From Peribolospora baueri (Eukaryota), in assembly GCA_029717555.1 (NCBI GenBank), contig JAMDHS010000014.1:186001-250000 (forward strand): 64,000 nucleotides of DNA, written 5' to 3'. Within the stretch, counting starts at the first letter, position 1; each line of letters opens with the position of its first letter. A program made the position numbers and the translations under genes. The notes under the pieces are model-generated. The model did not search any database, was not told the DNA's origin, and worked only from the letters and a program-made list of their open reading frames with translations. Of this stretch, positions 1-64,000 are shown piece after piece.

Positions 1-557
1 GGAAGCGCCGGCGCCAAAGTAACCTTCTGGGTTCTGGTCAAGGAAACCGACAACCGGAGGGTGAGAGGGATGGCTCGAGGCGGGGGGTGCTCCAGCGGGG
101 ACCGCTCCAGCGTGGCCCGCATGTGCATGGTCCGCTCCTCCAGGCTTGTTACTGGAAGGATGGTGCGCGCTGTCTGTCATTTGCTGGGGAGCGGAGTCCT
201 GGACCGAACGAGCGGGAAGAGAGTCGACGTGAGCGCATCATCGCTTTGGGGCTTTCGCAAGCCGGCCATCGTGCGAGTGGCAGCTCACTGGGGCCTTGTG
301 AGGCTGATCCACGGAGTGACCGGCTGGCGCCCGAGCACCATCGGCTGCGGGAGAAAGGTGGAGGGAAAGCGGAAAGAGAAGAAGACTATAGTCAGAACCA
401 ACTCGACGGGCACGGGCATAGCGCACTGGACGCTTGGCGTAGGTTCAAACGAACCGGCACGCTCACCTCCATGGAGGGCCGGGGCGGCGGAGGCGACGGC
501 GGTGACGGCGGCGAGGACGAGGCCAGCGAGAATGGCGGAGCGAGGAGAGAAGTGCAT
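1..557 (-). CDS. Predicted secreted protein, spliced, probably continuing past the window edge
   Basis: ATG at 557 gives MHFSPRSAILAGLVLAAVTAVASAAP, a typical signal peptide. It is followed by apparent introns (gtgcgc...ctgac...cgcag; gtgagc...tccag). No family recognised. Confidence 0.5.
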
Positions 558-1337
558 GGCAAAGGAGAGTGGAGGAAAATGAAGGGATGGTAATCCAAGA
601 GAACTACGATAGAAAGGAGAGCAAGTGAGGATGAGGTGGAAGGAAGGGAAGAGGACGAGTTGACAAGAACCGACCGCTTTTTAAACGTTTCTAGGCGCGC
701 TCCGCCCGCCTTCCCCCACACCGCGCAAGCCTCACCGAAGCCGAAGTCGAAGTCGAAGCGGCCATAGACGTTGAACCGATGGCGCGTCCTGCTAGTCGAA
801 GCGCCAAAATGTCGCGTCCAGTTAGAGAAGGCGCGAGTAGAGGTCAACGGCATATCTAGAGGAGTAGACGCTTTGGTGGCGGTTCAATGACCATAGTTCG
901 AGTGGCGCTGACTCCTGACAAGGTCGTCCTCCGCCGCTCTATCTTCGCTTTCTCTGGGCCTCGGGATGCTTTCTAGCTGTTCTAGTATCGGTATGGGGCC
1001 AAACAGGGGGGGAAAAAATAAGCAGCGGAGCGTCCAACTTGTCTTCATATCGTTCTGCGGCAAAGAGAGTCTCGGACAATGAGAAGGGCAAGAAAGAGGT
1101 GACCGCGTCTAGTCGAGTCACCGTACGAAGTCAACGTCAGTTCGCCCACGGAAGGGGTCCCGAGAGCGCATCGTCGATGCAAGCCCATGTGCAGCAGTTC
1201 TCGTCGGGAGGCTCCACCAAGGCGTCCAGACTGACAGGGGCGAGGAGATTGAAGAAGAAGATTCGTGTGCGCCTGAGACTTGGGGGAAGGAACCACGACG
1301 GACGGCCGAGTCGCGTTGCATCGCGTCATTGCTGCTT

Positions 1338-1355
1338 CACGTGACATGTCACGTG
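1338..1355. promoter_or_regulatory. Perfect 18-bp palindrome containing two CACGTG E-boxes
   Basis: CACGTGACATGTCACGTG is its own reverse complement. Confidence 0.5.
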
Positions 1356-1666
1356 GTAGCGCATGTCAGACGTCACCGTTGTCCGAGGGTACGGCCGCGG
1401 CACGACACGGCCGTGACATTGACATGGCAATTTAAGGGACATGCCCGCCTCGGCGGAGGGCGTTGCATGGCACATCAGTACGATGATCCGTCAACACCTT
1501 CGCGACCGTGGAGTAGCACACGGACAAATGTAACCATGTGACTTGGTGTCCCACGTCCGAACTCGGAACCCGTTCGTCTCCGTGATCTCGGGCCGCTTCG
1601 ACGAAATTGGACGATCGGTTTGAAGCGCGCGCACGACATAGTGGTGCAAGGAGGGAGGGACACCCG

Positions 1667-2200
1667 GCAGGCACTCCAGCCTAGCCGTTTGCGCTGCGCG
1701 GCCAGGGGTTACGACGGGAGGATACGAGACGGGTCGTGCCGGAGAAGAAGTGGAGCGCGACGTGATGGGGGGGAATGAGATGGGCTTCGTACGCGCGGGC
1801 GCGTCGCGAAGGCCGCCGCCGAAGGAACCTCACCGACTTGTGAAAGTACACCACGCCCATGCCCAACAGCGTGGCCAGTCCGGGGGTACAGATATGAGAG
1901 TCGAGACGAATGAGGAGAACGCTCGTGTCCGACTGCCATCGACGCACGACGACGTTGTACTGCTTGGGAACGCCCTCGCCCTCCTCGTCCACGCCTTGGC
2001 CGATCGGCCGGGAGCCGAGGAAAAGCGCTGCGTCGTGGTCGAGGGCTTGGAGGACCATGAGGAGGCCCCGGAGCAGGTCCAGCGCGACCAGTCGGGCGCG
2101 CTTGGTGTTCGCCGGCGGCGGCGCGCAGTCGTCGCTGTGCAAAGGGGCGGAGAGGTGAGTTTCCTGTACGAGGCTTGTGTCCGAGCGGCAGACCGGGCGA
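1667..2200 (-). pseudogene. Truncated DUF1624 / HGSNAT-catalytic-like membrane acyltransferase fragment
   Basis: RLVALDLLRGLLMVLQALDH...IRLDSHICTPG..LLGMGVVYFHKS, then an intron (gtgagg...cgcag), then RKRLGWSA, after which similarity stops. The remaining transmembrane segments are absent and the 5' limit is approximate. Confidence 0.55.
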
Positions 2201-3385
2201 GGATTGAATGATTTGGCTGTCTCCGCGAACAGAAGACGGTGGAGAGGAGCTGGATCTCCTTTGACAACGTACAAAGAGTCGTCCACGGGACTTTGCTCAG
2301 TGGGAATAAATAAAAGATCGGCTCGTCCACCACGTGCGTCAGCACGTCGTCGACGCTTACGATAAACCCTTGTGGGCCCCCGGTGACGCTTCCGCAGCTC
2401 ACTCTCACGAACATGACCGCATCCCTGACAAGACCGACGAAACAACATGTCCACGCGCGGCGTCCGAGCATCGTCCCCATTCCCATTACGTGCTTGCACG
2501 GGCGTGAGTAGAAGGGAGTAGGTAAGTGATTGGGGCGGGGCTAGGCGACGGAAGGAAGGGAGATGAGTGGCGGAGGAAGGGGGCTGGCTATCTTACAGAT
2601 GGGAGGGAGGGAGACAGCGAACGAGCGGGACGGGACGGGAGAGGACGCACCGGAGACCGGAACGAATGGCGGAGACGAGACGGACGGGACGGGGCGGGGT
2701 GTGCAGAAGAGGGAAAGGGACGTCGAAGGCGGCGAAAACGAAGGCGAGCAAAGGGAAGAAGAGGACGGGATACCTGGTGACGCAAGACGCCGAGGCCGGG
2801 AGTGGCGAAACGGAAGGGGAGCCAGGAGAGGGAGGAAGGGAAGGCATGGGATGAGACGGCGCGGTGAAGGGGAGATGGAAACTGGGATGGGATGGACGGA
2901 TGAGTGTACAATTTTAGTGTTGTGAAATGCGTCGAGTCAAAAAGCGGCGATGGAGAGGAGAGGAGAGGGAGAGGGGAGAGCTACTAGAGAAAAAGCCATG
3001 ATGAGCATGAACATGGTGAACGCGATTTCCGTGAAGGAAAGAAAGAAAAAAAAAAAGCGAAAATCAGGTCGGAATAGCAAGGGAGGCACAAGGTAGGTGA
3101 GAAAAGAAGGACTGGCGGCCGAGACTGAATGGATGGGGTGAGGCGGAGAGGAGGATCATGGTCGGAGCGAGGGAAACACGTCGGAGGCGTATATGTTACA
3201 AAGCGATCGATGGCTGGCTGGGCTGGGCTGGAGTGGAGTGGACTGGGCTGGGCTGGTATGACGCTCTCCCCTCTCCTTTTTCCGACTTGCTTGCATTACC
3301 GGTGCCGGTCCGCCGTGACGAAACGGATGGATGACCCACGGTGGACGAACGTTCGTTTCCGGTGCCCCACCTCGTCTGCCCGCGG

Positions 3386-4049
3386 TCACTCGTCCATGGC
3401 CTCGTCTCCGAGCGTCGACTCTTTGAGCCGGCTCTCCTTGAGAGGGCTGCTGCCGAAGGAAGCGCCATACGCGCCTGGAGCGCCGGCGGTGGCCCCGCCG
3501 CTGGTGCCTCGGTCGAGGTTGACGGCGCCGGGGTGGCTAGACGCGGAGATGGGACTGGTGGGCAGTGGACCGGCGGTAGGGGAGTGAGGCTGAGAGGTGG
3601 CAAAGGTGCCTGGACCGGGTGGGGCGGAGGTGGAGGTGGAGAGGACGCTGGGGGAGAGGACGCTGGTAGTGGGCGCGACGGTGGGTGAAGAGGCGTGGGG
3701 GATGGTGTCGGGCTGAGGGATGGCGGTGCCGACGGACTGCTGGGGTGCCTTTCCGGCTTTGGAGAGGGCGTAGTCGCCCGAGTCGAAGTATTTGCGCTCC
3801 TGTGAGTGGAGTGAACGGGGTGAGCGGGGTGAGGACACGGTGGCGAGCGGGCGAGCGGCTCACCTTTAGTTTGTTGCCGAGCACGTCCTTCCGGGTGGGG
3901 AGCCGGCCGTAGAGGCGGAAGAGCTTCTGCTCCTCCTCGGTGAGCGCCTAGAGAGGGGGGAGGAGTAGGTAAGCGAGAGGGCGGGCGTCGAACGGGCGAG
4001 AGGGCAGACTTACGCTGATGTCGACCTTGTTGCGCTGAGCGGGCAGCAT
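3386..4049 (-). CDS. IGO1: Endosulfine / ARPP-19 family (Igo1/2-like PP2A inhibitor), 3 exons
   Basis: MLPAQRNKVDIS | ALTEEEQKLFRLYGRLPTRKDVLGNKLK | ERKYFDSGDYALSKAGK; FDSGDY signature motif; canonical GT-AG introns. Confidence 0.95.
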
Positions 4050-4638
4050 GACGGCGATGGGCCCCTGGCGAAGAAGAAGGGAGAAGGCGGGCGCGAGGAC
4101 TCGCGGGGACGAGGGTGAGGAAGGCGATGCAGGTCGAGACGGTTTAGGGCCGGTCGGAAGGCGGTTGCGAGGCGAGCGAGGCAAAAGTCGGGTGAGGAGG
4201 AAGAGTGGAAAGGCGAGGGCGGGTGGCGTTGCAGAGCCGGAGAGTGGGAGGGGCGAGCTGTCGAGGGGGACGACGGCCAGAGCTGGAGGGCGACGAGGCG
4301 TGGGCGTGGGCGAGGTGAGAGGCCGTTGGTTGGTTGGATTGGAGGCGGGTGGGAGAGCGTTGGGCGAGGTGGGAGTGCTTGTGGGCGAGTGAGACGGAGG
4401 AGGAGGAGGAGGAAGAAGTCGGATGGCGGCGAGGACGACGACGACGACGACGAAGAGGAACGCGGATGGCGGAGGCGGCGATGACGGCGATGGCGGCGAT
4501 GAGGATGGCGGCGACGACGACGACGACCACCGACGACCGACGGCGCTGTCCGCTGGCGAGCCTTATTGCTGCTGGCTGTCGGCGGCGGGCGGGCAGGCGC
4601 GAGCGAGTGGCTGGCTCGCGCTTCGACCGGCGGCTGTG

Positions 4639-4707
4639 ATTGGTGGGGATAACGCCACGCGCACGTGACCCTCTAACCCTAACCCGCGTCGCATAACGCG
4701 TAACCCT
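4639..4707. promoter_or_regulatory. CCAAT box + E-box + telo-box cluster between IGO1 and the permease gene
   Basis: ATTGG at 4639, CACGTGAC at 4662, TAACCCTAACCC at 4674, and another TAACCCT at about 4701. Confidence 0.45.
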
Positions 4708-5868
4708 GTTCTGTGGACCGTCCGAACTTGGAGCCACGAGGCGGTCGGGCCGGCTGTGCGAGCTGCGCGATGAACACACGGGGCGAGCGAGGAAGGTGCC
4801 TGAAGAAAAGGTCCGCGGGAGGGCGGCGGGCGATGGCGTCATTGTGCGGGCGCGCGGGCGTGCGGGCGTGCTCGACCAACCACAGGCGTCCCCGGACGAG
4901 ATGGGGGCCGACGATGACTGGCAGCGCTGCACGACGCAGCGGCGAGCGAGGGAGAGCGAGCGAGGCTGAGGCAGAGAGGGAACAAAGATGGAGACAGAGA
5001 CGGACGTTAGTGGCGCACACCGAAGGAAGAGACAAGCCCAAGCAGACGCGACGGTTACGGGTCAGGCCGCGTCCGGCGGCGTCGGACAGGCCACCCGCGT
5101 GGAGCACATGTCATGTCAGCCACCAGCGAGCGCCGTGCCTGTGCCTCGCTCGATCCTCGCACACGTTTTTGCGCTCCCTTAACGGGAACGGCGACGGCAG
5201 TTGACTAACCGACAGAAGCAAGCAGGCAAGCAAGCAAGGCGGTGGCAGACGAGGCGATACAATGTCTATCTATCTGACACTCAGCAGATACACACACACG
5301 CACTGACTACCGACTGATTCGGCCGACGTCACCGCCGAAGGGAAGAGAAACGAAACGAAACGAGCGACGGATGGAAACGGGGTGGTGAATACGCACGAAG
5401 GGATATCGTTCCGCCTCATCTCGTCTCTCCCCTCGTCTCCTTGTTCCAAGCAACTCCAACAACACCCGTCTCGCTCGCTGCCCCGGGCCCAAATCCGAAG
5501 GCAGCCCACGACGGGCGGCCATGTGGCTGTGGACTTGGTCGGTTCGAACCGCGGGCGCCCTCGCTCTTGCCCGCCTCCTCGTCTACAAGCACGCCATCGC
5601 CGTCGTCGTTCCTCCTCTTCCCCTTCTACGACCACCCCTTCGACTTAAACTAGGTCGACCCCATCCTTTTTCCTTTTCCTTCTCCTTCTTCCACCACTTA
5701 ACCATCTCCTCTCCTCTCCATACCCTAACGTTCGATCTCGCCTCATCCGTGTCTCACTCTACCTTTTCTTTCTCTCTTCCTCCAAATCTCTCTTTTCTCT
5801 TCTTTCCAAATCTGCCCTCCCTCTTTTCCTTCTCTCTCTCCCTCTCTCCTCCACCTTCCGCCCCCGAC

Positions 5869-7822
5869 ATGGACGCCGAAAAGACCAGCCAGCAGTCCGT
5901 CACCCCCGCCGACGGCGACGGCGTCCACCGCGCCGTCTCGCCCACCGCCGCCCTCGGCGCCGCCAGGCTCAGCAAGATCACGAGCCGCAAATCAACCACC
6001 GCCGGCGAGGTCACTTCCCTCTCTGCCAACGCTATCGAGGACGGCGAGAGCGAGTTTGATGGACAGAGTCATTATCGGACTATGTCTTGGCCTAAGGCTG
6101 CTGGATTGCTCTTTGGCGAATAGTGAGCAGAGAGTCTGTTTTTTCGTCCTTTCTTTTCCTCCCTCACCCTTTTTTTTTTTCCTTTCCCTCTTCCTCCAGC
6201 GTCTGCCTCGCCATTCTCGCCTTCCCCTCCGTCTTCGGCGTCCTCGGCATGGCCGGCGGTGTCATCGCAGTGAGTCCCCCTTTCGGCGGCTAAGGAGATA
6301 AACTCCTTATCGACTCGCTCCCCTCGCCCCACCTCCACAGTGCGTCGTCATCGGCCTCGTCACCCTCTATACCTCCCTCATCCTACACAAGTACATCATG
6401 GCCCACCCTAACCTGCTCAACATCTGCGACATTGGCTACCAGCTTGTGAGTCATCTTGCCGTCCCTCCTTTCCATCTTCGCCTCCACCTCATCGTCTCCC
6501 TCACCTTGCCCCCTCCCAGTTCGGCAAGAAGCAATGGGCCTACGAGGCGACGGCCATCATGCTCTGCCTCAACAACATCTTCATCCAAGGTCTCCACACC
6601 CTCACCGGCGCCGAGATCTTCAACACTCTCTCCAACCACGGCACCTGCTCCATCGCCTTTGCCGTCGTCACCCTCATCCTCGGCTTTCTCCTCACCATCC
6701 CCAGGCAGATGAACAGCATCGCCAAGCTCGGTGTCCTGAGCTCGGCGTCCATGTTCATCGCCATCTTGCTCACCATCATCTTCTCCGGCGTTCAGGACCA
6801 CCCCGCCGGTTACCAACCCGAGACGCCCGTCCGCATTCACGTTTGGGCCCCTCCCGGCACGACCTTTGTCGCTGGTTTCAACGCCTTTTTGAACATCAGT
6901 AAGTACGCTGCCTCCGCTCCGACGGCGACCGAGCTGCTCACTTCGCTTCTTTCTGCCCCACAGCGTTCACCTTCGTCGGTCAGATCTGCTACCCCTCCTT
7001 CATCGCTGAGATGAAGAACCCGGCCGACTTCCCCAAGGCCCTCTACGCGATCACGGTAGCCGAGTTCATCCTCTTCATCCTCACCGGTGCCATCGTGTAC
7101 CACTTCACCGGAGACTACGTCAGCGCGCCCGCCGTCGTCGTCCTCAAGCCCGTATTCAAAAAGATTGCCTTTGCTTTCGTCCTGCCGACGACGATCATCA
7201 TCGGCGTCATCTATGCCAGCGTCGTCGCCAAGTACATCTTCCAGCGCATCTTTTACGGCACCGAGCACTACACCTCCAACTCGGTCTTTAGCTGGGGTTG
7301 CTGGATGCTCATCTGCCTCGGCACCTGGGTCGTCGGATGGATCATCGGCGAGGCCATTCCCTTCTTTGGTTCGGTGAGTTTCCGCCCGTCGTCACGGTGC
7401 CAGCGGACCGAACCGTCATCTCACTTTCCTCTCATCACCTCTTCGCAGCTCCTGAGCTTGATGAGCGCCCTCTTCGACGGCTTCTTCGGCTTCATTTACT
7501 GGGCCTTTGCCTACTTCGAGCTCAACCGAGGAAACCTGTGGAGGGGCGCATCCATATGGCGCAAGTTGGAAACCGCCTTCAACGTCTTGCTCATCTTCTG
7601 CGGCCTTTTCATCCTCGGACCGGGAGTATATACCTCCGTCGAGGCTATCATCGCTGGTTATAAAGCCGGTACGGTGGGCGGGGCTTTTAGCTGTGCGGAC
7701 AACAGCGTGAGTTATCTTTCTTACTTCGGCCAAAAGGTCCCGCTCTTTCTTAATTTCGCCCCAAGGTCCCGCTCAAAGAATCTGGTCCACCGTCGTCCGT
7801 TTTCTCTTCCTTCCAGGTATGA
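5869..7822 (+). CDS. Neutral amino-acid permease (Aa_trans/AAAP family, Neurospora Mtr-like), multi-exon
   Basis: MDAEK...YRTMSWPKAAGLLFGEY, ICDIG, AEMKNPADFPKAL, IIGEAIPFF, C-terminal FSCADNS; many transmembrane segments. Final coding exon GTA TGA at 7817-7822. Confidence 0.92.
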
Positions 7823-8493
7823 GACGACGCCCATCTCGGCCTTCCCTTTCCCGTTCTCGCTTTCGTCCTTCTCCGTTCTTTTCTAGCATATCCACGCGTC
7901 GACGTCCTTCCCGTCAGCCTTTTCTCCCATCCTTTACACCATACACAGCCGTCGTAGACCCGCGGCTTGGACGCGTCCCCTCCTTTGCACGGCGGCCTCC
8001 AACCCTTTTCGGCTGCCTCCTTCGCTCACCAGACCTCCGTTCCCCCATTTTACCTGCCTAGCTTTAGTCCTCCGGACGCCCCCGTCTTCCTTTACCTGTC
8101 CTGCCCTCCCCCTACTGTTCCATTTCTCCTCTCCTGTGGGCCGCCCTCCTCTCTTTGCGAGGCGCAGAGCCGCCTCGTGTCCGTCTGTCTCCACTCCTCC
8201 TCTTCCTTGCCTCGGAGTCCCGCTAGCGAGCGAGCGGGCGTTCCTTAGGCCTCAAGAGGGAGTTGGCAAGCACGACGCGACGCGAGGTTTGCGAGGTTTT
8301 TTTTCCCGCGCCTCCGCACCCCCCGTTCGTCCTTTCGGCTACCCCCGCTCGTCTTTCCCGCGCGCAGCAGCAGCAGCGGAAAACGGGTGGAGGTTCAGTC
8401 GTCGGACGCGGGGAACGGACGCGGGGGAGACCCGCTTGCAATGCTCCTTCATCGATGCCGTCGAGCACGCGCCTGGACGGGAACGGACCCGGC

Positions 8494-8524
<31 letters not shown>

Positions 8525-8579
8525 CCTCGACGCGCGGCTCCACAGGAGGAGGAGGAAGAGGGCAACGGAGGGAAGGCTT

Positions 8580-8614
8580 GACTGACTGACTGACTGACTG
8601 ACTGACTTGACTGA
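8580..8614. repeat. (GACT)n microsatellite
   Basis: gactgactgactgactgactgactgac... Confidence 0.9.
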
Positions 8615-8906
8615 CCGCGCGGAGAGACGACGCTCGCTCCCGCCCTTCACTCATCCTTCCACTCACCACACCTCCCTTCACATCCTTCCACTCACCACGC
8701 CTCCCTCTCTCGCCCTCGCCAGGCCCCAACCAAGCCAAAGAGCCAAGGAAGGACGCGGCGAGGGGAGGGTACGGTGGTAGGAGAAGAAAAGACGACTCGG
8801 TCCCGTTCCACCGCTCCTCCCTCCATTCTCTCGCAAGCTCCACAACTAGAACCTACGCATCTTCGCATCTTCCTCGCCGTTACGCCATAAATAGGCCAGC
8901 CCCGCC

Positions 8907-9070
8907 TGTATCTGTATCTGTATCTGTACATATGTCTGTAAGTATGTATGTACGTCGGTCATACCCCCGCCCCCGCGATACCCCTCCCGCCCGTGCCCGT
9001 GTCCGTGTTCGTGTCCTGTCTGGCTGATCTGATACCCGTCGTAGGTACATACATACATACATACATACAC
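8907..9070. repeat. Compound microsatellites (CTGTAT)n, (TATG)n and (TACA)n
   Basis: Directly visible; the TATG and CATA tracts are inverted relative to each other. Confidence 0.8.
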
Positions 9071-9982
9071 ACGTGCTCACTCGTCCACTCCCGTCGTCCT
9101 CACACGTGCCTGTCTGCTCTGCTCTAACCGACGTGGAGGAATGACCGCCGCCATATAGCTTAAGCTGTCTTGAGAGCGATGATCGTCGTCGTCGTCTCGC
9201 ACTCACGCACGCTATGTTATAGCAGTATCACACGCACACATCCGACGGACGAGTAGTGCGAGCCGACGACGACGACGCTGCTCCGCGCTGGCTCGATTCG
9301 CTTCGATTTGATCGGCGGGCGTGGCATGACGTCACCGTCCGTCCGTCCCTCCGTCGTCCGTCCCTGATCGATGATTCTTTCTTTCCGCTCGTCAATTCTC
9401 TTCTTCATCGGGTCGCCTTGCCTCTCTCCTCATATATATCATATCGTAAAATCATCCATCCATTCATTCATTCATTTCCTGCCTGCCCTTGGCCACGCGC
9501 CCCCGCCTCGAGGAGTCCCAGCCGGACGTCGTCCCGTTCTTTCGTCGTCGTAGTCGTAGTTGTCGTCGTCGTCCTTGCGCAGGAGGAGGACGACGACGAC
9601 GACAATGAAGATGATGATGATGGACAGACGGCGTCACGTCGTCACTCCACCCTCCCTCCCTCCATCATCGGCGGGAGGGCGTCTGACCGCGACGCGACGC
9701 GACAATCGTCAGCTATAAATTACCATCCCGTCCGACTCACCTCTTTCCCTCCTCCCATCCACATCCACATCCATATCCACCCACATCCAGTCGGGTCGGG
9801 CCATACCCGCTCGCTCCCTCCCTCCCTCTAGCGCAGCCTTAGCCAGGACAGCCCGCCCGCCGTGCCGAATTCGCATTTCCCTCGCGTCGTCTCCAGACTT
9901 AAAACTCCTTTCTTCTTCTCCGACAGCCCCAGAGGGTAGATAGACATGGCTGGAATCGCCTCCCACCTGCCCATCTTCGGCC

Positions 9983-10670
9983 ATGGGCAGGGACAGCGAC
10001 AGGGTCGCGACAGGCAGGTGTCGGAACGGCACATCGCCACCGCATGTTGGATATCGTGTTGGACCAACTCCTCTACCGGCCTTCCCGCCGGCCGCCCCTC
10101 CGTCCCGATACGATGATTATTATCGCTCATCGTCGTCTTCTTACGACCCTTATCCTGGCCCCGGAGCAGATCCTCGTGGGTATGGTTATGGGGATCCGCG
10201 TGGACCTGAGCGGGGTGCCTATGAGCGGGATAGAGGCGACCCCCGCGGTCCTCCCCCACTAGGCAGGAGAGGCCCGTCAAGCGAAACGCTTTTGGCGCAC
10301 GCCTCGAGGACGCGATGCAAGTGGGATATGAAGGGTGCGTGCGTCGTCTTGTGCAATAGTTGTGAAAGCTCGACGCGAATCGCACGCTCACATTCCCATG
10401 TGTCTGTTTTTCCCCCTTGTTCCCCTGTTCGCTCATGCGTGCAGGTTATTGTCGCAACGGCAGCAGCTGCTTGTTCATTCATGGAGAGCCGCCTTCAGAT
10501 CGACTAGGCGAGACCGTCCCCCCTCGGACGATAGACGGCCCCCTTACCCCTCAGCCTCTCGTTACGACAACGACCGGCGCCGAGGATATGGCGATCAGCG
10601 CCTGTACGGCGATTCTGATCACGCTTACGACCGCCCGCCGCCGGCATCGTCCGACTATGCTCCGGCATAG
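9983..10670 (+). pseudogene. Fragment of a CCCH zinc-finger, R/D/Y/P-rich RNA-binding protein
   Basis: Splicing of intron 10335-10444 gives CKWDMKGYCRNGSSCLFIH (C-x7-C-x5-C-x3-H). The low-complexity RDRPPSDDRRPPYP continuation lies in a different frame (shift near 10495). Confidence 0.55.
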
Positions 10671-11353
10671 GGAAGGGAAGATCGAGAGCGACTCAGACGC
10701 CGAGGTGGCCAGCAAGCTCTCTACGGGCATCGACCCGGCGCTGGACAGGATCAAGCCGCTGACGAACATGATCCAGGATGTGACTGCATCCGAGCCCTCC
10801 TCTCGAGCATACGCCGAGCTGACGGACTGACTTTTGGCCCTGCATCCTCCCCCTTCGACCAGCGTCATGTCAGAACCTCGACAGGCTCCAGCAGGACAAG
10901 GACGCAGACAGGGAGATCGACGAGCAGGCGTTCGTCGATAAGATGCGTCCGCTCATCGATGAGGCCACCAACGTCCTCCACCACACCCTTGGCGCCGTCA
11001 AACTATCGACCCAGACGGTCATGTCACCAAGGCCGCTCGGCGCAAGGCCCAGGATCACGGCGCTTCGCCGGAGGAGCGGCATCTCGCCGATCGGCTGGCC
11101 GACGTGATCCACCGAGACCGTCGTTCCTTTCCCTCCGCGCTCACCGCCGCCCTCACCCTCCTTCTTTTCCAGCTCACCGAAACTGTGGTCAAGGCCATCG
11201 AGAACGCCAAGGCAAAGATCCAGGACATGCCCAAGGCCAAGCAGTTCCTCGGCCCCCTCCTCGACCTCCTTGGAGGCGAGCCGGCCCCTCTTCCAGATCC
11301 TCTCTGCCGTCGGTCTCTTGCTCAACGGCGTACTCAGCCTCGCAGGCTGGTGA
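10671..11353 (+). pseudogene. Frameshifted DUF6987-like domain (C-terminus of fungal LEA-domain proteins)
   Basis: IKPLTNMI..DEQAFVDKMRPLIDEATNVL..GAVK / IDPDGHV..ASPEERHLADRL | LTETVVKAIENAKAKIQDMPKAK..L.PL..LL / PLFQILSAVGLLLNGVL. Frameshifts near 11001 and 11280. Family name recalled from memory, not searched. Confidence 0.6.
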
Positions 11354-11604
11354 GCCGTCCTGACCGGGTACAAACGTCGATACCGAGCCACGCATGCTTA
11401 CTCACGTGCCCCCCCCCATGCCTCGTTTCCCCTTACCCAGCTCGACGGCCTCGGAATGTCAAAACTCCTCCAACCTCCGAACCGGTCGCAAAACGCTTGC
11501 TGTTGAGAGGCGATCGAACGTGGGGATATCTACAAATGCGTGCTCCCCGCGACCCCATATGGCTCAGAATACTTGTCATATTGTCTGTCGTCTGCGGTTC
11601 CTCC

Positions 11605-13093
11605 CTATTCGTCATCAAAGTCAAACAGCAAAAGATCCTCGTCGTCATCATCGACGCAGGAGGTGCCTCCCCACGTGGCTGCGGGCGTGAGCGAGACGTC
11701 TGACGTGGCGGGTGCAGCCTCGATGAGAGTGCCATTCGTCGCCGTCGAGGCGGAGAAGATGTTGCCAAAGTTGGGAGAAGGAAATGGTTCGGAGACGAGC
11801 GCTCGCCCGGGCAGCGGAAAAATGGTAGAGCTTGCTGGCGCTGCCGACGGCCAAGGCTCTTTCCGCCTCCATTTCGTCGTACCGTCTCGTGATGCCATCG
11901 ACGTCCCCTCCGCCTCCTCCGCCCCGCCAGGGCTGGCAGCCGAGCCCGAGTCGCTCAGCAGAACCTCTTCCTCCTCAGACAACGCCGGAAGCGATCCCGA
12001 ATCTCGTCGGAATGCGAGTATGCCACCCGAGCGCTGGCTTTCGCTCTCGCCCGTATCACCGTCACCGGCGTGTGACTCTGCAACATCCGAGTCTTCGTGC
12101 AGGTCGTCCTCTTGGCCTCGGCGGGACAAGGGGGAGAGGTTTTCGGGAAGATGGAGGGTGAGCTGGACGGGAGGAGAAAAAAACGCGGAAGGCGAGTTGC
12201 GTCATTTCTACAGTTTAGGACCTGTGAGACCCTTCCTACTAACCCTGAACGCCTCAGGAGAGATCACGAGCTGGTCCAGGGTCCTCAAAGCGTCGGAAAG
12301 AACAGCATGCAGGTTGAGGGGGCAAACATCATCGACGGTCATCGTCGTCGACTGAGGAGAAGGGATGACCGTCGACTGAGGAGAAGGCTGTTGAAGGAGG
12401 TTGTCGGAGTGCATAGGGTCGACCACCGGGAGCGCCGTCGGGGTCGCTGGACGCATCGGCGACGGCCATTCATAGGAGAGCGGCCGTTGGTCGACTGCGC
12501 CATCAACGAATAGACGCTGGGAGGATGAGGAAGTGGAGATAGATGTCTCCGCGAGGCGACTACTTGCCACCGGGTCGGCGGGTCCTTTGCCGTGGTGTAC
12601 TAGCGCTCGCCAAGCTTGGGCCTCGGCCGTCCCAACCATGCCATGGCCAACGCCTGCATCAAAAGGACGCACGTATTCAGAAATGAAATTGAGGAAGGTG
12701 AGAGAAGATCGCCCCTCCGCCATGCCAGCACCGTCGTTTTCGGTGCGCACAGCCCGGGCTGCGCGAGAACCTTGCCGTTGAGATTCCGGCGCACCACGCT
12801 GCCTAGGTGGCGTCGGGGGAACGGTCGGGTCGTCCTCGACGTCGAACGTTCGGCGCAGGCGAACGATCTTTGACCGACATGCTTTGTCGTTCACGGCGCG
12901 CAAACGCTGCAGGAGACAAATACATATATCGCGGGCCGTCCTAATCAACCAGAAGGACGCGTAAGAACGCACGACGGAGCGTTTGACGCACCTCGACCGC
13001 CGTCGCAACCCTCTTTTGGCGCCGCTCTCTTTCGGAGCACGCGCTCTGGGACGTAGACCCGTTCTCGCCAGCAACGGCGTCATCCTCGGCATG
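11605..13093 (-). CDS. Hypothetical low-complexity protein, probably spliced
   Basis: Long open frames (12208-13269 and 11605-12129) with gtgcgt...cag intron-like segments; acidic C-terminus DDDDEDLLLFDFDDE. No recognisable domain. Confidence 0.4.
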
Positions 13094-13899
13094 TCTGTTG
13101 GACTGAATGGAAACGACGAGCTTGCCGAGAGACTTGACCAGTGACGGAAGATGAGATGAGACTTTGACGGTACGCTAAGGACGAATGATTTCGAGGAAGA
13201 AGTGCACATGTTCCTATGACCATTATTTTCAACAGAATCACACCGTCCACTACCAGTCGTCCTCCTCACTCACGGCCAAGTGCGCTCCGCGAAAGAGACC
13301 GCCAAGCTCCTTCTTGCACGCCAGGTCCCTCCGAGCGGCTTTGGAGAGAGATAGTGCCAATAGATGCAAAAGCGGCAACGGAAGCTTGGGAGACGTTAGG
13401 TGTTGGATGAGATGGCGACGTTGGGTGGCTGCACACGAAAAGCCAAAGAGACGTAATCAGGCGCTGAAAGCTTGCCAAGCTATAGACGACGCATACGCAT
13501 ATATGCACCTTCCTCATTTCTCTCTAGCATCCTCCGAGCAGCGCGCAATTTCTTGTCTTCAGTTTCTCTTCGGCGCCTCTTGAGAGGTGGCCTGGAGGAC
13601 CAGACGAAGTCGAAAGTGACGTGGGAGAGATACGCCGTGCCCATCGCCGCTGCGTCGTCGCTCCGTTGAGAGGGTTGAAACGAGGCCTCAGCAGCGCCGG
13701 ATGTGGGTGGTGGATCGTGTGAGGTGGAAAAAAACGGGCGCGGAGAGCCGATGAGGCGTACTGAAGAAAGACAGCAAAGAACGACGTGTGGAGGAAGAAG
13801 GAGGGGTGCGTTTATGACGGGAGCGTCCTTGGATGAGTGCGGGCCGTAATCAAGGAGCATAGATGAGGACTCTGTTTTGGCGGACAAGCATACCGGTCA

Positions 13900-14553
13900 T
13901 CCACTCGTCTGCGTCGAGACCATGACTGGAAGCGTTCGCATCTGACGGGGAAAGGACAAGAAGATTGCGTAGGGCGAGTGGATCCAAGTTCTATACGTCA
14001 GGGATGCAAGGACGAGCCGGATGGAAATGAAGTGAGCGAATCGGTGGACGAGCTATGCCATCCGAGAGGGACGTGGACGGCAGAGGACGGACGCGCTGTG
14101 GAAGAATGCACAAGGAGCCGAGACAAGGCGGAGGGTTGGACGAACCGCCTGGAAGAAATCGACGATGGCCTGGGCGACGCCGCTGGCAGCGAGTTCGTCG
14201 TTGACGAGCTTCCTCTCTCTGTAGTCGGACGCGTCTGCCCCGCATTTCGAAGGTTTTCCTTGCAAGGGGGCAACGCGCGCGCGAACGAGCAGGTCTAGGA
14301 CGCCCTGGGGAAGCTTGATGTCAAGGTCGTGAAAGGCAGACGGGTCGGGTGTTAACATGGCCGACACGGGGTCAGGTCTGCGGAGGAAAGGCAGTTGGAG
14401 GTGGTGATGAACGGAAAGGGAGAGCCGGTAAGTTTGCGAGGAGGTCAGTATCGGATTGGAGCGCAGGACGTGGGCATGCATGCGTCGTCCTTCTCCTTCT
14501 CCTTCACGTTCGCCTGCTCCTTGTCCGGCGGCGTCGCCGTTACGAGCAGACAT
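13900..14553 (-). CDS. Possible short hypothetical gene or gene fragment, divergent from PKC1
   Basis: Protein-like segment PSAFHDLDIKLPQGVLDLLVRARV...ELAASGVAQAIVDFFQA flanked by intron-like sequence. Limits uncertain. Confidence 0.3.
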
Positions 14554-15322
14554 CGTCGTCGTCGTTGCGGCGTGTTGGAGGAGCGGTCGGACGTTGAGAC
14601 GGAGGCCGTCCCTACCATGGTCGCGGGGCCCTAACCCTAACGGCGGCGCACCGCCTCGTACCGCCGCGCAAGACCGTCGGTCGCCTGTGGACGCCGCCAG
14701 CCAGACCAAAGCAGCGGTGAGCGCGAAGGCGGTCGGGATTCCTGCTCCAGCACCTCCCACTCGACCACCATCGCCGCTTCGTCGACGACCGTCCCAGCTT
14801 CCTTCCTCCTCCTCGCACGCCCGTCCCCCATCCAGCCTCTCCTTGCCACCCCCTTCCGGTCCTGCTTCGCCTTCCGCCCTCGCCCTCGACGCCTCCACCG
14901 CCAGCCCCCTTCACCGCCTCGTCGGGCCCCGTTCATATCGGCACGCCGTCCCCGCGCCGACTCGACGTCCTTTCCCTCTGTCCGCTCCAGCTGCTTCCAC
15001 GTCTCCCACCTCGTCCTCGACCGGACTCCGGTTCTCGAGTCCAAATCCGGTTCGGACGACAGCCCAACCCCCACTCTTTGCCTTCTCGCCCCTCCTCAGC
15101 CTCTGACTCACCCCGCGTTACGCGACCCCGAGACGAGCCAAACGAGAGAGAGACGAGGAGAGGAACCTTTGAAGAAAGAAAGCAACGCCTGGGTTATTAC
15201 CTTGCCTTTTCATTCTTGCCGCCGTTCCCGACATAGACGACTCGCTCTTTTCCCGTTCTTCACCCGCTTCTCGACCTCGCCCCCACCCCTCCTAGGCTCC
15301 AGCCAGGTCCCATCTGCCAGCC

Positions 15323-19903
<4,581 letters not shown>

Positions 19904-21026
19904 GCGGGGGGAGTGTGTGTACGGCGTTATATACGAGTCCGCCTCGACGCTCCGCCCGTTTCAGATCCCCATCCCCGCTCGTGCCCGTCTCCTTCCTTCC
20001 TCCGCCGGTCTGTTAATACCTCTTTACGACGCTTCCCATCTTCTCGACCTCAATGACGCTTCCACCGCCGCTCTGCTAGCCGACGGACGGCGGCATGCCG
20101 ACGACCGCTTGTCTTTCTTTCCTTCTTCCGTCCGTCTGTTCTTCCCCTCTGGCTTGTTCTCCAGCCCGTCCATCTCTATCCCCCTTCCCCACCCCATCCC
20201 ACCCCACCCCACCCTTCCCCACCCCTCCCCGTTTCGCTCGGCACGGTCCGGATGATGTAATGTACAGAAACAGACTCGACTGGGGTGAATGGGGCCTGTT
20301 TGGAACCGGAGCCGCGACGGAGCCTTGGATGGCGCTCGGGCCGGAGTTGTGACGACGGATGGAAAGAAAGCACGTGCGAAATCATTCTTCTCCTTTATCC
20401 TCCTCCTTCTCCTTCCCCTTCTCCTTCTCCTCCTTCTCCTTCTCCTTCTTCCTCTTTCCATCTCCTTTTCTCTCAACTGAGCTTATACTCAGACAAAGAG
20501 GCTCGATGGAACGGCTTTACTTACGTCGAACGAGGTGCGCTTCTAAGCGTCAACCTTCGAATCTTGTGCTGACGACGTTCGTCAGCGTGCGATTTGAGCG
20601 TGAGTACAAGAGAAGAAGAAAAGAAGCGGGACGCCCCAGGTACATCCGCCGCCAACAACAACGACCACCAAGCGACGGCAGCAATTGGCTCCGAGCGCCG
20701 ATCAGACGAGGTGGAGAGGAGCGCCCTCGGATTATGCACATGCACACCACAGACACAGACACAGAAGGACGGGAAGATGGATGGATGGATGGATGTCGGA
20801 CGAACCTGTCGGAAGGAGCGGATGGTGTTGGTCGCCGACGGCTAAATATCCCACAAGTTGTAGGTCGGTACACCCAACCTCGCAACCTCCGCCAGCGTCG
20901 TCCACCTCCCACCACCTCCTCCTTCCACCCTCGCCCTCCCCGCTCACTCCCCTCACGCTCCTTTCTACAGCCCCTACTCCGACCCCTTGAGCCCCTCCCC
21001 TCGTTCCACCTCGACGCCGTTCCTCC

Positions 21027-24000
21027 ATGCGTCCCTCCCTCGCCGCCCTCCTACCCCTCCTACCCCTCCTCGCCTCCTCCGCCGCCTCCAGGTCGACCGG
21101 CTTCAAGCAAAGGGCGAACCACCCGGCCGGCCTGGGCAGGAGGAGCGCACAGCACTCTTCGTCTTCTCCAACTCCTTCTTCTTCTTCTTCTCCTTCTTCC
21201 TCTTCCTCCCAGCCCCCTAACAATGGCATCCTCGGAGGCCTCGTCGCACAGCTCGGCCTCGGCCAGGGCAACATTCCCAATCTCCTCGGCCCGCTCCTCT
21301 CCAACAACACCTTTGACTAGTGAGTGGAGCCTCCTTGAACGGGGCGCTCGCCGTCATCCAGCGCGCCGACCTTGTCCCTGTCTTTTCTCTCTTTTCTTCT
21401 TCCCTCGGCCTTGCCCCTCCTTCTTACGCTCCACAGCATCGTCGTCGGCGGAGGTACCGCGGGCCTCACTGTCGCTGGAAGGCTCACCGAGGACCCCAAC
21501 GTCACCGTCGCCGTCATCGAGGCCGGTGTCGACTGTGAGTCGCGCCTCGAGCAGACACCGCACCCTTCTTTCCCCTGACTTCTCTCCACCCGCCTCTCCT
21601 CGTCCTCCCCGTCGACCATCGTCATCAGACCTGGCCGACCCCGTCAATGCCTTATTCGTCAACATCCCAGGCGCCGACGTCGCCAGTGTCGGGTCCAGCC
21701 CCCAGGACACTAATAACATTGAGTGAGTGACCGCCTCTGGGAGGCAGGCAAGCGTCCGTGTTCAGCGTCTTGCTCCCGTTCCAACTCACCGCGCTTCACC
21801 TCTCCCCGATACAGTTGGCAATTCCAGACCGCGCCGCAGAAGGTGAGAGGAAGAAAGAGGGGCCCAAGTTGCGCGCCAAACCTCCGTTCTCACTGACTGT
21901 CTCCGTCCGCCTCCTCTTTCGCCCGCGCCGATCGATCCGTAGGGAGCTGCGAAGTGAGACGCTCGACTTGGCGAGGTCAGACCGCCTCACGCTTGCTTCG
22001 GTTCCGCTCACGCTCGCTCCAAAACTTGCTCAGTCGACAGGTCCACTACGCTCGTGGCAAGACCCTCGGCGGTTCCAGCGCGCGCAACTTCATGTGAGTC
22101 GCTCCACATCGCGTGCGTGGATCCGTACGACTTATCCGTTTCCCCTATCATCACCGCGCGACCTCCGCCTGGCAGGATATACCAGCGTGGTACGAAGGGG
22201 AGCTACGACCAGTGGGAGTCCTTGGGCAACCCAGGTTGGGGCTGGGACTCGGTCTACCCGTACTTCCAGAAGGCGAGCCCCGGTAGTGTGGCAGAATGTT
22301 GGACGTCGGCGTTCATCCAAGCTGACCGAACGGCCGTCCCCGCGCTCTCAGACCGTCCACTTCACCCCCCCGAACCACGCTCTCCGCCAAGAGGACCCTC
22401 CGGCAGAGTACAAAGCGGCCGCGTTCTCCCCGTCTGGTGGTCCTGTGCAGGTCTCGTACCCCAACTATGCCCAGACGTTCTCCTCGTACATGCAGCGGTC
22501 CTTCAACGAGATCGGCATGCCCACCGCTCAGGACTTCAACTCGGGCTCCCTCCTCGGCGTTCAGTACAACTCGGGGCTCATCAATCCTAACGGCGGGAAC
22601 AGGAGCTCGAGCAGGCAGTTCTACGCCCAGGCACAATCGAGACCCAACCTCAAGGTGTACACCGCCGCGACGGCCAAGAAGATCGTGAGTCGAGTCGAGT
22701 CTCGGCGCGCAAGCACTGTCTGCTCGCACGCGCGTATCAGCCATATCGACGCTCCCCTCCCTTTTCTTCCGCCTTTGTCAGGTTTTCAACGCCAATAAGA
22801 GGGCTGTAGGCGTGCAGATGAGCTACTTGCCCGGCGGCCTTCTCACCACGGCCGGTCTTTACGCCAGTGAGTTTCGACTGCCGCTGTTTGCCTCTTGCAC
22901 GCCCTATTCGTTCCGCTAGACGTTGTCGCTCAATTGCTCGCCCGGTCTGCTCTTCACAGCCAAGGAGGTAATCCTGTCCGCCGGCGCGTTCCAATCTCCT
23001 CAATTGCTCATGGTCTCCGGCATAGGGCCCAAGGACGCCATCGGAGCTCTCGGCATCGACGTCATCTCGGACCTGTCCGGCGTGGGTCAGAACATGCAGG
23101 ACCATATCTTCTTCGGTCCTTCCTACGTCACTCCTCTCACCAGCCTCACCCGCCTCGCCAACGACCCCGTCTACCAGGCCGCCCAGCTCCTCAATTTCAC
23201 CACTCACCAGCTCGGCCCGTTTACGAACCACGTCGCGGACCTACTCGGCTGGGAGCGGTTCAACGACTCCTTCATCACCGCCAACAACGCCAGCGTGCTC
23301 AACTCGGCCTACCCGTCCGACTGGCCCTTTGTCGAATACCTCTCCGCCGCAGGCTACGTTGGCAACTTTTCCAGCCTTCTATTTGGTCAGCCGAAGCTCC
23401 CGCTCGGACAGCAGTACGTCTCCATCCTCGCCGCCCTCGTCGCTCCGGTGAGTGTCGTGTCGTGTGTTGCCTCCCGTTCCGTTCCTCCCACTCATTCTGG
23501 CCCGCCCGCCCCCCTTTGCCGCTTGTCTGCCGTGGCCCTTCTGACACTTCTCTTTCCATTCCCATTCCGGATACTTTTGATCGCCCCGGCAGAGATCACG
23601 AGGAACGGTGACGATCAAATCGGCCGACACGGCCGATCTGCCCATCATCGACCCCAACTGGTGAGCGACGCTTTGCTCCTAGGCTCTCTTCCTCAGTGAA
23701 TGAACGTTACACACACATACACACGGCATGTTGACTGGACGTTGTTGTCACCCACGCTCGCTTTCCATTCCCTCGGCGTGTCGCGACAGGCTCACTGACC
23801 CGGTCGACCAGGCCGTCGCCATCGAAGCCTTCAAGCGCGTCCGCGAGGCCTTTGCGACCGAGGCGATGAAGCCAGTCGTGATCGGCGCCGAGTACTTCCC
23901 CGGGCCGAGCGTCCAAACCGACGATCAGATCCTCCAATTCATCCGCCAAAACCTAATGACCGTCTGGCACGCCGCTTGCACGTGCGCCATGCTCCCGCTC

Positions 24001-24189
24001 GAGAACGGGGGCGTGCTCGATCCGCAGCTGCAAGTGTACGGCGTACAGAGCCTTCGAGTCGTCGACGCATCCGCCTTCCCGTCCTTGCCGCCCGGTCACC
24101 CGACGTCGAGCGTGTACATGCTCGCTGAGAAGGCCGCCGACCTCATCAAATCTGCCGCCGCTTCTTCTTCTTCTTCTTCTTCTGCTTGA
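21027..24189 (+). CDS. Secreted GMC oxidoreductase (CAZy AA3_2-like), many exons
   Basis: Signal peptide MRPSLAALLPLL; FDYIVVGGGTAG...VIEAG; ARGKTLGGSSARNFM; EVILSAGAFQSPQLLMVSGIG; VGQNMQDH; catalytic VWHAACTC and LRVVDASAFP..PPGHP. Confidence 0.95.
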
Positions 24190-25149
24190 GCTTGCCCCGG
24201 TCCTTTGCACAAAGTGGAGTGGTGGTCGTCGTCGTTCGCCTCCCTGTTCCGCCCTCCCTTCTCCGCCCGCCGCCGTTCGCGCAAAGCAACCGGTCACGAC
24301 ACCACGACGACAACAACAACGACGAACGAACGAACAAAGCCCGCCTTGACGCCTTCCCTTGGACGCACACACACACACGCACACACACCCCGCTTCGGCT
24401 CGCCGCGAGGGTTTTCGCGTCGCAGAGCACGGTAGAGCAGCCCGGTGCCCGGGGGGTTCCCCGAAGGGGGGGGGGGGCAGTCTGGCGTTGGAAGGAAGGA
24501 TACCATCGTACGGACAAACGGGATGAAGACTGTCCCGCCCACCCACATCTCCTCTTTTATCTATATATCTATCTATCTGTTTAATTCTAATGCGATCGAT
24601 TGGAAAACGGGATTCATTCGGCGCGGTCCGTTTTCCGTCTCATTCAGTGACTAATTCGAGTCGAGGTCATGTCCAGTCGTGTCGACACGTCTCCAGTCGG
24701 TCGGTCGGTCGGTAGGTCGGTCGGGCGAAAACGAGCACCGACGTTAACTTTGACAAAGGCCTGCGATATGAAAGAGTGCTTCGCTCGACCGCTTTGATGC
24801 ACGTCCTCTGAACCAAGATCGTATCCGAGAAAGTGGTATATTCGTTCATAAACAGAAGCAGGCACGGGTACGTGCAACTGACTGAACTGACGGGCAACGC
24901 GAGAGATCTCAAGGTGAGAGAAGAGACACGGGACGACAGGTGATAGGCGGAGACCCCGCCGTGGGGGCGTGATAAAAATAGCATGGTCAAGAATGAAAGC
25001 ACCTCCGGCGTGCGAGGAGGGAGACAGAAAGACGCTATAAAAAGAACCTGGCGGACAAATTAGATCTGAGGAAGAGGAGAATGTTCGAATCGCCACCTGA
25101 TCATCCCGCCGTCACGCCATCCGCGCAGATAAGCGGTCCATGCGACCGC

Positions 25150-26585
25150 CTACAGCGTGGTGCCAAAAACCCAGTCCCAGATGGGCGAGGTGACGCCGAA
25201 GCCAAGGTCGGGGTTCTTGTAGTGGTGCTCAAGGTGGTACTTCTTCTGCTTCCGGAGGTACTCAGGGAGGCGGGTGTGATGAAGCGCGTAGTGACCTGGT
25301 GGGGAGGGAGAGGGAGAAGAAAATGGGACGAGAGGGTGTGAGGAAGACATGATGGAGTGGCGGGAAACCAACACGAGAAGCTCACCCAAGTCGTAGACAA
25401 TGTCTGCAGATAGAGTGATTCGGGTCAAAAAGAGTTTTCTGGAGGTCAGCACTGCCACGGTCCATCAATTTGTCTCAGAGTATCGAATACTCACACATCC
25501 CAAAGCTACCGGCAATGATACCGTTGGCAATGGCCACGGGGAAGAGGAGGTAAGCAAGTCGGGTGAAGGGGTAGGAAAGCGCGGCGAAAAGAATGGGAGG
25601 CATGACGAGGCGCAAGCTGGCAGCGGGGGCGTGTGAGATGGCGTGTATGTAAAAACGCCAGGAACGGGTGAGCGGCGCGCGCACAAGGGACGGTCGTCAC
25701 AGACGACCAGTTTACTCACCGATCCATCGGCAGGTAGTGATGAACGCCGTGCAAGAGGAAGTGGAGCATGAGGAAGAAAGGCTTGTCGGGGAGGAAACCG
25801 TCGACGTGGAAGAGGAAACGGTGCATGCCGTACTCGAGGATGGTCCAGATCACGTTCCCGAGCAAGAAACAGGTGGCCGTCTTGGCGGCAGGGCCGGTGC
25901 CGAGCATGGTGAGGTCCATGTGACCGTCCTGCACGAACGACCAAAAGTCTCCGGCGTCGACTCCGCCCCTGGCGAACTGCTGGACGGAGCGGAGGAAGAG
26001 GGCGGCGGTGATGGGCGCCCACACCATCGGCACCACGTACCACGGCGTACGGGTGAACATCTCCAGGTAAAAGGGTTCAAAGAACCGGGCGGGCTCCTTA
26101 AGGTGACGGGGTTGGTGGACCTGCTCGAGGTAGAACTTTTTGCCGAAATTGGCCCTGAGCACCTGGAGCACGAGGGGCCTGTTGAGGTCCAGGAACCGGG
26201 TCTTGGCGAAGTCAGAGGTAGGGTCCGAGTCCTCGGGGACAAAGTCGTCGGTGATGATGATTTCTTTGCCCTGCTCGGTTCCCTCTTCCGCTGCGACGCG
26301 CTCATCGTCGCTGACAGGGAGACGGCCGATGAGATGCTCCTCGAGGAGGTCAAAGGCCGAGTCGGAGTGATCGTGCTCGGAGGGGTCGTTCATGATGTCG
26401 CCGAGGTCCTTTCCGGCGTAACGCATCACGAGATCCTCCCCTCCTGGGTGGTCGGGGACGAAGTCGGAGACATCGTACACCTTTCCGTCATGGATCAGCC
26501 AGCAGTCGTCCTCGCGAGCGTGGCGAGCCACTTCGTCCGCCGAGATGACGCGGACGCGGCGGGTGGAGGCGGTGGCGGTGGTCAT
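25150..26585 (-). CDS. SCS7: Sphingolipid fatty-acid alpha-hydroxylase with cytochrome b5 domain
   Basis: VYDVSDFVPDHPGG (cytochrome b5); histidine boxes HRFLFH, HGVHH, HYALHH, HLEHH; GFGVTS..WDWVFGT. Confidence 0.96.
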
Positions 26586-27007
26586 GGAGGGAGTGGCGAA
26601 GTACAAACGACAAGCTGCCGCGGGGCTGGGCTGGGCCAAGACTACTTAGCGCTCACAGAGAAGAGAGTGGTGGAGAAGATGAGAGTGGAGGTCCCAAGTC
26701 AGCTTCTTGTCTTTCTTGTCTCTCGTCGTCGTCCTTCGTCGGCAGAAATTTCCGACGCCGGGATGTCGACTGCCGACGCGAGCATGGCCAGCACCTCACG
26801 CGTGTACATTATACGCCGGCGTAGTAGTGAGTATATACGCATAGAGGCGCTCACACGTGATCCCAACGCATTTCTCTCCAAAAAGACTGCGGCGACGTCG
26901 GCGAAGCCGACCGTCGTGGTGGTGGTGAGCGACCGATTCTTGCCCGGCTGCGTCTCCCGTCCGGTCTCCGTCCAAATAGCAGCGAACGACCCCGACCACG
27001 ACCGGAC

Positions 27008-27667
27008 ATGGCGCTCGCACCGACAGAGGGCCCGGGCTCGCAGCCCTCGTCGTCCTCAGCTCCTCCGGCAGCCACGTTTTCCAAACTAGGTCTCGACCCT
27101 TTCCTCGTCCGAGCGCTGACCGCCATGTCCATCACGTCGCCCACCGAGATCCAGCGAGCCTGCATTCCACCCATCCTCACCGGCCGGGACTGCATCGGGG
27201 GTGCGAAAACCGGAAGCGGAAAGACGATCGCTTTCGCCGCTCCGATATTGCAGGAGCTCGCCAGGGATCCTTATGGCGTTTTCGCCGTCGTGCTGACCCC
27301 GACCAGGTGAGCGGAACAGTGGACATGGACGTCGATGGACGGCGGCAAGGTTGCTATGCCTCTGGTTTACCTGGTTGTCCAATCATATTCGCTCACAGGG
27401 AGCTCGCCTTTCAAATATCGGAACAGTTCCAAGCCTTGGGACACAGCATCAACCTCTCCTCTTCCGTCGTCGTCGGAGGCCTTGACATGATGTCCCAAGC
27501 CGCCGAGCTCCGGCAACGTCCGCACGTCATCATCGCCACGCCCGGCCGTCTGGCGGACCACTTGCGAAACTCGGGCAGAAACGGCGAGTGGGATTTGAAA
27601 AAGTGCAGGTTCTTGGTGAGCGTCTGGCAGGTCGAATGTGGGTGCCGTTGTCGGCCAGCGCGCTCAC

Positions 27668-27698
<31 letters not shown>

Positions 27699-28988
27699 CC
27701 CTTCGGCGTCTGCCCAGGTCCTCGACGAGGCGGACCGATTACTCACTCCCACCTTTGCACCCGAGCTGGCGTGCATTTTCGAGAACATGGCCCCACAACG
27801 ACAGACGCTGCTCTTCACCGCCACCGTCACCGAGGCCATCATGGCGCTACAGAACCGTGCTCCGCCGAATGGCAAGCAGAGGCCGTTCATGCACAAGGTC
27901 GAGAGCGAGTGAGTGGGCTGTCTTTTGTTGCATGCCCGCCGGAGCAGGCGATCTCAAAAAAACCTGGCCCGTGTTTTCACCTTTCTTCCAGCCATCTCAC
28001 CGTCTCCACCCTCCACCAACGCTACGTCTTCCTTCCGTCGCACGTCCGCGAGCCGTACCTCTACTACCTGCTCCTCCACCCGCCAGACTCGGTCCAGCGG
28101 CGCAAAGTTCCCGCGCCGAGCGAGGCGGCGGTGGCACGAAACGCGCACAAGGACAAGGGGAAGGGGAAGGGAAAAAGGGGGGATGGAGGCAAGGGAAAGG
28201 AAAAGGCGGTGGTGGCCAACGTCGAGCCGGCGGAGGAGGTGCCGACGACGATCATCTTCACGTCGCGGTGCCGGACCGCGGCGCTGCTCTCGCTCATGCT
28301 CCAGTCTCTCGCCGTGCCGTGCGCGCCGTTGCATTCCCGGCTGTCCCAGTCAGCCCGGTTGGCGAGCTTGGACGAGTTTCGGGCGCATCGCGTGCCGGTG
28401 CTGGTAGCGACGGACGTGGGTTCGAGAGGACTGGACATACCGGAGGTGGAGATGGTGATCAACTACGACCTGCCTGGCGCTTGGGAGGATTACGTGCACA
28501 GGGTGGGAAGGACGGCTCGAGCGGGGAGAAAGGGGACGAGCGTGAGCTTTGTGACGGAGCGCGATACGGAGCTGGTGGGCGTGATTGAGGAGAGGGTAGG
28601 GGCTCGGATGGAGGAGCTGGAGCTGCCGGAGGAGCAGGTGTTGGAGAAGCTGAACGCTGTAGCGACGGCCAAGCGGGTGGCGAGCATGGTGAGCGCCGAG
28701 CTCCGTTTTGTCATCGTCGGCTTCTCTCGACCGTTTGTGATCGTGATGGAGCGTGCACGGGCGAGCCGTCTGCTTATTTTGCACTTTTTTTTTGATTGAT
28801 TGATTGATTCTTTTTTTTTCCATTTCGGACAGACGCTACACGACGAGAAATGGGGAGAGCGAGAGGAGACGAACAAGCTAAAGCGGGAGCGGGCCATGGG
28901 CGTGTCCAGCAAGGCTGCCAAGGGAGCCAAGTGGTCGTCGACGAAGGAGGCGAGGACGAAGAAGACGGAGAAGGAGAAGAAGCGGTAG
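27008..28988 (+). CDS. DBP8: DEAD-box RNA helicase (DDX49/Dbp8)
   Basis: [68 protein letters not shown]. Confidence 0.93.
27671..27698. repeat. Poly(T) tract inside a DBP8 intron
   Basis: Run of about 28 T between branch point and acceptor. Confidence 0.9.
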
Positions 28989-29789
28989 CGAAGGCGGTCG
29001 TAGGGAGCGATGGGGAGCGGCGTCGCTCTCGTCTCGTCGAAGGCGTGTAGGATACCCGACGGATGGGTCGTCGTCGTCGCCGCCTTCGTCGCCATCCACG
29101 ACCGTGTTTCGCAGCTCGTGCGTGCGTACCCAGCCGTGCCGGCACGGCTTCAGCCGTACCCGGTCCTCCCCGGCTGTTGGGTTCGTTCGTTCGATACACA
29201 CACACGCATGCTAAACTTTTGGAACGGGCACACGATCCGTCGTCGGCGTCCACGTATCTCCGCCGCGCCGCCCACGCGCTCTTTGGTGTGTCTGAGCGAG
29301 CGGTATGAAAGAGAAGGGTGAGACAAGTGTCTGGGACTGTAGAAGAGGAAAAAGAAGAAAATCGTCCGAATCCGTCTCCCTCCGTTCGGCTGGGGGGACG
29401 GAAAGAGGGAGGGAGATGGGCGGGGGCGATGCTCGGCCGACGGGACGGTGTCTTGTGTTGTCGATGCTCGAACGCCGACCCGACAGTCGTCGACCGGATG
29501 GATGGTGGCCAGTGGGTGATTCCGAGACGGTGACAGAAAGAAAGGCGGTTCGACCATGTTGGTCGGAAGGAAGCGGCGCGGGTCGACTACTGACCGACTG
29601 ACACATACGCCCAATCGTCCGTCTCGGGTGTCGGTGTAATGAAAACCGGTCGGTCGGCGGCGACGGCGACGGCGAAGCATCTTTGGCTTCGTCCTCGTTC
29701 GTTCGTTTCGGGACCAGAAACGGCGTAGGGCGCAGATGACGAAGGAAGCACGGGTCGGTTCGATGGACGAATGGTCTCGTGTCATCGTC

Positions 29790-32200
29790 TTATCTCATCT
29801 CATCTCATCCATCTGATGGATCATCATCGTCTATCCGACGTTTCGGTCTCTCCATCCATCCGCTCGTACCAGCCGGGCCGGCCCGTCAGAGGGATGTGCG
29901 GGATCGACCGGGGAAGTGGTAAGACATGGTAGGTAGGACAGGCCGGATGTGCGTGGGTGCACGTGCTTGGAGGCGGGCATAGCACGTGGTGGCGCATGAC
30001 ATGGCGTGGCATCATCGCATGGCATGGCATGGCATCTCATCTCATCGCATCGCATCTCCGATCTCCGGAGCGAGCCGAGCCGAGGATCTGCACGTGAGCA
30101 GCCAAGCCCAGCCCGGCGGCCGGCGGCGGGGCGGATTGGAGGGACGGAGGACGAAGGAGTGGTGACTGACTGACTGACTCGGTACTTTACGTAACGAGGA
30201 CACGACACATGGTGCGGCTCGCGCTCGTTCTCGTTCTGGCGCTCACACCTGTGGTGCGCGCCCCATCTCGGACCGACGACCGAGCAGCGCGTCGGTGCCG
30301 CTGGTGCGCGCTCCACCCTCCACCCGTCGCATCGGTCGGTCGAACTAGCGGACGTGCGATGCTGGTGGCCAGCCCGCCCGCTAGTCCGCTCGATGGACGA
30401 CGGACGACGTCGGCGGGTCGACTGCGCAGTCGACGGGACGCGTGTGCAAACAGGAAACAGGAAACAGGCTCCCGAGCGGGTGTAGTACTTAGTAACGTCT
30501 GGTCGGTGATGCGGACATTCAGTGGAAACGACCGCTCAGGGGGGCGTGATGGGACGGCAAGGCGACGGCCGGTCACGCGGTGACGAGGCGCGTTCGTTCG
30601 TTCGTGGTTCGCAGTTCACAATTCACAATTCACATTCACAGTTCAGACCTCGCAGTTCGTTCGTTCGCTCGTTCGACGGGCGTTCACATGGCGCTCATTG
30701 GCAGGTCACGAGGGCGGGCGCGACGTCGGCAATCTAATCGGGTGAGAGTCTCTCGAGGAGGGCGTGTGGGTTAGCACGAGGGATGGGGACAATAAGGAGA
30801 GGGTTGGGATGGATGGGATGGATGTGTTGAGGGAGATGAGGAGGTTCGGGCAACGGCGAGGGCGTCGACGGTCCGCCGATTCACGTTCAACGCCGTCCCG
30901 TCGCCGTCGGACGGTCGGCCGGTCGGGTCGGGCGGTTCGGCCGGACGAGCGGAGGAGCGGAGGAGCGGGCGGGTCGACAGCTGATCCCCAGCTGATCGCG
31001 TCCATCCATCCCATCTCCCTCCACCCGGTCTCAGCCACATCTATCCATCTACCCATCTATCCTTCTTCCTTCCTTCTCTTTCACCTCCGACCCCGGCCGT
31101 CCTGAATTGCCGAATACGGCCTGCCTGCATGTCAGTCTGCATGTCAGTCTGCCTGTCAGCCCGCCTGCCCGCCCGACTGTCCTGCGCCGGCCACACATAC
31201 AGGAATCTCACCCAATCTGGGCCAGCCTGGGTCCGGTAAGTTTTCGAATTCGGAATTCGTCGTCATCTGCCTTTCCTCCCGTCCGATCCATCCTGTGTCG
31301 TGTCGTGTCCTGCTCTGTTGTTATGTCCTGTCATTAACGCGCGAGGGAAAGTGCAAGGAGGGAATGCGAGCATAGTCGACCAGGTGTCCAGCCTGCCGTC
31401 CGTCCATCCGTCTGTCTGTCTGTCTGTCTATGTCTGTCTATGTCTGTCTGTCTGTCGAGGGAACAGACACGGGCAAGGACGGCGAGCCGAGAGGAGCAAG
31501 CATCGAGCCGATATGGAGCCGAAGCCGGACCTAGCCGAAGAAGAGGAAAGGAGGAGCGGCGGCGGTGGACGATGACGACGGCGATCACGCTCTCTTTCCT
31601 CCGTTCCTCTCTCTCGGTCGTCCGGACAAACGGGCGGTGAGGCGGTGAGGCGACGTGGCTAGCATACTTGCCTTGCCTTGCCTTGCCTTGCTCTATTCTG
31701 CTCTGCTCTGCCATGCCCAGTCCTGCCTGCCTTCGTTCGTCTAGCCTCGTCTGGCGTTGTCTCATCGCGTCGCCGCCCTTCGTCATCCTGGCATGCCACT
31801 CCTGCGCCCATCGGTCCCTCGGCACTGCTCTCTCGCCGGTCCCGCTTCGCTCTCCGCTCTCCGTCCGACCGACCTCCACATGATCGCCACCGGCGCTGCC
31901 ATCTGTGTTATGCGTCCATCCACATCCATGTATCCATCTATTCACCCGCCCCGACTTCTCGCTAACCCACCGCAAACCACCTCCTCTTACTCGTCCCACA
32001 CCCAGAACGCACCAATCTGAACCGGACCACAGCCAGACCAGACCAGACCACACTGCCGGACACCGCGCAGAAGCTCCCGGCCGGACGAGCGAACGAAAGA
32101 ACAGAACGAGCGAGGCAAGAGACGCCGAGAGCCGAGGAGAGACACGCATAGACAGATGCTCAGAGAGACAGACACAGAGCAGAGAGAGAGAGAAAGAGAG
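29790..32200. repeat. Microsatellite-rich intergenic region upstream of the bHLH gene
   Basis: (ATCTC)n, (CATGG)n, (GACT)n, (TCGT)n, (TGTC)n, (CCTTG)n, (CTCTG)n and (CCAGA)n tracts; no convincing exons. Confidence 0.7.
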
Positions 32201-32603
32201 AAAAAGACCAGATGAGGACGGGATGATGGGATGATGATGGACGACCGGCGACGATGACCGGACCGCTCCTCTCATCATCATCCATCATCACCCTTTCTTT
32301 CTCCGTCCTTGGCCTAAAAGAAACAACCGCACTGCCCACAACGCCACCCTTCTCTCTTCCCTCTTTCATCCCCTTCGACCGCTCCACCATCGCCACCTCC
32401 ACCACCATTCCAATTCTCCCCCCTGCTCCTCTCCCCGGAACAACAAACGACAAACGACGAGCGACGAGCGACGATCGCACTCACTACCTACGGCCTCAGC
32501 GCTGACCCTCGTCCAGCCTTTGTACCACCCTCGTCCTACCTTGTATCATCCTCGCCCCACCACCACCACCACCGACCTTGGTCACCACCTACCCACCCTC
32601 CCC

Positions 32604-34387
32604 ATGGCTCGTCCTTCCGGTCCCACCCCGCTCCCTCCTCTCCTTCCTTCCCACCACCTCCCTCACTACCCCCCACCCGCCCCGCCCCCCCAGCTCCCTC
32701 GCCTCCACGCCCGCCCTCCTCTGCCCTCCCCCTCCGCCATGATCAACGGTGCCCCGAGCCCAGCCGTCGCCGCCCCCTCCTCCGCCCCCGCCTTCTTCAC
32801 CGCCCACCGCAGCCAATCCGGCAGCCCGACCGACGCTGGCTACCACCACCCACCGCCCCACTCCGGCCTCCCCACACCCGTCCATCATCGCCAATACTAC
32901 GACCACCACCCCGCCTACTACCCCTCGCAACATGACATCGCCTCCGCCCATGCCCACAGCAGGCCCTCCACCGCCGGCTCCTCCGACGGACACCTCGCCT
33001 TCACCCGCCTACCCCCTCTCCGAGCCGGACCCCACTCCGCCCCCCCGCATGGTCGCTTCCCCGACGATGCCTACGCCTCTGTCTACTCCGCCCGCTCCTC
33101 CCGCCCACCTTCTCCCTCGCTCTACACCGCCGAACCCCCCGTCCCCACGCCTTCTCGCCCCGACGACGACGACGCCGACAGGTCCCCGCCCAAGTCGGCC
33201 GCCAACAAGAGCAAGAAGAAGCGCTCCGCACCCGCCGACAAGGACGCCGCCGCGAACGCAAAAGCGGACGGCGGCGACGACGACGGCGAGCCTGCCGCCG
33301 GCACATACCACTCCCAACCGGACTCTCTCCCCGCGCACTCTTCGACGACGCCCGTCACTCCCACCGGCTCTGATGGTGTGACGAAGACGGAACGAGGCGG
33401 CGGGGGAGCGTCGGGGACAACGACGACAGCCACTCGTCGCATGGCGCACCTGCTTTCGGAGCAGAAGCGCAGGGAGAGCATCAACAGCGGCTTCGACGAC
33501 CTCAAGCACGTCCTCTTTAGCGCAGAGGCCAACGTCGACGCCCTCCTCCGCGATCCTCGTGAACCCCTCGTACCCGCAAAGAGCGAGGCGGAGCGTATCA
33601 AGGACGAAGGCGAGGATGGGGCGCCGGCTAAGAGTAAGGGCGGCGCTGGTGCCCATGGCGCTGAGAGCAAGGCTGGCCTGCTCAGGAGGGGTGAGCGTCC
33701 GAGCTGAACTTTCGTCCAGATGGTCTGCCCCACGCTTGCTCACCGTTGTCCTTTTTTTTTTTTCTTGCTCTTCCCTCCCATTTCCTTCTCTTTCCTCGCA
33801 TTTCCTTCTTCTCCCCCCCTTGCCCCTCCCCAGCGGTCACGTACATTCGCACCCTCGAGTCCGCCGTCACGCAACTGCAAGCTCACATCAACGCCGATGA
33901 TTGGGATTCTCACCATCGCCATCATCATCATCACCACCACCACCACCACCCCGCCGCCCCCCCTCCGCCTCTCGGTGCACCCCCGCACACCTATCCCTCC
34001 CTTCCCCCGTCCGCCAGCTACCCGATCTACCCTCACCTACCTCCCATGACGGACCGCGACCGTCGCACTTCTCTCTATTCGCAACCCCCGGACGAATGTG
34101 TTCCGTCCACCTCCCATCCCCCCGACACCCATAACCCCCCGTCGTCGTCGTACGCGCCTCCACCCGAGCCCACGTCCCCGTTCGGCCCCGAGCCCATGCC
34201 AATCAAGCACGAAGCCGACCCGGCACAAGAAACGGCCTACCGGAAGCACCTCGACGGGCGAGGGGGTCAGGCGGCACGGGACGCGACGGAACGATACAAT
34301 CGCGATCTGGAGAGGGAGATGAGGGAGCGCAAAGAGGAGGAGGAGAGGAGGAAGAAGAGGAAGAAGCGCGGCGGCGATGGGGAGGTG

Positions 34388-34423
<36 letters not shown>

Positions 34424-35371
34424 GAGGAAGTGGGGCGCGGCTCGAAGAAGCGTAGTCGGGCGGTCGCTGAACAGAAGCAAGAGAAGGAGGAGGGGGAGGA
34501 AGAGGAGTATGACAACGGCAAAGGGAAGGCGACGAGGAAAAAGAAAGAGCTCGCCATCGACGCTCTTCACGCCGATGAGCGTGCCGAGGCCGAGAGCAAG
34601 GTGGGCAAGAAGCGGCGTAGATCTCGGAGCGGCAGGGGCAGACGGTACTCGTACTCTCCGCGCCGCCTCCGCTGCGAGCTCTGGTCCCCGCCTTCGCCCT
34701 CGTCCAGGGACGACGAGCGCGGGCGCCACCGGCCTCCGACGCTGCCCTCGCTCCGACCCACCGGCACCGGCCCTGACGACGGCTCCTACGCGCCGATCAC
34801 GCATCCGTACGGCCACCCCGCCGCGGCGGGCAGCTTTGGCAACAACCACCACCACATCCACCAACAGGTCGTCGGCGCAGGCTACGGCACCGGCACCGGC
34901 GGCTCGCCGCCTTCTTCCTACTCGCCTCATCGCTACCCGGCCCATGCTCATCATCATCATCATCCATATCCCCCCGTCGGTGCCGGCGGATACGCCTCGC
35001 CCTCGTCCACGTCTCCGCCGTCTTCGTACTACTACACCCCCTCGGCCGCTCGCGCCTCGTTCGACCGCCATCTGCACCACCTACCCCCGCACAACGGCGG
35101 CAGGTCGTCGTCGTCCTTCCATCCACTCCCTCACCTCGCTCCCCCTTCCGTCTGCGTCGGCGTCGGCGTCGGCGTGTGCGGAGCGGGCGAAGTGAGGACG
35201 ACGTGCACGCAGGAGAGCAGCAGTCGGAGTACGGATCGGAGTGGCGAGGAGGCCGAGTCGGACGAAGACGACGACGACGACGACGACGAGGGCGGCGCGA
35301 ACGGGGCGAAGAGGAAGGAGGAGCCGTCGTTTCAAAACGGAGAGGCGGAAGTGGACGAGCTCGCCGATTGA
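32604..35371 (+). CDS. bHLH transcription factor with a long loop and low-complexity arms, 2 exons
   Basis: RRMAHLLSEQKRRESINSGFDDLK (basic region and helix 1)...ESKAGLLRR | AVTYIRTLESAVTQLQ (helix 2) across intron ~33691-33833; poly-His and poly-Asp tracts. Confidence 0.88.
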
Positions 35372-36098
35372 TTTTTTTTCTTTCCTTTTACTCGCTTCCT
35401 CGTCCCCTTCACTCCACGTCCGAATCCACACTTTGCCGACTCGCCGTCTTCGCTCTTCGCCTCCTCTTATTACCCTGCCGCGTGCCTCTGCTCCATGCCA
35501 TGCGCGTGCGCGGGAGGGTTGGTTCGTATAATTCGCTCGTACGGATGTATGTATGTATGTGTGTATCGCTATCCTCGTTCTTCTTCTTCCCTCGACGAAC
35601 ACCCCGTCGGCGGTGGGCTGGCAGGCAGAGTGAAGCGGATGGACGACTGGCTGGCCTGCCGTTTCTTCTCTTCTCGTCCCGTCTCGTGTCGTCCCATACC
35701 TCACTTCGTCCGTCTCCTCTTGACTGTCATCTCTTTCATCACGCCGCCTCGCCCCGTCTTCCCTCTTCGTCAGTCAGCCTCGTTCGTCGTCGATGCCAAT
35801 GTCCGTCGCGCTGTTCGCGGAAACGAGTTGCGCTCTCGATACAACTGCGTGTCCGCCGTCGTAAACCGGCCGTTATAAACGACGCCCGACGGTCGTCCGA
35901 ACGTTTACTTCTTCCACCGTCCCTTTCACGTCGGCCACCGTCGGCCGCCGCCTCGTCGTGCTGCGGCACGACTTTCCCACAGTCATGTACGCGATCGCAT
36001 GGGTCGTGCGCGGTGCGACGCGCTTCGAAGCTCTAACCCTTCCCGATCTCTCGCGGTCGGTCCTCCAACTTCAACACCGAATCCCCACCCCGGAGGTC

Positions 36099-39000
36099 AT
36101 GGCCGATACCGTCCGATCCCAGCTTGTTGGGCGCTTTGGAGACGCTGTCGCCAAGGATGAGGCTGTCATGACTGAGTGTGAGTCTGTCGTTGGGCTTGAC
36201 CCGACGTGGACGCCCAGGCTCACCCACACATTCCTTCCTTCTTCCTTCACCGTCGCAGGCCTCTCCATCTGCCGACTATACGCACTCTCCCCCTCCGAGC
36301 TCTACTACAAGTGGGAGGCCTTCCTCCTCAACCACTTTCCTTCCCCTCGAGACACACCCGTCAAGCTCGCCGGCGCTCCCTCCGGCGCGCCCTTGTTCGA
36401 CCTCGAGAACGCTAGGGAGCTCAAGAAAGAGATCCAGCGCGAGGCTGCCGTCGCCCAGAAGGGTGGCGACGGGACGTTTAACAACGCCGCCCAAGCTGCC
36501 GCTGGCTTGGACGGAGTGACGCCGATCAAGAGGGATGGCTTCGGCTTGTCGGCGGGCGTACGGAGCGCTAGGAGGGGGAAGGGGGCGCCTGCGGAAGGTC
36601 TGGATGGCATGTGAGCTTTCCTTCCTCGGTCGCCTCCCCTTCTCCTTCTTCTTTGACGCCCTCATCCTCAACCTTTCCCCTCCCTCTGCCTTCCCCCCCC
36701 CCACACCCCCACAGCCTGGGCAACCTCGGCGTACCGACGACGCCGTTGACAAGCCGAGCGTTGCCCCGACAGACGGTACCTGGCTCCGCCACGCCGACGG
36801 CTCGACCCCCCGTGATGGCGCAGGGCAAGGCGAACGGCTTTGTCACTCCTGTTCGTCCCGGTCTCGTTAAAGACGCCGAGTCTTCTTCGCCCTTGGGGTC
36901 CCCGTCCGTCGCACATGAGTGAGTGAGGCACGTCGGACTCCGCTTGAAAGGCGTCGTCGGCTGATCGTCACACACGCTCGCTTGGCCTCCCCCAGTTCCG
37001 GCCGTGGCCCCTCCACGCCCTTCTCCTCTCGACACGGTCCCCTCACGGTCGTGGAAACGCTCAACGTGCACCTCGACGCTACCCACTCGCCCGCTGGCGC
37101 AGGCGTGAGCGCCGGCAGCAAGGTGTCCCTCGCCGCTGCGACCGATCCGAGATTATGGAAGTATAGGTACATGTTCGAGAAGGCTGGTGAAAGGAGCGAA
37201 GGTGAGCGAGTCGAGCGGGCGGATGATGGCGACGGGATCCGTGCGCGTTGCCGCTCTCTTCGGCCTCCTCTCACGTTGACGAGATCCCGCTCGTCCCTAC
37301 AGTGCTCGACGACCGCATCGACGAGTTTGCCGAGCTCCTTCGTTCCGCCTATCCGTCAGAGATCGAAGAATTCGACGACCCGACCATGGCCTTTCAAGAC
37401 GAGATCTATGCCTTTGGACGCATCGCCCCAGATCTCGCCCTCTCCACGTCCACGGGCGCCAACAAGCTCTCGGAGCAGAGTCTCTTGCTCGAGACATCGA
37501 GGACGATGGGCAGCGGGGCGCGCGTGCCGCTCAGGTTCGACGAGGGCATCGTCGTCAGGGGCAATGTGCAAGGTGCCGGCGGCATTGGATTGTTCCCCGG
37601 GATGCTTGTCGGCGTGAGGGGAAAGAACGGAGGCGGAGGGGTGTTCACCGTGCGCGAGGTCCTCTTGGTGAGCACCCCCACGATTTTTTGGATTCTTATG
37701 CTCGCTCTGCCCCTGAACGCTGACTGACCCCCTTTCGCTCTCCTATCTCGCCATCATTTTCATTGATCGCCAGCTGCCTCCCCTCCCGCTCGCCGTGTCT
37801 CAATCGTCCGACTTGCTCACCTTCCACCACTCTCCCTCCAGACTCGACGGTCGCCCGCTGTCCGTATACGCAGCCGCCGGCCCGTTTACGCTCGACTCTG
37901 ATCTCGAGTATGAGCCATTTGCTGCGCTCGTTGACGAGCTTAAGAGGGCGAAGCCGGATTTGGTCCTCCTAGTGAGCCCCTGTTCCTCCGCTTATGCTTC
38001 TATCCTGACGTGGGCAACGACGTGTTCTGACCTATGCTCGTTTGGTTTCTTCATCAGCTGGGACCCTTCGTCGACTCCGCTCACCCGCTGCTCAAAGTGG
38101 GCGACACGGATCACACCCCGGCGCAGCTCTTCCGCCACCACATCTCTTCCCGATTGGCGGACCTCATCGACCTCTCTCCGAGCACGACGGTCATTCTCAT
38201 CCCCAGCACTCGGGATCTCATCCATGCTCACGTCGCTTTCCCGCAGACGATGCTTGAGCGTAGCGAAGAGCTAGGCATCCCCAAGGTGAGCTTCTCTATC
38301 AGCCGAATGCCGCCCTCTTCACCGAGGCGGATGGCCGTGATGGCGCTGACGACGACCAACCAACCAACCAACCAACCGCCTTGCATCCGCCTCCATACGA
38401 AATGAAACGATAGCGGGTCAAGCTCCTCCCCAACCCGTCCGTCTTTTCCGTCAACGAAGTCGTCTTTGGCGTCTCGACGACCGACGTGCTCTTCCACCTC
38501 CGCAAGGAGGAGTACTTCCGTAGGATTGACGACGGCTCGTCGTCCTCCGCTTCCGGTGGCGCGGGAGCGGACGCTATGGCGAGGCTCTGCAGGCACGTTT
38601 TGTGTCAGAGAAGGTGGGTTCAGCCGACATCTCCAGAGGAGCGAGCGAGAGCGGCGGAAGAACGTCGTCCCCTCTTTGCCGTTGAAAGGCTGAAGTGACG
38701 ATTCTCTCTTTTTCTTCCTCTCCCTCCGCTGCTTGCCTTTCGTTCGCATCCTCTCCCCATCGCGCGCCCTCTCTCAGCTTCTACCCGCTCTTTCCATCCC
38801 CACAAGGAACCGAGTTGAACCTTGACGTCACCCATCAACACCTACTGCGCATCGACGGCGTGGCGCCTGACGTGCTCATCCTGCCGAGCATGCTCAAGCA
38901 CTTTACCAAGGTACGTTCGCCTCTTTGCGGACTTGCCTCGGACGACGGTCTGTTCGGGCGCGACATTCTCGTCGCACCCACCTTTCAAGCCAGCCCTGCT

Positions 39001-39287
39001 CACTCGTTCATCCCTTTCGCCCCTCTCCCTTGGCCATCGCATCGCGCCTTTTCCGACGAGCGCAGGTCGTCGATTCTACCGTCGTCATCAACCCTTCCTC
39101 CCTTTGTCGCTCCCAGTCGGGCGGTCACTTTGCCAAGTTGGCTGTCCACCCCTTCGACCGCTCCGTGCTCGAGACGAACACCCGAGCGGCGGCGAAGAAG
39201 GGAGAAGCCGGTGGGGACGGCGACGAGGCGGGACAGATGGAACACGCGGTGTGGGAGAGGGCGAGGGTGGACATGGTTAGGTTGTAG
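36099..39287 (+). CDS. POL12: DNA polymerase alpha/primase B subunit
   Basis: LSPSELYYKWEAF, YRYMFEK..ERSEVLDDRIDEF, LLLETSRTMGSGARVPL, LFPGMLVGVRGKNGGG, AAGPFT, LGPFVD, LLPNP, SFYPLFP, PDVLILPS, VVINP. Confidence 0.95.
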
Positions 39288-40116
39288 GTTGGGCTCACGC
39301 TCCAGCCCGGCCCAGCTGGCTCAACCTCCTCTGTTCGTTTTCTTTTAAGTGTGTCTGTGTGCCTTGGTTTCTTCCACTGTACTAGTACCATCCATCTCTC
39401 CTCTTCCGAGCCTTCCTTTCCTGATTGTCGATAAGAATCTCAGGATAGATGGAATGTCGCAGCGACTGGGCACGGCTCTGGCACCCACACGCGCGAGAAC
39501 CGCTTTCGATGCCGACGACGAGTGAGACAGCTCTTACGGCGAGGTGACGCAACGTGTGTGAGGGACCATCTCCTTGGCCGGCGGGGTCAGGGCTCGACGA
39601 GTCAAATAACCAACCACTCCTGCGCGTCGTCTCAAGGGGCAACGCCAGACCGAGACGAACACGACGATGCAGGCGACCAACGCTGACACGACCATCTTTT
39701 ACACAACGCCAAAGCAAAGCGAAACGCAGTCAGTCGCACGTCCTCCCAGCTTCCCTTGGGCACGTACGTACGTCACTCGGCCAACGAGGAGCCAGCATGT
39801 TCATTCTGACCGAGTTTAACTGCTCAGCTTCGCAGCCAGCAACTTATTTACTTTACTCCTGGCCGCTCAATCAAACCGTAACCCCGATCTCTGCCCTCCA
39901 TCTTCTTCTAAGCCAGCGAGAGCACATGCGTCGATCGTTGCTCGACTCGCCCAGCATGAGCATGACACAAACCGCAAACACACCGGAAACAAGCGACGCC
40001 ATCTCCGTTCTAGTTATCGGATGGGAGGTAGGTAGATAATGCCAGGAAGGTTTGTGGGAAAGAGAAGATAAAGGGATGGACGTGATGAAGGGGCACCCGG
40101 AGAGGGAGAGGCGCGC

Positions 40117-42287
40117 TTATTGCTTGGGGGGAGCGTAGACTGCAGCAGACCGAAGACAAACAGGAAGAGATGCACGAAACCAGGGAGATGAGTTGAAACC
40201 AGACAACAACAGAGACGGCACAAGAAGCAGAGTAAAGGATTGGTGGCGAGGAGTAAGCTACTCACCAAGCTTCCTGTTCTTGACCGGCGCCCACTTGAAG
40301 CGCTTGACCCAGAGAGAGATGGCGGTAAGGGCAGAGAGGATGATAATAACCTGTGAGGAGGGTCATGCACGTGAAAAAAAGGTCGGTAAAAACCCACACC
40401 TGGACGTTCCGCACATCCACGATCCCCACAGCCGACCGTCATGTCTCGAACGGACGTACCTGCATGCCCATCTTCTTCCTCTCATCGTGCTCCGGCTCGG
40501 AGGCCCAGTTGAGGAAAGTGACCACGTCCTTAGCCATCTGGGACGTCGTCGCCGGCGTGCCGTCCTCGTACTCGACAAGGCCATCGAACAGGACGCGCGC
40601 CATGGCAATCTTGGTGCTGTCAAGGGAGATGTCGGGAGAATCGGAAACGATCAACGTCCGCGCGCGTGGACGGATTGGTCACGTATGGAACAAGACTCAC
40701 CCGCTATTTGAACGGAAGTGTGGTGCGCGAAAACGCGGGAGAGCATATACAAGCTATCAGTGCTCCAGGCAAGAAAGACAACCAATCAGCCTGTAAATCG
40801 AGAAGGGTCACTCACGGGAAGTAGGGGTTGAAATTCATGCCCTCGGCAACGTGAAGGCCAGCCGGGGGGTCACGGTAGCCAGTCTGACCGGTGGAAGTGG
40901 AGGAGAAGCGGAGGACGGGATACGACATTAGCAGCCAGCCCTTCCATGAAGCACGGGATGCAACAAACGAGCGACTCACGAGGAGAGCGTAGACGTAGTC
41001 CTGAAGTGTCGACGGAAGAGAAACTATCAGCACCGTCGTTCATACCACGACGCACGAAAGTGACGAAAGGTCTCACAGCGGCGCCGTGCCTCGCCTTGAT
41101 GATCAAGCTGAGGTCAGGGGGGAGAGCACCAGCGTTGCCGGCCCTAGCAGCCTCCTCGTTAGCGTAAGGCCTGGGCATGTAATCGGCCAGCTTTCCGGGC
41201 CTCTGGAACATCTCTCCGTTGTCGTCCGGACCGTCCTCGTACTCCACCTCTTCGGCCATCGCCTTGACCTCATCGACGGTGTGCGAGACGCCGACAAGGT
41301 TGCGCCACGCGATGCGGTCGAGCGAGTGACACGCGGAGCAAACTTCGCGGTACACTTGGTAACCTCGACGGATGCTTGCAGTGGGAAAGGAGAGCGAAGG
41401 AGCGAAGGAGAGACGTGAGGAGAGATAAAAGACGGGGAGGACATCGGATCAGCGTTATCCGCCGTCATCACTTTAAGCCGCAGCTTAAACCAGGAACACT
41501 GAAAACCTGGGACTCACGCAGCGTGATCGAAGGTTTCGAAGATGCCCTTGTGCGGCCAAGGGTAAGCGGGAGGGTGGAGGCCTTCATCGGCGGCCGAGTT
41601 TGCGCTCGCCTCAGGAAGGAAAGGCAGCTGACCGTAGAGCTGAGTGTACCAGGCGATGGAGCCGACAGAGAAGAGGGAGAGAGAGACGGCTGCAGTCCGA
41701 GAGGTGAAAATGGACTGTTGGTGGGTTAGGCAATGAGAAGGAAGCAGATGAGTGAAAATGGAAATAATCAGTCGATGCCCAAACATCACACGACCGGAGT
41801 CGAGGGCTCACCTCAGAGCCGGCGGAAGAGGCACGCGTAGAAGCGAAGCGGACCTGAAGTAGGGCGCAGGGACCGCAAGGAAAGAGAAATGTTAAGCAAA
41901 GACGGTAGAGAAGAGAACGGACGAGCGATATCTTCCCTAGCCCCCTGTATTCCCCGGCTGGAAACATAAAGCTGCCTTCAACCGTGTCGTCGGCCGGACG
42001 AGGTGCAAGCATAGCCGTCTCTGCCACTCCACTCCAAGGTCGCCAACAGCCGTCACAACGCCGATTGCGATGCGCGATCGTCTCGACCCAATCCCATCCA
42101 CCCATCCATCCATCCACTCGACCCCTAGCCTCCGCGTCCGCGCTTCTACTATGCGCTGGCCATGTCATCCAGGTGTCGGCACGACGCTGACGCTCACCGC
42201 CTGAGTGCTGGACGCGGGGTAAGGGCCGACGGCCCTGCGCGCCGCGGCGGCTGCGCTCCTGGAAAGAGCCCTGGGAAGGAAAGCCAT
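40117..42287 (-). CDS. CYT1: Mitochondrial cytochrome c1
   Basis: Presequence [39 protein letters not shown] (CxxCH); [34 protein letters not shown]; ends VYAPPKQ*. Confidence 0.97.
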
Positions 42288-42707
42288 GCGGGTGGTGTGA
42301 GACCTCGGCTAGGAGGGGAGGAGGGGGAGGAGATCAAGGCCGGGAGGAAAGCAAGGATGGCGATGGAGATGATCTTCGATGCCCTCGCCGCCTCTCCTCC
42401 GGCCGCGAAGACTGTACGGCGGCTGAACCCGGCGCGAGCGCTCGGTCCGCGTGCAAGAGACAGCTTCCGCACGTGGCCGCAGCCGCGTGCCAGAGGCCCC
42501 CGCGGCCAATCACGACGGGCTTATTCGGAAAGATTACGGGAGAGAGAGCCGGACAGACGGTGTCCTACAGACAGACGGACAACGTGGACGGTCGACGACG
42601 ACGACGACGACGACGCCGACGCCATGACCATGATTATCTGTTTATTACATTTGTGGAGACAATGGATACGGAAGGCATACAGAGAGACTAGCGCGACATC
42701 TCGCGTC

Positions 42708-45303
42708 TCATCCTCTTCCCGCCGGCAAGTCCTTCAGCTCGCCATCCAGGCCGACCAGGGCCAGAGGCTGCATCGCTTTGACGTACGCCTGGTTCGCCTC
42801 GTTGGCGATGAGCAGGTTGCGAAGCGCAAAGAGAGCGTGTTCTCGGATGTCTGCCGCTCCGCGAAAAGTGGGAGGGAGGACTAGAGTCAGCGGAGGGAGC
42901 CTGCCTGAACGAGCGAAGAGGAACGGGACGGCACCACTCACAGGGATTAGCATCATCCAATGGCGTCAACCCAAGCAACACCGCCAAACCGTCGCATTCC
43001 CTCACGCGATCCTGCGTCGCCCTGTCATCCACGCAGAGCGCTCCGATCAAGCGGACTAGATCCCGCTTGAGGAACATGAGCATTCGTGCGTCTTTGTGAC
43101 CCGCCGCAGGGCCCGCTGCCGCCAAAGACGTGTTGCTGTGTCGTGCTCGTGTCCCCGGGGCGGGAAGTGTGGGGGCGAATGCGACAGATTGGCGGAGGAG
43201 AGCTACGAGAACGCCAATGCATCGGGCATCGAGGACTCAGCATTTAAAAACAGCCCTGCTCCTCAACCTTACTGCTGCAGGGGAATACTCACAAACCAAC
43301 CGCTCGACGAAGCGAGTGTCTCCGCTCGTCATCCTCTCCAAAACCTTCCCGTTCGCCGCATTCCATCTTTCCCGCTGCCCCCGTCGGTCCCCCGCCGTTA
43401 ACGCAATCGTGAGGAAGCAGTGCAGAAACAGGATGAGCGTTTTGAGCACGACGGGCAGTCGCCGGTCCGGCTCAGGCACCTCCGACGCTGGTGAATCGTC
43501 CGAAGCAGTCGAAACTGCTTGTGAGCTAACCCCAACGCCAACAGCGCTGGGAGCGGACGGCGGTGTGGATACCCGCATCGCTTCTTCCGCAAAGGCGCCA
43601 AGAGACATAAAAGCATCGACGAGGAACGTCAAACCGTCGGCATCGGGGCCTGTCTCCTCCTCCTGCGATCCCCGGAAATGGAGCCATGAATCGAGCAGCT
43701 TGAGCAACGTGACCTGCGAGGAAGTTACTAGTGTCGTGTCAGAAGGGGGGGCGAGGTTGCGATAAAGCGTGTCGGCGAGGGCGTCTTGAAAGAGGAGAGC
43801 GAAGATGGTGTAGCTGGGGTCGAGTCGGGTGGACGGAAAAAAGGGTTAGATATGCGAAAGGTGTGCCTCAGTTTCACAAACGAATATGTCCAACTCACGC
43901 CAGACCTATCGAGTCCTCGGGATTCTCATCACCGTTGTCTGTGGTCGTCTTTCCGTCTTCCAACTCGTTTTCATTTTCGAGGATACCGTCGACGTGAAAC
44001 AGCAACGACTGCACGACCGACAAGCCGGCCGGAGAAGTGACGAAGCTGCGTCTGAACGAACGAGCACAATGGAAGATTAGAGTTGCCGCTCCGAAGCCAG
44101 AAAGAGATGCTTGGAAGGTAGGCAGTCTCACCTTCGTTCCCTATTGTACCGCAGGCAGTTGAGGATAAGCACTTGAGTGGCTGAGACCGTGGCAGGTTCA
44201 GGCGATGTGAGGACTCGGCTGAAGATGGAGGCAGAACGTCGATCACCGACGTAATGTTGAATGCGGAAGTGAGTAGAAGGGACAGAGGGCAGCCAGGATT
44301 ATCATACATCCCACTCCCACCTCCGCTGAGAGGGGAAATTGAATCCTCACATAAGCAGATTGTCATGAGCGCCTACGCCCACGAACGTCTCCCACAATCG
44401 CGCCTGCAGGTCGTCATTCGAAGTGATGGCGTTGGAAAGGAGCTGGACCAACGCTCTATTCAGTGGCAGGCCTTTGGGGGTTAGGGGACGGGGTGGATTC
44501 GGGATAGGTGATGGACAATGGAAGGGATCATGAGCATGTACAAACGACGACAAGAAACGATGATAAGTAAAAAGTATATGATTTGGTAGCCATGGACTTA
44601 CACTCGGTGTCGGAAAGTCGAGCAAAAGAGGTAGCATAGAAGAGCAGCATCCGTATGGAGCGTTCTTCTTCGCTGATAAGGGAAACAGAAGAACGGTGAG
44701 GGCAGAGGGGTTCCCTGTCAGACATACGCATACTCTGTATACCATAAATTCCAAAATTGAGGGCCAGGGTCTGTGAGTGTCAAGCACCGAACTTACAACA
44801 CTCTCTCCTGCGCCTCCTTGCCCCCAGCCGCGGCGTTCCTCAACATTCTTGCCAAACTGATGGCTACCAAAATCGCCACCTGTTTTACGTTCACATCAGC
44901 AGCTGGTTTTGGATCCTGAGGCGGCTTGGCTTCCGCTTCTTCCGCCGTAGAACAGTCTTGGATCGTACGGACGAGAGAACGCCAGAGGTATGAAATAGCT
45001 GGCCATGGGACAACCTCTGGGGAGGTTCGGCTAGAGGACGGGAGCAGGTTGAGGTTTCGGAAGTGGTCAACAGCTTCTGGCAGGCTCAAGCTCGAACGAT
45101 CGGAAAGAATATCAAGAGGCCGGGTTACTGCTGATGCAAGGGCCGGCACCCGACGGTGCTCACCGGTACTCCGCGTCCCTAAGCTTCGCCGCCTCCTCGT
45201 CCAGCTCGGCAATCAGCGCGCGACCACCCACGTCGGTCGAACGCAAAAACCGTTGAATGGCCTCATCAAGACTTGCAGCCTGCGCTCCAGCGCCTGTGCC
45301 CAT
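42708..45303 (-). CDS. Ataxin-10 / Ctr86-like ARM-repeat protein
   Basis: C-terminal KRDLVRLIGALC...QDRVRECDGL..LL....DDANP | IREHALFALRNLL..NEANQAYV matches the Atx10 homology domain; NDDLQARLW in the middle region. Confidence 0.88.
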
Positions 45304-45731
45304 GGCCGCGTAAGTGGGCTTGCTAATTCAGAGCTCCCAGTTTATATGGTCCTGGCTCTTCGAAGCGCGCGCGGATGCCAGATCACGTGCCGCCTTGTGA
45401 TTGATCGAAGGACAGCAAGAACGCGGTCCGTCGATGTACACGGAATGGCCTGCTATAAGACAGATGTAGAGCCTGCCAAGACCCGGTAGGATACTTCGTC
45501 GCACGCGTAGGAGAGACCGAGTGTCTTCTTACACACAAGGTGGACTCGAGAGGAAGAAAGCACTGGCGATCCATCGCTCGCTACTGCCTGCTTGCTTCCT
45601 CTCAGTCGCGACTATCAACGCGCCTGGAGAGCGCTGCGGCAGATGCCTACAACTTTGGCTGGTCTGGTCGATCCAGTCCAACTGCAACTCATCACTCCTC
45701 TTCTTCTCGCCATGCTTGCGACGTTCTCAAC

Positions 45732-48697
45732 ATGACTCGCCCTTCCTTCCTCGTGGCCGAGGAACAATATTCAGACTTACAAGACTTTATGCTTTCCGAG
45801 CCCCGAGGTCCCGATATGCGAAATGCCGAGCTCTTCCTGGCCATGATCACTGAAGCAGAACCTCCAGAGACGCTCGAGGTGGCGCCCGTTCGTATTGAGA
45901 ATACGGTCGATGACGAAAGGCAAGATCTTTCCCAGGGCCACTCATCCACATACGTGCCCCTTTACTGCATGCTCAAGTCTTCCTGTCGCCTTTTTCGCCC
46001 TTCCTCCGATGCATTCGGGGTCCAACCTTGCAGCTGTCCCCCCTTTGAGTTCCAATAAGTGGACCGCTACGTATACACCAACTCGGTGGCCCCACCACCA
46101 CCTTAGGTGCTGCAGGGCTGTGACTGTGATGCGGATGAGTGTGATCCTAAGACGTGCGCTTGCTTCAAGAGGCACATCGAGCTCGACCCAGTCAGCTGGG
46201 AAGGGTATGAGGACTTTGCCTATAATAGGGAGGGGCTGTGGGTGGGGCTTCGAGGCGCCCCTGCTTGGGAGTGCAATAGGTGCGTTGTTACTTCTAAGTC
46301 CGCCGATGTCTGGGTATATTTAGAAGCTCATATCTCTGCTGCTGGCGACTCCAAGTAAATGCGGCTGTTCCTCTTCGTGTCGAAATAGAGTCAGTATAAA
46401 GATGCGCACCCGCTCATGTCAGACAGCGTAGACGTTGACTTCGATGTTCTCTGCGCTGCATCAGGTCGTTCAGAAGGGCCGGCGCGTTCCTATTTGCCTC
46501 TTCAAGACACGCAAGAAGGGTTGGGGTACGTTTCTGATCGGCTTCCTCAGCCGCCGTAGCTCATTTTAATTCCTAGCACTTTCCATCTTGACGGACAGGT
46601 ATCAAGGCCGACAGCTACATTCCTTCCGGAACCTTCATCGCTGTCTATGCCGGCGAGCTGGTGAAGGACGAGGAGGCTGAGGTTAGGGGCTTTTTGTACG
46701 AGAAGGAGGGTAGAATATACCAGTTCGACCTCGACTTCTGGCACTGTAACGCTTGGATGAACGAAAAGAGGTTTCTGACCGGACTGCCTCTCAAGAAGGA
46801 CGCCACGCGCTGGAAGGTGAGCTACGGAGAACGGCTGGTCGCCCGGTCGCGGCCACATATGCACTGGCTTCATGCGCCAGTAATCGAATCCGTTTGACGT
46901 CCTGACTCCCTGCTTTTGTTTGGATCGGATGGATTCTCGGCAGAGGCGTCCAGTGTCTGTGACCCAAGAGCCGGAAACGCCAAACCAGTTGCGAAAGGGA
47001 AAAGACCTGGGCTCGGCGCCGAGGGCAAAACGACAGCCAACCATGGTCCTGTCTCCACCTCCCTCAGCTCTTTCGCCTCAGGTCAATGGCAAGAAGGTGG
47101 GTGCATCGTATCCTGTATCGCACGATGGAGCAACTATGCTTTAATTTCATGGATGTCGACTAGCTCAGGTTTGCAGCTACAAACTAATGTGCTTAGTCGC
47201 TGACTGGACAGTCCATATGTTTCTTTCGTACACAGGCATCGGATGTGACACCTTCCTCACGGCCGATAAACGGATCCGTCTTTCCTTCCCTAGGTCGTTC
47301 TCCGGTTCGGGATGGAAGTTCGGTGATGACGCCAATATCTCTTCTGTCCGACGGGGATGACGACGACGACAACGACTATTATCCTCCAGACGGGATCACG
47401 ATGGAGATCCGACGTCCAGCAAAAAGGCCGAGGTTAGACAACCATCCAATGTCGGAAAAGCAAAATGAGCTCGGTTCCACCGCATTTGCGAATGGCTTTC
47501 CGGCCCTTGGTCGGCACACTTGTTTCAGCCCGTCTCCTGAGTCGAGTACTGGGGACCAAAATAATGCCTTCGAAGAGGCCGTGCAGACGAAGGAGGGAGA
47601 GACGAACGACGATATCAATGAGGACGTTGATGGCCATGAAGACGTTGGTGATCATGAGGACGTTGATGATCACCAGGACGTTGGTGATCATGAGGACGTT
47701 GGTGATCATGAGGACGTTGGTGATCATGAGGACGTTGATGATCATGAGGACGTTGCTGGTCATGAGGACCTTGATGATCATGAGGACGTTGGTGATCATG
47801 AGGACGCTGATGATCATGAGGGCGTTGCTGGTCATGAGGACGTTGATGATCATGAGGACCTTCATGATCCTCAGTTAAACGAGGATCTTGTCGGTGTTGA
47901 TGCTTTCCACTATGGAAACGTGAGTTTACTCTCGGCCGGTCACTGTCTTCTGTCTGTCTGTCCGAAGCTTTCCTTACCAAGGCTTCCGGCACCCTGTCGG
48001 TTCGGTTCCTACAGATCTCTCGATTCCTCAAGTGAGCCTTGCATCGCCTTCCTGCGCTTTGCGGTCAATCTCACTGACGTGCTGTTCCTTCACACGATCT
48101 CCTTCCGTCCAGTCACTCATGCGATCCAAACTGCTACCTCCATCCGGTCTACGTCGAAGATCACGATCCACTTCGACCCTACCTTGCATTGTTCGCCAAG
48201 CGCGATATAGCCGAAGGCGAGGAGCTCACGTTCAGTTGTTTTGGCGATGACGACGACGATGTGGAAGGAGAGGAGGACGTTGTGACCAATGTTGATGAGG
48301 AAACGTACGTGTTGGAGGGACGCAAAGGGCCCCCGCAGACTGCCCTTCCTGAATCGCTCACCCATGGTAAGGCGAAAGACGCTACGACGGGAACGAGATC
48401 GGCGAGGATGTTGGCCCTCGAGCGCGTCGTTGATGCGGACAGTCCTGAAAGGCGGCGCCGAGCCGCTACGGTCGCCGCTTCCTTGTTGGGACCCGCTGCA
48501 GCGAAGAGTGAGGGGTGGGGGACTCGAAAGGATACTTGCTTTTGCGGTGAGTCCTCAATTTATGACTCGTCGCTTGTATCTTGCATCAGCGGCGTGTCTA
48601 TCTTGTCCGACCTTGTTCGTTCTAACTCGGTCTGCCATGCACGTTTCGTCCCTACACAGGCGCGAGGAATTGTCGAGGCAAGCAATTCAGCATGTAA
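45732..48697 (+). pseudogene. clr4: Clr4/SUV39/DIM-5-type H3K9 methyltransferase (pre-SET/SET/post-SET) with two in-frame stops
   Basis: PVRIENTVDDE-SCPPFEFQ*VDRYVY...PPPP*VLQGCDC...CDPKTCAC...WECNSKCGCSSSCRNRVVQKGR...FKTRKKGWG..YAGEL...YQFDLD...VDAFHYGNISRFLNHSCDPN...FAKRDIAEGEELTFSC...CFCGARNCRG. TAA at 46056, TAG at 46104. Start uncertain; functional status unresolved. Confidence 0.8.
47615..47870 (+). repeat. 18-bp in-frame coding minisatellite, about 13-14 copies, encoding (DHEDVG/D)n
   Basis: Consensus GATCATGAGGACGTTG(G/A)T inside the SET-domain insertion. Confidence 0.95.
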
Positions 48698-49084
48698 GAT
48701 GCTGCGCTTCCATCACTTTCACGTCTCCCCCTTCTTTCTTGCTGTTCGACCGTCATCGTATGCCTCCGTTCCTTCGCCGTTTGGCTTGTGTGACCCTCTC
48801 AGCATGGGACAGAGCCATCACCACTACAAGCATCCATCCATCGTCGTCCCTAGAATTTCGTTTGATCTGCTGTTGTACTGCAATTGTAACCAGGCGTGGA
48901 ACGCGCCCCCTCTGTCGTCTACACGTGATGAGATATCGATCCGATCACTTTGAGAGAAGACTTGATCTTCTAAAGCAGGTTCCAACACGCACGTCCTCGC
49001 ACCCTCGTCTCACCACTTTGCCGCAAACGCTCTTCTAAAAACATCCCCCCGGAACGACCAACCGACTGGGATTAGAAATTAGAG

Positions 49085-50590
49085 ATGCCGCCTCCAGAAC
49101 TCGAACCGACGATCACGGAGCGCGACTTCGTATTCTCCACCTTGCCAGAAGGCCTCCGCGTCGACGGGAGGGGGATGATGGATATGCGCGAGCTGGAAAT
49201 CCGTTTCGGCGAGGAGTTGGGATGGTGTGAGGTTAGGTTGGGGGAGGGAAGGTGAGTTGCTGTTCATTTCTGTGACGTGCCAGTTTTGTGTATGGAGCTC
49301 GGTCGAAGACTGGGAGACTGGGATGGTTCGGTTGTGCCGCCGGTGTGCTTGGTGAACGGCGCGAGCATAGGCTACGTTCGCAGCCCTCGGTACGGAGGGG
49401 GAAGGGGGGGGGGGAGGGTGGAATGAAACGGTGGGGTACGGTGCCCCCGATCTCTCGTCCGCTCATTCTTTCTCCCTCCGCCTTTTCGTTGCTTCTTGTA
49501 GGGTCATTGCACAAGTCTCCGCCTCCATCGTCCCGCCGCGAGAGGACCGGCCGTACGAAGGCTTCCTGATTTTGCACACCGAGGTGTCGCCTATGGCTGG
49601 ACCTGGGTTTGAAGCTGGAAGGTATGTGGAGCAAGCTCTTACCGTTCTTCATCGTCCCATTCTCTATCTGGACGGAAACTAGGGACACCCTGGAGGAGCT
49701 GACCGACCCGTCGTCGCTGGTTGTCTTTGCACCCATCAGAGCATCGGAGGAGGAGGTGCTCATCACGAGGCTCTTAGAGAAGGCTTTGAGAAGGAGCGAC
49801 GCGGTGGATAGGGAGGCTTTGTGCATCGTCGCTGGGCAGAAGGTGAGCGAGACATGGCCGCTCCCGTGTCACCCCTCTCATTTTAGTTCTGAGAATGAAG
49901 CCTCATCTCCTATCTCGTTTTTACACCTTTCGTCTCGGAAAAGGTCTGGCAAATACGGGTAGATGTCCATTTTCTCTCTCACGAGGGGAACCTTGTTGAT
50001 CCGGCGTGCATAGCCGCCATTACGGCGCTCCACCACTTCCGAAGACCGGACGTGACGGTCATCGGCGATGAGGTGGAAGTGGTGAGTGAGCGCGTGCCAC
50101 GATGCTTCCCCCTGCTCTCTGGTCCTAATCCGATTGGCTACTTTGTCTATTTCGTTCAGCACTCCATCGAGGAGAGAGTGCCAGTCCCTCTGGCGATACA
50201 TCACACGCCTGTATGCGTCACGTTCGCCTTCTTCGATGACGGGTGAGTTGAATCGCATACCTTCTTGATTTCCTATGGGCGACCATCTGCGGCCTCAACC
50301 CCCTTGTCTCACTCGGCCCATATCTGTCATCTCTTTACTTTTCCCATAGCCCCCATACCATCATCGACCCTACTGCCCTCGAGCTCGCCCTTTCCTCCTC
50401 GACGCTCACTCTCACCCTCAACGCCCAAAAGGAGATCTGCGCCCTTACCAAAGCGGGCGGCGCGCCGCTGGAGCCAGATGAGATTTTGAGGGTGATGAAC
50501 ATCGCCGTCGGCAGGGTCAGGGAAATTAGCACAAGTATCAAAAAAGCGTTGGAAGAGGATGCGAAGGAGAGAGTCATCGAGGTGCGATGA
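49085..50590 (+). CDS. RRP45: Exosome RNase PH-like subunit Rrp45
   Basis: GLRVDGR..DMRELEIRFGEELG; PREDRPYEG; LEKALRRSDAVDREALCIVAGQKVW; GNLVDPACIAAITALHHFRRPDV; ERVPVPLAIHHTP; EICALTKAGG. Confidence 0.95.
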
Positions 50591-51075
50591 CGATGACCCT
50601 TGCTAGACTTGACTCTGGGGTGGGAAGTCGAACTGGCGAAGCACAGCGGGTATGGCAGTTGTGCTCGTGCCGACTCTCGCACCTACGACAATGTAATTAT
50701 ACGCGACCGCACAACTTGGCATTCAAGTTCGGTCGCATGAGCGACCAGTGGAGCTTTCTAGCGGCTTTCTAGGAACTTTCTAGTCGGCATGTTTTTCTCT
50801 TATTGCGTCCGGTGAACGCTTATAGGACGGAGGTCAGGCCGACTTCAAGGCCACTTTGTCGACCCGACGGACGAGGCAGTGCCGAACGTAAGAAATCCCT
50901 TTGTCCCCAGAATATTCGCAGCCGCTCGCCTTGCTCTTAAGTTCTCTAGCCTCGCAAAGGCAGGACATGGTTTTGTATCGAACGTCGTCGTTATCATCAT
51001 CATCATCGCCCTCCATTCTCAGCGGCCCGCGAGAAGGAGATGTACAAAATAGAGGAAGGGGGGAACCGAAGCCTT

Positions 51076-52315
51076 TTAAAGCTCTGTTTAAAGTGAGACA
51101 AGCAAAGAGATAGTAAGCATGGTCAGCAAGAAGCACAGGAAGGAGATGGGGAAAAAGAGAAAAGGATGCAATGATCCTGTGATGCACTCACTCTGCATGG
51201 CCTGGATGTCCGAGGACTGGACGTCTGCACAAGCCAAGGAGGAAGCAGTCAATAACGGGGATCGACACGTGGAAGATGGCGGGATGGATGCCAAACGAGA
51301 ACCCACAATCCTCGAACTCCTGGATCTTCTCCTGGAGGTCATCGAGCGAGACCTTCTCGTCCTCAATGACAAGAGTAATCTGCAACTTCTTGACACCGTA
51401 GCCGATGGGGACGAGCTTGGAGAGACCCCAGACGAGGCCGTCCTGCTCGATGCCGCGGACGGACTTCTCGAGCGCAACCATGTCAGTCTCGTCGTCCCAG
51501 GGCTTGACGTCAAGAGTGACGACAGACTGTCGGTAGGTCGAAAAGAAAGGAGTGATCATCGGTCAGGACGGGGGATCAAGCGCGAGCAAGGAGAAGGAGC
51601 AAGGCTAGACGAAAAGGGAGCGATGACGCGCCTTCTGGGCAGCCTTGGGCTTGTTCTTCTTCCTCTCGTTGTACTCGGCCACCCTCTGCGCCTTGATCCT
51701 CTCCGCTTCCGGGTCCTCCTCCTCGTCCGAGCCGAAGAGCTCGAAGTCCTCGTCGTCACCACCCTCAGCGGCGGCAGCGGGGGCAGGGGTCGTACCGGCA
51801 AAGACGGCGGCGGCGGCGCTGGCATCGCCGGAGAGGGTGCTGTGCTCCGCCTCGTACGAAGCGATGTGGGAGTACCACCGAGAGATGTGCGGGTACTTGT
51901 TCTCGTCGGGGGACCTGATGGCCTTGAAGACGGTCACGTCAGCCTGAGAGGGAGTGTAGCTGAGGAGGAACAGGAGAAGGCGAATGTGAGCTAGGCAGGC
52001 TAACCGAGTCGTCGACACCCCATTGCCAGTCCAGCTCTCGCTCTCGCACTCCGTCACCACGCAGAAGGATCAGAAAGCTTGGAAAAAAGGGTTTCGTCAA
52101 AGCATAAAGTGCGGGGTCTTACGCCGCGGACTCGGAAACACGGACCAAAGCTTAATTTCATCTTTTCCCTTCAGCGCAGCGAGGAGCGGAGAAGGCAAGA
52201 AGGACTGGTGCACAACGTTCTGCTTGTCGACTCACCCAGAGAGGTAGGCGCGGGTGGAGAGCGCCTGCTCAAGCTGGCTGAGGCCAGCGTCCGTAGTGAA
52301 GTCGGGGAGAGACAT
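51076..52315 (-). CDS. EFB1: Translation elongation factor 1-beta
   Basis: [79 protein letters not shown]. Confidence 0.97.
52064..52172 (-). ncRNA. snR18: Intronic C/D-box snoRNA U18/snR18 homologue
   Basis: On the transcript strand: terminal stem GAAGG/CCTTC, C-like box AAGATGA, guide TTGGTCCGTGTTT complementary to LSU rRNA (G)AAACACGGACCAA, D' box CCGA, C' box TTGACGA, D box CTGA. Confidence 0.9.
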
Positions 52316-52559
52316 TGCGCAAACGAGAAAGGTATGTGGTGGAGGAGAAGAAGGTGGGCGGTGATGGGGGTCGTCGTCGTCGTCGCCTCCTGTCTTCCTT
52401 CCTTCTTGGGGCGTCAGATTTTCTCGCCGCCCTTTTCTCGCGGCACGTGCCCAGCACAAACCCCGCTTCTCTCCGCTATTCCCCGTCGAAGGCACATTCG
52501 ATCGGACCATCCTACCGTTGAACTGGCTGGCCGGCGACGACCATCACAAACACGGCAAG

Positions 52560-54364
52560 ATGGACCTTCTCAAAGCCGAAATCGAGAGGAAGCGCAAAGC
52601 CGATTCACTCTCTTCTTCCTCGGCACCTAGCGTCAGTGGAGCCGCGACCAAGTATGTGCGACGGGGCGAGCTGGAAAGGCGGAGGGAGGAGGAGTACAGG
52701 CGGGAGCAAGAGGAGAAGCAGAGAAGGAGGGAGGAGAAGGAGCGTAAGGAAAGAGAGGAGAAGGAGAGAGGGTGGAAGAAAGGGAGGGACAGGGCGGTAT
52801 GTTTTTTGGTATATTCTTCTTTGTGTTTAGCGAGTCAGTAATGCTCACTCCGGTACCCGCGTCTCCTCTTCCGCTGGCCTTGCTTGCAGAGCGCAACTCC
52901 CGAGATCCTCTCCGAAGACAGCTCGCGAGGAGGTACCCCGACAGTGGCAGCGGCCATTATTGATAACTTAAGCGGAGCGGGAACGACGAAGGAGGCTTTC
53001 AATATTTCCAACGAAGAGGCCATTCGACGTCTTCGCGCCAAAGGTCAGCCTATCCGCTTGTTCGCCGAGTCAGACAAGGAGCGACGGTTGCGCCTGCGTG
53101 CCCTGGAACTGATCGAGGAAAAGGGCGGAGGCAGGGAAGGGCAGAACGATTTCATGAGAGCATTGGGAGATATGGAGAGCGGGATGGATCTGGAGGAAAT
53201 TGAGCGCAGGGCCCAGACGAGTGCCGCCGGCGCAGGAACTGCACGCAAGACCACCGAGGACAAGAAAAAGGGCAAAGAGGAGGCCGGAGGCGCCGATGGT
53301 ACGGATGTCAATGCGACTGGACAGGAAGAAGAGGATGGTATGGGTCCGCCACTCGACCTTGACCTCTTGAGGAAGGATCCGAACAAGCTTTATCCAAAGA
53401 TCTATTACATGCTGAAAGTTGGTGATATCCGCCACCTCATCCTTCACGACAGAGAAGACTAAAGACTGACGTGACCATTATTTGCCGCACTTATCGTTTG
53501 CCTCAATTGTTCTATTCCATTGTTTGAAATCAGGACCTGCTGAAGGAATGGGAAGAATCGATGGCACAACGACCGGATCACCTCAAACGGAGCACGCAGG
53601 GGAAATTGGCAGCCGCCACACAGGTGCAGACGGCCGAGTATCTCAAACCGTTCTTCAAGGCTCTGCGGAAAAGGGTGGGTGCTTGCCGCGGTCAAGCTGT
53701 GTCCGTTTTGCCTGATCCTGTGTCGGCTCGGACTGACTCGTTCGATCCACCTTGTCCATAATACCTCACTCCAACGCAGGACCTAGAACCAGACGTCCTA
53801 GGCCGAATATCGGAGATCGTGCATCACATGCAGAAGCGCGAGTACCAGAAGGCCAACGACGCTTACCTTCGCCTGTCCATCGGCAACTCTCCATGGCCTA
53901 TTGGTGTGACCATGGTCGGGTGAGTGATCGTGTGGTCTTCGCGTGGTCTTCTCGTCCTTGCCTCGACTTCTGACGTTTTGGTCGCTTGACAACTGATTAA
54001 CGCTGGCAATTTCACTCTCTCGTTTCTCACAGTATCCACGAGCGTTCGGGACGTGAGAAAATTTTTAGCAGCAACGTCGCCCACGGTGAGCCATCGTAGT
54101 GTCCTTTCACTTCCAGATCCGTCCTAGTATTTGCACGTACACCAATTGTTATCGCTCTTTCGGTCCGTTTACTCGTTAACAGTGCTCAACGACGAGGTCA
54201 GCCGGAAGTATATCCAGAGCCTGAAAAGGTGAGCGTAGCCTCGCCCATCTTCACGAGAGGAAATTTTGACTGACCGCCATTCTCCCGTGCATCATCAACC
54301 CAGGTTGATGACTTTCGCGCAGACGAGATACCCGCCATGGGAACGTTCGCAGCTTATGGGATAA
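52560..54364 (+). CDS. PRP18: Pre-mRNA splicing factor Prp18
   Basis: [112 protein letters not shown]. Confidence 0.96.
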
Positions 54365-54682
54365 ATGGGGAGCTGCCAGACTTCTTCCTCCTCTTCAGGA
54401 TGGCGGCTGTTGAGGAGGTCAAAGCTTTGCTTGTAGTCGCTTGTGCCCGCCGGAACTGTATCTCTAGCTGTCATGTTCTTGCACTCCACTTCGGTTCTAA
54501 TATGTCCGAAATATATTCCTCTCTTACTTATCGGCCACGTGTGACAGGTACCAACTATATGTTCTTCTTCCAGTCTGCGACCGACGTCTCTCCCTGAGTC
54601 GCTCACAAAATTAGGCGACGGGAGATTCGAGAAGAGAATCACGGCTCGCTCGCATCGAAGCGAGTGCGAGCCTACGATCGGA

Positions 54683-56039
54683 TCATTGCACGACGGTAGC
54701 AGAGATGGCAAACTTTCTCCCCTTCTCGGCCGTCCAGAAAGTCTCATGCCACCTGCGCACGAGCCGGTGGGCGTCCGACACGGAGGTGAGCCGAACAAGG
54801 AAGTGCGAGGTCGTGGTGCCAACGCCCCTGCGGGTCGAATCGAGCAAGGGAGGAGGGATGAAACGATCGTCAGACATGGACGTTGTCATCGGATCGAAAT
54901 CTCAACGCTCCACACCCAAGAAAACACTTACCTAGGCACCTTTAGCACAGAACCCCGCTCTTTCAAATCCCTCGCGAGCCTAAACTCTTTACCAAGTCTC
55001 TTCTTCAATGCATCCTCCCTTAACATGCTCGGTAGACCAGAGACGAGGACGACAAGACCGCGCTCGGAGGCTATGAGGTCGAGGTAAGGAGAAAGTTCGC
55101 GTTCGCGGGGGCCTTGTGGACCCCGGATGCGGGAAGGAACGCGGGCGACAAAGAGCTTGGGGAAGAAGAGAGGATGACGGGCATCGCAAAAGAGTGAGCA
55201 AGAGCTGGATAACTTTCCCTCACTCTCTCCCACATCTACTCACCGTGTCGGCGATGATCCTGGTCCCGCCGATGAAAGTCCCGTGGGCATTTTTCACAAA
55301 CTCCTCTGCTCCGTGGCGAGAAATGAACTTGAGGACAGCACGGCCTTTGGGACGAAGGGTAATGTCGCGCAGGAAGGTTACTAGGGGTACGGAGTTTGGA
55401 GGGAGTAGGGAGCACAATGGATGAAGCGTTTACCGATGAGTTTCCGTCTACAGACGCCCATCACTGGTCAGAAACGACACGACTCACCCGAGCTGAGCTG
55501 ACTCTGGATACGCCTCTGGGCCGGCCCCGCCAGTCTTGTCACGTCCGCCTCGAGCGCGGTGGGGGGAAGGCCATCAACAATGACGTAGGGCGACTTATCG
55601 CCCAGGTTGTCGGGGACCGGATAGACAGGCCTGTCGGCCATATTGGATGAGATTGGGTTGGCTGATAAGAAAGAAGAAGAGTGGAAGCCGGTGTCGATCG
55701 GATACGACGGATGGTCAACCACCCAGTCCGGGTCGCAACCCAGGCGGAACGGCGCAGACGATAAAAGCCGGTCCACACAGAGTGCACATAGAGAAGGAAA
55801 AAAAGATTGTCCTACCCACCTCCACGTCTAGAAGAGTGCTTCTCCAAAGCCTCGGACTGAGTGGTCAACGTCCTCCTCGCTCCGCCCATTTGCAAGGTCC
55901 AACCGGCGTTCTCAGCACCACTGACGCTCCTGCAAGCGCATTTCGCTCGGCTCACATGAGCGACAGCTGGGACCCGTGCAGCTCGTGCGAAGAGCGAGAG
56001 TACGGGCAAAGAGGAAGAGAAAGAGGAGGCGAACGACAT
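54683..56039 (-). CDS. Uncharacterised, probably mitochondrial protein with two degenerate RRM-like segments
   Basis: R/S/A-rich N-terminus; YVIVDGLPPTALEADV..GRAVLKF; VLVSGLP...FLVRLTSVSDAHRLVRRWH; canonical introns. Confidence 0.65.
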
Positions 56040-56440
56040 GGCGTCTGGCAGGTTGGTGCGAAGAAGACAAAAAGACGTCGGCGAATGATCGACGATTTCT
56101 GGTCCGCGCCGCAGTCACGACGCTCAACCCGGCTGGTAAGGCTCGACTGTGTGATGATGGACTCGCCCATTCCAACTTCAGTGTCATGATACATAGGCCG
56201 AGCGGGTACACAACGTAAGACAGAAAGGGAGGCTCGCAGAGGCAAAACAGAAACCGTCTACTGATGCCAGGAGATAAGAATGAAGAGGGGAAGGGCGCAA
56301 TTGTGGAGTCACGACTGCCCACACCGCAGGCCATATCACAGTAAATGAAGATGTGAACACTCGTGTAGAAGCAAAAACAAAGGCATCACACTGTCCAGTT
56401 CATCATACATTCGCAGAACGCAATTACCAGTTGTTCTCCA

Positions 56441-57118
56441 TCACGCGTCCGTCGTTGTCGCCACCGCCTCACGCGGACTGAGAGCACGTTGAGAGGGGGA
56501 GATGTTGCGCTCGGAGGCACCGGCAGCACCCTCTTCTTCGTTGACCATCTGTCAAAAAAATCGGAAACGAGAATAAGGCACGGGTCACACGAGGAGGCAA
56601 CAATTATGAAGCAAGTGACGCACCTCCGTCGCGTCCACCCAATCATGATAGAGGTCGATAGGCTGGGTGAGCGTGTTGGTGGAAGTCTGGTACTTCTGCC
56701 CGCACACTTTGCAGGACAGATATCCTAGCGCGTTTTCCCTGTCTCTGTCGGTCGGTGGGTTCCGGAGACGAAGGGAGGGAATCAAATGAGATACGAAATG
56801 TGACATTCATTGAAAAGGTCGAATCGGCAGAGTGCTGGCCCAGAACAAAGGAGGGGAAAAATAAAATAAAATAAAAAAGGGATGATCGCGTGCTCACATC
56901 TTGCACGTCACACTGGCATCATGATTGCAGAAGATGCAGTTGAACGTGGTGGCTGAGAAGGTGGGCATTGGACGGGGAAAGAGACTCAGCGAGACCATTA
57001 AGGACCGGGTTGGCCTGTCTCTGGCAGCTCATATCACCGGCATAAGACCTCGCTTACCCAGCTTCTCCTGTTTCTTCGGACCTGTAGGCTTGCGCGCCGA
57101 CTTCTTTCGCTTGCCCAT
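56441..57118 (-). CDS. ELF1: Transcription elongation factor Elf1 (zinc ribbon)
   Basis: MGKRKKSARKP..KK..L | TTFNCIFCNH..SVTCK | LSCKVCGQKYQT....LTQPIDLYHDWVDA. Confidence 0.95.
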
Positions 57119-57449
57119 CTCCACGCCGCCTTTGAAATTGAAAACAAGGGGAAAGGTGAATGGATGGTGGTTGACAGCAGACGCAGCTACACCTCCCGAG
57201 GCGTGATCGGCTCGTGCCGCAGTCGGTCAGCGGTGCTGCGGCCCACGGCAAGAAGATGGCCTCACGAATTGGAAAGGCGACGTCGACAACGACGACAACG
57301 ACGACGACGGACAGAAGACGTTCAGCGGAAAGCCGTTCGTGTCTTCCGCCATCATCCTATCCGCCTCCAAGTCATCTGTCTTGTGTAACCGCTTGCGACG
57401 GCATCGTCCTCGTCACACGTCCTCCCCGCATCATCTCCGCCTTTCGGTC

Positions 57450-58148
57450 ATGATCCTGTCCTCTGCCACTCCCTTGGCACGGTCGATCCTCCAGGTCGCG
57501 CGCTCCGCCCGGCCTCGAGCGGCGCCCCTCGCTCTCTGTCGTACGTTCACCTGCTCCCAATCACACGGACAACGACGGGAGGACGCCTTCTCTGTTTCGC
57601 CGCCCTTGTCTCGGCACCAGGAGAAGCAACGGCAAAAGAGGGATGCTCGACTGCGAGATCTGATCGAGATCTATTACGCCTCGGAGGACTTCTTTGCCCT
57701 GCCTTCCTCCTGCTCTTCTTCCTCTTCATTGTCGACGTCCACGGCCGAAGACAAGCATCTGGAGAGACGCATCTCGGACGTCTTCAGGAACAGCTGGACC
57801 ATCAACCCAGCTCCGAACTTCGTCAACCTCTACCAGCTTCGCGACGAAGCGGACGGACGACCATCATCCGTGTCCAGCGACTTGGTCTCGCCCGCCGCTT
57901 CTTTCGGAGGTCGCGCGGCCTTCTCCGCAAGCACGACCCGGGTCGCCTCCCTGGATGGCATTTTCGATGATGCCCCAGGCTCCGAGAGGAAGGAGCAATA
58001 CGTGGACGCAACGTCCGCGGCAAGGGCGACGAGGGTGACGGACACGCTATTCGGAACGGTGGGGGAGAGGCCTGGGTTGGACACCTTGAGGGAAATGAAG
58101 AGGCCGGTGGCGTGGGAGGAAGGAGAGGGAGATGAGGGTGGGCGGTGA
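57450..58148 (+). CDS. Uncharacterised single-exon protein with a mitochondrial presequence-like N-terminus
   Basis: MILSSATPLARSILQVARSARPRAAPLALCRTFT; LIEIYYASEDF; VTDTLFGT..ERPGLDTL; divergent from ELF1. Confidence 0.7.
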   Translation: MILSSATPLARSILQVARSARPRAAPLALCRTFTCSQSHGQRREDAFSVSPPLSRHQEKQRQKRDARLRDLIEIYYASEDFFALPSSCSSSSSLSTSTAEDKHLERRISDVFRNSWTINPAPNFVNLYQLRDEADGRPSSVSSDLVSPAASFGGRAAFSASTTRVASLDGIFDDAPGSERKEQYVDATSAARATRVTDTLFGTVGERPGLDTLREMKRPVAWEEGEGDEGGR

Positions 58149-58877
58149 TGGTGTACTTCGCTTGCAAATTTCATTGACGCGCGCATCCTATCTGGCCTTC
58201 CCGAGTGAGCTTCTGATGCACTTCAAAGGAGTGGACGGGATCTTCTTGGGTTCCTTGGGGCTAGGGAAGGTAATTGAGAATCCTGTGTTTGCGAGGATTC
58301 GCGCTTGGACGTCTCTAATCAGTTGCAAGACAACGCGACGCGACCTATATACCATCGACCTCGCCCTAGGAGATCAGGGGCTGACTACTGTGTGCCCTAC
58401 AGCTGACAACTGTGGCCATCTCGTTCCTCTCTTTTGCGGTCTGTTTACGTGCCCTTCACACGCTGATGATTACGAGAGGATGCACGGCTACGAAAGCTGA
58501 CTCCGGACACGACAAGTCGAGTACCCAGAGCGTTCGGCTCGGTTCGACTCGACTCGAATTGGAGGCGACTGTACGTACATGTGCATACTCGAGCACTGTG
58601 CACGTTCGTGTACACACGTGTAGTTTACATGGTCGCGTACTTCCGTTCGTTCCTTTCCTCCGTAACTGGTGTGGCGTTGCAGATCGTGAAGTGAAGAGGT
58701 ATCGAGGATAGGGAAACGAGCGGGGAAGGAAGCAGGGAAGGCTAGGAGCGTGGATTGAAGGCGCTGGGAGAAGAGGGAGATGAGGGGTTCGATGGCATGA
58801 TGACGACGTGCCGACGGAAACCGGCCCGGTGAGGTGAGGTTGGTGGGAGGAAGGAGGGAAAAAGAAGAAATGATCGA

Positions 58878-60648
58878 TCAGGCCACGGTCACGGTGAGGA
58901 GTTTGACGATGCCGTCGATGGCAATGCCTCGGTGTTCGTGACACGCGGTGGGAATGGGAGGGGGAAATGGTGGATGGAATGAGAATATCAAGACCAACTT
59001 TTGCGAGCAGGATGGACGGAAGGGATCCGCAGAAAGAATCGGGAGGAAGACGGGTGGGTCAAGTTAGCTCACCGTGGTTAATGCCTGTGAGAGGTAAAAT
59101 GGGGAAGATGCGCACGTCAACCATTCAGTGGCTACGGAGCCCCGAAGTGCGAGTTGATATACGCACCAGCGGAACCGGAGGGGAGGAGGCCGGAGATGGA
59201 CTCGACGGTGGCGGTGTAGAATGTGCCCTACAAGCGAACAAGAGAGCGTACGAGCACTCAGATGAAGGAGCAGGGGGAAGACAAAGATAGACAAATGTGC
59301 CGAGACGAGCCAGCAAATCGGAGACGAGCGCAAGCCTGAATGAAGGCCGAGTGCCGAAGGCTGAGAGAGCTCGCCACCATCGTAGAGATTCGGACCTGCA
59401 CTACTTTCCCACTCACGCTGTTAGAGCTACCCTGAGTGGCGTTGCCCACAAGGTAGTCCCTGCCGAGGTCATATCCGTTCGGAGCGACTGGGCGATGTCG
59501 GAGCGGAACGAAGAAGGAGCAAAGAAGAGGGTGAGCTGGTCTCCTGTGGGAGGAGATCGAAGCTGACGTGGGGCGAGGAAGTTTTTTTTTTTCATCACAC
59601 TCACTGGTATGGCTTTGGGGAAGGCCCTTGAGACAAGGGAGACGGGCGGGGGACAGGGAAATTGATTTCAAAGCGTCGAAGGGACAGACACGTAAAAGAC
59701 CAACAGGCTGCGTGGACGTGACATGTGCTCCAGCTCCGCTCACCTTTTCCACGGAAACGCTAGGAGAGCACAGACGAAGGAGCGAAGTAAATGGTTTGTT
59801 GGCTGGCTTCAGTCCAAGATGGAAAGAGACGGGAGGGAGAGGACGGTCGACTGATGACGGACGACGGAACGCACGCGAGGAACCAAGCGCCGCTGTCGGC
59901 CTGACAGCCGTCCTGGTGGTATGTGCGGAGGTGGTTGCCCTGGATGGTGACGCAGCAGTGGAAGGAAAGTGGAACGAGAGGGGGAGAATAGACATAGCCG
60001 ACTGTGAGCGACCATTGAGAGGAGGATCGGTAACATGCTCTCATCTCGGCGCGACTCTCGCCCACGAACGTTTCGAAGCAGGAGCCGCCGAACGAGTAGT
60101 CCTCACGGAGCTCGTCGGTCTGGGCGACGTAACCATTCCCGTCGCCGAGGTTGGCGGTCTGGGCATCGCCGAGGTGGATGCCGAGGCACTCAGTCGTGAA
60201 GCTGAGGCTACGTCGGTGTCGGGTGGGCGTGAAGGGGCAGGTTAGGGGATGGAAGGTGAGTTGGCTGGGTGTCTCAAAGTCGTCGCGTTCGACGCTAAGG
60301 ATACTAACGACCTGTGAGGGCGCGAGCAGAGCAGAGTGAACGGACGGAGTGGACAGACGTCAGCTTGACGAGGCGAGACAAGCCCACGCTGAGCTAGCGG
60401 ATTCACTGAAGGTAGGCCAAGATGCCACTGCTGGTTAACACCTCCAGGCTACTCTCGCCGGATATTATGACATTGAGGGGCTCGCTCGAGTTGGTGAGCA
60501 TCGATCCCCCGTTCACTACGGGGGAGTAGTAGGCGACGGCGCGGGGGACGAGGGCGTACGAAGGGGCGGGGGCGACGTCGGCGGGGAAGGGGAGGGTGGT
60601 GGAGAGAGGGAGAGAAAGGAGGGCAGCAAAGAGAGCGAGCGGGCCCAT
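58878..60648 (-). CDS. Basidiomycete secreted protein of unknown function, multi-exon
   Basis: Signal peptide; GGSMLT..EPLNVIISGESS; FTTECLGIHLGDAQTANLGDGNG; GNHLR; IAPNGYDLGRDYLV; GINH | GIAIDGIVKLLTVTVA*. Confidence 0.8.
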
Positions 60649-62120
60649 GTCGACTGACCGGGGTTTCCTGCGTGTGAGAAGTGCAGAAAAGAGAGGTGGG
60701 AAAGAGGAGGAAGAGAGGTGAGGGTGAGAAGAGTGAGGAGGAGCGGGTTTTCCGCATGCGACGGCGTGTGCTTTTGACGACGATGGCCGCCGTCGCTCTC
60801 TCTTCTAACCCTCCTTCCTCTCTCTCGCTGCAACGCGCGGTCCCTGGCTTTGCCTGACGTGGCCTCACCGCGAGCTCAAGCTAGCTGGCAAGGTGGTGGG
60901 AAAGAAAGGGCTGAGAGAAGCAAGGTAGGAAAGCAGGTAAATGAGCGATGCAGCTCGCGCGGTCAGTCACAGCCAGCGCTGGGCAGGCCAAGTCAATGTC
61001 AGTTAGGGGCTGGCAGGTCAGGGGCAGGTCGTCCATCGTCCATCGTCCATCTCTAATATCTGGTCTCGACCATCCAACATCCATCGTCCATCACCCGTCG
61101 TGGTTGGTGGTGGTGGCGATGGTCATAGTTCGCCTTTTTGCCCCGTCGCTGATCGACACCCAACGTCAAGCGCTGTGCCCTCCGTCGTGCAATCACCCGA
61201 CCGCGGACAGAGATGGCGCCGAGAGAGAGACGCCAAGGTAATCGTAAGTGTCTAGAGAGAGCACGGCGAGGCACAATACAGGACATGATAACCAAGGTAC
61301 TGAATGCATGTAGATATCGTATTCAGCCCACTTGTGCCTCTACAATCACGTCGCACGACAGCAACCTAGAAAAGATCCCGAACGGAACACTCGCACGTGA
61401 CAAGCAACGCAGTTTTTCGGACCACAGGAGCCATGTCCACGCATGTAGGTCGGCCCAGTGGCCCCTTCAGCCCAACGTCTCAATACGGCGAAGGAGCGTT
61501 CTGTGCCGCCGACCCGTCTCCGCCCCGCCCCCACGTCCTCCCGCCCAAGGACGGAACCTGCAAGGGTTTCGTTCCCGGCGACGGAACGGACGAGAGAGCG
61601 AAGGGCGGACGAATGCTTCTCGGGAGACGAGCATGGACCCCTCCGACGTGGGACTCGCGTCGGGGAGCTCTGTGGCGCTCCCTGCCTGCGTCCGAGCGAT
61701 CCGCGCCCGACGCCAAGCGAATCGAAATGGGAACATACGACCCGTCACGATATAGACTGACCACAAGAGACCGCGGCCCGTCCGCCGCATTCTCGACCGA
61801 GTGCGAATGGACAAACAATGAGGCCCATCGTTCGCTTCAACGGCTCCCCCAAGTCCACACTCACGCAAAAGGCGATCGACCCCAAAGAGTGCGGCACAGC
61901 CATTGAGCCATAGGGGGCAGGTCAGACGACCAATGACAATTCCGGTGCGAGACGCAGGCATGGAGGCATAGTCATGTAGACGAGCCAACCGAGGTGGGAG
62001 TGGTCCTTGTTACATACTTTTTGGGCCAAAGGCAAATCGCCGTGGCTTCTCCGTGCCGTAGTCATACATTGACGCCAAAGTTCGAGTCCATAAGGAGGCA
62101 GAGCGAGCACACGAGGGCGC

Positions 62121-62906
62121 TTACTCCTCGTCGGCTTCCTCGTCAGCGTCGAAGTTGACGTTGAAGAACCGGATCTCGTAACCCTGCTTCGAGGTGGCAA
62201 CGACGCGAAGCCAGTCGCGGAGCTGAGAGCGTCGGAGGTACTTCTTGGAGAGGTACTGTGAACGACAGGCGATCGAACAGGTGCAAGCAAGAAGCGAAGC
62301 AGAAAAACGTAGGAATGGAGAAGCGAAGAAGAGTCACCGTCAGCTGCCTGATCCCTGAGCTGTGCCTCTCGCACAATGCAGCTGAAATGACGTTCCCCAT
62401 GAGCCCTTCGAACGCACCTTGAGGTACCTCTTGGAGAAGGGGATGTTGGTGGTGACGGTGATCTTGCCTTCACCCTCGCGGGTGATCACCACACTGTCAC
62501 CAAGGTTGCCAGCTCGGCCCTCCACCTTAATGCGGTCGTGCAGGAACCTGACGATTTCCAAGTCGGACAGAGGGGAAAAAGCGGTGAGAGAATGCCAAGC
62601 TGAAAAAAAATACGATGCGGCGTCGATCCCTGCGCCATGCTCACTTCTCGAACGACGCCGCATCAAGGATCTTGTCGTTGGCGGGGCCGCTGAAGTCGAT
62701 GGTGTACTTGCTGACCGGCTTGGCGGTCTTCTGAGCAGCCTTGGGAGCCTGTCATCGTCCCGTCAGGGCAGGCAAATGCCGATCCAAGGACGATACGTGG
62801 AATGGAAAAACATGGGCAAACCTGTGCGTCAGCCTACTGATTTCCAGCAAAGCGGTTCGACGCATTCGCCCCACTCGGCGGTAGGAAGGGTTTGCTAGCG
62901 CACCAT
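62121..62906 (-). CDS. RPL22: 60S ribosomal protein eL22
   Basis: M | [29 protein letters not shown] | [17 protein letters not shown]...FSKRYLK | YLSKKYL...[21 protein letters not shown]. Confidence 0.97.
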
Positions 62907-63000
62907 TGCGACGTGAGAGGGTGGGCGACGGGGTAGTCTTGATGAAGTGAGGATTACTGAGGAAGGACACGGCCGCGTCCTGCTGTCGAGAATCAGAGCG

Positions 63001-63046
63001 ATTGGATTGTTCGGCTGTCACGTGCAAAAATACCAGCAGTAGGGTT
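63001..63046. promoter_or_regulatory. Bidirectional ribosomal-protein promoter core: CCAAT + TCACGTG + TAGGGTT
   Basis: ATTGG at 63001, TCACGTG at 63018 and TAGGGTT at 63040, within the ~290-bp gap between the RPL22 and RPS19 start codons. Confidence 0.55.
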
Positions 63047-63198
63047 GCTAAATTCTATACAGTCCGTGTCTTGGGATTAGCCCCGTCTATCACCGCTCTT
63101 TCCTCCGCCCTCCCGTCCTTCGCGGCCTTGTCGCTTGGTTGCACCGACGTCAGACCGTCGCCCTCCATCCTCATTCCCTCAAGAGTGCATCGCCCAGC

Positions 63199-64000
63199 AT
63201 GCCTAACGTCAAGGACGTCGCCGCCGACACGTTTATCACCGCGTACGCCAACCACCTCAAGAGGTCTGGTGCGTAGCGTGCTCCTTCCTTTCCATCTCGG
63301 TTGAGCTCGTTTGCGCTCCAAGCTGTGCCATGCGTGTTTTGTGCATCCGCCGCCGAAGGACTGCATAGACTGACACTTGACCTTTCTTCACCGGGCTTTC
63401 TCGCGCGTCCTCGTCTTCTCCTTTGCAGGCAAGCTTGAGGTGCCTACCTGGGTGGACATCGTCAAGACGGGCCACTTCAAGGAGCTTGCTCCCTACGACC
63501 CCGACTGGTACTACGTCCGGGCTGGTGAGCATTTCTTCAGGCCGTCTTCTTTTTCATTCCAGGTTTCTGTCGCTTCTTTGCAGCGGTCGTGGTGTGGGGA
63601 TGGGATGGAGGCCATACAATTGGACGGCTGGTTGGTCAACTGTGCGCGGGCAAGATGGTGGTGCGCATGATGCCATACCTGTGCAGGGTCGCAGCGAAGT
63701 TGGTTTTCATGGCCTCAGTGGTTACTCCGACGTAGCTGCGAGCTTGCACTCCCTCTCCAGGAGGCGAGCATAGTCGAGGAGAGAGGGGAACAAGCTCAGG
63801 CCCATCGTTGGAAGGAATGTCACTTCGTGTATGGAAACATGACAGCTGACCGCTTTACTCCATCATCCATATTTATTCCTTCTCTTTCAGCCGCCGTTGC
63901 CCGCCACATCTACCTGCGCAAGGCCGTCGGTGTTGGCGCTCTCGCTAAACTCCACGGTGGCGCCAAGAACCGTGGCTCTCGCCCGTCCCACCACGTTGAC
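63199..64000 (+). CDS. RPS19: 40S ribosomal protein eS19, 3'-truncated by the window
   Basis: [24 protein letters not shown] | [31 protein letters not shown] | [15 protein letters not shown]...[13 protein letters not shown]. Confidence 0.98.

Follow-up and report, generated by a model that had tools for sequence, protein, structure and literature searches.

A KMT1-type SET-domain gene with two in-frame premature stops, a probable young pseudogene in a Ustilaginomycotina basidiomycete

We find that the 64,000-nucleotide stretch of DNA analysed here (the window) carries a Clr4/DIM-5/SUV39-type H3K9 methyltransferase (KMT1) gene interrupted by two in-frame stops. The most likely reading is that the one KMT1 gene of this locus, in a Ustilaginomycotina basidiomycete, has recently become a pseudogene or is present as a null allele. 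Ordinary translation would end after 70 residues, ahead of any zinc-binding or catalytic part of the protein, and the next in-frame ATG would be available only deep in the SET domain, so that the locus would be expected to make no active enzyme. Little other decay is seen: frame and introns are kept, as are NHSC and the cysteines of both the pre-SET (all nine) and post-SET regions, although a gene still in use would be expected to show the same preservation. A nonsense-mutated gene is an ordinary kind of event; its target, presumably the sole writer of H3K9 methylation, is what makes the case interesting. The features on which the analysis rests are collected in Table 1.

Table 1. Positions of the KMT1-type gene and its features in the window
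Feature	Position	Strand	Description
KMT1/Clr4/DIM-5-type SET-domain gene	45732..48697	+	10 exons, 690 codons plus terminal TAA, two internal stops
Exons 1-5	45732-45919, 46034-46279, 46356-46389, 46465-46525, 46599-46816	+	
Exons 6-10	46944-47096, 47236-47919, 48015-48031, 48113-48546, 48660-48697	+	
Probable intron 1	45920..46033	+	114 nt, GC-AG (GCAAGA...TTGCAG); predicted, from alignment
Exon 2	46034..46279	+	conserved N-flank (CPPFEF...) and first part of pre-SET zinc cluster; both premature stops within
Premature stop 1, TAA	46056..46058	+	codon 71
Premature stop 2, TAG	46104..46106	+	codon 87
Candidate bypass introns	45954-46106 or 45954-46115; 45888-46106/46115	+	donor GTGCCC (45954); donor GTTCGT (45888)
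Tandem repeat	47618..47869	+	18 nt x 14 copies; acidic His-Glu-Asp-Val-Gly/Asp-Asp run
TGT (Cys) in place of invariant C-terminal SET Tyr	48237..48239	+	ELTFSC vs ELTFxY
Last exon	48660..48697	+	completes post-SET CxCGxxxCRG, then TAA stop

Translation of 45732-46358 on the forward strand reads ...CPPFEFQ-stop-VDRYVYTNSVAPPPP-stop-VLQGCDCDADECDPK..., with both stops in one frame and no frameshift, which bears out the original prediction of two in-frame stops within an otherwise co-linear pre-SET exon. In the gene model, which is likewise free of frameshifts, the TAA at codon 71 and the TAG at codon 87 are the sole internal stops among 690 codons, and the reading frame for the enzyme is therefore interrupted at these two places. 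Errors of sequencing or assembly in an intact gene have a negligible probability as the source of the stops. For organism A, the Logan contigs from DNA runs X1 and X2 (depths of about 113 and 90) are identical to the window across 43500-47670, with 0 other letters. These runs are two samples that were assembled separately, no alternative contigs were found in them at the stops, and nothing was found in favour of an error. The assembly itself may have been made from X1 and X2, in which case their agreement excludes an assembly slip and is compatible with a strain-specific mutation. A check of the stops in sequencing data had been proposed with the original prediction, and both are present in these contigs.

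Comparison with relatives shows how the first stop probably arose. In an alignment with nine homologues, the column of stop 1 holds Trp or Phe in all nine, and S. pombe Clr4, placed through the alignment of homologue P0004, has Phe there, so that the aromatic residue expected for the family at this position is indeed there; the column of stop 2, on the other hand, varies (S, D, H, L, F, E, D, L, D). Organism B, a sister organism that is approximately 1.6-2% diverged from A, has TAC (Tyr) at 46056-58, with 46058 A>C in both of its runs, X3 and X4, at full depth. Because B carries TAC and the homologues are uniformly aromatic, the sense codon must be ancestral and stop 1 derived and recent. Judged by this sequence comparison, stop 1 came about recently, after A and B had split, when a C>A transversion turned the Tyr codon TAC into TAA. 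The original prediction had derived this stop from TGG by C:G->T:A changes, which the TAC of organism B shows to be wrong, yet the option it preferred, recent inactivation, is supported by that same codon together with the otherwise preserved frame, splice sites and zinc-binding cysteines. Only one of the 12 indels listed between A and B lies inside the gene, and it is an in-frame change of 6 nt. This low count is weak evidence, however, since none is seen in the 893 nt of the gene's introns either. If organism B also has the TAG, with the frame kept, it would gain in plausibility that this stop is older and is either tolerated or bypassed. RIP-like decay was considered and rejected, GC content being 0.52-0.61 without an AT-rich dip around the gene, the neighbours being of the housekeeping kind, and stop 1 being a transversion.

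Three kinds of comparison run across the stops and show the stretch that holds them to be homologous coding sequence. The Pfam Pre-SET domain (PF05033) is matched at 32.5 bits (cut-off 29.1; E 1.4e-7) over residues 103-182 of the 45732-46358 translation, a span that includes both stops. In phmmer searches, the best stretch crosses both stops (query residues 108 and 124) in 40 of 40 matches at E<=1e-3, crossing being defined as a start at or before query residue 103 and an end at or after residue 157; those of the matches that are named belong to Ustilaginomycotina. The tblastn HSPs of the homologues cross them as well. All nine pre-SET cysteines are present in the pattern CxCx4-5Cx4CxC ... Cx3CxCx3C (GCDCDADECDPKTCAC ... 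ECNSKCGCSSSC). The SET domain retains KKGWG and RFLNHSCDPN, exon 9 matching Pfam SET with an E-value of 5.2e-9, and the post-SET CxCxxxxC motif is found as CFCGARNCRG, spliced over the last intron. Thus the downstream exons, splice sites, cysteines, GWG and RFLNHSCDPN that had been described as retained are all found in the gene model, and the assignment to a basidiomycete Clr4/SUV39-like gene is supported. The window sequence departs from the others at no more than 5 of 64 columns in which these are invariant; the corresponding figure for each homologue is 0-3. S. pombe Clr4, N. crassa DIM-5 and human SUV39H2, for which structures have been solved, share with the window gene a conserved N-flank, a nine-cysteine pre-SET zinc cluster, GWG and NHSCDPN in the SET domain, and a post-SET CxCxxxxC. 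The full-length homologue P0004 matches them with E-values of about 1e-46 (Clr4), 5e-42 (SUV39H2) and 5e-36 (DIM-5), and SUV39H2 is the best match of exon 9 of the window gene. The latter differs from these three enzymes in that no chromodomain was observed, the SET domain is split by an insert of ~330 aa (in the model), Cys stands for the catalytic Tyr, and two stops are present.

The closest relatives are KMT1-like proteins of Ustilaginomycotina (Violaceomyces palustris PWN51894.1, Thecaphora frezii, Tilletia spp. and Acaromyces ingoldii), with which the window gene shares a ...NTVD..PCPP.DF.(W/F)T..Y... flank and an insert-split SET domain; among the named top matches from this group, identity over the pre-SET exon is 34-47% in co-linear alignment. 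These proteins, however, are annotated as uninterrupted and keep ELTFxY, whereas in the window gene there are two stops, the Tyr is replaced by Cys, and the insert carries a repeat and is much longer. No second KMT1 copy was found in the window by tblastn with homologues P0004, P0006 and P0048. Word-based protein searches with the pre-SET exon and the last long ORF gave no match in a collection that seemingly holds neither organism A nor organism B.

A further defect lies at the SET domain's C-terminal end, where the window has ELTFSC. The Tyr of ELTFxY is present in all nine aligned homologues, SUV39H2 reading ELTFDY, and the invariant catalytic residue of the ELxF/YxY motif is therefore missing from the window gene. 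The catalytic change that had been reported earlier is thus real. This tyrosine is described as essential for catalysis (PMC10907163, PMC3814326), and its replacement by Cys suggests a prior impairment of the enzyme or a prior relaxation of constraint.

Removal of both stops by an in-frame intron, an option that the original prediction had raised for 45954-46106 and which would yield a shorter protein that keeps the zinc cluster and the SET domain, is an improbable alternative to a young pseudogene. In-frame GT...AG pairs of the kind needed are present (Table 1), CCACCACCTTAG and TGCTGCAG are pyrimidine-rich and acceptor-like, and the GTTCGT at 45888 resembles donors that this gene uses. The GTGCCC donor, however, is without the G at +5 that is found in 8 of 8 GT donors of the gene. 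Moreover, each of these candidate introns would remove at least 24 residues that are conserved in all nine homologues and that align to the crystallised catalytic fragment of Clr4. The plain Tyr codon of organism B at stop 1 also argues against such splicing, as it implies that this region was an ordinary exon until recently, and the product would in any case keep Cys in the catalytic Tyr position. For purposes of annotation, the locus is better flagged as a pseudogene than fitted with a forced intron-bypass model.

Recoding, whether through A-to-I editing limited to one stage (UAG>UGG, UAA>UGG) or through programmed readthrough of the stops, would mean that a heterochromatin writer is made in some life stage only. 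We consider this option, which the original prediction had raised, to be highly unlikely, as it is disfavoured by the TAA at stop 1, by an ancestral TAC rather than TGG at that position, and by a basidiomycete host. The gene does resemble the restoratively edited PSC pseudogenes of Sordariomycetes, in which one or two premature stops stand in frame in an otherwise intact gene (PMC10776026); two edited stops are reported for 6 of 71 such pseudogenes in Fusarium (PMC10776026). In addition, Trp at stop 1 would agree with four of the nine homologues, and the UAG of stop 2 has U at -1 and sits in a predicted 6-nt hairpin loop, which is given as the favoured context in ascomycetes (PMC11156358), but the predicted hairpins are no stabler than those of shuffled sequence (z -0.12 for stop 1, z 0.07 for stop 2). 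The Sordariomycete stops are described as UAG codons that derive from Trp (TGG>TAG); these filamentous ascomycetes edit them to UGG during their sexual stage, by mRNA editing that depends on TAD2/TAD3. Here, the second of the two stops is TAG, whereas the first is TAA and replaces the Tyr codon TAC, the ancestral state preserved in organism B, and the relatives are basidiomycete. TAA is the uneditable allele used by Fusarium workers (PMC10776026), which counts against A-to-I rescue, and the UAA editing that has been reported yields UGA, which is still a stop (PMC11156358). Given the ancestral TAC, editing at stop 1 would not be restorative. A 2024 review treats earlier reports of editing in basidiomycetes as artefacts (PMC11156358); a 2026 paper on Microbotryum claims editing.

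With regard to readthrough, both stops have G as the next base. A G after the stop is not known as a readthrough-promoting context. Furthermore, the leakiness of two stops in succession would multiply to give a very low yield, and the product of recoding by either route would remain without the catalytic Tyr. The search for a suppressor tRNA, made within the window, found tRNA-Pro only. One special form of recoding supposes a conditional heterochromatin writer, in which the UAG at 46104 is older, common to B and overcome by UAG>UGG editing or readthrough in one life stage, the UAA at 46056 being either rescued likewise or a very recent knock-out. We give this form even less credence; were it true, this would be the first case in a basidiomycete of a gene whose premature stop is corrected. 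Codon reassignment was also rejected, the gene ending in TAA where its homologues end and the window holding many long ORFs in the standard code (up to 574 aa).

The exon model on which the young pseudogene reading is built was pieced together manually, guided by splice sites, and was checked against the nine homologues in a co-linear alignment. The start codon and exons 6-7, which would form a lineage-specific insert, are predictions from the sequence. For exon 2, the original prediction had given 46034..46280; its start stands, and its end was one base over, the exon ending at 46279 and the donor GT beginning at 46280. All nine introns have usable ends (8 GT-AG and 1 GC-AG). Removal of the probable first intron gives the exact family spacing NTVDDE-S-CPP in the alignment with the nine homologues; if retained, this intron would be an open in-frame insert of 38 codons. 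It also carries three of the five A/B differences observed in 45732-46058. RFLNHSCDPN is spread across a 17-nt micro-exon (48015-48031), and the terminal TAA of the gene falls no more than 1-3 residues from the end of most aligned homologues. The 18-nt tandem repeat sits in the long insert between the two parts of the SET domain, and the Logan contigs of all four runs break at it. The 'bifurcated' SET domains of SETDB1-type enzymes likewise have a long insert between the SET halves. The window gene is distinguished from SETDB1, however, by being without MBD or Tudor domains and by its sequence affinity to Clr4/SUV39.

The closest named relatives of both the KMT1-type gene and a cytochrome c1 gene are Ustilaginomycotina and other basidiomycetes; the best named match of cytochrome c1 is from Violaceomyces palustris, this protein being so conserved that it resolves the organism's position to Basidiomycota and no further. 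The role of KMT1 in this group is itself of interest. U. maydis is described as being without H3K9me, HP1 and RNAi (PMC10126416), whereas Dataset S1 of PMC9963178 lists UMAG_05327 of the same species as KMT1, a protein of 509 aa with Pre-SET at 119-254 and SET at 274-494 according to its table rows. A full-text literature search found no papers on UMAG_05327. These two sources disagree as to whether smut-type fungi use the H3K9me mark, so that the activity of the family in the subphylum is itself in dispute. The near-identical organisms A, with a stop at codon 71, and B, with Tyr in its place, would offer a natural comparison for the role and loss of KMT1 in Ustilaginomycotina. The neighbours of the gene in the window are housekeeping genes.

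Translation of 45732-46358 (+) reads ...CPPFEFQ, stop, VDRYVYTNSVAPPPP, stop, VLQGCDCDADECDPK..., bearing out the original prediction that TAA (46056-46058) and TAG (46104-46106) share one frame without a frameshift. The Pfam Pre-SET domain covers residues 103-182 of this translation, spanning both stops (32.5 bits, E 1.4e-7), and Pfam SET is found on the downstream exons. Searching 1.84 billion representative proteins with phmmer yielded 40 matches at the E<=1e-3 threshold (top identity 34-47%), in all of which the best aligned stretch begins at or before residue 103, ends at or after residue 157 and crosses both stop positions. Because all 40 aligned stretches and the Pre-SET match cross them, both stops lie within homologous coding sequence. 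Alignments running through both positions rule out that the stops sit in an intron called wrongly or in a frame open by chance.

The species named among the homologues (Violaceomyces palustris, Thecaphora frezii, three Tilletia species and Acaromyces ingoldii) all belong to the Ustilaginomycotina. When P0004, a full-length homologue from the protein search, is compared with solved structures, the top matches are S. pombe Clr4 (E about 1e-46), SUV39H2 and DIM-5; SUV39H2 is also the top match of exon 9 of the window gene, and in the protein atlas P0004 adjoins clusters named SUV39H1/Clr4 and DIM-5. Moreover, the cytochrome c1 of the window is nearest to basidiomycete proteins, with Violaceomyces as the top named match. 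Given these homologues, structure matches, atlas placement and cytochrome c1, the gene is, as judged by sequence similarity, the KMT1 (Clr4-type) of a fungus in or near Ustilaginomycotina, in agreement with the predicted Clr4/SUV39-like gene of a basidiomycete.

Four DNA runs from one study cover this stretch, two from organism A (96% of sampled words) and two from its sister, organism B (55%). Compared with 43500-50500, the organism A contigs equal the window exactly, with no other letters at depths of about 113 and 90; an assembly slip is thereby ruled out, although the assembly may itself have been made from these organism A runs. We regard the chance that the stops are an artefact as practically nil. 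Organism B differs from the window at 67 letters in 4171 nt and at 53 in 2685 nt (about 1.6-2%), and position 46058 is C at full depth in both of its runs, giving TAC (Tyr) versus TAA in A. The aromatic residue expected at this column is seen in all nine homologues (Trp in 4, Phe in 5), and the column aligns to Phe in Clr4. By parsimony, an aromatic ancestor would have become Tyr in the common ancestor of A and B, followed by a C>A transversion to the stop in A. Our central result is that stop 1 is, on this comparison of sequences, a recent and ordinary nonsense mutation; the predicted recent inactivation is supported, but not the TGG origin proposed for stop 1. Twelve indels between A and B are listed over 7 kb, of which the only one inside the gene is an in-frame 6 nt at 47366, which fits a frame under selection until recently, albeit weakly since 893 nt of introns are also indel-free. 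These 6 nt, missing from B, belong to a GAC/GAT (poly-Asp) run in exon 7.

Most likely, the locus is a KMT1 pseudogene of young age or a null allele of this gene. The window copy has Cys (TGT at 48237-48239, in ELTFSC) in place of the SET tyrosine found in all nine aligned homologues, a residue that PMC10907163 and a legend in PMC3814326 describe as indispensable to cofactor binding and catalysis. It deviates at 5 of 64 columns invariant in the other sequences, compared to 0-3 for each homologue, a mildly elevated divergence, unlike that of an old wreck.

Recoding of the stops, by editing or readthrough, was also put forward originally. Stop editing in the sexual stage of Fusarium and Neurospora is indeed supported by PMC10776026, which describes conversion of the premature UAG of 71 "PSC pseudogenes" to UGG, with two edited sites in six of them, and the experimental use of TAG->TAA changes to create uneditable alleles. 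Whereas those stops are UAG, only stop 2 is UAG here; it lies in a predicted hairpin loop, although the predicted fold is no better than that of shuffled sequence. According to a review (PMC11156358), UAA is edited to UGA, which remains a stop, and earlier reports of basidiomycete editing were artefacts; a 2026 paper claims editing in Microbotryum. With a TAA at stop 1, an ancestral Tyr rather than Trp, and a basidiomycete host, the gene misses three defining features of editing. Readthrough would be needed twice, once per stop, and the base after each stop is G, a context not known to promote readthrough. We therefore find recoding highly improbable.

Bypass splicing that removes both stops, predicted as an intron at 45954-46106, seems quite improbable. 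Suitable in-frame GT...AG pairs are present (from 45954 or 45888 to 46106 or 46115), but the GTGCCC donor lacks the +5 G seen in every GT donor of this gene, every such intron would remove at least 24 residues conserved family-wide, and the plain Tyr codon in B shows that, until recently, the region served as ordinary exon. Two observations contradict codon reassignment: the gene itself terminates in TAA, and long ORFs in the standard code are numerous in the window. The probability left after pseudogene, bypass, recoding and artefact belongs to models not yet conceived.

Splice sites and homology led us to a model of 10 exons, of which exons 6-7, like the start codon, are only inferred.

Exons of the KMT1-type gene in the window
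Feature	Position	Strand	Basis
Exon 1	45732-45919	+	splice sites, homology
Exon 2	46034-46279	+	splice sites, homology
Exon 3	46356-46389	+	splice sites, homology
Exon 4	46465-46525	+	splice sites, homology
Exon 5	46599-46816	+	splice sites, homology
Exon 6	46944-47096	+	splice sites, homology
Exon 7	47236-47919	+	splice sites, homology
Exon 8	48015-48031	+	splice sites, homology
Exon 9	48113-48546	+	splice sites, homology
Exon 10	48660-48697	+	splice sites, homology

The model has 690 codons, with internal stops only at codons 71 and 87, and terminates in TAA a few residues from the end of most homologues. It is co-linear with nine homologues, and this alignment contains every feature predicted to be preserved: all nine pre-SET cysteines, GWG, RFLNHSCDPN and the post-SET CxCGxxxCRG. 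Eight introns are GT-AG (73-139 nt), each with G at +5. Two readings of 45920-46033 would be compatible with the sequence. As an intron (114 nt) it would be of the rare GC-AG type (GCAAGA...TTGCAG), and its excision gives the exact family spacing NTVDDE-S-CPP...; retained, it is an open in-frame insert of 38 codons with a ..QP.. ending that resembles the QP/EP ahead of CPP in most homologues. Exon 8 (48015-48031), a micro-exon of 17 nt, codes for ISRFL(N), spreading RFLNHSCDPN over two exons. The insert dividing the SET domain (~330 aa) far exceeds its length in the nine aligned homologues, and within it 14 copies of an 18-nt unit (47618-47869, 87% matches) code for an acidic His-Glu-Asp-Val-Gly/Asp-Asp stretch; the contigs of all four sequencing runs break at this repeat.

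In itself, the finding is an ordinary nonsense-mutated gene; the A/B pair, however, would be a useful natural comparison for the question of H3K9 methylation in smut-type fungi. U. maydis is described in PMC10126416 as being without H3K9 methylation, HP1 and RNAi, whereas in Dataset S1 of PMC9963178 its KMT1 is UMAG_05327, a protein of 509 aa with Pre-SET and SET domains, and homologues of Cul4 and Rik1 are listed as well; a full-text literature search found no mention of UMAG_05327 in the paper text. As far as these parts of the two sources go, they look to be in conflict, and the function of the gene family in these fungi looks unsettled.

Housekeeping neighbours in the window are DNA polymerase alpha subunit B, cytochrome c1, ataxin-10-like, an RNase PH exosome subunit, EF-1 beta and PRP4. 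No AT-rich dip was found around the gene, and the suggested search for a paralogue, applied to the 64-kb window, gave no second copy. Adjoining the ataxin-10-like gene is a tRNA-Pro (TGG) identified by ARAGORN at 42913-43003 (-), which probably contains an intron because its 91 nt exceed the length of a plain tRNA. In the region of the RNase PH gene, the second organism A sample has, at 49397-49433, an additional 41-nt contig with 2 differences at a depth of about 10, beside a main contig at about 84-91; this additional contig may represent a minor variant or another copy of a repeat.
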